A program made the position numbers and the translations under genes. From Ranitomeya imitator (lineage: Eukaryota), in contig NC_091283.1 of assembly GCF_032444005.1 (NCBI RefSeq), positions 823,174,001-823,238,000 of the forward strand: DNA of 64,000 nucleotides, read 5' to 3'. Below, piece after piece: positions 1 through 64,000 of the stretch. Position 1 is the stretch's first letter. Each line of letters starts with the position of its first letter. The notes beneath the pieces were generated by a model. It saw only the letters and a program-made list of their open reading frames with translations. It did not search any database and had not been told where the DNA came from.

Positions 1-886
1 GATACACAAAGTAAGTACTCCAGCCTCAACAGGCATAAGAGATCTGGTTAGTAAGCATGCAGTTTGTATCTTGAAATCTGGTGGCTAAAGACATTCACAA
101 CTATTTTTTTTTACTGTGTCAATGCATCTAAAGTCAAACCAGAAATAAGTTTGCAATAGATCTTGCTTTTTAAAGGGAACCTGTTGCATCCTTTTTTGGC
201 ACTAAACTGCCCCCAATGTCCTGGCAGCGATGCACATTGCATCACTAACATGTTTATATCAAGGAAAACGTCCCAGAATTTTTTGCAAAAAAAAAATAAA
301 TCACTTTTTATACTTTGATTGCCCCACATACCTCCTGTTTCAGTCATGGGGGTGGAGATCTCTAGCTTTACAGTCACGGTCAGACTAATGCTTTTTCAAA
401 TGTCTCCATGCCCATCGCATTATTATTCCTTCCTCTCACTGCTCCCTATGTCACTGCAATCTTCCAGCAGATCCCGCTCTTGTACAATGACGCTCAGCTT
501 TCCGAGCACGGGCACTGAATCTGGGTGTACGTCCCAGCTTCATATCCTATGTGTGCGTGCTCTGGAGCCGCTGAGCGTCAGTGGCTGGTGGACTCCTCTA
601 TCATTATTTTAATCACATGATGTCATAGACCTGATGGAAAAGAGAAGAATTCGCTAGGTAGAAAAATAAAATGAGCAAGTGTGCAGAATCAGAACAGCGC
701 CGTACATTGTGTTGTGGCCAATCTAAGGTACTGCAACTTGATCCCTATTGAAGTGAATGGGAGCGGAGCTGCAGTACTCAGATATGACCACTTCACAGTT
801 AGTGGAGCTGTGCTGTACACTGGTTACATATCGGCTGATCGGTGGGGTGCCGAGTGTTTGACCTCCACCAAACTAATATTGATGAC

Positions 887-1165
887 TAGTGATGAGCGAA
901 TATACTCGTTACTTGGGATTTTTCGAGCACGCTCGGGTGTCCTCCGAGTATTTTTTTTAGTGCTCGGAGATTTAGTTTTCCTCAGCTGAATGATTTACCT
1001 CTCTTAGCCAGCTTGATTACATGTGGGGATTCCCTAGCAACCAGGCAACCCCCACATGTACTTATGCTGGCTGACAGATGTAAATCATTCAGCTGCGGCG
1101 AAGAAAACTAAATCTCTGTGTGTGCTCTGGAAATCTCAAGTAACGAGTATATTCGCTCATCACTA
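887..1165. mobile_element. hAT-type MITE (TAGTGATGAGCG termini)
   Basis: Perfect 8-bp TSD TTGATGAC at 879-886 and 1166-1173. Confidence 0.85.
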
Positions 1166-1699
1166 TTGATGACCTAGCGATAGGCTGTCAATATCAAACC
1201 TTATCGACCGCTTGAAAATAAGGTATTAATAAGGATCCCGATCAGAGTAGGGTCTGACGTCACACTCCGGAGGGGCCGCAGGAGATGCAGTGCTACCCGG
1301 ACCATAAGGCAACCAAAAATGTCCCTTTGGCCCAATCCCAAGACAAATCCTATTTTTTTGGAACTGTTACATTGCGGCCTGCAAGCTTTGTTACCCCATT
1401 GTGCAGGGTTTAAAATACTTAATTTCCAGACCCTACAGTTTAGGGGACTGTGACTGTGCACTCCCCTCCCTGAGAAAATCACAACCTTATCTTTTCTATT
1501 GCACTAAATCTCATTGGCTTGGGTCAGGTCACACTACCTTATAAATCCCTGGGTCAATCTCTAAAACTTTTAATGTAATGACAACAAGCAGTTAATACAT
1601 CACAGTGGATGCTGGGAGTTGTGGTTCCCCAGGCTGCAGATACATCTCTGGAGGACATGATGCTCCTGGATGAGGAGGAATCTCTGTTCTGTGCTGACT

Positions 1700-1845
1700 C
1701 TCGGCTCAGCCAATAGGATCCGTCCGAGAGGGCAGCGGCAGCCAATGGCAGGCGAGCAGAGCGGAAGTGCAGCTGTCAGCAGTGATACATTGTCGCGTTC
1801 CATGATCCCGGGCAGTGACACTTTGTAGCCGCCGCTGATCGCACG
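1700..1845 (+). promoter_or_regulatory. ATP6V0E2 promoter: two CCAAT boxes and an ETS site in a CpG-rich region
   Basis: CCAAT at 1710 and 1742 (32-bp spacing); CGGAAGT at 1762; a CRE TGACGTCA lies further upstream at 1255. Confidence 0.55.
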
Positions 1846-1949
1846 ATGACCGCGCACTCCTTCACGGTGCCCATGATCATCTTCACCACCTTCTGGGGCA
1901 TCATCGGCATCGCGGCCCCATGGTTCGTCCCGAAAGGCCCCAACAGAGG
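1846..1949 (+). CDS. ATP6V0E2: V-type proton ATPase subunit e2, coding exon 1 ([35 protein letters not shown])
   Basis: ATG at 1846 in a CpG-rich context; donor GG|GTAAG after 1949; 104 nt; translation closely matches recalled human ATP6V0E2 N-terminus [35 protein letters not shown]. Confidence 0.93.
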
Positions 1950-2708
1950 GTAAGAGGGTCCTCGTTACACATTAGCCCTGCAGCCATCTGCCCAAGCTGC
2001 ATGCTTAGACCTGTAGTTCCACACCAGTGCTATCATCCATCCCTGTGTTCTGTCTGGATCATGGGGGTAGTAGTGCTACCCCCATGATCCATACAAGGTC
2101 TGCAGACCCCATGATTGGATGTAGCAGAGCTGAATGATCGCACCAATCCGCTCCACTGTGTCTTTCTACAGATATTATGAGGCTGTAAACAATTATAGCT
2201 GGAATGTAAATATTTGAAGATTAATCAACACAATAGAAACAAGTGTCATTATTGTGCTTTATTTATTTTGTGTACTTCCAGCATATTCCACAGTGAAGCA
2301 CGTGGGTCGCAAATCCTCACAACCGTCACTAATCCCAATGTGATTTACTTAAAGGGCACCTGTCAGTAGGATCCACCATCCTGTATGGGAACAGCGGTCA
2401 TAGGAAGCTGAATAAAATGTTACATTGTTATCAGCGATCCGATGTCTCATTCCACAGAAATCCATGTTTTTCTTTATATGTAAATGAGCTGTCCGATCTA
2501 TGGGCGGGACATAGATCTGCATAGAGATTATTTACATGAAAGGAGGCGTTACTAGTGTGAGACATGTAATGACTGGCAGTCTGCTCCGCTATCTACACGT
2601 CTCACACTGGTAATGCCGCCTTTCTCTTCCAATAATCTATTCTCTGGGGGAATCATCTGTAGCTGTATGGTGTCACCAGATCTCTCATGTTGAATTTCTT
2701 CCCCTCAG

Positions 2709-2756
2709 GGTGATCATTACCATGCTGGTCACTACGGCCGTCTGCTGCTATCTGTT
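2709..2756 (+). CDS. ATP6V0E2: ATP6V0E2 coding exon 2 (VIITMLVTTAVCCYLF)
   Basis: Acceptor ttcttcccctcag|G, donor TT|GTAAGT; 48 nt; phase consistent with exons 1 and 3. Confidence 0.93.
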
Positions 2757-3151
2757 GTAAGTATCTTCATTTCATTTATTTCTATGCTCGTTTACACGTT
2801 ATAGCCGACACTGCAAGATCTTTGCACCTTTCAAATTGACCGCAGCCTAAAGCATTTTGATTGATTGGCCGCCTGGCTGTGTGGCTAAATGGCAGCGACC
2901 ATTCCTGATCACTGCGGTCAATCTAATAAGAAGCAACTAATCCGGCATCTGAGGAGCTCTGCATGTAACAGATCCAACGAATAAAGCCTGATGTAACAGA
3001 GGCCATGTCTCTCATGTGCTTTTCATTAGTTATGACACACCGAACATAGTAGTAACAATCGGCACATGATCGGAGTATCATCCGGTACTGCGAGGTTACA
3101 ACACCGGAGCCTCGATCACGTATTACAAGTCAAGTATCAGCTCATCCTATT

Positions 3152-3490
3152 CAGGGCTGTGGAGTCTGTAAGCCAGCTTTCCTGTTCACTCCAGAAGTGC
3201 TGAGATGAATGCAGGCATTCCTTCCCTGTGTGTTTGTTACTTTTTCCATTTATCTGTAGAGGAGGAGCTTCACTACTTATCATGAACATAAAGTGCAGCA
3301 CAGATTCATCTCAGCTAAAAGTCTAGACTTTAGATCAGAAATAGGACATTTCATAACTTTCCCAAATTCTTATGGAAAAAATATTCCCCACAAACTGCAT
3401 TGAACTACTGTACCAAATTTATTATATATTTTAGGAGTCTGTCCATTTTATACCGACTCCACCAAAATGGGCTCCAACTCCACAGCCCTG
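3152..3490. mobile_element. hAT-type MITE (CAGGGCTGTGGAGT termini) in ATP6V0E2 intron 2
   Basis: Terminal inverted repeats; degenerate 8-bp TSD ATCCTATT / ATCCTTAG. Confidence 0.6.
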
Positions 3491-3841
3491 ATCCTTAGTC
3501 TTGCGTGGCTTCCTCTTGACCAATAATACGGCTCTGCCATGAGTAAGGACACTAGTCCCAAACACATCGGCCATTTACCTGGCCTGTAGATTGATAAGTG
3601 ATCGCTGGGTTCCCTTATCGATCCCAGCAATGAAGCTGTGAAGTGCCCCTTTACCATGTGCACCAGTGCTTAATTCATCATCTGTGGCACTGACTGAGCC
3701 CAAGTGTCGGTCCCAGTGGCCGGTGATACTGCGTAATATTTGTGGCTCCTATGGAGTGAATGGGAGGGGGGGGTACATGATGGAGGGGCACAGCGGTATA
3801 TAATGTATATCATTGGATATTTGTGTCCCTTTCCTCTGTAG

Positions 3842-3935
3842 TTGGCTGGTGACCATCTTATCCCAAGTCAATCCACTATTTGGACCACAGTTGAAAAATG
3901 ACACAATTTGGTATGTGCGCTTCCTATGGGAATGA
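3842..3935 (+). CDS. ATP6V0E2: ATP6V0E2 coding exon 3 ([30 protein letters not shown])
   Basis: Acceptor ttcctctgtag|T; TGA at 3933-3935; CDS 104+48+94=246 nt = 81 aa; C-terminal IWYVRFLWE is e2-type. Confidence 0.93.
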
Positions 3936-4117
3936 AGAGGCTGGAGCTCAGGCTTGTATGGTAACTTATCAGACTTTTATGTTTTTATTCCTTTGTGGAT
4001 TTAAATATTTTACACACGGTGACAGTGCGGTTCTGTATGTACAGAAAATGACGGCACGTGTTGCTCCATAGGTCGGCCTCACATCAAGTTTGAACCCACG
4101 TTTGAAACTTAATTTAA

Positions 4118-4434
4118 AGGGAACCTGTCACCTGAATTTGGCGGGACCAGTTTTGGGTCATATGGGCGGAGTTTTCAGGTGTTTGATTCACCCTTTCCTT
4201 ACCCGCTGGCTGCAATATTGGATTGAAGTTCATTCTCTGTCCTCCGTAGTACACACCTGCGAAAGGTAATCTTGCATTGCGCAGGCGTGTACTACGGAGG
4301 ACAGAGAATGAACTTCAATCCAATATTTCGGCCAGCATGCAGCCAGCGGGTAAGGAAAGGGTGAATCAAACACCTGAAAACTCCGCCCATATGACCCAAA
4401 ACTGGTCCCGCCAAATTCAGGTGACAGGTTCCCT
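4118..4434. mobile_element. T2/Kolobok-type MITE, near-perfect 317-bp foldback
   Basis: TTAA-AGGGAACCTGTCACC...GGTGACAGGTTCCCT-TTAA; arms complementary almost to the centre. Confidence 0.85.
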
Positions 4435-4793
4435 TTAAAGCTCCTGAAAAACTGGATTTGTACAGAACACCCAGCAGAGCCCTTCACCATGAGGCTGTGT
4501 CACAATACCAGGCATGGACAGGGGTGGCGCTAGCTGTCCTGTTAACCCTCTACAGCCCTTCAAGCAAAAAAAAAAAAAAAAGTTTGACATCTTTTTCATT
4601 GCTGGTGACAATTATCATTCATTTGCTTAGTAACGAGAGATAAGATGATCTCCTGAAATTCGATTTTGGCAGATCACTTGCAGATTCTCTTCTAAATGAA
4701 GTAACACAATTAACTGGAGGAAGGGGTAAAAAAAATAATACATTTCAGCAGCATAATAAGAAGCAAGTAAAAAGTTTATTTTTTTATTATTAA

Positions 4794-5124
4794 AGAGGTT
4801 GTCCATTTTGATGGTCTATCCTTGGATAAGTCATCAATGTCTGGTGGGGGTGTGACACCCAGCACCCCCAGATCCGCTGTTCTCGGCAGTGCAGCTCCAT
4901 CAGCGGAATAGTGGCGGCGGGCGGGTACTGCACATACGCCTCTACTGACTTTAATAGGGGGTAGATGTGCAGTACCCGGCCGTGGACACTATACAGAGCT
5001 ATGCAGCTACTTAAGCAGTTCTGGCCGACACCGGGAACAGCTGATCAGCGGAATGCCGGGAGTCGCACCCCCACCAGACATTGACTAGGACTGGCCATCA
5101 ATGTTAAGGTAGTGGACATCCTCT
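4794..5124. mobile_element. T2/Kolobok-type MITE
   Basis: TTAA-AGAGGTTGTCC...GGACATCCTCT-TTAA. Confidence 0.7.
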
Positions 5125-5302
5125 TTAACCCTTTGTTAGTCTAAAAGAATCCATTATTTTGGTGAATCTCAGTGCAATGAACTCCAAAGATCTGAGATTT
5201 GTCAGATTCTGAATCTTTGAGAAAATTTGTTGCATAATCTGTTTTTCTCATCTTTATTAGTAACTCGTGACTTTTGTGCCTAACCCATTTTTCTCGTTGT
5301 AG

Positions 5303-5720
5303 GTTTCCAGTCATCGTCACCCTGTCTCCCTCTTGCACCTCCCTATTTATTGGATTATTCGGGACATTTTTCCAGACCCCTGTACATCTGTTGACCAAAA
5401 CGGAAACCAAATCTGTCCAGCGTTGTACGTGACTTTCCCCATGGTTTGGGGACATGGACTGGATGGTGTGATTGTAGTACAGTGGTAATGATACATTATT
5501 ATTTATTCTATTTAAGGGGAACGGTTGGGATAAAAGCCGAGCTGTTGTTGTGGATCACTAGCCCAATTTCTCTTTTAGTCAGTTTTTGATAAGTTCACCC
5601 CCCACCCCACGCCATTTGTCTGTGACCCGGATTTAGTGTTCTGTAGAGGAGGCTCAGATCCTCCTCCAATGTAATTTATTTGTGGATTGTGCAATAAATA
5701 ACAAAGAAATCCCTATATTA
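5303..5720 (+). other. ATP6V0E2: Probable non-coding last exon (3'UTR) of ATP6V0E2
   Basis: Candidate donor ATG|GTAACT at 3960/3961, 25 nt after the stop; strong acceptor tttttctcgttgtag at 5302; AATAAA at 5693 and 5864; 3' end approximate. Confidence 0.4.
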
Positions 5721-7883
5721 CTATAATGCTTGAGACGTTTTGCTGCTTGGCATCAATGGAGGAGTTGTATGTTACAAATGCAGACCTCGGGTGACTTGTA
5801 AATCCACCGGTGACTTTATTCAGATGCTTGGATCAGTGAGAACACAGGACAGATTTCACATTAAATAAAAAGTGGGCGAAGAAAACATGTTCCCTTTAAT
5901 TTAGGGGTTGTCCAAGATAAGAAAAATATGACTGCTCATTTCTAAAAACAGCACCACTTCTTGTCGACAGGTTGTTTCTGGAAGTGCAGCCCAGCCCCAT
6001 TCATTTTACGGCTATGGACAGTTCGGCTTCTGCAGCCTCTATGTATCACAGAGAAAAGCTCTGAGTCTGTTATCGGGGCTAGAGCTCACTCATGGAACAA
6101 GGTTTCATTATATATTTGAGTTTGTCTTCTACAGCTTCTATGTATCATTGTTCATAGACTGCAGAATCAACAGCAGAGTCTAACTCTTATCTCTCCTCTT
6201 CTAAGCCATCTAAACTAAGCTTACAAGATGGTTTAGAAGACGAAAGATAAGGGTTACAGATGAGTTTATTGGTAAGTGATACACAGAGGATGCAGAAGTC
6301 AAATGGTCCAAAGTTTTTAATGAAAACCTACTGCAAAAATACCACACATTAAGAAAAATGTTCCTTATTAAGTGAATGTTGATGACCTGGAATACTACAC
6401 ATAACCCATGGATAAGAGTGGTGTTTTTTTTTCTGTTCTCCAAAATACAGCCATAATTTTTCTAATCGGCCACCCCTTTTATTATAGCAAAAATAAACAG
6501 ATTTCACGACACGGAAAATGAAAATCCGGATACGGAGTGTTACATTGGGACAAACAATGATGGCCGCAGTCATCGTCTCGTACGTGATTCCACTGATGGT
6601 CGTTACTTCATTGACTCCTGGTACCGGCCTGTGAATGGCAGTGGGTTGCCGTGTGCGATAATGGAATGTTCACATGACGGAGACCCCCATTGTTTAAACT
6701 AAAGGGGTCCTCCTATTTCATATAAATAAAGCTTATTCACTGTGCAGAACATTACTAATTCCTCAGTTTCTGATCTCTGCTTGTTGTCAATGAATGAAAA
6801 CGTAGATTCTGAAGTTGAAGCCACTTTGTATCCTGTCAAGATCGGCGCGGTTTGTTACCGTCCAAGAATGACAGCAAGCGGAGATCTAACTTTATTTGCT
6901 AAAACAATAATTCCTCATCTTTTATAGGAAAGTAATGGACATAACACACAACGTATATTACCAATGACCTGATTACTGGGGAGTGCGAACTTTCAGTAGG
7001 TCAGACCACAATGGCTGCGTGTTAATGGGGACAGAGCCAGCTGCAAAGTGGTAGTGTAAAATCTGTGCCACTTCAGATGATGGAAAACTAGAACTCCTAT
7101 AAAAACTTCTCACAGGAATAAATGAGTGCTGGGGCTGACCATTTGTATCCCCATAGATTATCAACGTGTGCGTGGGGCAGTACTGAGCATGTGCGACCAC
7201 GGCTTCATTCCCTGTATATTGGAGTGGTGGTCGCACATGCTCACTAATGCTCCATTCATACAGGGGATTTTGGGACCCTTGTTCTCAGGATAAGTGGAAG
7301 TTAAAGTACCAGGACCCCTAGCGATCATATATAATCTATTCCATGTATGGGTGATTAAAAAGTCGCTTTTGGTACAACCCCTATAATACTGTATATAGCT
7401 AAAACAGTCTCCTCTATGAGGCTCTTGGTTGTAAAGTCATCTACATTAATTAGATGAAAGTGACTTATTGTTGGGCCGGCTGGTAAGTCTAAAGGTCATA
7501 GATACCTGTTCATTTCTGTGGTTGCTGAACAATCGGGGATCCTAATGAAAGGTGAAATGTTGAACAGTGAACCAAGAACAACCAAAGCAAGGTGTTATCT
7601 GAGCATGCTCGTGTGCTAATAGTGACTTTGGCGTGCTTGAAAAATATGTCCGCGGCTGCTTGTCTTGTGCCTGTTTTGTTAGGCAATCCCTGCATGTGTT
7701 GCGAGTGTCAGACAGCTGCACGACATTCGGCTGTAGGGACTTGAGCATATTAGTCGAGCATGCCGAAGACACTCTATTGGCATCTGAGCATGCTCAGATA
7801 ACACCTTATCCAAGCACGCTCCCTCATCACTACTCCGTCACCTTTCCATTAGTACTGCGCTACCCAACATGTCCGACCCTTTA

Positions 7884-8502
7884 GGAAGTTAATGAGCGGT
7901 ATGGCATGAGCAGGGTCCCTTCCACAGGTGAGGTGACGCAGCAGCCCGGTATCCAATGTGAGCAGCAGAGCCAGGTTAATTACCAGTTTCTCGGTGGCGA
8001 CGGCCATCTTCCTGAGGCCGTGCGTGCGCAGATGAAGTGCTCTGCTTCCCGGGGCTTCAGGAAAATGGCCGCGGGAGGCCGCACGTGCGCAGATGGAGAT
8101 CGCGGTGGCCATTTTCCTGAAGCTGAGATCTAAATCTGTGAAATCAGCTTCAGGAAAATGGCCGCTACGATCTCCATCTGCGCACGTCCGACCTCCCGTG
8201 GCCATTTTCCTGAAGTCCCGGGAAGCAGAGCACTTCATCTGCGCACGCACGGCCTCAGGAAGATGGCCACCGAGACACCGGTGATTAACCCGGCTCTGCT
8301 ACTCACATTGGATCCCGGGCCGCTGCGTCACCTCACCTATGGAAGGGACCCTGCTCATGCCATACCGCTCATTATCCCTGCACCTCTGCCGCCGCCACCA
8401 CACCACTGCCGGTAAGCCTGTATTACGACTATAAGACGCACCCCCCATTTTCCTTAAATTTTTTTTGGGGAAAAAGTGCATCTTGTAGTCCGAAAAATAC
8501 GG
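7884..8502. mobile_element. Foldback element with a pogo/Tigger-like right end
   Basis: ~480-bp inverted repeat 7890-8372; right terminus GTAGTCCGAAAAATACGG-TA; left terminus not found. Confidence 0.55.
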
Positions 8503-9289
8503 TAATTTCTTTTCTATCGCCATTATATCAGCTGCTTTACTTCACAATTGTATCAGATGGGAAAATAAAGCATCTCACCTTGTGAGCCGATTGTATATAC
8601 AGAGGACCCCTGCCGTATCACCCCAGGTATTGCTTGTGTAGCCCCCACCATTGCGTCTCTTTATCAGGAGACCATTCGCTTTAGATTATAAATACACCAG
8701 ATATTTGGAATGTAAAAGGATTCGACTTCGGCTCTGAAAAACGAGCCCAAAATATGAACCTCTGCCGTACGGCAGAAATAAAGGGCACGGGGGAGTCACC
8801 TATGCACTGTGGATATGGAACTATTCGGGGATCTGATTCACGGCATGCTGTGGCGCATCCGTGTCCAGAGCAGATTAACTGCGTAACGGACTACAACAAA
8901 ATGGCCGCTGTCTCACTGTGTAGGTGACACGTGCGCTTCACACAATGTTTCCTCGGCTGCTGCCAAGTCTGAGGAACATAACGCTACCTATTCCTTCTGA
9001 TCTCAGCCGTTTAGGGATGAGATGGTAGTAATAGCACCACGAAGGGCAGAAGAGGATGAACTATGACATTTCAGAAACAGAACAGCAAAGCGAGGAGCCG
9101 GACGGTGATACAGCCTCCATTATAAAAAGGCGGAGATGTGGGAACGCTCCCAGGAAAGATTATTCCTCAATTCTGTTGAGGGCCAACAGCTCGACTGCTT
9201 GATCAGGTGCGATGTTTGTGCTTCAGATTCTGCCCAGTGCTGAGGTAGAGGTATCCCAGTCATTGCAAGGAGGAGTGATTTTATGTAGT

Positions 9290-11072
9290 GTGGCTTGCAA
9301 AAGTATTCACCCCTAGTGATGAGCGAGTGTACTCGTTGCTCAGGTTTTTCCGAGCACGCTCGGGTGACCTCCGAGTATTTATGACTGCTCGGAGATTTAG
9401 TTTTCATCGAGGCAGCTGAATGATTTACAGCTACTGGCCAGGCTGAGTACATGTGGAGGTTCCCTAACAACCCCCACATGTACTCAGCCTGGCTAGCAGC
9501 TGTAAATCATTCAGCTGCCGCGATGAAAATTAAATCTCCGAACACTAACAAATACTCAGAGATCACCCGAGCGTGCTCAGAAAAACACAAGCAACAAGTA
9601 TATTCGCTCAGCATTTTTTGTGTTTTGCTACCTCACAACCTGGAAGCTCACCTTTTTTAGGGTTTGCATCAGTTCATGTAAAGAACATGCCTACAACTAT
9701 TTTGAAGCAAACAACAAATAGGATGAAATAAGTAAAAACTTCAGTGTGTATAGCTATTTCTTCACCCCCTAAGGTCTATACTTTTGTTGAACCTATTTTT
9801 GCAGCAATTACAGCTGCAAGTCGCTTTGGATAAGTCTCTATGAGCTTCCCACATTTTACCACTAGGATTTTTCCTATTCCTCAAGGTAAAACTGCTCCGG
9901 CTTCTTCAAGTTAGATCGTTTCCTCTGGTGAACAGCGATCTTCAAGTCTGATGATAGATTCTCAATTGGATTACAGTCTGGGCTTTGACTAGACCACTCC
10001 AAAACATTTACACATTCCCCCTTAAACCAAAAGAGTGTTGCTTTAGCAGTGTGCTTTGGGTCATTGTCTTGTTGGAAGGTGAACCTCCGTCCTAGTCTCA
10101 GATCACGAACAGACAAACAGGTTTTGCTCAAGAATATCCCTGCATTTCGCACCATTTGCCCTGTCCCTGCTGCTAAAAAACATCCCCACAGCATGATGCT
10201 GCCCCCACAGTGTTTCACTGTGGGGATGGTGTTCTTGGGGTGACGAGCTATGCTGGTTTAGCACCAGACAGTGTTCACCTTGGTGACCAAAAAGTAAAAT
10301 TTTGGTCTCATCTGCCCACAGCAGTCTCCCACATGCCTTTTGGCGAACTCAAAACAAGCCTTACAATTTGTGTAAGTAAGGGTTTTTTTCAGCCCACTCT
10401 TCCATAAAGGCCACCCCTGTGCAGTGATCGGCTTATTGTGGTCATATGGACCAGATACTCCAGTCTCTGCTTGGGAACTCTGCAGCTCCTTCAGGGTAAC
10501 CTTTAGTGTCTGTGCTGCCTCTCCGATTAATGTCCTCCTTGCCCAGGCTGAGAGTTTTGGTGGGCGACCCTCTCTTGGCAGGTCTGTTGGCCATCTTTTT
10601 TACATTTGATGGTGTTCTGGGGGATCATCAGAGATTAGGATTTTTTTTTTTTTTTTTTTTTATATAACCCTTGGTCCTCGTGGTTTTTGGTTAGTGGGGC
10701 CTCTTGTTAATGGTGTTGCAGCCTCTGTGGCCTTTCAGAAAAGGTAAAGTCTATATACTGACAGACATGTGACACTTAATGACAGGACGTCCCCCTGTGT
10801 GCAATTTAAGCATGAGACTTACAAGAGTAATTGCTTGCACCAGAAATAGAGGGGCTTCATAGCAAAAGGGGTGAACAGATATGCACATGACAATCTTTAG
10901 TTAATTGATCCTATAAATCAAGCTTATGCCTATATTTTCTCCCTTCACCAACTTAGACTATTTAGTGCTGATGCATCACACACGAATCGGATTACAAAAG
11001 TATTCAAACGCAGATTGTGATGTACCAAAATAGGTAAAAAGCCACATGGGGGAATCATTTTGCAAGCCACTG
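9290..11072 (-). mobile_element. Degenerate Tc1-like element with a hAT MITE in its left TIR
   Basis: TGGCTTGCAAAAGTATTCACCCC and TTTTGCAAGCCACTG-TA termini; remnant peptide KHCGGSIMLWGCF...FQQDNDPKH...SPDCNPIE. Confidence 0.8.
9314..9610. mobile_element. hAT-type MITE of the same family, right end eroded
   Basis: TAGTGATGAGCGAG start; internal sequence homologous to 887-1165 and 62372-62680. Confidence 0.75.
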
Positions 11073-11353
11073 TAATGGCGGACTTCTGTGTGTAGGTGTG
11101 ACACTGGTGACCATGACACAAAGGAGATAAGACTATCAGCGAAAGAGAAATCACGGAAAGCCGAATTCAGACGTCCGTGTTCGGGCCGTGACGCGCAGAC
11201 TGGACGCTAATCTCCTGATCCACACGCGGCAGGCTCACATTCAGGTTCGGAGAGCCAATGCCAGTCTGTACATGAACGGTGGTGACACACGAACATCTGA
11301 ATTGGGCCTTACAATGCATAGTTAGCGTTAACCCCCAATGTGCTGGACCAGCA

Positions 11354-11585
11354 CTATCTGGGAAGCGCAGGCTCTGCTACCACGTGAACTCCCTCCTCCA
11401 GTAATAACAAGTCCAGGGCGGAGGCCCGCGCCAGCCTCCTGTGAATGCGTCTCAGGCGGAATATATACAGAATAATGGCCAGCAGCACCACCAGGATGCA
11501 GGCGAAGAACAGGTAGTGGTTGTAGACAAACGAGATCCTGTACCAGCTAACGTGAGCCGGGCGAGAGCCGTCCTGCCGCATGTCC
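11354..11585 (-). CDS. ENTPD7: ENTPD7 last coding exon (DMRQDGSRP...YNHYLFFACILVVLLAIILYIFRLRRIHRR...ALPR*)
   Basis: 232 nt; C-terminal TM helix; TAG at 11354-11356; summed CDS 1833 nt = 610 aa; C-terminus and the SLC25A28 neighbour favour ENTPD7 over ENTPD4. Confidence 0.93.
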
Positions 11586-11682
11586 CTGCAAGAAGAAAGA
11601 CTTGTGATCAAGGTGGACGATATCTGTGACAAATACATCTGGGGCTCAGACGGCTGCAACAGCGATTTTAGAATCTAAATAA

Positions 11683-12115
11683 AGTGTTATATTCCCAGTT
11701 GAGATGGATCTTGTCAATTCTTGTAAATACAAGCATTTTTTGCAACTCTCCGCTTATTGAAACTTGCATTTGTTCTTGAGACACTAACATTTTTTTCCAT
11801 CTGTTTACAGTTTGTCACCTAGGAGACCGACCACTGCTTCTCTCTAGCTTGTAAGCACTGCGCTGAGGCTGCCAGGTTTAGGAGACAACAGCGCGTTCCA
11901 GCGATCCTGGCAGCTTCAAAACAAGGCTTAAAAGCTCAATAGAAAAGAGCTTGTAAGCACTGCGCATGTTCTGCTGTCTAGCAGCGGTGGTCGGTCTCTG
12001 AGGCAAGGAGTCGTAAGCAAAATTAAAGTATTAGTATCTCAAGGATGGATTAAAAATTGCTTGCATTTACAAGCACTTGTCAACAATACCAATGTATGAA
12101 GGTGGGAATAATACT
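11683..12115. mobile_element. T2/Kolobok-like palindromic MITE in the last ENTPD7 intron
   Basis: AGTGTTATATTCCCA / TGGGAATAATACT-TTAA termini; internal inverted repeats. Confidence 0.55.
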
Positions 12116-12595
12116 TTAAGGATGGCTGTCCCTCCTGACTGCAGGATTTATGATCTAATCTCAGTATCTATGCGGTTAGTTTGGGACAACAGACTCGCTA
12201 TCGGGCTGTAAGACAGATGCTAAGATGTGCCCAAGTTATAGTCGTCTGAATGATGCCTTCGGCTGTCTGCAGACATTGTCCATACCAGGAAGCTGAGGTA
12301 TAAGGAGCGATTTGTGACAGCGACTCCTTGTCGCAGTACAGCCACTGTCTTGTTGGCAAATCTTCGCTGGCAGGATGGAGAAACAATTCCTTACATCTCA
12401 GGCTTTGGGCCATTGTGGGTGTGAAATGTTCATGGATTTTAGCTGCAGAAACACTGTGGATTTTAGTTTAGAAATCTGCACCCAACGTGTGAACGTAGAC
12501 TCCAGGCGACAGCTGCTGCTGCGGATCTTCTGACCGTGCCCCAGGGAGTCTGCCAGCAAATGTCGGAGCCAAGACTATATGTATTGATCACATAC

Positions 12596-12757
12596 CTGAG
12601 TGGCAGGAAGCGGGTCTTGTAGAGCATCGCTCCGAGTGTCCACTGCACCTCCTTGTCATACACCAGCTGGGCCGTCTTCAGGTTTGGGTAATTGGAAGGA
12701 AAGTGGAAACCATCATGAAGCACTTTATGCATCCATGCAGACTTAAAGCACTGATAC
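12596..12757 (-). CDS. ENTPD7: ENTPD7 coding exon 11 (YQCFKSAW...VQWTLGAMLYKTRFLPLR)
   Basis: ACR5 WTLGA; 162 nt; AG/GT boundaries. Confidence 0.95.
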
Positions 12758-13702
12758 CTGGAGAGCAGAAATGTAGGATAGTTCATGGGCAGGTTCACTC
12801 ATCACCTGCATAAAACCATTGTTTTTTTTTTCCTGCTCAACAGTCAGAACTTCTTCCCCACCCCACCCCACCCCCATTTTCTGTTCAGCTACAAGAGACT
12901 TTTGCCGTCGGTGGGATGAGCTGCATTTAATGTAGATGCTATTATTCCATAAAGAAACATTGGAGTTCAAATTTATATCAATATTTGAAAGTTTTATTTT
13001 TTTTTTACCACTATATAAACAATCGTTACAGATGATGCCAACAATTCATTGTACAAGTCGTTGTGGTTGTTTTGCTACTGAAAACGTATAATAAAAGGAA
13101 AAACTTCAAAACTGAAAAAATATTAAAGGTTATTTATCATCACAAATTGTATGGGAGTTTAAGTTTTGTTTCTTAAAGTAATTTTTCTATACGATGGGGA
13201 CATTCAATTTTCATTTCTTATATATAAAAGCATCTATGTTCTATCATATCATCAAAACCAGTTAGTTTTACAACCCACCCTTTGGTATCTCTAAGGCTAC
13301 GTTCACACGATGAGTTTTTGATGTTGCACATTTTCTGCATCCACTAATTAAAATGAGTTACTTGCATTTATTCGAAAATATGCAAAAAAAAACATAATAC
13401 GTAAAAAACAAAAAATTAACAAAAACTCATTGTGAGAATGTAGCTGATCGTGTATCAGCATGGGAATAAAAATTATTTCTGGCAGCTTCTAAGTTCCTTT
13501 TGAACCTGTCCTATATCTTTGGACATGTGTGTTTTGAGTAAATGCTTGCATTTTTTGCCCCTACATGTGCTTGGAGCTGTTCCTCTGTTATACCTCCAGG
13601 TAATGCATATGCATTCAGAACAACAGAGTATTGATATTTTACTGATAAAGTATTTATCTAAAGGACAGACCGGTCGGGAGCGCCACATCCTGAGAAACGT
13701 AC

Positions 13703-13788
13703 TTTAGTCGGTGCAGGTCAGCGTGGCCAGAGTACAGACCCTGGTTGAAGCGTTCGCTCAGTGTTGTCCAGGGCATGCTGCAATAATC
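13703..13788 (-). CDS. ENTPD7: ENTPD7 coding exon 10 (DYCSMPWTTLSERFNQGLYSGHADLHRLK)
   Basis: 86 nt; acceptor tattaacag, donor AA|GTACGT. Confidence 0.93.
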
Positions 13789-13836
13789 CTGTTAATAAGA
13801 ACAGAAGAGGAACATGAACTAACATCGCCGCTCTGA

Positions 13837-14184
13837 GGCTATGTGCACAAGTTGCGGATTTTGCTGCGAATCCGCAGCGGATTGGCCGCAGCAGATTCGC
13901 AGCAGTTTTCCATGAGTTTACAGTACCATGTAAACATATGGAAAACAAAATCCGCAGTGCACATGCTGCGGAAAAAAACGCATGGAAACATGGTGTTGTT
14001 TATTCTGCAGCATGTCAATTCTTAGTGCAAATTCCGCAGCGGTTTACACCTGCTTCATAATAGGTATCCGCACAAAATCCGCAAAAAAAAAATCACGGTA
14101 ATTCTGCAGTGCGGATTACCTGCGGATTTACCAAAATCAGTCCGGAAAAATCCGCACCACTTTCTGCAACATGTGCACGTGACC
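13837..14184. mobile_element. Harbinger-type MITE in ENTPD7 intron
   Basis: TGA TSDs at 13834 and 14185; GGCTATGTGCAC / GTGCACGTGACC termini; rich in CCGCAG/CTGCGG. Confidence 0.75.
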
Positions 14185-14216
14185 TGAAGGGCCGGTCGCT
14201 GGGTCACAGCACGTAC

Positions 14217-14541
14217 CTTGGCGGCTTTGGAAAACTTCTCATTGTCGTACGCGCCTCCCATCCGCAGCACGTCCTCTGTGCAATAGTAAAACTCTGAGAA
14301 ACCGTAGAATTCGCTGTTTGAGAAGTCGATGGCCGGCTGGTACACGCCATTCAGATAGGCCTGAGAGTCATTAGATTTGGATAAGAGCGGTTCCAGTAGC
14401 TGCCGGCAGCCATCCCAGTTCCCTTTGCCCAACATATGGAAATCCTGCTCCTGCCGCTGAATCTTGTCCTTATGTCCAACTGGTAAACATGGGTCCAAGT
14501 ATGGCGAGCTGGGATTAATGCCCTTCTGCTCTCCCTGTGCT
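14217..14541 (-). CDS. ENTPD7: ENTPD7 coding exon 9 (AQGEQKGINPSSPYLDPCLPVG...FYGFSEFYYCTEDVLR...KAAK)
   Basis: 325 nt open frame; acceptor ttttgctgcag, donor AAG|GTACGT. Confidence 0.95.
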
Positions 14542-14990
14542 CTGCAGCAAAAGATGATATGTCAGTTAGTGTATTAAAGGGATTGTCAGATGCCACTCAG
14601 TTCTACATAAGGACTTGAGCGGCGCTGGCGAGGTCATGTTTGCACCTATAGGGGATACGGCCAGCTCCTTCCATCAGGCCAACCAACGAATGGTCTTGAT
14701 AAAAGGGAAAAACTTTGCCCAGTACACTTGTCTGATCCCTTCTCACTAAAGAAATGTAGGGCATCTACATAATCCGCAATAAAATGTCTTGAAGGTGTCC
14801 CCCGGCCATCTGCAGATACAGATCCCTCCATTCACCTAGCCAGGCAGCGTTCAGAGCCACATCTGGCCAGTGATTATATAAAAAGATGGCCTAGTGATAA
14901 ATACTGAGGAAATTACACAAATAAATGTTACACTTTATTAATCAGTCTTTAAATAAACTCCGAACACTCCAATGACTGGGTATAAAATAC

Positions 14991-15157
14991 CTATTTTTGG
15001 TCACAGTCTCATTGAACACTGAGTCTTCATAACGTTGACGGGCAAAGTTCCCCCCGAAGCCCAAGAATGTAGTGACGTACACCCTGTACACGTGCTCGCT
15101 GTGCTGCAAATCACAACCCAGGTTGAACTCTGCCAGCATCATTTTTGCAACTTCCTC
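14991..15157 (-). CDS. ENTPD7: ENTPD7 coding exon 8 (EEVAKMMLAEFNLGCD...VYVTTFLGFGGNFARQRY...KNR)
   Basis: 167 nt; acceptor atttcag, donor AG|GTATTT. Confidence 0.95.
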
Positions 15158-15204
15158 CTGAAATATACAACAAAGAATTACAACTACAAGTCTACATAAA
15201 ACGT

Positions 15205-16295
15205 TCATCAACTTCCTGTATTACACCCCAGAGCTGCACTCACTATCCTGCTGGTGCAGTCACTGCGTACATACATTACTAATCCTGAGTTACATCCTGT
15301 ATTATACTCCAGAGCTGCACTCACTATTCTGCTGGTGCAGTCACTGCGTACATACATTACTAATCCTGAGTTACATCCTGTATTATACTCCAGAGCTGCA
15401 CTCACTATTCTGCTGGTGCAGTCACTGTGTACATACATTACATTACTGATCCTGAGTTACATCCTGTATTATACTCCAGAGCTGCACTCACAATCCTGCT
15501 GGTGCAGTCACTGTGTACATACATTACTGATCCTGAGTTACAACCTGTATTATACTCCAGAGCTGCACTCACTATTCTGCTGGGGCAGTCACTGTGTACA
15601 TACATTACATTACTGATCCTGAGTTATATCCTGTATTATACTCCAGAGCTGCACTCACTATTCTGCTGGTGCAGTCACTGTGTACATACATTACATTACT
15701 GATCCTGAGTTACATCCTGTATTATATCCCAGAGCTGCACTCACTATTCTGCTGGTGCAGTCACTGTGTACATACATTACATTACTGATCCTGAGTTACA
15801 TCCTGTATTATACTCCAGAGCTGCACTCACTATTCTGCTGGGGCAGTCACTGTGTACATACATTACTGATCCTGTACTGATCCTGAGTTACATCCTGTAT
15901 TATACTCCAGAGCTGCACTCACTATTCTGCTGGGGCAGTCACTGTGTACATACATTACTGATCCTGTACTGATCCTGAGTTACATCCTGTATTATACTCC
16001 AGAGCTGCACTCACTATTCTGCTGGGGCAGTCACTGTGTACATACATTACATTACTGATCCTGTACTGATCCTGAGTTACATCCTGTATTATACTCCAGA
16101 GCTGCACTCACTATTCTGCTGGGGCAGTCACTGTGTACATACATTACTGATCCTGTACTGATCCTGAATAACATCCTGTATTATACTCCAGAGCTGCACT
16201 CACTATTCTGCTGGGGCAGTCACTGTGTACATACATTACTGATCCTGAGTTACATCCTGTATTATACTCCAGAGCTGCACTCACTATTCTGCTGG
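15205..16295. repeat. 81-97-bp minisatellite filling an ENTPD7 intron
   Basis: Unit TACTCCAGAGCTGCACTCACTATTCTGCTGG...CCTGTATTA; period 81 (15305 to 15386), with longer variants further along. Confidence 0.92.
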
Positions 16296-16327
16296 ACCTT
16301 TGGATCTGATGCGAGACCTGCACTTAC

Positions 16328-16476
16328 ATGTTCTGTAGAGGGGAAGGTCATCGTTTTAGGAACCTCATAAGCGATCTGCAGGGATCCGCCACCCATGTCT
16401 ATAATGCCCACCGTCCTCTTGCGGATAATGGCGTCTTCTTGTGTACCTATCGTCACTGCAACCACCGCATCTTCCT
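16328..16476 (-). CDS. ENTPD7: ENTPD7 coding exon 7 (EDAVVAVTIG...RTVGIIDMGGGSLQIAYEVP...EH)
   Basis: ACR4 DMGGGSLQ; acceptor ttttttttgtag, donor CAT|GTAAGT; 149 nt. Confidence 0.95.
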
Positions 16477-16796
16477 CTACAAAAAAAAGGAGCATCAGAA
16501 ACATCACACTCGAAGTCCTCCGACTGCAGAGCGCTGGAGATGTGCCGGATAAAGCCATGTACATGGGGGCAGACATTTCCCCTCTGACCTTACTGCCAGT
16601 TGTCCAGCCTCATCATCGTATAATCGCTGAGAACAGAAAACAATTAAAGGGCTGTGCCCAGGATTAGGAATCACCTATAGAGATGACGGGGCGGGGGGTC
16701 CGGGCACTTGGACATTCACTGATCGCCGTTTGGTGAATTTAGACTTTAGTGTACATATTAATAAATCTGCCCCATTGTTCGCAGATCTCCACTTAC

Positions 16797-16856
16797 CTTC
16801 TACGACGTGGTCGAACCGCCCCAGTACCGAATTTATACTGATCCAAGCGTAAACGC
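16797..16856 (-). CDS. ENTPD7: ENTPD7 coding exon 6 (GVYAWISINSVLGRFDHVVE)
   Basis: 60 nt; acceptor cactgcag, donor G|GTAAGT. Confidence 0.93.
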
Positions 16857-16957
16857 CTGCAGTGGGGGGAACACAACGTGGCACATATTAGGGGGGCCAT
16901 ACTGTCACCAGCCTCACCGGTAACACACCACAGTGGGATTAATCATCGGCATCGTAC

Positions 16958-17061
16958 CTTCTTGTTTTCCTGAGATGACCTCCGCGTGAGCTTCTGAGAA
17001 GAGGAAGTCAAACTCCTGGGGGACGTCCCTCACCAGATCCTGGAGGATGGCGGTCTGCTGA
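16958..17061 (-). CDS. ENTPD7: ENTPD7 coding exon 5 (QQTAILQDLVRDVPQEFDFLFSEAHAEVISGKQE)
   Basis: 104 nt; AG/GT boundaries; start of ACR3. Confidence 0.95.
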
Positions 17062-17511
17062 CTGACCGGAGGACCAGGCATGGGTAGAAATAAGTGATTA
17101 AACATAGTAGAAGAAATTAATGGGGGGGATAACCAGGACGTAAATAATGAAAGCCAAAAATTAAAATAGATCAGTGGAGGACCAACACCCGGTACACCGC
17201 TGATCAGATGTTAGCAGGTCCCACGCCGGCCAGATGCAAACGTGGAGCTGACACTTTGTAGTGGCTGCTCTCCGGTACTGCCGCTCATCTGCTACTTAAT
17301 GTGAGCTGATCTGCAGTACCCGAGAACGACTATTACACGGTGTATGGTGCTGTTCACATCCAGCCAACATGGGGCCTGCTAACATCTGAACATTGGGGGT
17401 GTCGGGTGTGAGACCTCCTTTGATCGGCTATTGATGACCCATCAATATACCAGTACCTTTTAACATATAGGATTAATTACACAGCTGCAATGCAGAGAAG
17501 CAGCTCCTCAC

Positions 17512-17662
17512 CTCTCCGGCAGGACCCTCATGCCCGCAGTGCACAGGATGTACAGAGGAGTCTCCTTGTGCTTCACTTTCGGGATATACAATGCTGCATA
17601 GGCTAAAAGAGGGTTCATGTAGTCGCTTGCTTTTTCCGGTGTAGCTGCTACTGAAGAAATCC
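17512..17662 (-). CDS. ENTPD7: ENTPD7 coding exon 4 (GISSVAATPEKASDY...KHKETPLYILCTAGMRVLPE)
   Basis: ACR2 TAGMR; acceptor cttctag, donor AG|GTGAGG; 151 nt. Confidence 0.95.
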
Positions 17663-17711
17663 CTAGAAGAACGGAGAGAAGGTGTCTACCACAAGAAAGT
17701 CTGTGTGTATA

Positions 17712-19032
17712 CAGTTGTGTGAAAAAGTGTTTGCCCCCTTCCTGGTTTCCTATACTTAAGCATGTTTGTCGTAATTAAATGTTTCAGATCATCAAGCAAA
17801 TGTAAATATTAAACACAAGTAATCCAAAATGCAGTTCATAAATGAAGGCCTTTATTAATAAGAGAAAAAGAAATGCAAACCTACAGGATCCTGTGTGAAA
17901 AAGTGATCTCCGCCCCCAACCCCCCGTCCCCCCCCCAAACACACACACACACACACACACACTATCCACAATTAGCGAAAACATGGAACGGTGGTGATTT
18001 TTCCAGGAGTGGCCAGACAACCAAAAGTACCTTGGGAGCACAGCGACGGCTCATCCAAGAAGTCACAAAAGACCTCACACAACAACATCCAAAGTCCAAA
18101 GAACTGCAGACCTCTCGTCTCAGCTAAGGTCAGTGCTCCACCATAAGAAAGAGCCAGGGCAAAAATGGCCGGCATGGCAAAGTTCCAATACAAAAACCAA
18201 TGCTGAGCAAGAAGAACATAAATGCTCGTCGCAGTTTTGCTAGAAAACATCTTGATGAGCCCCAAGACTTTTGGGAGAATACTCTGTGGACTGACGAGAC
18301 AAAAGTTGAACGTTTTTGGAAGGTATATGTCCCATTACATCTGAAATAGAAGTTAAACAGCATTTCAAAAAGGAACATCATGCCAACAGTAAAATATGGT
18401 GGAGGTAGTGTGATGGATTGGAGCTGTTTTGTTGCTTCAGGACCTGGAAGATTTGCTGTGGTAAATGGAACCATGAATTCTGCTGTCAACCAAAAAATCC
18501 TAGGAGAATGTCCGGCCATCTGTTCATGACCTCAAGCTGAAGCGCACTTGGGTTATGCAGCAGGACAATGATCCAAAACGCACCAGCAAGTCCACCAATG
18601 AATGGCTTAAATACATAATTAAGGAGTGGCCTAGTCAAAGTCCTGACTTTAATCCGACAGATGCTGTGGCATGACCTTAAGGCAGTTCATGCTCGGAAAC
18701 CCTTCAATGTGGCCGAATTGCAACAATTCTGCAAAGATGATTGGCAAAAATTGTAAAAGGCTCATTGCCAGTTATCGCAAACGCTTGATTGCAGTTGTTG
18801 CTGCTAAGGGCGGCCCAACTAGTTACGGTATTAGGTTTAGAGGCAATCACTTTTTCACACAGGGTCCTGTAGGTTTGGATTTCCTTTTCCCTTAATAATA
18901 AAGACCTTCATTTATAAACTGCATGTTATCTTTGTCTAATGTTTACATTTGTTTGGTGATCTGAAACATTTAAGTGCGACAACCATGCAAAAGAAGAGGA
19001 AATTAGGAAGGGGGCAAACACTCACACAACTG
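17712..19032 (+). mobile_element. Degenerate Tc1-like element in an ENTPD7 intron
   Basis: TA-CAGTTGTGTGAAAAAGTGTTTGCCCCC and GGGGGCAAACACTCACACAACTG-TA; frameshifted transposase with WTDETK and QQDNDPK motifs. Confidence 0.82.
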
Positions 19033-19409
19033 TACATCAACTCAGTGGATGGTAGTAAATACTGGTGCTACAACCATAGATGCACAAAATAACCCTGATG
19101 TGATAAAACATATCTTTTTAGACAGCAACATCCCAAAATACTCACTAGGGGGCAGCACATAACCAATTATACAACAAATATCAGCTTCTATCAGTGAGGC
19201 TGGAGTCACTGACCGACATCACCAGGAATCAGGATATCTGTGCAAACATCACAGGGACGAACAGAAATGAGTGGAGCACCATAGCAAAAAGTTTGGCCAT
19301 CTGCGTTGACTGACAAGCAGTGCACTCTATCTTACTAAGAAGTTCTTCAGTAGCTTTTGTGTGCAATAAACAGTGTCCACCTGAAATAGATCCTCATCCT
19401 ATGCTTATC

Positions 19410-19990
19410 AGCTGCTGCAGAGCCGCCTCCGTCAGCTGCTGCAGAGCCGCCTCCCGCGCCCGTCAGCTGCTGCAGAGCCGCCTCCCGCGCCCGTCAGCTG
19501 CTGCATAGCCGCCTCTCGCGCCCCGTCAGCTGCTGCAGAACCCCATCCCGCCCCCCGTCAGCTGCTGCAGAACCGCATTCTGCACCCCGTTAGCTGCTGC
19601 AGAACCCCATCCGCGCCCCGTCAGCTGCTGCAGAACCCCATCCCGCCCCCCGTCAGCTGCTGCAGAACCGCATTCTGCACCCCGTTAGCTGCTGCAGAAC
19701 CCCATCCCGCGCCCCGTCAGCTGCTGCAGAACCGCATCCCGCGCCCCTTCAGCTGCTGCAGAACCGCATCCTGCGCCCCGTCAGCTGCTGCAGAACCGCA
19801 TCCTGCTCCCCTTCAGCTGCTGCAGAACCACATCCTGCTCCCCTTCAGCTGCTGCAGAACCACATCCTGCTCCCCTTAAGCTGCTGCAGAATCTCATTCT
19901 ATGCTTGTCAGCTGCTGCAGAACCTCATACTACACCCATGAACTGCTGTAGAGCCTCATATGATGCCCGTCAGCTGCTGCAGAACCTGTT
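19410..19990. repeat. ~31-bp minisatellite (CAGCTGCTGCAGAACCGCATCCTGCGCCCCGT)
   Basis: Read directly; decays toward the right end. Confidence 0.88.
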
Positions 19991-20154
19991 TATGAAAAGG
20001 ATGGCAGTGTTTTATATCAATAATAGATAGTATATCAAAAAGAGGGTCTGCAGCAACCATAGTGGGACACACTCCAGCTGCAAAATCCCCCTGGACATGC
20101 GGCTAATTTTTGGGATTGGCAGACTGCAGACTGCCGGCAGGTTGCGCTCGGTAC

Positions 20155-20360
20155 CTGGCTTGATCTTCTTCACCACAGGTTTGCTGCCGCGATCCCTCAT
20201 CTGCTTAATATCCAGGAGGTCGTGCGGGTTTCCGTTGTGCGGCGGCCAGAAGTAGACGAACACCCGCGAGCCGCTGCTGCCGCAATCAATGATGATCCCA
20301 TAGTTTAACTTTGCGTCTTCGGTGTCGGTGGCCTCCAAGTCCTCGATCTGGTCCAGATAT
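20155..20360 (-). CDS. ENTPD7: ENTPD7 coding exon 3 (YLDQIEDLEATD...IDCGSSGSR...KKIKP)
   Basis: Apyrase conserved region 1 DCGSSGSR; acceptor ttcttgcag, donor G|GTACCG; 206 nt. Confidence 0.95.
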
Positions 20361-22084
20361 CTGCAAGAAAAGAGCCGGTGACATGGAGGAGGCAGGAGAA
20401 GAACGGGACACACGGGCATTGTAGTGGGGGCAACTATGGCAGATCACCTATCCCCTGAGCAGTACAGGAGCAAACACTCGGCCCCTTTCATCCGCTATTT
20501 GGGGGGCTGCGTATATATGAACCAGCACTAGAACATGGGGGAAACCTGCCAGTCTCCTAGCTGTGGACTGTCCACTTACTGCCCAATAAATCCCACCTAA
20601 AAATACACTGCACATATGAAAGTTTTCGGTAAAATACTCGTTGAAAATTTACGGGCCGATTACAAAACAAGAATTGTGGATTATTTTTGGACGTTTTTTT
20701 GAACATGGTTCTATTGTTCTGTGATCCGGAGGACGACGCATGGCTCCTCGTACTGCGGATGGCTATGATCACTCCTAGAGACAACTAATCCAATTGTATA
20801 CATCGGCTAATGGGTCTAATGCACACGACAGGTATTGACGAAGCCTCAAACGCTCCGTCGAGGGCCCTAGCGGGGGAGATTATATTCCGCTTACATCTAC
20901 GGAGTGTCTGTCTGCTTCTCCCGGCTCATCCATTATGTGAAATCATCCGGCAGCGAGCAGGGACGCTGGCTTTTGCTTGGTAAGCAGAAATTAAAATGGA
21001 CTCACCAGTTAAGCGAGTGACGGTGGGGAGATAATAAGTCTACATTGCTCATTAGGAGAGGACGTAACGTCGTTAGGATCAGATTCCCTCCCAGGAATAG
21101 CGCCCGCAGCCTGGGGAGCGCTGCTAGCAGCCAGGACGGGATTGCAGCCCACCATCCCAGCGTTCTGGGGTGACCATACTGACATGGGCCGATCCGTCTT
21201 GTAGCTGGTAAGTAAAACCGCAATCAGGTTATTCTGTAACAGAACTTGTTCCTGCGAGCGGAAAACCAAACCGCAGCGCGGGGAAGTGATGGCTCTGCTG
21301 ATCGCATTAGACGCGGACACATCTGGCTCGTTAGATGTTACACAATCTGTGGTTACATCATGTCTCGGCTCCTTTGTGGTGGTCTCTTCAAGGGTTCTTC
21401 TCTAATCCCTTTGTTGTAGGCGCAGCATCATTAAGACCCCATTGCCGGATAACGAGGGTATTAACACGTCTGGAAATGAACGCTGCAAAAACTGCAGATA
21501 TCTGCGGCTCCGTCTGCCGCCTGGATAACAGTGTTTTGTAATACTGGAGCCTTTAATCCATTTTTCTACAATTATCGGCATTTCCACTATGGGACGGCTG
21601 ATGCTTAAAACAGTCGTGAAATGAACGGAATTATTGTATTACTTTCTTTTTGTGGAAATTTTGACTATGGAAAGACTATAATCAAGTGATGACAGAGGTG
21701 GAGAATGTGTTAGGATATCACGGATCACAATTATAGCCACTCAATTAAAACATGTCCTCCTATAGAAAACCAGTAGAAGAGCATGGTCTTACTGCTGTCA
21801 TCCCTCCAACATGGTACAACTGCTTTTTGTGCACAAACTAATCTAAGAGGTCCAGGAGCTGTCCAGATTCTCCTGCTACTTTCACTTGCCATCAATTCTT
21901 CTTGCGTGGGCAATTCCTTTTCATGAGCATTCTGCCAGCACTATAGGGACTGGAATATATCTTAGCTTTACTTTCCAATATGCATTTTTCCTGTCAATGT
22001 CAAATGACAATACACTGAATCAAAAGCTTGCCACTCTGTTACACCTAAAGCCAGTGTAACAGACAGGAGAGCAGGGTCCAGTAA

Positions 22085-22680
22085 GAGACAAAGACCCGCC
22101 CCCACTTCCCGTGAAGGGACAAAGACCCGCCCCCACTTCCCGTAAAGAGACAAAGACCCGCCCCCACTTCCCATAAAGAGACAAAGACCCGCCCCCACTT
22201 CCCATAAAGAGACAAAGACCCGCCCCCACTTCCAGTAAAGAGACAAAGAGTTGCCCCCACTTCCCGTACAGAAACCCCCCTCTACTTCTTGTAAAGAGAC
22301 AAAGACCCGCCTCCACTTCCCATGGAGAAAGCTGCCCCACTTCACGTAAGGAAACAAGTACCAACCTACACTTCCCTTACAAAGACCCGCCTCCACTTAT
22401 CGTACAGAGACAAAGACCCGCCTCCACTTCTCGTACAGAGACAAAGACCCGCCTCCACTTCTCGTACAGAGACAAAGACCCGCCTCCACTTCTCGTACAG
22501 AGACTAAGACCCGCCTCCACTTCTCGTACAGAGACAAAGACCCGCCTCCACTTCTCGTACAGAGACAAAGACCCACCTCCACTTCTCGTACAGAGACAAA
22601 GACCTGCCTCCACTTCTCGTACAGAGACAAAGACCCGCCTCCACTTCTCGTACAGAGACAAAGACCCGCCTCCACTTCCT
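22085..22680. repeat. 31-bp minisatellite (GAGACAAAGACCCGCCTCCACTTCTCGTACA)
   Basis: Two sub-blocks with a degenerate middle. Confidence 0.88.
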
Positions 22681-22989
22681 GTACATCACAGTATTTATGT
22701 AGGTTGCCTGGAAGTAAAGAAACCATTCACACTGGTTGCCCATTTTTAGAACGGTCATTAGAAGGCTGTTCAGGGTCTCTTTTTTGGGCGGTTACAATGA
22801 ACGTCTCTCGTTCTGGAGGAACGGTCCTATCCTGCAATATACACACAGGCCTTAGAAGTTAATGGGCAGTGTGTTATCTGTGTAGTTTCGTCTATGGCGG
22901 CGCAGCAGGAATATTGAATATTTTGGGGTTTTCCCGCAGATTACATTTGATCGCTAAACTGCCTTAAGGTGTCAGAGGGGCAGCGAAGA

Positions 22990-23520
22990 AGCAACTTCTC
23001 TCCAAGAATAACAAGAACAGACTGACCCTCTATAGGAAGCACAGAGATTGGGCTGCAGGAGACGGGGTAGTGATTTTCTCTGACGAAGCCCCCTTCAGAC
23101 TGCTTGGAACATCTGGAAAACTAATTGTTCGGAGAATAAAAGGGGACGCTGTCATCATGGAATGGGAGCACTTGGCCGTGAACAAAGAATGGGATCTAAA
23201 CATCCTCCAAGAGAAACTTCTCCCAAATATCGAGGAGAAATTGGTGATGAACAATATTTTCTCCAGCATGATGGAGACCATGCCACAAGTCAGGAATGAT
23301 AACTAAGTGACTGCGTGAACAAAACACTGAAATTGTGGGACCATGGCCAGGAAATGCTCCAGATCTCAATCCCCTTGACACTCTGTGGTCAATCCTCAAA
23401 AAGTGACAAAAACCCAGAAATTGTGAGAGCACTGATGAGACCAGAACGGGAGGTCATCTGTTGGGGTCAAACTTTGGCCCATAAAGTATCCAACTTCTGG
23501 ACAAGTCTTGAAAAATAGGG
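22990..23520 (+). mobile_element. Tc1-like transposase fragment
   Basis: IFSDEAPF motif and CCAGATCTCAATCCC (PDLNP); no termini found; bounds approximate. Confidence 0.5.
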
Positions 23521-25645
23521 GTCAATATTGGAAATGCAAACACCGGGGGATGCAGAATTGGGATCCCCTCCCTATGACATCCATGTGCCTTCACTGGTCC
23601 TGATGAGGCAACCTGCAGACACTACAAATGTCAGCTCCTCTACTGTGAATCTGGCCAGCAACAGGTGCACAGCAGTAATCTGCACGAGCCTCCATGGCGT
23701 TGTCTCGCCCTCTGATGTCTGACCCCGATTATGGTTTTCACCAAATTATCTTCGACAGAGAGGGAAAGAAAATGTCTAATGAGTCCACGGGTGAGACGAG
23801 TAATTACCTAAAGACTTTAATCGTCTGCAAAGTTTTTCAAGCCTCTGAACAGCAGCTGCCGAGCTGGGAATCACTGCAACAAGTCTGAAGGAACATGGGA
23901 CGTCACCACCCTGACCCTGGAGACAGCTGCGGGGAGGCGGTGGGAACGGCAGCACCTGGCGGGACGGCTCCGGCCCATGGCACCAATCAGTATCAGGGGA
24001 CAACAACGCACAATGTGAACTGACCCCAACACAGCGTTAGACCCCTTAACGCCACATATTATGCATTTATATTTATCCCCTATGAGCGCTGGTTAATAAT
24101 CGCTCCATGATGGATATCTACGTCATGCTGATCGGAGCAGGAGCCCGGCTGACATTGGTGAAGACTCTACTCCCCGCAGTTTAACCCCCAAGATGCTGCC
24201 GACAATAGAAACGACAAAATTTAAGTGGTTAAACAAAGGGCAGGGCTTCACTCCGACATCAACCTTCCCACCCCCGTCAGCGTTTTACACTCAAATTCCT
24301 TTAGTAAGGCTAAAATAAAATAAAAAGTTTAAATAAGTAAATATTAGAAAGAAAAAAAAAGTTAAAAAATAAAAAACTAAGTATTTTTTCCCACCAACAT
24401 TTATGAAAACAATAAAGACAGCTGATAAATCGCCGAGCTATTGATGTGTCACACTTTTACCTGTGAAAATAATAATTAAATGTACCCAAAACGGGACCAA
24501 TGAAAACGTCAACTCATGGCACAAAGAAACAAAAACCTTCACAGCTGTGTTGTTTGCAAACAAAAAAAAAACAAAAAACACATTACTGCGCACAGCATAT
24601 TGCGACACAAACAAAAATTGTTCTTTTTTTTGGGGGGGGTGGGGGGGGGGACGGGAGAGGAGATTTTATTGTACAAAAGTAGAGTTTTTGCTGCATTTTT
24701 TAATGCAAATTTTGAGATGCGCTGTACAGTACCAGCAAAAGTTATGAGATTTCAGAAAACTCGTGCACACATTTTTAATTCCAGCATGTCATTTCTTTCT
24801 GCAGGGTTTTTTTCACCCATAGAAAGTGGAAAAACGCAGAAAACAAAAAAAACGTAGGTATCAGGTCTTTTGCATCATGTTGCATCATGTTTTTTGGGGG
24901 CTCTAAACTATCAATATGCAGAAGAGACAATAAAAACACAGCAAAACCTGCTGTTTGTAAGCAGCTTATTTACTGCCAAGAGAGCAGGTGTTACCTGAAG
25001 AAAAAAAAAAAAAAAAAAAACACAGCAAAAATGCAATGTGTGAACATAGCCTTACATGTATAAGTTAGCTGAAAAACTAAACCGCTGTGGCTACTAGAAC
25101 ACAGGGATAAAAATAGGAAAGAAAATGGACCAGTCGGATAACCCGACATATCTCAAGTAAATACTTATATTCTTCGCAATATCACAATACAAGAACATAT
25201 GTTATTGGAAATGCGCAGAGCCGGTTACTCCTGCAAATTACGGAGCTGGCAGCTTGGCGCCATTATTTGGTGTGTGAATCACAGTGGGATGTCGACATAG
25301 CCACACATTTCTAAGAGGAATAATGGAGGATCAGCACAATGCAGAGTTCATGGAAGGTACAAGTATTTACTAAAAGACATTTCAGGAAAAGTGACATTTT
25401 CTTAAGTCATATTTATTTTTCTAGGATGGCTCTAAATGGTTTGCATAATTAATTAATTTGCCTCAAATCCTACTAAAAATAATAGCGTCAGTAATAACAG
25501 ATGTGACTTATTTATGTGCACATGTCGCCATATAGTCAGGAAATATTTCTGAAACATCTGATTAATTTCTGGGTGTGATTACAGGTATAAGCTGCTCATG
25601 GTCTCAACAATTAGGTTGGGAATATGAGAAGGCGTTGGTAACAGG

Positions 25646-26690
25646 AGGTGCTAACAAGAAGAAAAGTTCCTGTATCCTCTCCCTGGAGTCAGTGGTGGCT
25701 GCACAGGGAACAAGATGACAGCAACATGCTGTATTGTGGGTGCTAACAAGAAGAAAAGTTCCTGTATCCTCTCCCTAGAGTCACTGGTGGCTGCACAGGG
25801 AACAAGATGACAGCAACATGCTGTATTGTGGGTGCTAACAAGAAGAAAAGTTCCTGTATCCTCTCCCTAGAGTCACTGGTGGCTGCACAGGGAACAAGAT
25901 GACAGCAACATGCTGTATTGTGGGTGCTAACAAGAAAAAAGTTCCTGTATCCTCTCCCTGGAGTCAGTGGTGGCTACACAGGGAACAAGATGACAGCAAC
26001 ATGCTGTATTGTGGGTGCTAACAAGAAGAAGAGTTCCTGTATCCTCTCCCTAGAGTCACTGGTGGCTACACAGGGAACAAGATGACAGCAACATGCTGTA
26101 TTGTGGGTGCTAACAAGAAGAAAAGTTCCTGTATCCTCTCCCTGGAGTCAGTGGTGGCTGCACAGGGAACAAGATGACAGCAACATGCTGTATTGTGGGT
26201 GCTAACAAGAAGAAAAGTTCCTGTATCCTCTCCCTAGAGTCACTGGTGGCTGCACAGGGAACAAGATGACAGCAACATGCTGTATTGTGGGTGCTAACAA
26301 GAAGAAAAGTTCCTGTATCCTCTCCCTAGAGTCACTGGTGGCTGCACAGGGAACAAGATGACAGCAACATGCTGTATTGTGGGTGCTAACAAGAAAAAAG
26401 TTCCTGTATCCTCTCCCTGGAGTCAGTGGTGGCTACACAGGGAACAAGATGACAGCAACATGCTGTATTGTGGGTGCTAACAAGAAAAAAGTTCCTGTAT
26501 CCTCTCCCTGGAGTCAGTGGTGGCTACACAGGGAACAAGATGACAGCAACATGCTGTATTGTGGGTGCTAACAAGAAAAAAAGTTCCTGTATCCTCTCCC
26601 TGGAGTCAGTGGTGGCTGCACAGGGAATAAGGTGACGGCAACATGCTGTATTGTGGGTGATAATAGACGAAAACTTCCTGTATCCTCTCA
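25646..26690. repeat. 92-bp minisatellite, about 11 copies
   Basis: GGGTGCTAACAAG recurs at 25738, 25830 and onward (period 92). Confidence 0.92.
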
Positions 26691-27449
26691 CTGCAGAATC
26701 AGAAAGTAGAACTTTACTTGTTGTGCCCGGAATATTAATATGATGCTTGGATAGAAGTTAGGTCTTGTATTGTAGCTGCAAGAAGCGTTTAAAGCAACGA
26801 CCTGTTACTTGGCAGTGAACGGGAGCTGGATTACGGGAGTATAATGGTTTCTTCATAGATCCATGAACATTACGGAACTTTCTTATTTGCTTTGCACATG
26901 AAATTCAAGATGTCAGTGAACGGAAACAATCCTTTTCATATTCCAAATCCAAGATCGTGTTCGGATGAGATCCAACCAGTGACCATCGCTCCCAAAGACT
27001 TTACCTTATACTACAGGGATGGGCCAGATCCAGCAGAGTGAAGACGCTTTTTGTTAGCGGCTCTGTGCCCTGGCCGATTGCCCCAGCGTTAGTGGATGGT
27101 CTCAACAGGAAGGGGGCAGACGGCCGACTTCAGGAGAAAGACTATTCTTGGGCGATCTGTGCATGTGGCTGTCAATCAATGAAGCAGAGGGATGAGCTCC
27201 AGACCGCCCACAGTGCACCGAACATTTCATTTGAATAATATGTCAAAGATCGTTTTATTAAAAAGTAGTCGCAGAGTTTACAACTACATGTACGCTTGCT
27301 CTCGGGGTAGACTGCCCTACATGGAGGAGGTGCAATTACTCCATTACATAATTTAGCCCAGAGAGAATCCCTTTAAGAAAAAAATGCCCCTATTGAAACT
27401 ATTTGCGCTTAATTGAACGGCATATGAAATTACAAAAGATATTACTAAC

Positions 27450-27632
27450 CTCCTAAACTGATGATCACGAACCACCCTGCCGCCCCAGATTGTGGGGTCT
27501 ACAACAGTCACCAGAATAACCAGGAAGGTTATAATAAAAATCACCAGAATGGCTACTCGCTGCCGGGAGAACTGTGTGACCGAGGGCAGGCTGCAGTGCC
27601 AGGACACAGGAAACAAGCAGGAGAAACTGATC
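27450..27632 (-). CDS. ENTPD7: ENTPD7 coding exon 2 (ISFSCLFPVSWHCSLPSV...first TM helix...DHQFRR)
   Basis: Acceptor tgtttcag|G, donor AG|GTTAGT; 183 nt; N-terminal TM segment. Confidence 0.9.
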
Positions 27633-28068
27633 CTGAAACACACAAACAAATAGATCATTAGTAAAACATTCCAGCTTCCTCGATAACATTTGAGGGCAAT
27701 TTTTGTTTTTACTTCAATGCATGAAATTGGTGCTAAAATCACTTTTGCAGTCTGGTTTAATTAAAAAAGTTGTACTATTTGCCTTCTATAGGCTCAATGT
27801 TGTACTGTTGTATTGCTGACTAGAAAAGGAGTTAACTGAGGACCCATCAGTGAGCTCCTTCTGACAGTTTTTGGGAGAAACTACGGATCTTTTCAAAATC
27901 AACTAAGAAAGATTGCAAAAGCCCAATTAGTCAATGACCCAGGAAGTCCGCTAATAGACCCTTTTCCACATTCATGTTCCCCAACCAGCTGTTCCAAAAC
28001 TACAACTCCCAGCATACCTCGACAGCGTGAAGCTGACATGCTGAGTTTTTACAACAGCAGAGCAGTTA

Positions 28069-28262
28069 GGCTGCCGTCACACTAGCAGTATTTGGTCAGT
28101 ATTTTACATCAGTATTTGTAAGCCAAAACCAGGAGTGGAACAAATAGAGGAAAAGTATAATAGAAACATATGCACCACTTCAGTATTTGTAAGCCAAAAC
28201 CAGGAGTGGGTGATAAATGCAGATGTAAAATACTGGCCAAATACTGCTAGTGGACAGCAGCC
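28069..28262. mobile_element. Harbinger-type MITE
   Basis: TTA TSDs at 28066 and 28263; GGCTGC..CACACTAGCAGTATTTGG termini; related copy near 40006-40150. Confidence 0.7.
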
Positions 28263-28484
28263 TTATAGATTTTGGAAATCCGGATCTGCAGCCGCGGTCT
28301 CCAACTAGTACAAAACTACAGCTCTCAGCATCTCCTGACAGCAGGGAATATTGGGAGATGTAGTTTTGAAACAGATGAGAAGTTGCAGGATGGAGACGCT
28401 GGTCCGGTCTTCTTATGGATTGGGTGCAGTGATTTCCCCTTTGCAGCCCCCACACGCCATCATTTTTTGCGTTTACGTTATTAC

Positions 28485-28492
28485 CTGGCCAT
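28485..28492 (-). CDS. ENTPD7: ENTPD7 first coding exon segment (ATG GCC AG, MAR)
   Basis: Minus strand reads ATGGCCAG|GTAATA; 8-nt coding start joins G-ATC-AGT-TTC of the next exon to give MARISFS, as recalled for ENTPD7. Confidence 0.8.
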
Positions 28493-28807
28493 AGGATCCA
28501 GTCAGCTGCTCCTCGCCTCTGGTGTCCACATGTCACCTCTTACGCCGTGTGCCGCAGGGATGTGGAGTCACAAATACCAGCATCGCTGCCGCCTCCTCCT
28601 GCCGTCCTGGCTGGGAAGTACAGGAGAGTCACACCTGGTACATGGCCGTCATTTTGCTGTTATAAGCTAAGAGTGACGAGACAGAAGTGTTGAACATTAA
28701 CCGCACAGATAACAGGCAGCTGACGCTGGCCGGAGATAACCAGGAGGCGGCCACTGGCAGGTGCAGACATTACACCAGCAGGACCACCTGGCCCTCAGGG
28801 CTACAAC

Positions 28808-29420
28808 CCTGGGGGCGAAGGAGCCGCCTGCAACTCGGGGATCCCACCCTGGGGGCGGAGGGGCCGCCTGCAACTCGGGGATCCCACCCTGGGGGCGGAG
28901 GGGCCGCCTGCAACTCGGAGATCCCACCCTGGGGGCGGAGGGGCCGCCTGCAACTCGGGGATCCCACCCTGGGGGCGGAGGGGCCGCCTGCAACTCGGGG
29001 ATCCCACCCTGGGGGCGGAGGGGCCGCCTGCAACTCGGGGATCCCACCCTGGGGGCGGAGGGGCCGCCTGCAACTCGGGGATCCCACCCTGGGGGCGGAG
29101 GGGCCGCCTGCAACTCGGGGATCCCACCCTGGGGGCGGAGGGGCCGCCTGCAACTCGGGGATCCCACCCTGGGGGCGGAGGGGCCGCCTGCAACTCGGGG
29201 ATCCCACCCTGGGGGCGGAGGGGCCGCCTGCAACTCGGGGATCCCACCCTGGGGGCGGAGGGGCCGCCTGCAACTCGGGGATCCCACCCTGGGGGCGGAG
29301 GGGCCGCCTGCAACTCGGGGATCCCACCCTGGGGGCGGAGGGGCCGCCTGCAACTCGGGGATCCCACCCTGGGGGCGGAGGGGCCGCCTGCAACTCGGGG
29401 ATCCCACCCTGGGGGCGGAG
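28808..29420. repeat. 40-bp G-rich VNTR, about 15 copies
   Basis: Unit GGGCCGCCTGCAACTCGGGGATCCCACCCTGGGGGCGGAG. Confidence 0.95.
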
Positions 29421-30603
29421 GGGCCGCTTGTCCCTTGGGGCTCCAATGTGGGTGGATGGGCCGCTTGTCCCATGGGGCTCCTATGTGTGTGGATGGGCCG
29501 CTTGTCCCTTGGGGCTCCTATGTGGGTGGATGGGCCGCTTGTCCCTTGGGGCTCCTATGTGGGTGGATGGGCCGCTTGTCCCTTGGGGCTCCTATGTGGG
29601 TGGATGGGCCGCTTGTCCCTTGGGGCTCCTATGTGGGTGGATGGGCCGCTTGTCCCTTGGGGCTCCTATGTGGGTGGATGGGCCGCTTGTCCCTTGGGGC
29701 TCCTATGTGGGTGGATGGGCCGCTTGTCCCTTGGGGCTCCTATGTGGGTGGATGGGCCGCTTGTCCCTTGGGGCTCCTATGTGGGTGGATGGGCCGCTTG
29801 TCCCTTGGGGCTCCTATGTGGGTGGATGGGCCGCTTGTCCCTTGGGGCTCCTATGTGGGTGGATGGGCCGCTTGTCCCTTGGGGCTCCTATGTGGGTGGA
29901 TGGGCCGCTTGTCCCTTGGGGCTCCTATGTGGGTGGATGGGCCGCTTGTCCCTTGGGGCTCCTATGTGGGTGGATGGGCCGCTTGTCCCTTGGGGCTCCT
30001 ATGTGGGTGGATGGGCCGCTTGTCCCTTGGGGCTCCTATGTGGGTGGATGGGCCGCTTGTCCCTTGGGGCTCCTATGTGGGTGGATGGGCCGCTTGTCCC
30101 TTGGGGCTCCTATGTGGGTGGATGGGCCGCTTGTCCCTTGGGGCTCCTATGTGGGTGGATGGGCCGCTTGTCCCTTGGGGCTCCTATGTGGGTGGATGGG
30201 CCGCTTGTCCCTTGGGGCTCCTATGTGGGTGGATGGGCCGCTTGTCCCTTGGGGCTCCTATGTGGGTGGATGGGCCGCTTGTCCCTTGGGGCTCCTATGT
30301 GGGTGGATGGGCCGCTTGTCCCTTGGGGCTCCTATGTGGGTGGATGGGCCGCTTGTCCCTTGGGGCTCCTATGTGGGTGGATGGGCCGCTTGTCCCTTGG
30401 GGCTCCTATGTGGGTGGATGGGCCGCTTGTCCCTTGGGGCTCCTATGTGGGTGGATGGGCCGCTTGTCCCTTGGGGCTCCTATGTGGGTGGATGGGCCGC
30501 TTGTCCCTTGGGGCTCCTATGTGGGTGGATGGGCCGCTTGTCCCTTGGGGCTCCTATGTGGGTGGATGGGCCGCTTGTCCCTGGGGGCTCCTATGCGGGT
30601 GGA
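29421..30603. repeat. 37-bp G-rich VNTR, about 32 copies
   Basis: Unit GGGCCGCTTGTCCCTTGGGGCTCCTATGTGGGTGGAT. Confidence 0.95.
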
Positions 30604-30905
30604 GAGCACTTGCACCCCAGGACATTTAGGGAGCTGGAGGGAACAACTAGAAAAAGGTCTCCCTCATGTGACAATCCCTTTAAGCTAAAAGGGGTATTAG
30701 TAAGTGACAGCTGTCCAGGGGGTGGAGGACACCTGCTGTAAGGGAGCTGGAGGGAATGTAAAGTCATAATAATAATGTTATATATTTATAGCCAGGAGAT
30801 CGGCAGTATATGCTGGGACTTGTAGTTCTACTACTATATAACCTACCGCTCCCTGTAGCTCAGCGTATCAGTCTCCGGCCAGTGTCACTATCCTCTCCCC
30901 TCTAC

Positions 30906-31100
30906 CTCAGAGCCCCATGCCGCCCGGTGCCGCCCGGTGCCCGCAGAACCTCCGCACCCGGAAGTCAGGAGCCGGCACTGCCGCACAGCACTGCGTGCCT
31001 CCGCTACCACGTCTTCAGATTTTTTTTTTTCGGAAAAAAACTTTATTGTCTTTACAACATCGTGCCTGAACATTGTTGTCACGTGACATGGACTGTGGCG
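30906..31100 (-). promoter_or_regulatory. ENTPD7: Probable ENTPD7 promoter and non-coding exon 1
   Basis: CpG-rich patch; minus-strand donor GAG|GTAGAG at 30906/30905; ETS CCGGAAGT at 30958; palindrome GTCACGTGAC at 31078-31087. Confidence 0.5.
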
Positions 31101-32349
31101 GCGGCTTCTTCCGGGGTCTCATCACAAGTGGGGGCCACACTGATAACAGCTGCAGGCGGGAGTCTTCCTCCCCAGTGCTGCTGTCCATCTGAAGTCTTAA
31201 AGGAAAACTTCATCCAAGCCTTAAAGTTCACTTTTGAGTAGTTGTTAAACATTTCCATTAAGTCTCTGGACACAATAACCCAGAATAGGGGATTAGTCCT
31301 AGTGAAACGAAAAATAGAGGCTTTGGCTCAAGCCAGTCCGGACATGGTGGTCTGTGCGGTGTCTGGGTGTCGTCTCCAGAAGGCGCATACCCCAAAATGA
31401 TGCCCCGCGGAGCGCACGATGACCGCGCCAATATAGTACATGGCCCTGGTGGCATATGGGCCCAAAATCCGTTTTTAGGCCGGTTTCACACGTCAGTGTC
31501 TCCGGTACGTGAGGTGACAGTTTCCACACGTACTGGAGACACTGACTCACGTAGACACATTAAAATCATTGTGTCTCTGCACATGTCAGCGTGTTTTCAT
31601 GGATCGTGTGTCCGTGTGCAAAACACGGAGACATGTCAGTGTTCGTGGGAGCGCACGGATTACACGGACCCATTAAAGTCAATGGGTCCGTGTAAAACAC
31701 GTACCGCACACGGACGCTGTCCATGTGCAGTCCGTGTGCCGTGCAGGAGACAACGCTACAGGAAGCGCTGTCCCCCCAGCGTGGTGCTGAAGCCGCCATT
31801 CATATCTTCTTTCCAGCAGCGTTCGCTGGAGAGAAGATATGAAAAATCCTTTTTTTTTTTAATTATTCGTGTTTAACCCCTTTACCCCCAAGGGTGGTTT
31901 GCACGTTAATGACCGGGCCAATTTTTACAATTCTGACCACTGTCCCTTTATGAGGTTATAACTCTGGAACGCTTCAACGGATCCCGGTGATTCTGACATT
32001 GTTTTCTCGTGACATATTGTACTTCATGATAGTGGTAAAATTTCTTTGATATTACTTGCGATTATTTGTGAAAAAAACGGAAATATGGCGAAAATTTTGA
32101 AAATTTTGCAATTTTCCAACTTTGAATTTTTATGCAATTAAATCACAGAGATATGTCACACAAAATACTTAATAAGTGACATTTCCCACATGTCTACTTT
32201 ACATCAGCACAATTTTGGAACCAAAATTTTTTTTTGTTAGGGAGTTATAAGGGTTAAAAGTTGACCAGCAATTTCTCATTTTTACAACACCATTTTATTT
32301 TAGGGGCCACATCTCATTTGAAGTCATTTTGAGGGGTCTATATGATAGA

Positions 32350-34310
32350 AAATACCCAAGTGTGACACCATTCTAAAAACTGCACCCCTCAAGGTTCTCA
32401 AAACCACATTCAAGAAGTTTATTAACCCTTCAGGTGTTTCACAGGAATTTTTGGAATGTTTAAATAAAAATTAACATTTTAAAATTTACTTCAGCTCCAA
32501 TTTGTTTTATTTTGCCAAGAGTTACAGGAGAAAATGGACCCCAAACCTTGTTGTACAATTTGTCCTGAGTACGCTGATACCACATAAGTGGAGGTAAACC
32601 ACTGTTTGGGCGCATGACAGAGCTTGGAAGCGAAGGAGCGCCATTTGACTTTTTAATGCAAAATTGACTGGAATTGAGATGGGACGCCATGTTGCGTTTG
32701 GAGAGCCACTGATGTGCCTAAACATTGAAACCCCCCACAAGTGACACCATTTTGGAAAGTAGACCCCCTAAGGAACTTATCTAGAGGTGTGGTGAGCACT
32801 TTGACCCACCACGTGCTTCACAGAAGTTTATAATGCAGAACCGTAAAAATAAAAAATATTTTTTGTAAAAAAAATGATCTTTTCGCCCCAAATTTTTTAT
32901 TTTACCAATGGTAAGAGAAGAATTTGGAACCAAAAAGTTGTTGCACAATTTGTCCTGAGTACTCTGATACCCCATATGTGGGGGTAAACCACTGTTTGGG
33001 CGCATGGGAGACCTCGGAAGGGAAGGAGTGCCGTTTGACCTTTCAATGCAAAATTGACAGGAATTGAGATGGGACGCCATGTTGCGTTTGAAGAGCCACT
33101 GATGTGCCTAAACATTGAAACCCCCCACAAGTGACAACATTTTGGAAAGTAGACCCCCTAAGGAACTTATCTAGAGGTATGGTGAGCACTTTGACCCACC
33201 ACGTGCTTCACAGAAGTTTATAATGCAGAACCGTAAAAATAAAAAATCATTTTTGTGAAAAAAAAAATGATCTTTTCGCCCCCAATTTTTTATTTTCCCA
33301 ATGGTAAGAGAAGAAATTGGAACCAAAAAGTTGTTGTACAATTTGTCCTCAGTACGCTGATACCCCATATGTGGGGGTAAACCACTGTTTGGGTGCATGG
33401 GAGAGCTCGGAAGGGAAGGAGCGCCGTTTGACTTTTCAATGCAAAATTCACAGGAATTGAGATGAGACGCCATGTTGCGTTTGGAGAGCCACTGATGTGC
33501 CTAAACATTGAAACCCCCCACAAGTGACACCATTTTGGAAAGTAGACCCCCTAAGGAACTTATCTAGATGTGTTGTGAGCACTTTGACCCACCAAGAGCT
33601 TCACAGAAGTTTATAATGCAGAGCCGTAAAAATAAAACAAATTTTGTTTCCCACAAATATTATTTTTTAGCCCCCAGTTTTGTATTTTCCCGAGGGGAAC
33701 AGGAGAAATTGGACCCCAAAATTTGTTGTGCAATTTGTCCTGAGTGCGCTGATACCCCATATGTGGGGGGGAACCACCGTTTGGGCGCATGGGAAGGCTC
33801 GGAAGGGAAGGAGCGCCATTTGGAATGCAGACTTAGATGGAATGGTCTGCAGGCGTCACATTGCGTTTGCAGAGCCCCTGATGTACCTAAACAGTAGAAA
33901 CCCCCAACAAGTGACCCCATATTGGAAACTAGACCCCCCCATGAACTTATCTAGATGTGTTGTGAGAACTTTGAGCCCACACGTATTTCACTACAGTTTA
34001 TAACGCAGAGCCGTGAAAATTAAAAAAATCTTTTTTTTCCCACAAAACTTATCTTTTAGCCCCCAGTTTTGTATTTTCCCAAGGGTAACAGGAGAACTTG
34101 GACCCTAAAAGTTGTTGTCCTATTTGTCCTGAGTACGCTGATACCCCATATATTGGGGTAAACTCCTGTTTGGGCACACGGGAGAGCTCGGAAGGGAAGG
34201 AGCACTGTTTTACTTTTTCAACGTAGAATTGGTTGGAATTGAGATCGGACGCCATGTTGCGTTTGGAGAGCCCCTGATGTGTCTAAACAGTGGAAACCCC
34301 CCAATTATAA
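32350..34310. repeat. ~390-bp tandem subrepeat, about 5 units (element A)
   Basis: CACAAGTGAC(A/C)CCATTTTGGAAA(G/C)TAGACCCC recurs near 32737, 33127, 33520 and 33907. Confidence 0.85.
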
Positions 34311-34312
34311 CT

Positions 34313-34674
34313 GAAACCCTAATCCAAACACACCCCTAACTCTAATTCCAACGGTAACCCTAACCACACCTCTAACCCTGACACACCCCTAACCCTAATC
34401 CCAACCCTATTCCCAACCGCAAATGTAATCCAAACCCTAACCCTAACTTTAGCCCCAACCCTAACTGTAGCCTTAACCCTAACTGTAGCCTTAACCCTAA
34501 CTGTAGCCTTAACCCTAGCCCTAGCCCTAACCCTAGCCCTAACCCTAGCCCTAACCCTAGCCCTAACCCTAGCCCTAACCCTAACCCTAGCCCTAACCTC
34601 AGCCCTAACCCTAGCCCTAACCCTAGCCCTAACCCTAACCCTAGCCCTAACCCTAACCCTAGCCCTAACCCTAA
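34313..34674. repeat. Telomere-like (CCCTAA/CCCTAG)n tract, degenerate then nearly pure
   Basis: Read directly; purest part 34505-34674. Confidence 0.92.
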
Positions 34675-36715
34675 TGGGAAAATGGAAATAAATACATTTT
34701 TTAAATTTTTTTTACTTTTCCCCAACTAAGGGGGTAATGAAGGGGGGTTTGATTTACTTTTATAGCAGGTTTTTTAGCGGATTTTTATGATTGGCAGCCG
34801 TCACTCACTGAAAGACGCTTTCTATTGCAAAAAATATTTTTTGCGTTACCACATTTTGAGAGCTATAATTTTTCCATATTTGAGTCCACAGAGTCATGTG
34901 AGGTCTTGTTTTCTTGCGGGACGAGTTGACGTTTTTATTGGTAACACTTTCGGGCACGTGACATTTTTTGATCGCCTTTTATTCCGATTTTTGTGAGGCA
35001 GAATTACCAAAAACCAGCTATTCATGAATTTCTTTTGGGGGAGGCGTTTATACCGTTCCGCGTTTGGTAAAATTGATAAAGCCGTTTTATTCTTCGGGTC
35101 AGTACGATTACAGCGACACCTCATTTATATCATTTTTTTATGTTTTGGCGCTTTTATACGATAAAAACTATTTTATAGAAAAAATAATTATTTTTGCATC
35201 GCTTTATTCTGAGGACTATAACTTTTTTATTTTTTTGCTGATGTTGCTGTATGGCGGCTCATTTTTTGCGGGACAAGATGACGCTTTCAGCGGTACCCTG
35301 GTTATTTATATCTGTCTTTTTGATCGCGTGTTATTCCACTTTTTGTTCAGCGGTATGATAATAAAGCGTTGTTTTTTGCCTCGTTTTTTTTTTTTCTTAC
35401 GGTGTTTACTGAAGGGGTTAACTAGTGGGCCAGTTTTATAGGTCGGGTCGTTACGGACGCGGCGATACTAAATATGTGTACTTTTATTGTTTTGTTTTTT
35501 TTATTTAGATAAAGAAATGTATTTATGGGAATAATATTTTTTTTTTTTTTTCATTATTTAGGATTTTTTTTTTTTTTTTTACACACTTGTAAAAAAATTT
35601 TTTTTTACTTTTTTACTTTGTCCCAGGGGGGGACAATACAGATCGGTGATCTGCCAGTTTGCACAGCACTCTGACAGATCACCGATCTGTCTGAGAGCAG
35701 TGCAGCGTTACCAAGTGCCTGCTCTGAGCAGGCACTTGGTAAGCCACCTCCCTCCCTGCAGGACCCGGATCCGCGGCCATATTGGATCCGGGACTTGATG
35801 CAGGGAGGGAGGTGGGAGACCCCCGGAGCAACGCGATCACATCGCGTTGCTGCGGGGGTCTCAGGGAAGCCCGCAGGGAGCCCCCTCCCTGCGCGATGCT
35901 TCCCTGCACCGCCGGCACATCGCGATCATGTTTGATCGCGGTGTGCCGGGGGTTAATGTGTCGGGGGCGGTCCGTGACTGCTCCTGGCACATAGTGCCGG
36001 ATGTCAGCTGCGATAAGCAGCTGACACCCGGCCGCGATCGGCCGCGCTCCCCCCGTGAGCGCGGCCGATCGGCTATGACGTACTATTCCGTCCTTGGGAA
36101 GTAAAGCCCACCCCACATGGACGGAATAGTACGTCTAATGGCAGAAAGGGGTTAACCCTTGTCAGGCTGCATAATTTTACAACCTTAACAGGCTGCATAG
36201 GTACAATTGTACCTTCACATATACCTCCACTGTGGGAAGACTTTACTTGGTTTCAGAAACTAAAGTTCATTCAGCTACAAATGTTATGCTGATATCTATT
36301 GTTCAGTGTTGTTACTGGTCACTTATGTTGCTGTCAATTAAGTTAATTCAAACTGGGAGTGGCTTCTACTTGTCTTCCTGCCTCCTTCCTCTCATTAGCC
36401 ATTTTGCTGTTCATCTCATTGCTGTGAGCACACATTTCTAGGCTTGTGAAGTCTTCAATTTCTTGGAAACGAAGGTAGGAAAGTCTCACAGCATCTAACA
36501 GCCAGTTATACCTTTATTCTCATTATGTGGGGACAGAACAGTCAAATTGTCTTTCAGCCTGGACTTGGCTTACATATATTTTGTATGAAACTTATCACTA
36601 TAGGTATAATTTTTATTCGAAAAATGGATAATAATTAGTATCTACATATTGTTTTACGATGTTTTATTTATATTCAGCACAAAATACGAAGCCAAAATTC
36701 ATCTAGCAAGTCATC

Positions 36716-36774
36716 ATGAGTGATAGTAATGCTGGATCTAGTTTCCGCCATAATCCAAGAAAACGTGTTTGCAG
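36716..36774 (+). CDS. piggyBac transposase, predicted exon 1 (MSDSNAGSSFRHNPRKRVCR)
   Basis: ATG at 36716; donor AG|GTTAGT; splices in frame to the acceptor at 36851. Confidence 0.6.
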
Positions 36775-36851
36775 GTTAGTATAATTTTGTGAAAAGCCAA
36801 TAATGTAGTATTTCGGAAAATTATTTATTTTACATTTTTTCATATTTACAG

Positions 36852-38670
36852 ATTTACGTCTGACGAAATAATGCGAATGCTAGAAGAATCTGATTCTGAG
36901 CATGAGGATGAACCATATGTTCCATCTGATGATGAAAACTATGTACCACAAGTGGATGTTACTGAAGAAGATTCAGACATTGAACAAGAAATGGTCATAG
37001 AGCATGAAAATGAATACGAATCAGACGAAAGTGTTGAGGATGATTCTGTGCCTCAAAGTGCAGGCGACATTTGGACTGCTAAGGATGAAACTCAATGGTG
37101 CAGTAATCCACTGCCAAATGCACAAACAAAATCTCGTAATGTCCTACGACAAAGAGGTGGCCCTGCAGCAATCAGCAACCTATATACAGCAAAAGAGCTA
37201 TTCAAGTCCATCATGACTCCCGAGATGTGTGACATCATATTACGGGAAACGAATCGAAAGGCCAAGAGAGTTTGTGATGCTTACAACAACGAACTGGTAC
37301 AACGTTTTCCTGATTCTTCCAAACGGCCACCACAAAAAACATTCAAGCAATTTACTGAAACTGAACTTCATGCATTTTTGGGCATACTGATTGCTGCTGG
37401 TGTGCACAGAGCCAACAAAGAGAATCTGGAGGAAATGTGGAATGTTGCTGCTCTGCCTCTTATACGTGCAGCCATGTCTCGTGACCGCTTCAAGATGATA
37501 CTCAGATTTATCAGGTTTGACAACGAAAATACACGTGCAGAACGTGTGCAAACAGATAAAGCTGCACCAATACGGGACATCTGGACAATGCTGAACAGTA
37601 ATCTGGAGAGAGCCTACAAGCCATATCATTGTATCACCGTCGACGAGCAATTATTTCCATTTAGAGGTCATACTAAATTTACCCAGTATATACCTTCAAA
37701 ACCAGCTAAATATGGCATAAAGATTTTCTGGGCTTGTGACTCATCAAATGCCTACCCTTTACAAGGTCAGCTCTACACTGGGAAACCAACTGATGGTCCT
37801 CGACAAGTAAACATTGGAGAACGAACAGTATTGGACCTAGTGAGCTCGTATAAAGGCTCTGGAAGAAATGTCACCACCGATAACTTCTTTACAACCATGG
37901 AACTAGCTAAGGTATTGAACTCCTGGAACATGACACTAGTTGGTACAGTGAGAAAAAACAAAAGGTTCCTACCTAACAACATGCAGCCTGCCAAAGAAAG
38001 GCCTGTATACTCGACAAATTTTGCCTACAATCATGATGCAACAGTCTGTTCATATGTACCAAAGAAGAACAAATCAGTCGTGCTTCTATCATCTATGCAC
38101 ATGACGGGAGAAGTTGAAGAGACACTAGCAGCCAAGCCAGAGATAATAAAATACTACAACATAACAAAAGGTGGCGTTGATGTTATGGATAAAATGTTGG
38201 GAGAGTACACTGTGAAACGACGAACATCACGTTGGACTTTGGCATTTTTCTACAATATGATTGATGTCAGTGGGTTAGCATCCTACATCATCTACAGAGA
38301 ACACAATCCAAGCTTCAGGGCAAAGGATCAACGAAGAAAGTTCCTGAAAGATCTCGCAAATCAGCTGTGTATGATTGCAATTGAAGATAGTAGTACAAAC
38401 AAAATGATAATGAGAAACCATTTTCTTCGAGGTGCAGTAGAAATGGTGCTTGGACGATGCATTGTGGTAGCATCGCAGCCAGCAGCTGGCCCCAAAATAC
38501 CTCATGGTAGTCGTGGACCCTCCCCTGTTGTTGGTAGTTGCTATGTCTGCAGAGACCTGAGGCGAAAACAACGCAAGACTAGAAAGTCTTGTGTGGTTTG
38601 TGTGAAACCCATTTGCGATGAACACTCTGTAGCAAAGCCAACATGCATTACTTGCAAAGAAAATCAATAA
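36852..38670 (+). CDS. piggyBac transposase main exon (599-aa ORF from 36871; 625 aa if spliced)
   Basis: No stops; catalytic motifs TVDEQL, TTDNFF, GGVDVMD; acidic N-terminus; C-terminal Cys-rich domain; AATAAA overlapping the stop at 38666. Confidence 0.93.
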
Positions 38671-39732
38671 AAAAAAGTTTCTTACATTTTCTTTTATAAT
38701 GTAAATGAACAGTTTTTTACTTGTTTATAATAGTTAAATAGCATTATCATTAAAAAAAAATTTATGCTTTTTCCCTTGCATTATCTTCATTCAAAATATA
38801 TGAGGTACATTTGTACCTATGCAGCTTGTTATGGATGCAAAAAGATCTCGACCCCTTATCTCGGAAGCGGGTGGAGATATTTTATTGAAATTTGGCCAAT
38901 ATATTCTGGACCAAAAATGTAGAGATGTCACGAAATTTCAGCCCTCTACGTCTTTTCAAAAAAAAGTTATTGCAATTTTAAAACGGAATAGTTACAATTG
39001 TACCTATTCAGCCAGATAAGGGTTAAAATAAAGATCCCTGTCCCCTCCCACCCCCTGTGCGCCCGCCCGCTGTTAATAAAATACTCACCCGGCTCCCTCG
39101 CAGCTTCATCTCAGTGCCAGCTTCTCCTGTATGAGCGGTCACGTGGTGCCGCCGAATATAGTCATGAACATGCGGCTCCAGCTCCCATAGGGGTGGAGCC
39201 GCATATTCATGACTGTAATGGGGGACACCACGTGACCGCTCATACAGGAGAAGGTGCGGCGCGGAGAGGACGCTTCGAGGGAGCTGGGTGAGTATTTTCA
39301 GCGGCCGGGCGCACGGGGGGAGGGGACAGGGATCTTTATTTTAAACACAAAAAAAAAAAAAAGGATTTTTCATATCTTCTCTCTAGCGAACGCTGCTGGA
39401 GAGAAAATATAAATGGCGGCTTCAGCACCAGATGCAGGGGACAGCGCTTACTTGTAGCGCTGTCTCCTGCACGGTCACACTGATGTTCACGGTAAGGACA
39501 CGGATAATTCCGGTACCGGAATTGTCTGGACGTGTGGGACAGGCCTTACAGGGGGTTCGGACGTAAGCCCTGATGGGACCACCGACCGTGGGAAGACCGC
39601 AGTGTGAGGGGCCTCGCCTCATCTGCACCCACCCTAGGTTACCCGAGTCCTTCCCATAAGCTGCAGCCCAATGCTGTGTACACAGTGCCCCTGCTCTGAC
39701 CCCCATCTATGCCTCTTTCCAAGCATTCCAGG

Positions 39733-39935
39733 AATAATAATAATCTTTATTTTTATACAGCACAGCACTTTACAGGTTGCACACATTATCATCGCTGTCC
39801 CCGATGGGGCTCACAATCTAAATCCCCTATCAGTATGTCTTTTGAATGTGGGAGGAAACCCACGCAAACACAGGAAGAACATACAAACTCTTTGCAGATG
39901 TTGTCCTGGGTGGGATTAGAACCCAGGACTCCAGC
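39733..39935 (-). mobile_element. tRNA-derived SINE (V-SINE-like), 5'-truncated
   Basis: B-box-like GGGTTCTAATCCC; central CTGCAAAGAGTTTGTATGTTCT..GCGTGGGTTTCCTCC; (ATT)n tail. Confidence 0.75.
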
Positions 39936-40549
39936 GGTATTTGCCTTGGCAGCAGCTGCCTGGGACTGGTGTGCCAAAATAAGTTTACTGTTCACCAATT
40001 CCTCTAAGGCCACGTTCACACAATCAGTATTTTACATCAGTATTTGTAAGTCAAAAACAGTAGTAGAACAATCAGAGGAAAAGTAGAATAGAAACACGTC
40101 ACCACTTCTACATTTTTCAAAATACTGACCAAATACTGAATGTGTGAACATGGACAAGCTTATGTTCACACTTTGCGTTTTTGCTGTGTTTTTATTTTGC
40201 TGCATTTTTTAATGTAAATTTTAAGCTGCGTTTTACAGTACCAGAAAAACCTCTGAGATTTCAGAAATCCCTCACACACACACATTGGGGTTTTTTTGTT
40301 TTTTTTGAGGACTGAATTGGAAAACTGCTTTGTTTTTACAAACTGCAGCCTGTCACTTCTTTCACATTTTTTCAGATTTTTTTTTCACCCATGGAAAGCA
40401 ATGAGTAAGTGAAAAAACGCAGGTATCGGGTTTTGGTGCAAAAACCTAAGGAAGTTGTATTATGGTTTTTTTTTTTACTAAACTTTATCAGCATGCACAA
40501 GAGCCAATAAAAACGCAGCAAAATCTGATTTTTATGAGCTGCTTCCTTA

Positions 40550-41691
40550 GGCCATGTTCACACAGTGCGTTTTTTACTGCGGAACCGCAGCGTTTTTGCC
40601 GCTGCGGTTCCGCAGCAGTTTTCCATGCAGGGTACATAACAATGTAACCCTATGGAAAACAGTCACTGCTGTGCACATGGTCCGTAATTTCGTTTAAAAA
40701 GCCGTGCAGAATAGCTGCGGCAAAAAAGAAGGAGCATGTCACTTCTTTTTCCTGAACCGCAGCGGTTCTGCACCCATAGACCTCCATTGTGAGGTCAAAA
40801 TCGCAGTAAAACCCGCAGATCAAAAATATATCTGCGGGTTTTACTGCGATTTGATGTGCAGAACCGCTGCAGCAGGAAGTGCGGGGGAGCGGGCGGAAGT
40901 GCGTGGGCGGAGTGTGGCTGCCCCCCCGTGCTCCGATCCCGCCCCCCGTGCTCCGATGCCCCCCCCGTGCTCCGATGCCCACCCCCAGTGCTCCGATGCC
41001 CCCCCCCCGTGCCCTAATCTCCCCCCCTTATACTTACCCGGCGTCCCGGTGTCCGTCCGGCCGTCTTCTCCCTGGGCGCCGCCATCTTGCAAAATGGCGG
41101 GCGCATGCGCAGTGCGCCCGCCGAATCTGCCGGCCGGCAGATTCCCTCCAAAGTGCATTTTGATCACTGAGATATAACCTATCTCAGTGATCAAAATAAA
41201 AAAATAGTAAATGACACCCCCCCCCACTTTGTCACCCCCATTGGNNNNNNNNNNNNNNNNNNNNNNNNNNNNNNNNNNNNNNNNNNNNNNNNNNNNNNNN
41301 NNNNNNNNNNNNNNNNNNNNNNNNNNNNNNNNNNNNNNNNNNNNNNNNNNNNNNNNNNNNNNNNNNNNNNNNNNNNNNNNNNNNNNNNNNNNNNNNNNNN
41401 NNNNNNNNNNNNNNNNNNTTTAGCCCTAAAAAGCTTCCTAGGAAACACACAGTCTCTGCATAGAAAACTGCATAAAAAAAGGATAAAAAAACGCATCAAA
41501 AAACGCATCAAAAAAGGACAAAAAAAGGACCAAAAAAAGGACCTGCGTTTTCTGCCAAGAGCTGCAGTTTTTAAAAAAAAACTGTCCTGAAAAAAAAAGG
41601 ATGGAAATCCTGAACGTGTGAACATACCCTTACTGGTGAGTGAGCAGGTTTTACCTGCAGAAAAAAATACCCGCAACGTGTGAACGTGGCC
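40550..41691. mobile_element. Composite Harbinger-type MITE region spanning gap 1
   Basis: GGCCATGTTCACAC start; GTGTGAACATACCC (about 41630) and GTGTGAACGTGGCC (41691) ends; internal GC-rich module. Confidence 0.5.
41245..41418. other. Assembly gap 1
   Basis: Run of N. Confidence 1.
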
Positions 41692-42472
41692 TTGGGCGAC
41701 AGTCACACATCTGTTTCAGTTTTTACATCTATCAAACCTGGACTATTTTTCGCTCATGTATCATCCATTTTTAAAAAGTGAAAGAAGTAAACAGTCTGAC
41801 CTCTTCCCCCCCTCCCCCCCCCCCCATTACCTTATGGATCAGCCAAAAATGAATTCAAAAGTGATAGAACACTGATGTAAAACAGATCACTTATGTTTTG
41901 ATGGATTCCCATGGATCTGAATAGTCGAGTCAGAGCTGCGAAAACAGATGAGAATACGACACGCGGGTCTGTTGAAAAAAAACTGAATTGTGAGTGATTC
42001 TATTAAACCCCATCGGTCCATGCGTGATTGTAACCTAAGGGTATGTGCACATTACGCCTTTTACAGACAAGTGCGCTAAAGAAACTCCAAAAAAGAATTA
42101 ATACAAAACAATAGATTACTGTGCATAAATTCTGTTTTTTTTTCCTACTGCAAAAGGCGCATCAGAAAAATCACCGCCGGCGTTAGAAATGCTGTGTACA
42201 CGTACCCAAAGTCTTATTTACTGGAAGTTTTTCTCTTCTTTCCTCCCAGGTACATACAGTGGGGCAAAAAAGTATTTAGTCAGTCAGCAATAGTGCAAGT
42301 TCCACCACTTAAAAAGATGAGAGGCGTCTGTAATTTACATCATAGGTAGACCTCAACTATGGGAGACAAACTGAGAAAAAAAAATCCAGAAAATCACATT
42401 GTCTGTTTTTTTAACATTTTATTTGCATATTATGGTGGAAAAGAAGTATTTGGTCAGAAACAAAATTTCATC

Positions 42473-43124
42473 TCAATACTTTGTAATATATCCTTTGTTG
42501 GCAATGACAGAGGTCAAACGTTTTCTGTAAGTCTTCACAAGGTTGCCACACACTGTTGTTGGTATGTTGGCCCATTCCTCCATGCAGATCTCCTCTAGAG
42601 CAGTGATGTTTTTGGCTTTTCGCTTGGCAACACGGACTTTCAACTCCCTCCAAAGGTTTTCTATAGGGTTGAGATCTGGAGACTGGCTAGGCCACTCCAG
42701 GACCTTGAAATGCTTCTTACGAAGCCACTCCTTCGTTGCCCTGGCGGTGTGCTTTGGATCATTGTCATGTTGAAAGACCCAGCCACGTTTCATCTTCAAT
42801 GCCCTTGCTGATGGAAGGAGGTTTGCACTCAAAATCTCACGATACATGGCCCCATTCATTCTTTCATGTACCCGGATCAGTCGTCCTGGCCCCTTTGCAG
42901 AGAAACAGCCCCAAAGCATGATGTTTCCACCACCATGCTTTACAGTAGGTATGGTGTTTGATGGATGCAACTCAGTATTCTTTTTCCTCCAAACACGACA
43001 AGTTGTGTTTCTACCAAACAGTTCCAGTTTGGTTTCATCAGACCATAGGACATTCTCCCAAAACTCCTCTGGATCATCCAAATGCTCTCTAGCAAACTTC
43101 AGACGGGCCCGGACATGTACTGGC
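42473..43124 (-). pseudogene. Tc1 transposase C-terminal half ([22 protein letters not shown])
   Basis: In-frame continuation [23 protein letters not shown]; 34 residues between the second D and the E. Confidence 0.9.
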
Positions 43125-43619
43125 TTAACCCCTTCATGACCCAGCCTATTTTGACCTTAAAGACCTTGCCGTTTTTTGCAATTCTGACCAGTGTCCCTTT
43201 ATGAGGTAATAACTCAGGAACGCTTCAACGGATCCTAGCGGTTCTGAGATTGTTTTTTCGTGACATATTGGGCTTCATGTTAGTGGTAAATTTAGGTCAA
43301 TAAATTCTGCGTTTATTTGTGATAAAAACGGAAATTTGGCAAAAATTTTGAAAATTTCGCAATTTTCACATTTTGAATTTTTTATTCTGTTAAACCAGAG
43401 AGATATGTGACACAAAATAGTTAATAAATAACATTTTCCACATGTTTACTTTACATCAGCACAATTTTGGAAACAAAATTTTTTTTTGTTAGGAAGTTAT
43501 AAGGGTTAAAATTTGACCAGCGATTTGTCATTTTTACAACGAAATTTACAAAACCATTTTTTTTTAGGGACCACCTCACATTTGAAGTCAGTTTGAGGGG
43601 TCTATATGGCTGAAAATAC

Positions 43620-46600
43620 CCAAAAGTGACACCATTCTAAAAACTGCACCCCTCAAGGTACTCAAAACCACATTCAAGAAGTTTATTAACCCTTCAGGTG
43701 CTTCACAGCAGCAGAAGCAACATGGAAGGAAAAAATGAACATTTAACTTTTTAGTCACAAAAATTATCTTTTAGCAACAATTTTTTTATTTTCCCAATGG
43801 TAAAAGGAGAAACTGAACCACGAAAGTTGTTGTCCAATTTGTCCTGAGTACGCTGATACCTCATATGTGGGGGTAAACCCCTGTTTGGGCGCACGGCAGG
43901 GCTTGGAAGGGAAGGAGCGCCATTTGACTTTTTGAATCAAAAATTGGCTCCACTCTTTAGCGGACACCATGTCATGTTTGGAGAGCCCCCGTGTGCCTAA
44001 AAATTGGAGCTCCCCCACAAGTGACCCCATTTTGGAAACTAGACGCCCCAAGGAACTTATCTAGATGCATAGTGAGCACTTTGAACCCCCAGGTGCTTCA
44101 CAAATTGATCCGTAAAAATGAAAAAGTACTTTTTTTTCACAAAAAAATTCTTTTAGCCTCAATTTTTTCATTTTCACATGGGCAACAGGATAAAATGGAT
44201 CCTAAAATGTGTTGGGCAATTTCTCCTGAGTACACCAATACCTCACATGTGGGGGTAAACCACTGTTTGGGCACATGGTAAGGCTCGGAAGGGAAGGAGC
44301 GCCATTTGACTTTTTGAATGAAAAATTATTTCCATCGTTAGCGGACACCATGTCGCGTTTGGATAGCTCCTGTGTGCCTAAACATTGGCGCTCCCCCACA
44401 AGTGACCCCATTTTGGAAACTAGACCCCCCAAGGAACTTATTTAGATGCCTAGTGAGCACTTTAAACCCTCAGGTGCTTCACAAATTGATCTGTAAAAAT
44501 GAAAAAGTACTTTTTTTTCACAAAAAAATTCTTTTCGCCTCAATTTTTTCATTTTCACATGGGCAGTAGGATAAAATGGATCATAAAATTTGTTGGGCAA
44601 TTTCTCCCGAGTACGTCGATACCTCATATGTGGGGGTAAACCACTGTTTGGGCACTCGGCAGGGCTCGGAAGGAAAGGCGCGCCATTTGACTTTTTGAAT
44701 GGAAAATTAGCTCCAATTGTTAGCGGACACCATGTCGCGTTTGGAGAGCCCCTGTGTGCCTAAACATTGGAGCTCCCCCACAAGTGACCCCATTTTGGAA
44801 ACTAGACCCCCCAAGGAACTTATCTAGATGCATATTGAGCACTTTAAACCCCCAGGTGCTTCACAGAAGTTTATAACGCAGAGCCATGAAAATAAAAAAT
44901 AATTTTTCTTTCCTCAAAAATGATTTTTTAGCCTGGAATTTCCTATTTTGCCAAGGATAATAGGAGAAATTGGACCCCAAATATTGTTGTCCAGTTTGTC
45001 CTGAGTACGCTGATACCCCATATGTGGGGGTAAACCACTGTTTGGGCGCACGGCAGGGCTCGGAAGGGATGGCACGCCATTTGGCTTTTTAAATGGAAAA
45101 TTAGCTCCAATCATTAGCGGACACCATGTCACGTTTGGAGAGCCCCTGTGTGCCTAAACATTGGAGATCCCCCAGAAATGACACCATTTTGGAAACTAGA
45201 CCCCCAAAGGAACTAATCTAGATGTGTGGTGAGGACTTTGAACCCCCAAGTGCTTCACAGAAGTTTATAACGCAGAGCCATGAAAATAAAAAAAAAAAAT
45301 TGTTTTCTCAAAAATGATCTTTTAGCCTGCAATTTTTTATTTTCCCAAGGGTAACAGGAGAAATTTGACCCCAAAATTTGTTGTCCAGTTTCTCCTGAGT
45401 ACGCTGATACCCCATATGTGGGGGTAAATCACTGTTTGGGCACATGCAGGGGCTCGGAAGTGAAGTAGTGACGTTTTGAAATGCAGACTTTGATGGAATG
45501 CTCTGTGGGCGTCACGTTGCGTTTGCAGAGCCCCTGATGTGGCTTAACAGTAGAAACCCCCCACAAGTGACCCCATTTTGGAAACTAGACCCCCAAAGGA
45601 ACTTATCTAGATGTGTGATGAGCACTTTGAACCCCCAAGCGCTTCATAGAAGTTTATAATGCAGAGCCGTGAAAATAATAAATACGTTTTCTTTCCTCAA
45701 AAATAATTATTTAGCCCAGAATTTTTTAATTTTCCCAAGGGTAACAGGAGAAATTTGACCCCAATATTTGTTGTCCAGTTTCTCCTGAGTACGGTGATAC
45801 CCCATATGTGGGGGTAAACTACTGTTTGGGCACATGCCGGGGCTTGGAATTGAAGTAGTGACGTTTTGAAATGCAGACTTTGATGGAATGCTCTGCGGGC
45901 GTCACGTTGCGTTTGCAGAGCCCCTGATGTGCCTAAACAGTAGAAACCCCCCACAAGTGACCCCATTTTGGAAACTAGACCCCGAAAGGAACTTATCTAG
46001 ATGTGTGGTGAGCACTTTGAACCCCCAAGTGCTTCATAGAAGTTTATAATGCAGAGCCGTGAAAATAATAAATACGTTTTCTTTCCTCAAAAATAATTAT
46101 TTAGCCCAGAATTTTTTATTTTCCCAAGGGTTACAGGAGAAATTGGACCCCAAAAGTTGTTGTCCAGTTTCTCCTGAGTACGCTGATACCCCATGAGTGG
46201 GGGTAAACCACTGTTTGGGCACACGTCGGGGCTCAGAAGGGAAGTAGTGACTTTTGAAATGCAGACTTTGATGGAATGGTCTGCGGGTGTCACGTTGCGT
46301 TTGCAGAGCCCCTGGTGTGCCTAAACAGTAGAAACCCCCACAAGTGACCCCATTTTAGAAACTAGACCCCCCAAGGAACTTATCTAGATATGTGGTGAGC
46401 ACTTTGAACCCCCAAGTGCTTCACAGACGTTTACAACGCAGAGCCTTGAAAATAAAAAATCATTTTTCTTTCCTCAAAAATTATGTTTTAGCAAGCATTT
46501 TTTTAGATTCACAAGGGTAACAGGAGAAATTGGACCCCAGTAATTGTTGCGCAGTTTATCCTGAGTACACTGATACCCCATATGTGGGGGTAAACCACTG

Positions 46601-46735
46601 TTTGGGCACACGTCAGGGCTCGGAAGTGAGGGAGCACCATTTGACTTTTTGAATACGAGATTGGCTGGAATCAATGGTGGCGCCATGTTGCGTTTGGAGA
46701 CCCCTGATGTGCCTAAACAGTGGTAACCCCTCAAT
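43620..46735. repeat. ~385-390-bp tandem subrepeat, about 8 units (element B)
   Basis: Same marker motif near 44017, 44398, 44780, 45178, 45565, 45953 and 46340. Confidence 0.85.
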
Positions 46736-46841
46736 TCTAACTCCAACACTAACCCCAACACACCCCTAACCCTAATCCCAACTGTAGCCATAACCCTAAT
46801 CACAACCCTAACCACAACCCTAATTCCAACCCTAACCCTAA
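46735..46841. repeat. Degenerate CCCTAA tract in element B
   Basis: ACCCTAACCCTAATCCC...CCCTAACCCTAA at the same position relative to the subrepeats as in element A. Confidence 0.8.
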
Positions 46842-47180
46842 GGCTATGTGCCCACGTTGCGGATTCGTGTGAGATATTTCCGCACCACTGCAGGCACTGC
46901 GTTTTACCTGCGGATTTTCCGCGGATTTCCAGTGTTTTTTGTGCGGATTTCACCTGCGGATTCCTATTGAGGAACAGGTGTAAAACTCTGCGGAATCCGC
47001 ACAAAGAATTGACATGCTGCGGAAAATACAACGCAGCGTTTCCGCGCGGTATTTTCCGCACCATGGGCACAGCGGATTTGGTTTTCCATAGGTTTACTTG
47101 GTACTGTAAACCTGATGGAACACTGCTGCGAATCCGCAGCGGCCAATCCACAGCCAAATCCGCACAGTGTGCACATAGCC
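46842..47180. mobile_element. Harbinger-type MITE inserted at a TAA of the telomere-like tract
   Basis: TAA at 46839-46841 and 47181-47183; GGCTATGTGC(C/A)CAC termini; a second related MITE starts at 47190 and runs into the gap. Confidence 0.75.
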
Positions 47181-47521
47181 TAATTCTAAAGGTATGTGCA
47201 CACGCTGCGGAAAACGCTGCGGATCCGCAGCAGTTTCCCATGAGTTTACAGTTCAATGTAAACCTACGGGAAACAAAAATCGCTATACACATGCTGCGGA
47301 AAAACTGCACGGAAACGCAGCGGTTTACATTCCGCAGCATGTCACTTCTTTGTGCGGATTCCGCAGCGGTTTTACAACTGCTCCAATAGAAAATCGCAGT
47401 TGTTAAACCGCAGTGAAATGCGCAGAAAAAAACGCGGTAAATCCGCCATAAATCCGCAGCGGTTTAGCACTGCGGATTTATCAAATCCGCAGCGGAAAAA
47501 TCCGCAGAGGACCAGAATACG

Positions 47522-47681
47522 NNNNNNNNNNNNNNNNNNNNNNNNNNNNNNNNNNNNNNNNNNNNNNNNNNNNNNNNNNNNNNNNNNNNNNNNNNNNNNN
47601 NNNNNNNNNNNNNNNNNNNNNNNNNNNNNNNNNNNNNNNNNNNNNNNNNNNNNNNNNNNNNNNNNNNNNNNNNNNNNNNNN
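47522..47681. other. Assembly gap 2
   Basis: Run of N. Confidence 1.
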
Positions 47682-48603
47682 GGAAAAAAAAAATTTCTTT
47701 ATTTTTTTATTGTCCCTACCTATGGGGGTGACAAAGGGGGGGGGGGTCATTTATTATTTTTTTTATTTTGATCACTGAGATATAATCTATCTCAGTGATC
47801 AAAATGCACTTTGGAACGAATCTGCCGGCAGGCAGATTCGGCGGGCGCACTGCGCATGCGCCCGCCATTTTGGAAGATGGCGGCGCCCAGGGAGAAGACG
47901 GACGGGACCCCGGCTGGATCGGTAAGTATGATGGGGTGGGGGGGGACCACGGGGGGGGATCGGAGCACGGGGGGGGGGGATCGGAGCACGGGGGTGGGGA
48001 ATCGGAGCGCGGGAGGGGTGGAACGGAGCACGGGGGGCGTGGAACGGAGCACGGGGGGGCTGGAATGGAGCACGGGGGGGTGGAACGGAGCACCGGGGGG
48101 GGGTGGATCGGAGTGCAGGGGGGGTGATTGGAGCACAGGGGGGTGATTGGAGCACGGGGGGAGCGGACAAGAGCACGGGGGGGAGCGGAGCACTGGATGG
48201 AGGGGAGCCGGAGCAGTGTACCGGCCAGATTGGGGGGCTGGGGGGGCGATCGGTGGGGTGGGGGCACATTAGTATTTCCAGCCATGGCCGATGATATTTC
48301 AGCATCGGCCATGGCTGGATTGTAATATTTCACCCGTTATAATAGGTGAAATATTACAAATCGCTCTGATTGGCAGTTTCACTTTCAACAGCCAATCAGA
48401 GCGATCGTAGCCACGAGGGGGTGAAGCCACCCCCCCGGGCTAAACTACCACTCCCCCTGTCCCTGCAGATCGGGTGAAATGGGAGTTAACCCTTTCACCG
48501 GATCTGCAGGGACGCGATCTTTCCATGACGCCACATAGGCGTCATGGGTCGGATTGGCACCGACTTTCATGACGCCTACGTGGCGTCATGGGTCGGGAAG
48601 GGG

Positions 48604-48974
48604 TTAAGCAGTGGGACACGTCTGGCACTGCAGGATCTGAGTCCATGGTGGCGTAGTGTGTTACTTATGGTAGGCCTTGTTACATTGGTCCCAGCTCTCT
48701 GCAGTTCATTCACTAGGTTCCCCCGCGTGGTTCTGGGATTTTTGCTCACTGTTCTTGTGATCATTCTGACCCCACGGGGTGGGATTTTGCGTGGAGCCCC
48801 AGATCGAGGGAGATTATCAGTGGTCTTGTATGTCTTCCATTTTCTAATTATTGCTCCCACTGTTGATTTCTTCACTCCAAGCTGGTTGGCTATTGCAGAT
48901 TCAGTCTTCCCAGCCTGGTGCAGGGCTACAATTTTGTTTCTGGTGTCCTTTGACAGCTCTTTGGTCTTCACCAT
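48604..48974 (-). pseudogene. Tc1 transposase N-terminal half (paired-like HTH, MVKTKELSKDTRNKIV...RRVPLL)
   Basis: ORF breaks exactly at the TTAA of the inserted element. Confidence 0.9.
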
Positions 48975-49680
48975 AGTGGAGTTTGGAGTCAGACTGTTTG
49001 AGGGTGTGCACAGGTGTCTTTTTATACTGATAACAAGTTTAAACAGGTGCCATTACTACAGGTAATGAGTGGAGGAAAGAGGAGACTCTTAAAGAAGAAG
49101 TTACAGGTCTGTGAGAGCCAGAAATCTTGATTGTTTGTTTCTGACCAAATACTTATTTACTTATTTTCCACCATAATATGCAAATAAAATGTTAAAAAAA
49201 CAGACAATGTGATTTTCTGGATTTTTTTTTCTCAGTTTGTCTCCCATAGTTGAGGTCTACCTATGATGTAAATTACAGACACCTCTCATCTTTTTAAGTG
49301 GTGGAACTTGCACTATTGCTGACTGACTAAATACTTTTTTGCCCCACTGTAACTTACATTTATCACATTAAACCTACGGTAATTTGCCAGCAGCTTCTCC
49401 AAATCCCTTGGTAATTTTATATTATCCTCCTCTGTGTTGATTAGTTTATGGAGCTTAGTATCATCTACAAATACTAATCCTCTGTAAGACAATACATCAG
49501 CAACACAAATCCCTCCCCTGAGAGTTCGCCACAATGTATCAGCAGCACAGGTACAATGTATCAGCATGGAGTCCGGACTGTTTAGCTCCCGGAGGATTGC
49601 GGAGGCTGGATACGATTGTAGAAAAATATCAAACGGAAGGAGAACTGGAGAAGGTTTTCAGCATCTCGATGTTAGATTTA

Positions 49681-49864
49681 GGGCACAGTCAGACGACCAT
49701 ATAACACGGAAAACGAATGTCGCAGTGCACGGACTGACCGGCGGCTCTCCTGACCTGAGCATGATAGCCTGTATATTTCTATGCAGCTGTCAGGAGAGCC
49801 GCCGGACAGTCCGTGCACTGAGATGTGATCTTCGTCCGTGTTATACGGCCGTCTGACTGCGCCC
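49681..49864. mobile_element. Harbinger-type palindromic MITE, abutting another element that starts at 49868
   Basis: GGGCACAGTCAGACG / CGTCTGACTGCGCCC termini; TTA left, GTA right. Confidence 0.65.
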
Positions 49865-50804
49865 GTAGGCTGGGGCTACAAGGTGACAGCGATGTAGGTC
49901 ACTTCGCCAATATCGCCCTGTGCAGTTGCTGCATTGTGACCCAGAGTATATTGCAAATACATCAAGTCGCAAAACTTCAGAACCAGTTGGATTTTTTGTG
50001 ACTTGCCTGTTGCAGCATCCACTGACGGACACGGTAACATTATATGGGCCCTTTGCAGACCAATAGCTCATCATAATGCACAATTCTTCCTGCTTTGGAG
50101 GTAGTAGTGGCCCCTTTACCTCCGGAGCCCCTGCGTGGCTGCAAAAGTTGCACCAATGATATGTCCGCCCTTGGTAGTACACCAGGAGCCCCCATTCACC
50201 TGAATTATGCTGCAATGTCGCAGCGGCACAGAGCGATCTTTGGCTGCACGACCTGTGTCAAGGCCAAAGTCATTGTGTAGCCCGAAGGAGCAATCTTCGG
50301 AAAACTGATTTTATGAGTATCATAACCGCCCAATGAGGAAAACATTTGCTCATTGGGTATTGAGATTTTTAAGAAGGCTTGCAAATGGACATGTGCTGCT
50401 GAGAACATTATGATCTATGTTCCGATAACAACCATGTTAACAATCGTCCCGTGCCAACAGAAGTGCAATCGTCTTATATAAACAGTACTAAATCACCGCC
50501 GATCGGCTGTCATTTAAAGAAGGCCTGTCATTTCCTAAAAAAAACGGAGTTAAATACCTTGCAAAAATCCCCGAGATCCCCTGATTGTTTCCATCTTGCT
50601 CTGTGTTGCTCCATTGCAGAGATATTCAAATTTGTTGCTTTTTGAGCGCAGTATGTGAAATCTCTGCTTGCAGACCAACTGGGCGTTTATTCAGAGTCTT
50701 TTCTGGGGGTGGGTGCTTTCATCCCTACCTCCCAGATGCTGATAATCACAGCTTGGCAGCATTTGAGACAGCTAAATCAGCTGCCAAGTTGCAATTTGCA
50801 CTAA

Positions 50805-51191
50805 AGGTACTGTCACACTCAGCAACGCTGCAGCGATATAGACAACGAGCTGATCGCTCGAGCGTCGCTGTTTAGGTCGCTGTAGAGATGTCAAACACAG
50901 CAACTCCAGAACGATGCAGGAGCGATCCAGTGACGTAATGGCGACTCACTTATCGTTGTAGCTGGTTGTTAGCTCCATGTAAAACGTTGCTGGCATCGTT
51001 GCTTTTGCTGTCAAACATGACGAATCACGCCGACCTAACGACCAAATAAAGTTCCGGACTTCTAGCTCCGACCAGCGATATCACAGTGGGATCCAGATCG
51101 CTGCTGCGTGTCAAACACAACGAGATCGCTATCCAGGACGCTGCAACGTCACGGATCGTTGTCGTTCTCATTGCTGAGTGTGACGGTACCT
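50805..51191. mobile_element. Harbinger-type MITE 1 of a chain of three
   Basis: TAA-AGGTACTGTCACACTCAGCAA...GAGTGTGACGGTACCT-TAA. Confidence 0.8.
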
Positions 51192-51194
51192 TAA

Positions 51195-51546
51195 GGCTAG
51201 GGTCACATTGCGTTAGTGCAATCCGTTTAGCGCTAGCGGATTGCGCTAACGCAATGTTTTTTATGGGGCCGCGTTCGGGGTCGCGGTAACGTTCCCGCTC
51301 TCGCAGATCCCCGATCTGCGAGAGCGGGGAACGGACCGCGGGCGCGCCTCGGACGCTCCAAGCAGCGTCCGCGGCGCGCCAGGAATCTCCGGCGCGTCGC
51401 TAGCGCGTGCCGAACATGGCACGCGCTAGTATAGCGCGTTCCCATTAGCGTGAATGGGCGCGTTAACGGACGCGTTGCACGGCGTTAATTTCGCCGTGCA
51501 ACGCTGTCCGTTTAACGCGGTCCCATAACGCAATGGGAACCCAGCC
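51195..51546. mobile_element. Harbinger-type MITE 2 of the chain
   Basis: TAA-GGCTAGGGTCACATTGCG...CGCAATGGGAACCCAGCC-TAA; CpG-rich nested palindromes. Confidence 0.8.
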
Positions 51547-51549
51547 TAA

Positions 51550-51743
51550 GGGCTTGTTTTCACTTGCGAGGAACACGTCCGTGTCTCGCATGTGGAAACT
51601 AAGCTCTGGCGCCGGCACTGTGGAGCGGAGCGTGCGGACGCATAGCAACACATGCAGCTCCGCTCCGCTCCGGAATGCTGGCACCAGAGCTTCGTTTCCA
51701 CATGCGAGACACGGACGTGTTCCTCGCAAGTGAAAACAAGCCC
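51550..51743. mobile_element. Harbinger-type MITE 3 of the chain
   Basis: TAA-GGGCTTGTTTTCACTTGCGAGG...CCTCGCAAGTGAAAACAAGCCC-TAA; near-perfect foldback. Confidence 0.82.
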
Positions 51744-52179
51744 TAAGAGGGAAGGGTGCAGTCCATGCTCCCTGATGAGAGTCTAAAGAAAGGCCCAGGA
51801 GATCACATGTTGCACTCCAAAAGCAGAAAATGTGAATATCTCTACAATGGAACGATGCAGCGCAAAACTGATAAAAGCAGCAGAATCAGGAGGGAGCAGG
51901 GATTTTTTACAAGGTATTTATGTTTTGCGCAAGGGACAGGCAGTGTGAACTGGCTCTTAGTGTAGGTTCACTTGTTGCACAGTTGGTTCAGATTTCTTAA
52001 TTTAAACCTCCAGCATTTCTGCATCCATAGTCTGCGCACATATTTTCCACACTTATTCATGCGCCTTTATGTGCACTTTTTTTGTTATACCCTTGATGGG
52101 TTTCAGCATCTGCTCTCCCCCCTCAGTCTGATGGTCCTGGTCAAAGAAGGTTTGATGATCAGGTTGGACTTCACAGCTG

Positions 52180-52640
52180 GGAGGCATTATAATAGGAAGG
52201 TGGACCAGGAAGGGGCCCATAATGGAGGGCATTATACCAGAAAGGAGCCAATGATGGAGGGCATTATACCAGGATGGGGCCATTGATGGAGGGCATTATC
52301 CCAGGAAGGGGCCCATAATGGAGGGCATTATACCAGGAACAAGCCAATAATGGAGGGCATTATACCAGAAAGGGGCCCATAAAGGAGGGCATTATAGCAG
52401 GAAGGGGCTCATAATGGAGGGCATTATACCAGGAAGGGGCCCATAATGGAGGGTATTATACCAGGAAGGGGCCCATAATGGAGGGCATTATACCAGGAAG
52501 GGGCCCATAATGGAGGGCATTATACCAGGAAGGGGCTCAGGATGGGAGGCATTATTATAGGAAGGTGGACATTATAGCAGGAAGGGTCCATAATGGAGGG
52601 CATTATACCAGGATGGGGGGATTATAGCAGGAAGGGTATA
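52180..52640. repeat. 32-bp minisatellite upstream of SLC25A28
   Basis: Unit CCAGGAAGGGGCCCATAATGGAGGGCATTATA. Confidence 0.85.
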
Positions 52641-52739
52641 GTGTCGTTCTGAAAAATAAAAAAAAAAGTTCTGGTTCTTGGAAAAAGGCGAGAGAAAAAA
52701 ACAAAAGTGCAAAAAATGAAAACTGCATCCTGAAGGGGT

Positions 52740-53200
52740 TCTGATTTCCAGCCAATCAGCATGCGTCTTTCCCACCATGCCCTTGCAGCCCTGACCTTGG
52801 TCCATTCTACAGTACCAGTACTCCCAGCACTCGGTCCCGCCCCCTCCCAGTGACAGACTACCAGACATGTGACCACTGACAACCACACGGGCAGAGAAAC
52901 AAGAAAAAAATTGTTTAAAACTGACAGCCATCTCAGCCAATCACATTTGTCCCCGCCACTTTTACCTTTTTAACCAATCAACAAGCAGTAAACAAATAGG
53001 GCGCTAAAGGGCGACGCGCCCAGCCAATGAATGATTGACTAGTGATGATTAGCGTCAGCTTTGACAAATCGGTGCGCAGATTATGCAACAGTGCCCGCCT
53101 TCCGTGCTGTGGCCAACCAATGGGCGCAGAGTGGGTGTGCGCGCGCTTTGAGGGGGGCCTCCCCGAGTTTGCGGGCGTTTCGGTGGCGCCACCACGGCGG
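52740..53200 (+). promoter_or_regulatory. SLC25A28 promoter with clustered CCAAT (NF-Y) boxes
   Basis: CCAAT at 52752, 52937, 52974, 53024 and 53117; forkhead-like GTAAACA at 52988; CpG island continuing into exon 1. Confidence 0.6.
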
Positions 53201-53271
53201 TGTCGGGTCAGCAGCGGCGCTCGGGGGCCCTCAGCGGCGGCGGCCGGCGGGAGCAGCCCGTAGACTGTAAC

Positions 53272-53559
53272 ATGGAGCTGGAGGCCGTGCTGAAAGAACG
53301 AGGGGGCGCGACCGCCGGGGATCCCGCCCGGGTGCTGGAAGCTTGGGTGAAGCGTGGATGGCCGGCTGGTGGCGCAGACACCGAACTCATCGCTGCGGAG
53401 TCTCCGAGCATGGGCCGGCCCCGGGAGCTGAGCGCCAAGGGCGACGAGCTGGAGTACGAGGCGCTGCCGGAGGGCTCCACAGTCAGCACGCACATGCTGG
53501 CCGGGGCCGTGGCCGGGATCATGGAGCACTGCCTCATGTACCCTGTGGACTGCGTGAAG
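53272..53559 (+). CDS. SLC25A28: Mitoferrin-2 exon 1 (MELEAVLKE...[35 protein letters not shown])
   Basis: ATG at 53272 in a CpG island; donor AAG|GTGAGA; 288 nt; mitochondrial carrier signature PxD; MELE start and DCVK match mitoferrin-2. Confidence 0.93.
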
Positions 53560-53604
53560 GTGAGAGCCGCGAGGGGACGGGCCCACGTGTCCGCAGCAGG
53601 GGGC

Positions 53605-55440
53605 GGCCATCACTGCCTGCCGCGACCACTGCCTGCCTGCCGCGACCACTACCTGCCTGCCGCGACCACTGCCTGCCTGCCGCGACCACTGCCTGCCTGC
53701 CGCCGCGACCACTGCCTGCCTGCCGCGACCACTGCCTGCCTGCCGCGACCACTGCCTGCCTGCCGCGACCACTGCCTGCCTGCCGCGACCACTGCCTGCC
53801 GCCGCGACCACTGCCTGCCTGCCGCGACCACTGCCTGCCGCTGCCATCACTGCCTGCCGCGACCACTGCCTGCCGCCGCCATCACTGCCTGCCTGCCGCG
53901 ACCCCTGCCTGCCTGCCGCGACCCCTGCCTGCCTGCCGCGATCATCACTGCCCGCCGGCGCGACCACTGCCTGCCTGCCGCGACCACTGCCTGCCTGCCG
54001 CGACCACTGCCTGCCTGCCTGCCGCGATCATCACTGCCTGCCTGCCGCGACCACTGCCTGCCTGCCGCGATCATCACTGCCTGCCGCCGCGACCACTGCC
54101 TGCCTGCCGCGACCACTGCCTGCCTGCCGCGACCACTGCCTGCCTGCCGCGACCACTGCCTGCCTGCCGCCGCGACCACTGCCTGCCTGCCGCGACCACT
54201 GCCTGCCTGCCGCGACCACTGCCTGCCTGCCGCGACCACTGCCTGCCTGCCGCGACCACTGCCTGCCTGCCGCGACCACTGCCTGCCTGCCGCGACCACT
54301 GCCTGCCGCCGCGACCACTGCCTGCCTGCCGCGACCACTGCCTGCCGCTGCCATCACTGCCTGCCGCGACCACTGCCTGCCGCCGCCATCACTGCCTGCC
54401 TGCCGCGACCCCTGCCTGCCTGCCGCGACCCCTGCCTGCCTGCCGCGATCATCACTGCCCGCCGGCGCGACCACTGCCTGCCTGCCGCGACCACTGCCTG
54501 CCGCGACCACTGCCTGCCTGCCGCGACCACTGCCTGCCGCTGCCATCACTGCCTGCCTGCCGCGACCACTGCCTGCCTGCCGCGATCATCACTGCCTGCC
54601 TGCCGCGATCATCACTGCCTGCCTGCCGCGATCATCACTGCCTGCCTGCCGCGATCATCACTGCCTGCCTGCCGCGATCATCACTGCCTGCCTGCCGCGA
54701 CCACTGCCTGCCTGCCGCGACCACTGCCTGCCTGCCGCGATCATCACTGCCTGCCTGCCGCGATCACCACTGCCTGCCTGCCGCGATCACCACTGCCTGC
54801 CTGCCGCGATCACCACTGCCTGCCTGCCGCGACCATCACTGCCTGCCTGCCGCGACCATCACTGCCTGCCTGCCGCGACCATCACTGCCTGCCTGCCGCG
54901 ACCATCACTGCCTGCCTGCCGCGACCATCACTGCCTGCCTGCCGCGACCATCACTGCCTGCCTGCCGCGACCATCACTGCCTGCCTGCCTGCCGCGACCA
55001 TCACTGCCTGCCTGCCTGCCGCGACCATCACTGCCTGCCTGCCGCGACCATCACTGCCTGCCTGCCGCGACCATCACTGCCTGCCTGCCGCGACCATCAC
55101 TGCCTGCCTGCCGCGACCATCACTGCCTGCCTGCCGCGACCATCACTGCCTGCCTGCCGCGACCATCACTGCCTGCCTGCCGCGACCATCACTGCCTGCC
55201 TGCCGCGACCATCACTGCCTGCCTGCCGCGACCATCCCTGCCTGCCTGCCGCGACCATCCCTGCCTGCCTGCCGCGACCATCACTGCCTGCCTGCCGCGA
55301 CCATCCCTGCCTGCCTGCCGCGACCATCCCTGCCTGCCTGCCGCGACCATCCCTGCCTGCCTGCCGCGACCATCCCTGCCTGCCTGCCGCGACCATCCCT
55401 GCCTGCCTGCCGCGACCATCCCTGCCTGCCCGCCGCGATC
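53605..55440. repeat. 20/23-bp CpG-rich minisatellite at the start of SLC25A28 intron 1
   Basis: Units CCGCGACCACTGCCTGCCTG, CCGCGA(T/C)CATCACTGCCTGCCTG and CCGCGACCATCCCTGCCTGCCTG in successive zones. Confidence 0.95.
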
Positions 55441-55499
55441 ACTTCCTGCAGCTCAGCGGACCCTCCTCCTGCCTGAGCTGGGGGTCTACCATGCTCCAG

Positions 55500-56370
55500 G
55501 TATTGCAGCGCATCGTGGTATCACAGGCACAGCACATCGTGGTGTCACGGCGCATCGTGGTGTCACGGCGCATCGTGGTGTCACAGCACCCCCGCCATCC
55601 CGGTACAGCACTCCCATCATCCCGGTATTAGGGTATGTGCACACGTATTCTGGAGGGCTGCGGATTTTTCGCAGCGGATTTGGAAAAACCGCAGTGCAAA
55701 ACCGCTGTGGTTTTTCCTGCGGATTTATCGCGGATTCTACTGCGGTTTTACACCTGCAGTTTTCTATTGGAGCAGGTGTAAAACCGCAGTTGAATCCGCA
55801 CAAAAAAAGTGACATGCTGCGGAAAATAAACCGCTGCGTTTTTGCGTGTTTTTTTCCGCAGGATGCGCACTGCGGATTTCGTTTCCCATAGGTTAACATG
55901 GTACTGTAAACTCATGGGAAACCGCTGCGGTTCCGCAGCGTGGGCACATACCCTTACACCCCCGCCATCCCGGTATTGCACCCCCGCCATCCCGGTACAG
56001 CGCTCCCATCATCCCGGTATTACAACCCCTGTCATCCCCGTACAGCGCTCCCATCATCCCGGTATTACAACCCCTGTCATCCCCGTACAGCACTCCCATC
56101 ATCCCGGTATTACAACCCCTGTCATCCCGATACAGCACTTTCATCATCACGGTATTACACCCCCACCATCCCTGTACAGCGCTCCCATCATCCCGGTATT
56201 ACAACCCCTGTCATCCCCGTACAGCGCTCCCATCATCACGGTATTACAACCCCTGTCATCCCTGTACAGCACTTTCATCATCACGGTATTACACCCTCGC
56301 CATCCTGGTATTACAGCTATTACAATACATCCTGGTATCACAGCACCCTCGGTCATTCCGGTATTGCACG
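55500..56370. repeat. ~45-bp degenerate minisatellite interrupted by a MITE
   Basis: CATCCCGGTATTACAACCCCTGTCATCCCCGTACAGCGCTCCCAT repeats. Confidence 0.8.
55631..55953. mobile_element. Harbinger-type MITE inserted into a minisatellite
   Basis: TTA TSDs at 55628 and 55954; GGGTATGTGC(A/C)CAC termini; same CCGCAG-rich group as 13837 and 46842. Confidence 0.78.
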
Positions 56371-58840
56371 AGAAATTGACATTCTGCTGTCTGGGAAGAC
56401 GCGCCGCATGTCCGTTTCCGCGAGTGATCCATAGGCGTCTGTGGGCGCATAGTGGGCATGTGGTTTCTTGAAATCCCCTTCACTGTGCTGTAACGTCTGG
56501 ATGTTGCTGGTTTGATGCATAAGTGCGCAGCGTCCAACCTCCTCAGCAACTCCGGATCGTGTGTACATGCCCTCAGTGAATGGGAACGCTCCTCAAAACC
56601 CATACTTTTATTTTAATGTGAAGCTCTGAATGGTTTAATACAACGTATCAGTGAGGATCGCCCGGGCCGGCAGGTACCATTGTGGCCGGTGATGAGTGGA
56701 TGTCACTATTCAGTGACCGCAGGCGGAGATCTTGGTCAGAGGTGGAAATGCAGAGTGTTTGTGAGTCTCAGAACTGTGAAATGCGTCGGTCACTCGGACG
56801 GTACATTTTATACCTTTCGGGGTCCGGATTTCCTGTTGCTGGAAAGTCAGAGATCTGACAGGTTGTATTGTAGATCGGCACCAAATACAACAACCGCCTC
56901 TGCCCCTGCAGCAATGGCAAATTAACAAATGCGCATTGTATGAGGCTGCGTCTGCTTATGTAGGGGGAGCTGCTGATGGCTGCAGGGGAGACGTCTGCAT
57001 TTCTTTAGAGGCGAATATTCTGGGCACCAATGCAAAGCGTGTAACCAGGTGCCGCGGCTATCAATTCACTACTGGAATTATAGGAAGAAGTCGCCTCCAG
57101 AAGCGCCAGGGCCTGGGGGCAGCTGCTATCTCTGTAGTCACCACCTTGTGTGATCTGGTGCCCACCTTTTTGCCTTGTCACTAAGGCTACATTTTTCCCA
57201 GAGGAGAGTTATGGATGTGGCCGTAACTTTCCCTTTTAGACCCCTTTAATCAGAGGAGGGGACCGCACAAGTCCTGCCAAATCCAAGTCCCGGACGGGCC
57301 GGCGGCTCTCTGAACCCGAGTGTGACCGCTTCATGTATCTCCATGCAGCTGTTGCGCTCGGGTGGGGAGAGCCGCCGGCCCGTCCGTGCACCGCGCTCTG
57401 ATTTATATGGCTGACTGCACCCTTAGACTGGTTATAAAGACGCACCCCCCATATTGCTTGTCGGCCATCTTTCCCAGGCAGCTACAAGTGACAGTGTGCA
57501 CATAGTGTCAGTACGAGGCGGTGGCCTCCAGGTCTCCGGTCACATCCTGCATGGGTTGGCAGGGTGTGTAGATCCTGCTGGCACTGCCATGTTTGTGTGC
57601 TGCACCTCTGGCTGGCACCCATGTGGGTGTGCGGCACGCCCGTCGCCATCTTGTAAAGCTCTCTGGGTGCTGCCAGCAGGAGACTCTGCGTTTGTGCCAT
57701 CATTATAGCGTTAAGTAATTAGTCCGCGGGCGCGATCACTGTTAATTTTCATGATAAACCGGTTTGGCGTTTGCACGCAGATTAAAAGCAGCGGGTAACC
57801 GGATCCCAGCACTAATCTGAACAAATGTGTGAGCTTTACTGGGAAACGATACTGGGAAAGCTGCACACAATGAGGGCGATTATAGTGAAGCTGCAGCCGG
57901 TGCCAACCGCGGGCAGAAGAGAAGCGGCAAGTGTGAGCAAGTCAGGCGTAAAGATCTGCCATCCCTGTGCAGAAATGGGCATGCCTGCATCCGGGAAAGC
58001 TGGGTGATCACCAATGTGACTGCCACGCAGGGGGGTTATGCCTGTGACTCTGGGTACCGCTGCTCTTAAAGGGGCTCATTATTTGCCTCTCACATGGCGC
58101 TGTGCATCCTCTGCATCGTAACGGGACATCTGTGGAAGGTTTTGCCCCCTGATGTTTATCGGTGTGATCTGTTCCATGGCGTGTTACATTGGATTACTGT
58201 CCGATGGCATGTGACTAGGATGTGACCTCACTTACTGACTGCTGGGGGTCCGTTCTCTGGGACCCCCGATCCTGAGAACGAAGAGGACGACCTGTTATCT
58301 TCACAGCATTGCCAGGAGCTGCAGCAGGCCCTATACATTCAGCAACAGGTGTCCCCATAGGAAGAACTGAAGGTGACCAACGCTGCTCGCCCTTGTCTGC
58401 TACCTCCAGCATGTGGTGGTGGGGTCAGACCTCTTAGAGGGGTTGTCTACCTTTTTGGGGACCTTTTTTTTTTTTTTTTCTCGTGAATGCATTTATTTTG
58501 AGGTAGAAATAATTTTAATTACAAATTTTGCAGCTTTTGTTTTCTATAACCTCTGTTACTGTCTATTGCTGGCTTCAGTAAGGGATAACCAAGAATACGT
58601 CGGTGAGATCGGACTGATGGGAGAATTTGTAACTTTAATATATCTTTTTCTAAGCTCCTCACCACTGATTTGACCACAGACCAAATTAAAGGGGTTGTCT
58701 GGGACTTTAACATTGATGACTTATTCTTAGGATAGGTCATCAATGATCGTTGGGGGTGCAACGCCCGTCACACCGGCCGATCATCTCTTCCCAGTGTCAG
58801 TGGTGGCCGTAACTGCTCAGTCTCGATTACATCAGCACTG

Positions 58841-60711
58841 TAACGCACCATGCAGCTATCAGAACTGGCGTGTGATGGGCACACAGCTGTATGGGGCGTT
58901 ATGGTGCAGATATTAGCTGGCTTGTGATGGGCACACAGCTGTATGGGGTGTTACGGTGCAGCTATCCGAACTGGCGTGTGATGGGCACACAGCTGTATGG
59001 GGTGTTACGGGGCAGATATCAGAGCTGGCGTATGATGGGCACACAGCTGTATGGGGTGTTACGGGGCAGATATCAGAGCTGGCGTGTGATGGGCACACAG
59101 CTGTATGGGGCGTTACGGTGCAGATATCAGAGCTGGCGTGTGATGGGCACACAGCTGTATGGGGTGTTACGGGGCAGATATCAGAGCTGGCGTGTGATGG
59201 GCACACAGCTGTATGGGGCGTTACGGTGCAGATATCAGAGCTGGCGTGTGATGGGCACACAGCTGTATGGGGCGTTACGGGGCAGATATCAGCTGGCGTG
59301 TGATGGGCACACAGCTGTATGGGGTGTTACGGGGCAGATATCAGAGCTGGCGTGTGATGGGCACACAGCTGTATGGGGTGTTACGGTGCAGATATCAGAG
59401 CTGGCGTGTGATGGGCACACAGCTGTATGGGGCATTACGGTGCAGATATCAGCTGGCGTGTGATGGGCACACAGCTGTATGGGGTGTTACGGTGCAGATA
59501 TCAGCTGGCGTGTGATGGGCACACAGCTGTATGGGGTGTTACGGGGCAGATATCAGAGCTGGCGTGTGATGGGCACACAGCTGTATGGGGCGTTACGGGG
59601 CAGATATCAGCTGGCGTGTGATGGGCACACAGCTGTATGGGGTGTTACGGTGCAGATATCAGCTGGCGTGTGATGGGCACACAGCTGTATGGGGCGTTAC
59701 GGGGCAGATATCAGAGCTGGCGTGTGATGGGCACACAGCTGTATGGGGTGTTACGGTGCAGATATCAGCTGGCGTGTGATGGGCACACAGCTGTTTGGGG
59801 CGTTACGGTGCAGATATCAGCTGGCGTGTGATGGGCACACAGCTGTATGGGGCGTTACGGTGCAGATATCAGCTGGCGTGTGATGGGCACACAGCTGTAT
59901 GGGGCGTTACGGGGCAGATATCAGCTGGCGTGTGATGGGCACACAGCTGTATGGGGCGTTACGGTGCAGATATCAGCTGGCGTGTGATGGGCACACAGCT
60001 GTATGGGGCGTTACGGGGCAGATATCAGCTGGCGTGTGATGGGCACACAGCTGTATGGGGCGTTACGGGGCAGATATCAGAGCTGGCGTGTGATGGGCAC
60101 ACAGCTGTATGGGGTGTTACGGTGCAGATATCAGCTGGCGTGTGATGGGCACACAGCTGTTTGGGGCGTTACGGTGCAGATATCAGCTGGCGTGTGATGG
60201 GCACACAGCTGTATGGGGCGTTACGGTGCAGATATCAGCTGGCGTGTGATGGGCACACAGCTGTATGGGGCGTTACGGGGCAGATATCAGCTGGCGTGTG
60301 ATGGGCACACAGCTGTATGGGGCGTTACGGGGCAGATATCAGCTGGCGTGTGATGGGCACACAGCTGTTTGGGGCGTTACGGTGCAGATATCAGCTGGCG
60401 TGTGATGGGCACACAGCTGTATGGGGCGTTACGGTGCAGATATCAGCTGGCGTGTGATGGGCACACAGCTGTATGGGGCGTTACGGGGCAGATATCAGCT
60501 GGCGTGTGATGGGCACACAGCTGTATGGGGCGTTACGGTGCAGATATCAGCTGGCGTGTGATGGGCACACAGCTGTATGGGGCGTTACGGGGCAGATATC
60601 AGCTGGCGTGTGATGGGCACACAGCTGTATGGGGCGTTACGGGGCAGATATCAGCTGGCGTGTGATGGGCACACAGCTGTATGTGGCGTTACGGGGCAGA
60701 TATCAGAGCTG
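58841..60711. repeat. 52/54-bp minisatellite, about 35 copies, in SLC25A28 intron 1
   Basis: Unit CAGCTGGCGTGTGATGGGCACACAGCTGTATGGGGCGTTACGGTGCAGATAT. Confidence 0.95.
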
Positions 60712-61118
60712 TCTCACATGACTGGGACAGAATAGTTTACACACAAAGAAAATGGTGAAGGGTTTTTGTTTTTTAAATTTAATAGCGGCTAGATCTTAAA
60801 AACAATGAGGAACTGGACAATTGTAGAGCCCTCTTTTTTTGTTTTTTTGTTTTTGTTTTGTATAAAACAAACAAAACTTGCTTTATCCTGTGCCCTGAAC
60901 ATTTTTGTAAGCGGAGAGTCACTGCTGTAGTTTTGGCAGGCAACAGTGAATGGCAGAGCCAACCAGGTGGCAGGGTGGTGTTGGGCAGGAGCTGGGTGGG
61001 TGCCGATGTTAGAGCTGAAATTTCGACATTCACTTTGATATATATCTAATAGACAGGATATTGCAGGAAGCGTGTAGCTGGGGATTGGTTATTATAACTT
61101 TCTCTCCTCTTGTTGCAG

Positions 61119-61347
61119 ACCCGCATGCAGAGCCTACAGCCTGATCCCGCCGCACGCTACCGCAACGTCATGGAGGCCTTATCCAAAATCATCCGCACCG
61201 AAGGATTCTGGAGGCCGATGCGAGGAATGAATGTTACAGCCACAGGCGCCGGCCCGGCCCACGCTCTCTATTTTGCCTGCTACGAAAAACTAAAAAAGAC
61301 TTTGAGTGATGTTATCCGCCCCGGGGGGAATAGCCATATAGCTAATG
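61119..61347 (+). CDS. SLC25A28: Mitoferrin-2 exon 2 ([17 protein letters not shown]...[34 protein letters not shown])
   Basis: Acceptor tctcctcttgttgcag, donor G|GTATTG; 229 nt; near-identical to recalled human SLC25A28; exon 3 (GAAGCVATLLHD) not found inside the window. Confidence 0.95.
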
Positions 61348-62371
61348 GTATTGATGATTCCTGTCCAACATAATGCTCAGCGGTTGTGCTTTTTTTTTTT
61401 TTCCCATTTTTTTTTTTTTTCCTAAAATTTGTATCCCTGTAACTGGAGACTTTGTACAGAGGATCTCACGGTGCACTCTCAGGGAGTAAGACCCTAAAAA
61501 GATAAAACTCTCTGCAACTTTCCGTAATCCGTGCCACGTAGCCTATCCTGCCCTATTAGTCGTAGTAGGAGTTGTCCGTTATGTAGTTGAGCCGTGGAAG
61601 TGGAACACCGGTTAATTTTTCTTCTTGAGTGTGTCCAAAGTTCACGTGGCCAAGTGTCTTATGAACATTAACCCCCCCGGGTGGTGTAATCACAAGACTG
61701 TCGTGTTGTAAGGAGCTGCAGCGAGCTCAGAGGTCGATCAATGACGATATTGTTCCTTCGACGCTCACGCTGATGTGACTTTGCTGCTGCACAGGATCCG
61801 TCAGCGGCACCAGGCGGAGGGCGCTCACATACACGGCTCCGCATAGCTGCTCTGACTGTGTTCTGCAGAGCGGTGCTGTGGCATGAGACATGGACGTGTG
61901 TGGGCGCTGGTCATCGGTCACCCTGCTCGTTGTAATGGCGCACGAGTCCATGCCGGAGTGCATCTTCTTTCTGTGTCACATAAGGGTCCCAGGTTTCAGG
62001 AAAAAGTTAAAAAATAATTAACCAGGAAATGTAGCGTTTTATAGTAGGGATTTGGGAGACTTGAATTTGTTTTATTGCAAAAGGAGTTTTGCAAGAAAAG
62101 TGTTTTTTGTCCCCATCGTCTGTTAAAAAAAACCCACTCTGACATACTCACCCTCTGCTGCTCCCAGTCATTGGCCTGCCGTGTGTCGGAGCGGCGTGGG
62201 GTGAGTGTAACGGAGTTTCTTTTTTTTTTTTCTTTTTTTTTCATCTGGAATATAAAAACGCATTTTCTTGGAAAACTCTTTAGTGTATGTTCACCTTTGA
62301 GATTCATCATGGACTTGATATCAAGTTAGAATTTTCTATGCTCTATCCCAGGGGTTCTGAGTGGATAGTAA

Positions 62372-62680
62372 TAGTGATGAGCGAGTGTACTCGTTGCTCG
62401 GGTTTTCCCGAGCACGCTCGGGTGATCTCCGAGTATTTGACTGTGTGGAGATTTAGTTTTCCTCCCAGCAGCTAGATGATTTGCGACTGTTAGACATTTT
62501 GATTACATGTGGGGATTCCCTAGCAACCAGGCAACCCCCACATGTACTCAGCCTGGCTAGTAGCTGTAAATCATTCAGCTGCAGTGATGAAAACTAAATT
62601 TCTGAACACTAACAAATACTCGGAGATCTCCCGAGCGTGCTGGGGAAAACCCGAGCAGCGAGTATACTCGCTCATCACTA
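62372..62680. mobile_element. hAT-type MITE in SLC25A28 intron 2
   Basis: TSD GATAGTAA / GATAGTAT (7 of 8 match); CTCGCTCATCACTA terminus. Confidence 0.85.
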
Positions 62681-64000
62681 GATAGTATGCGTTGTGAATC
62701 TGTTCTTGATTCAGTGGGGTATAAGGGCACTCCTGCTTGACCCCAAATGTTAGTTTCCTTTTTTAAACACTGCTTTTCTTACTTAACCTGTACTGACTGG
62801 TAGTGACATCATGTCTTACAGGGGGGCTCCTGTTGTAAAGTGATGGCGTATGATAGCACTAATTTTGGCTGCTCCTGGCAGGGTGGCTGCTGTATGGAGT
62901 AATGGCTTCTGTTTGGGGTACTGCAGCCAACCCTGTTCATGCAGTTACTGTGCAAGAAAGAAAGTGTCACAGCGTCTTTATTTTCAGGTTATGTGGTTCT
63001 AGCGGTCAATTACAACCAATAATGTGATAGTTATCCTAGTGCTGTACTATGGCGGGGGTCCACCTTACAGGACCCTCTCTTCGGCTGTATCTTTGATTGC
63101 TAAGTTTCTCCTCCAGCAGCAGAAATGTCTATGCAGGCAGGGGCAGACCACATCAGAGCTGGTGTCCGGTCAAGGGTTTTTTTTTTCCCACCATAGGTGA
63201 TGAAATCCTATCTATTGGAAAGGTGATAAATGTTTGGTTGCTGGGAACCCACAGATCCCTTTATGGGGATAGCCTTTATCATTGTGAATGGAGGATCAGC
63301 AAGCACGCACCTCTATGTTCCACTTCAGCATGTATAGGGCCATTGGCCTCCGGCTTAGTGATCTGTCGGACCCCCAGCTATGATCATTGCTGGATAAATG
63401 ATTAGTATAATTGGTAGTAAGAATCTGAATAACTGACCATTTTCGATCAACCAGTACTAAGGAAATGCTGGAGTATCTGGGTGTGAGTGCAGGGGTAAGT
63501 GGGAATGTCAGGGGGATATGTATTCCTATTATTGATATTTAGGGGTGCATGGCCCATTAATGAGGATTGTGGAAATATTGGAGGGTATTTGAGCCTCTGC
63601 ATTTCTGAAACTAAATCTACAGAGTGATTTGCTGCCTTAGATTTTCTGCCATTTAGGGGGTCTGCCGCAGAGATCTTTGTACACTCTGCTGTTGTTGCAT
63701 GCTACATTGCATGCACTATATGGCGGCTATAGGGCCTATAGATCCCTCATATCGTTCCACTCAGCTGCCGTGTTCTAGCAGTGCCGCACTATTTTACTGC
63801 ATGCATGTTCTGGAAGATGTAATATTTAGTCTTAATGCAGGAAGAAAACAGTGCTGTCCGTAAATGTCTTATCGTCGAATTCTGTAATTGTATAGAGAAC
63901 AGGACATGATGGCACTCCCCATCAGTGCGAGACAAGTAAGGCAACGTTGGAGCTTTCTGGGCGCTGCTCACATCACGTTCTAGGTCTGCGGTGCCAAATA

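Follow-up and report, generated by a model that had tools for sequence, protein, structure and literature searches.

A piggyBac-like transposon of Ranitomeya imitator with a predicted intron near the 5' end of its transposase gene

The window, a 64,000-nt stretch of the Ranitomeya imitator genome (NCBI RefSeq assembly GCF_032444005.1, contig NC_091283.1, forward-strand positions 823,174,001 to 823,238,000; all coordinates below are positions in this stretch), carries a transposon which, by direct reading of the sequence, spans from the TTAA at 36152 to the TTAA at 39026, with 2867 nt between the two TTAAs. Its GC content is 39%, as against 45-49% in the flanks. The TTAA target-site duplications lie at 36152-36155 on the 5' side, where loose contig ends at 36152 mark other insertion sites, and at 39023-39026 on the 3' side, where loose contig ends were found at 39026/39027 in three runs. 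The termini are inverted and follow the CCC..GGG pattern, with TTAACCCTTGTCAGGCTG at the left end and TTAACCCTTATCTGGCTG on the reverse strand at the right end. The 5' terminal inverted repeat (TIR; CCCTTGTCAGGCTGCATA, 36156-36173, plus strand) is 86% complementary to 39005-39022, and the figure of 86% also holds when the TTAAs are included (36152-36173 and 39005-39026). The 18-nt terminal pattern occurs in the 64-kb window at the two ends of the element only (0.02 occurrences being expected by chance). A sub-terminal repeat with the palindromic core GGTACAATTGTACC begins 2 nt past the 5' TIR (36175-36214, plus strand) and matches 38803-38842 at 88%. On the right side the palindrome occurs twice, once beside the terminus, where together with the TIR ending in GGG it forms the 3' terminal repeat (38990-39022, plus strand), and once about 160 nt farther in, as the 3' internal repeat (38803-38842, plus strand); both were delimited by repeat pairs. 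This asymmetric layout of internal repeats is typical of piggyBac. The original prediction, made from the letters of the DNA, had listed both termini, both TTAAs and the asymmetric internal repeats, and all of them were found. Together with the open transposase gene described below, they support the view that the element is complete.

The region at 36215-36715 (plus strand) is non-coding, presumably contains the promoter and lies within a single contig that includes the 5' end of the element (36152-36774). The transposase gene, also on the plus strand, starts at the ATG at 36716-36718, with an in-frame TAG upstream at 36704. Coding exon 1 (36716-36774, 59 nt) consists of MSDSNAGSSFRHNPRKRVC followed by AG, the first two bases of an Arg codon; its 19 codons and 2 nt encode a basic patch, PRKR, and the resulting N-terminus is identical to that of the RefSeq proteins P0001, P0122, P0129, P0131 and P0132. 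The 77-nt segment that follows (36775-36851, 21% GC) has the features of a GT..AG phase-2 intron, with the donor CAG/GTTAGT and the 3' end TTTTTTCATATTTACAG, in which a pyrimidine run precedes the CAG (TTTACAG/A); it is delimited by its splice sites, by joints in contigs and by comparison with relatives. Coding exon 2, including the stop codon, occupies 36852-38670; its start at 36852 reads R-FTSDEIMRMLEESDSE, in frame with the 599-aa open reading frame (ORF), and the in-frame continuation past the intron is R-FTSDEIMRMLEE. The only long ORF of the element is at 36871-38670 (599 aa), and the spliced total is 625 codons, while unspliced reading from the first ATG meets a stop after 22 codons. 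The proposal of an ATG at 36716, a 77-nt intron at 36775-36851 and an in-frame join giving 625 aa agrees with the sequence and with 625-aa models in RefSeq. An AATAAA at 38666-38671 (plus strand), the polyadenylation signal that had been claimed for the element, overlaps the stop codon; contigs run beyond it to about 38900 with unchanged depth.

Exon 2 encodes, according to ORF, Pfam and alignment analysis, a DDE_Tnp_1_7 core (Pfam, 1.1e-71 on the ORF), the DDD catalytic triad and a Cys-rich C-terminal domain. Its best match among solved structures (phmmer) is the transposase of Trichoplusia ni piggyBac (6X67, 8.6e-80), which it matches over nearly the full length. The Asp residues of the frog protein align to D268, D346 and D447 of the T. 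ni triad, and the fourth Asp (D450) is present too. The C-terminus has the pattern C-x2-C-x13-C-x2-C-x4-C-x2-H-x6-C-x2-C, and in an alignment with 15 relatives C583, C586, C600, C603, C608, H611, C618 and C621 are invariant or near-invariant. The T. ni alignment and the Cys/His pattern bear out the triad and the C-terminal domain that were expected from the DNA. With T. ni piggyBac (6X67/6X68) the frog element shares the TTAA target, the CCC..GGG termini, the asymmetric internal repeats, the DDD triad, the Cys-rich domain at the C-terminus and a disordered N-terminus that is acidic and rich in Ser, but the terminal sequences of the two elements are unlike each other and the ORF of the moth element is described as having a single exon.

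The element is present in 24 public runs from seven studies, which were available as contigs and whose library type is presumed to be RNA ("RNA?"). Four of these runs, from four studies, were compared in terms of contigs: X1, X8 and X19 from organism A, and X10 from organism B, a second frog species. In all four a contig (of presumed RNA type) leaves out precisely 77 nt bounded by GT..AG; the joint, given as 36771>36849, can be shifted by 3 nt and is equivalent to 36774/36852. This is the junction on which the original prediction could be checked, and it is seen in assembled contigs rather than reads, from libraries presumed to be RNA. Each of the four runs also has a contig that continues through the intron, and the coverage of this unspliced form is similar to that of the spliced one (spliced/unspliced depth 51/39, 153/255, 21/15 and 9/9). 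In a sub-family of about 90% identity the same donor is joined, with 3 extra nt (one codon) after the junction. The intron of organism B contains a 10-nt insertion (87 nt in total) and its junction is unchanged; in a coding segment such an insertion would cause a frameshift, which implies that the segment is non-coding.

DNA copies devoid of the 77 nt could yield the same contigs. According to such an explanation, the skip is a DNA variant: some genomic copies lack the segment, and the runs are DNA, for example low-coverage genome skims. The run labels ("RNA?" or "?") leave room for DNA, the total contig sizes of 23-180 Mb also fit skims, in which only repeats assemble, and the similar depth of the two forms is what a mixture of copies could give. 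However, the donor is a canonical extended one (CAG/GTTAGT), the acceptor is a polypyrimidine-CAG and the join keeps the frame; the same intron is modelled by RefSeq in many copies; introns of 39, 50 and 87 nt, of unrelated sequence, share its position and phase; and the second sub-family, some 90% identical, uses the same donor. These points make a DNA variant very improbable. The RefSeq models, the contig joints, the same-donor sub-family and the insertion in organism B, taken together, make it very likely that the 77-nt intron is removed by splicing.

Relatives of the element from metagenomes carry the intron as well. In locus L011 (48% identity) a 32-nt exon 1 ends at the donor GAG/GTTAGT and is followed by a 50-nt intron that splits the same Arg codon (AG/A); in locus L004 (45% identity) the exon has 32 nt and the intron 39 nt, with the phase unchanged. 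This agreement in position and phase at 45-48% identity implies that the intron is old within the sub-clade rather than something peculiar to the frog copy. Gene calls that read through the intron give T-rich translations ending at the same Arg, such as P0165 (…FIFPSIY-R-YTSDEI) and P0138 (…FSIFC-R-YADDEL), and the aphid protein P0020 has such a read-through signature ahead of it too (MFYIIL-R-LPSDEI). Models of the spliced type from Daktulosphaira, Vanessa, Rhynchophorus and Cyphomyrmex have a short basic N-terminus ahead of the same Arg. In eight distant relatives of 31-38% identity (L006, L009, L012, L033, L035, L041, L045 and L048) the N-terminus, in which Met and a basic patch are followed by a helix and a Ser-rich acidic stretch, is encoded uninterrupted. 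The spliced exon restores, as had been proposed, a typical N-terminal pattern with the PRKR patch: relatives encode a similar N-terminus. Related elements lacking the GT-AG pair had been considered as evidence against the intron; among the loci compared, those of 31-38% identity have the uninterrupted N-terminus and those of 45-48% (L011 and L004) have the intron. The closest metagenome loci, L001 and L002 (81% nucleotide identity), are 5'-truncated copies and are uninformative on the intron. In L005, a metagenome relative of 53% identity, a second intron-like GT..AG gap was noticed at about 275-360, in the acidic N-terminal region, at a position that differs from that of the frog intron.

The gene structures predicted for these relatives indicate an intron position that is ancestral to a large, mostly insect piggyBac clade. 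Within this insect-centred clade an intron near the N-terminus is normal rather than odd. The original prediction had regarded an intron as unusual for piggyBac, and in this respect it does not hold, since the same intron is conserved in the clade and is already modelled in RefSeq. A literature search found no paper on an intron in an autonomous piggyBac-like element.

A word search returned a 100% match in RefSeq, of 625 aa, whose N-terminus, MSDSNAGSSFRHNPRKRVCRFTSDEIM, equals that of the predicted spliced model. The 625-aa models are named "piggyBac transposable element-derived protein 4-like" (PGBD4-like). The spliced protein model itself is thus not new, because the automatic annotation of NCBI already has the exon-intron structure. 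The protein cluster at 90% contains 14 named proteins, most of them of 625 aa; 13 are from R. imitator, and the cluster also includes one fragment from the frog Anomaloglossus. The representative protein P0001 is found on at least seven chromosome-scale records, and at least 14 distinct RefSeq proteins are 1-3 residues away from the window copy (the element-derived part being compared). Searches were run with exon 2 or with P0001, and the two exons were joined for translation and for counting the differences from P0001. Near-identical copies, which the original prediction had proposed to count, are present, and a family of diverged copies only, which would have spoken against a recent transposon, is not what was found. 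Compared with the contigs of three organism A runs, the window copy has three differences (36386, 36617 and 38389) over about 2875 nt (approximately 0.1%). In contigs of other copies the element ends precisely at the TTAAs and different flanks follow. A contig joint 36220>38877 in X1, X8 and X19 corresponds to a MITE-like derivative of about 220 bp with an internal deletion, which is deeper than the full-length 5' end. Near-uniform copies, exact departures at the TTAAs and a deletion derivative characterise a family that has amplified recently. The assembled contigs that made up the material showed no empty-site allele. The dN/dS between the window copy and organism B is about 0.5, a rough value that comes from only 20 of more than 55 differences and carries little weight. 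The R. imitator genome paper (marked as retracted) counts 10,239 piggyBac fragments, 0.12% of the genome, and a literature search found no paper that describes this R. imitator element.

The RefSeq name PGBD4-like implies domesticated host genes rather than a mobile element, and an intron together with a conserved ORF is also typical of domesticated PGBD genes (PMC5381638). Several observations contradict domestication: (i) the inverted terminus and the TTAA duplication are intact at either end; (ii) many near-identical paralogues sit on different chromosomes, and not at the single locus expected of a domesticated gene; (iii) contigs lead from the element ends into different flanks; (iv) deletion derivatives exist; (v) the copy is situated in DNA rich in satellites and transposons; and (vi) human PGBD4 is described as a single-ORF primate gene, with no orthology shown. 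We thus regard domestication as having hardly any chance of being correct, and consider it highly probable that the sequence at 36152-39026 arose through a single recent insertion of a piggyBac-like R. imitator DNA transposon of the autonomous type.

The surroundings of the insertion are repetitive. Satellite arrays with a 393-394-nt unit flank it at 32505-34303 and 43758-46723 (4.6 and 7.6 copies, respectively, 86% matches). An ORF fragment of the Tc1/mariner-type DDE_3 lies on the minus strand at 42476-43081 (Pfam, 1.8e-16). At 39023-39344 there is a near-perfect palindrome of 322 nt, the arms of which pair almost over their full length, with a TTAA on both sides, the left one being shared with the 3' duplication of the piggyBac; it resembles a hairpin-type TTAA MITE belonging to a different family. 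The long multi-frame ORFs at 28806-30603 and 53613-55449 are tandem arrays with units of 37-40 nt and of 23/46/69 nt (99% and 84-88% matches, respectively), and the weak Pfam hits in them are probably artefacts of repetition.

On sequence grounds, the family is a credible candidate for an active vertebrate transposon. Excision and TTAA integration by its own transposase receive indirect support from the many near-identical copies, the different flanks and the deletion derivatives. The known young or active vertebrate piggyBacs include piggyBat of Myotis lucifugus (9C0F) and Uribo2 and Kobuta of Xenopus, which resemble the frog family in living in a vertebrate, in having amplified recently and in encoding an intact transposase. 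The piggyBat is a distant relative, matching at 4.6e-30 over the catalytic core only. Kobuta is described as a single intron-free ORF (PMC5381638).

One of the three differences of the window copy, an A at 38389 (plus strand), is private: according to the contig comparison and protein counts the copy has AGT (Ser533), where all compared runs and all RefSeq siblings have C and thus CGT (Arg533). R533 is kept as Arg in at least 90% of 15 relatives and aligns to R518 of T. ni piggyBac, a residue that the structural paper PMC7351741 does not mention. The window copy might be a dead or crippled passenger of a real family, moved only by the transposase of its siblings; the uniqueness of S533 and the near-invariance of R533, which extends to T. 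ni piggyBac, speak for this, but no role is documented for the residue and the rest of the copy is intact. We consider such a passenger status possible, with the balance somewhat against it. Regarding the copy as part of a recently mobile family, R533S may weaken it, and consensus copies elsewhere would be the likely source of any activity. Sibling copies are in any case the better candidates for activity, because the window copy carries this private change at a near-invariant residue.

The closest named relatives of the frog transposase are from insects. Apart from Anomaloglossus, a frog, the named relatives among the best 120 matches all come from insects, and identity to the named insect proteins is 60-72% (phylloxera, Daktulosphaira, 64%; the aphid Uroleucon, 62-72%; Vanessa, 60%). 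These PGBD4/1-like proteins of Daktulosphaira, Uroleucon and Vanessa are the nearest named relatives over the full length; compared at the protein level, they share the N-terminal layout, with a basic patch before the conserved Arg at the intron site, and they differ in having insect hosts. The AP transposase system of aphids is a published insect piggyBac-like system for comparison (PMC13099356). In a quick maximum-likelihood tree of 45 rows (all named matches, 25 unlabelled matches and, as outgroup, 4 distant metagenome loci) the two frog proteins fall into a fully supported group of ten; its other members have no taxon label, and the nearest rows are 73-86% identical. The group of ten is nested among rows from Hemiptera, Lepidoptera and Diptera. 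All rows were kept once the tree had been computed. In the same tree the transposases P0036 from a beetle (Rhynchophorus) and P0108 from a wasp (Cotesia) are near-identical (path of about 0.17, 100% support), which suggests that there was a recent transfer between insects or that both carry the same contaminant.

An identity of 60-72% across phyla is hardly compatible with vertical descent, which makes horizontal transfer at some point in the history of the family the sensible reading. An arthropod origin through horizontal transfer is likely, judging from the relatives and from a tree in which the nearest rows are taxon-unlabelled. The mini-intron (77 nt, 21% GC) is insect-like in size and composition. 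Contamination by prey DNA was rejected as an explanation, the copy being inside frog repeats of a chromosome-scale assembly and the family being present in runs of seven studies. A scan of viral contigs found no relatives and hence no lead to a viral carrier, and no paper on piggyBac transfer into frogs was found in a literature search.

We propose that the element is served by a two-exon transposase gene, which would give a 625-aa protein after loss of the 77-nt phase-2 intron. By analogy with other members of piggyBac, a dimer or tetramer of the transposase would bind the terminal and internal repeats, excise the element through hairpins and reinsert it at TTAA. The spliced mRNA would encode the 625-aa protein with its extra basic patch; when the intron is retained, the first ATG would give a 22-codon peptide, and this upstream ORF would precede the 599-aa form, starting at the ATG at 36871. 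Because only a 22-codon peptide remains from the first ATG on retention, splicing probably sets both the amount and the form of the protein. The P element of Drosophila is a DNA transposon with a splicing-controlled transposase, the product depending on intron removal; it belongs to an unrelated superfamily, and tissue-specific control of the frog intron would be a hypothetical parallel. In piggyBac the disordered N-terminal region is reported to be important for excision (PMC9499001), and the 625-aa and 599-aa forms may therefore differ in activity. That the intron might shield the element from HUSH-type silencing was considered and set aside, as it rests on analogy with work in human cells, in which simple spliced stuffers gave no protection (PMC8770142).

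The 3' splice site of the element may also accept host exons and so act as an exon trap. Newman et al. pointed to a possible 3' splice site immediately before the ORFs of moth piggyBac and PGBD3 and proposed piggyBac as a natural exon trap (PMC2268245); the frog acceptor differs from that of T. ni in being paired with its own upstream coding exon. With PGBD3 and CSB-PGBD3 (PMC2268245) the frog element shares a 3' splice site directly upstream of the transposase ORF and a poly(A) signal after it, but PGBD3 is a fixed, domesticated single locus, while the frog acceptor is part of the intron of the element itself, in a multi-copy family that looks mobile. Two chimeric R. imitator models in GenBank (P0030 and P0124), which are predictions, have host exons joined to the element's acceptor at Arg20. 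The host part of one of them resembles T-cell-receptor J and constant segments, and the exon-trap behaviour of both models is predicted.

Combining these points, we tentatively offer a scenario that is rather less likely than not: an arthropod piggyBac may have entered dendrobatoid frogs, perhaps from prey or parasites, and may still be mobile, its insect-style intron acting as a splicing switch in which the retained 22-codon upstream ORF throttles or shortens the protein, and its acceptor acting as an exon trap where copies have landed in host introns.

Spliced protein models were already known from RefSeq, and the functional points made here are predictions. The family supplies uniform copies whose ends are intact, as well as two natural pairs for comparison, the proteins of 625 and 599 aa and R533/S533. 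It offers a concrete case for a probable transfer of a transposon from insects to vertebrates. An acceptor ahead of piggyBac ORFs has long been noted as an "exon trap"; in this clade it forms the 3' boundary of an intron that belongs to the element itself.
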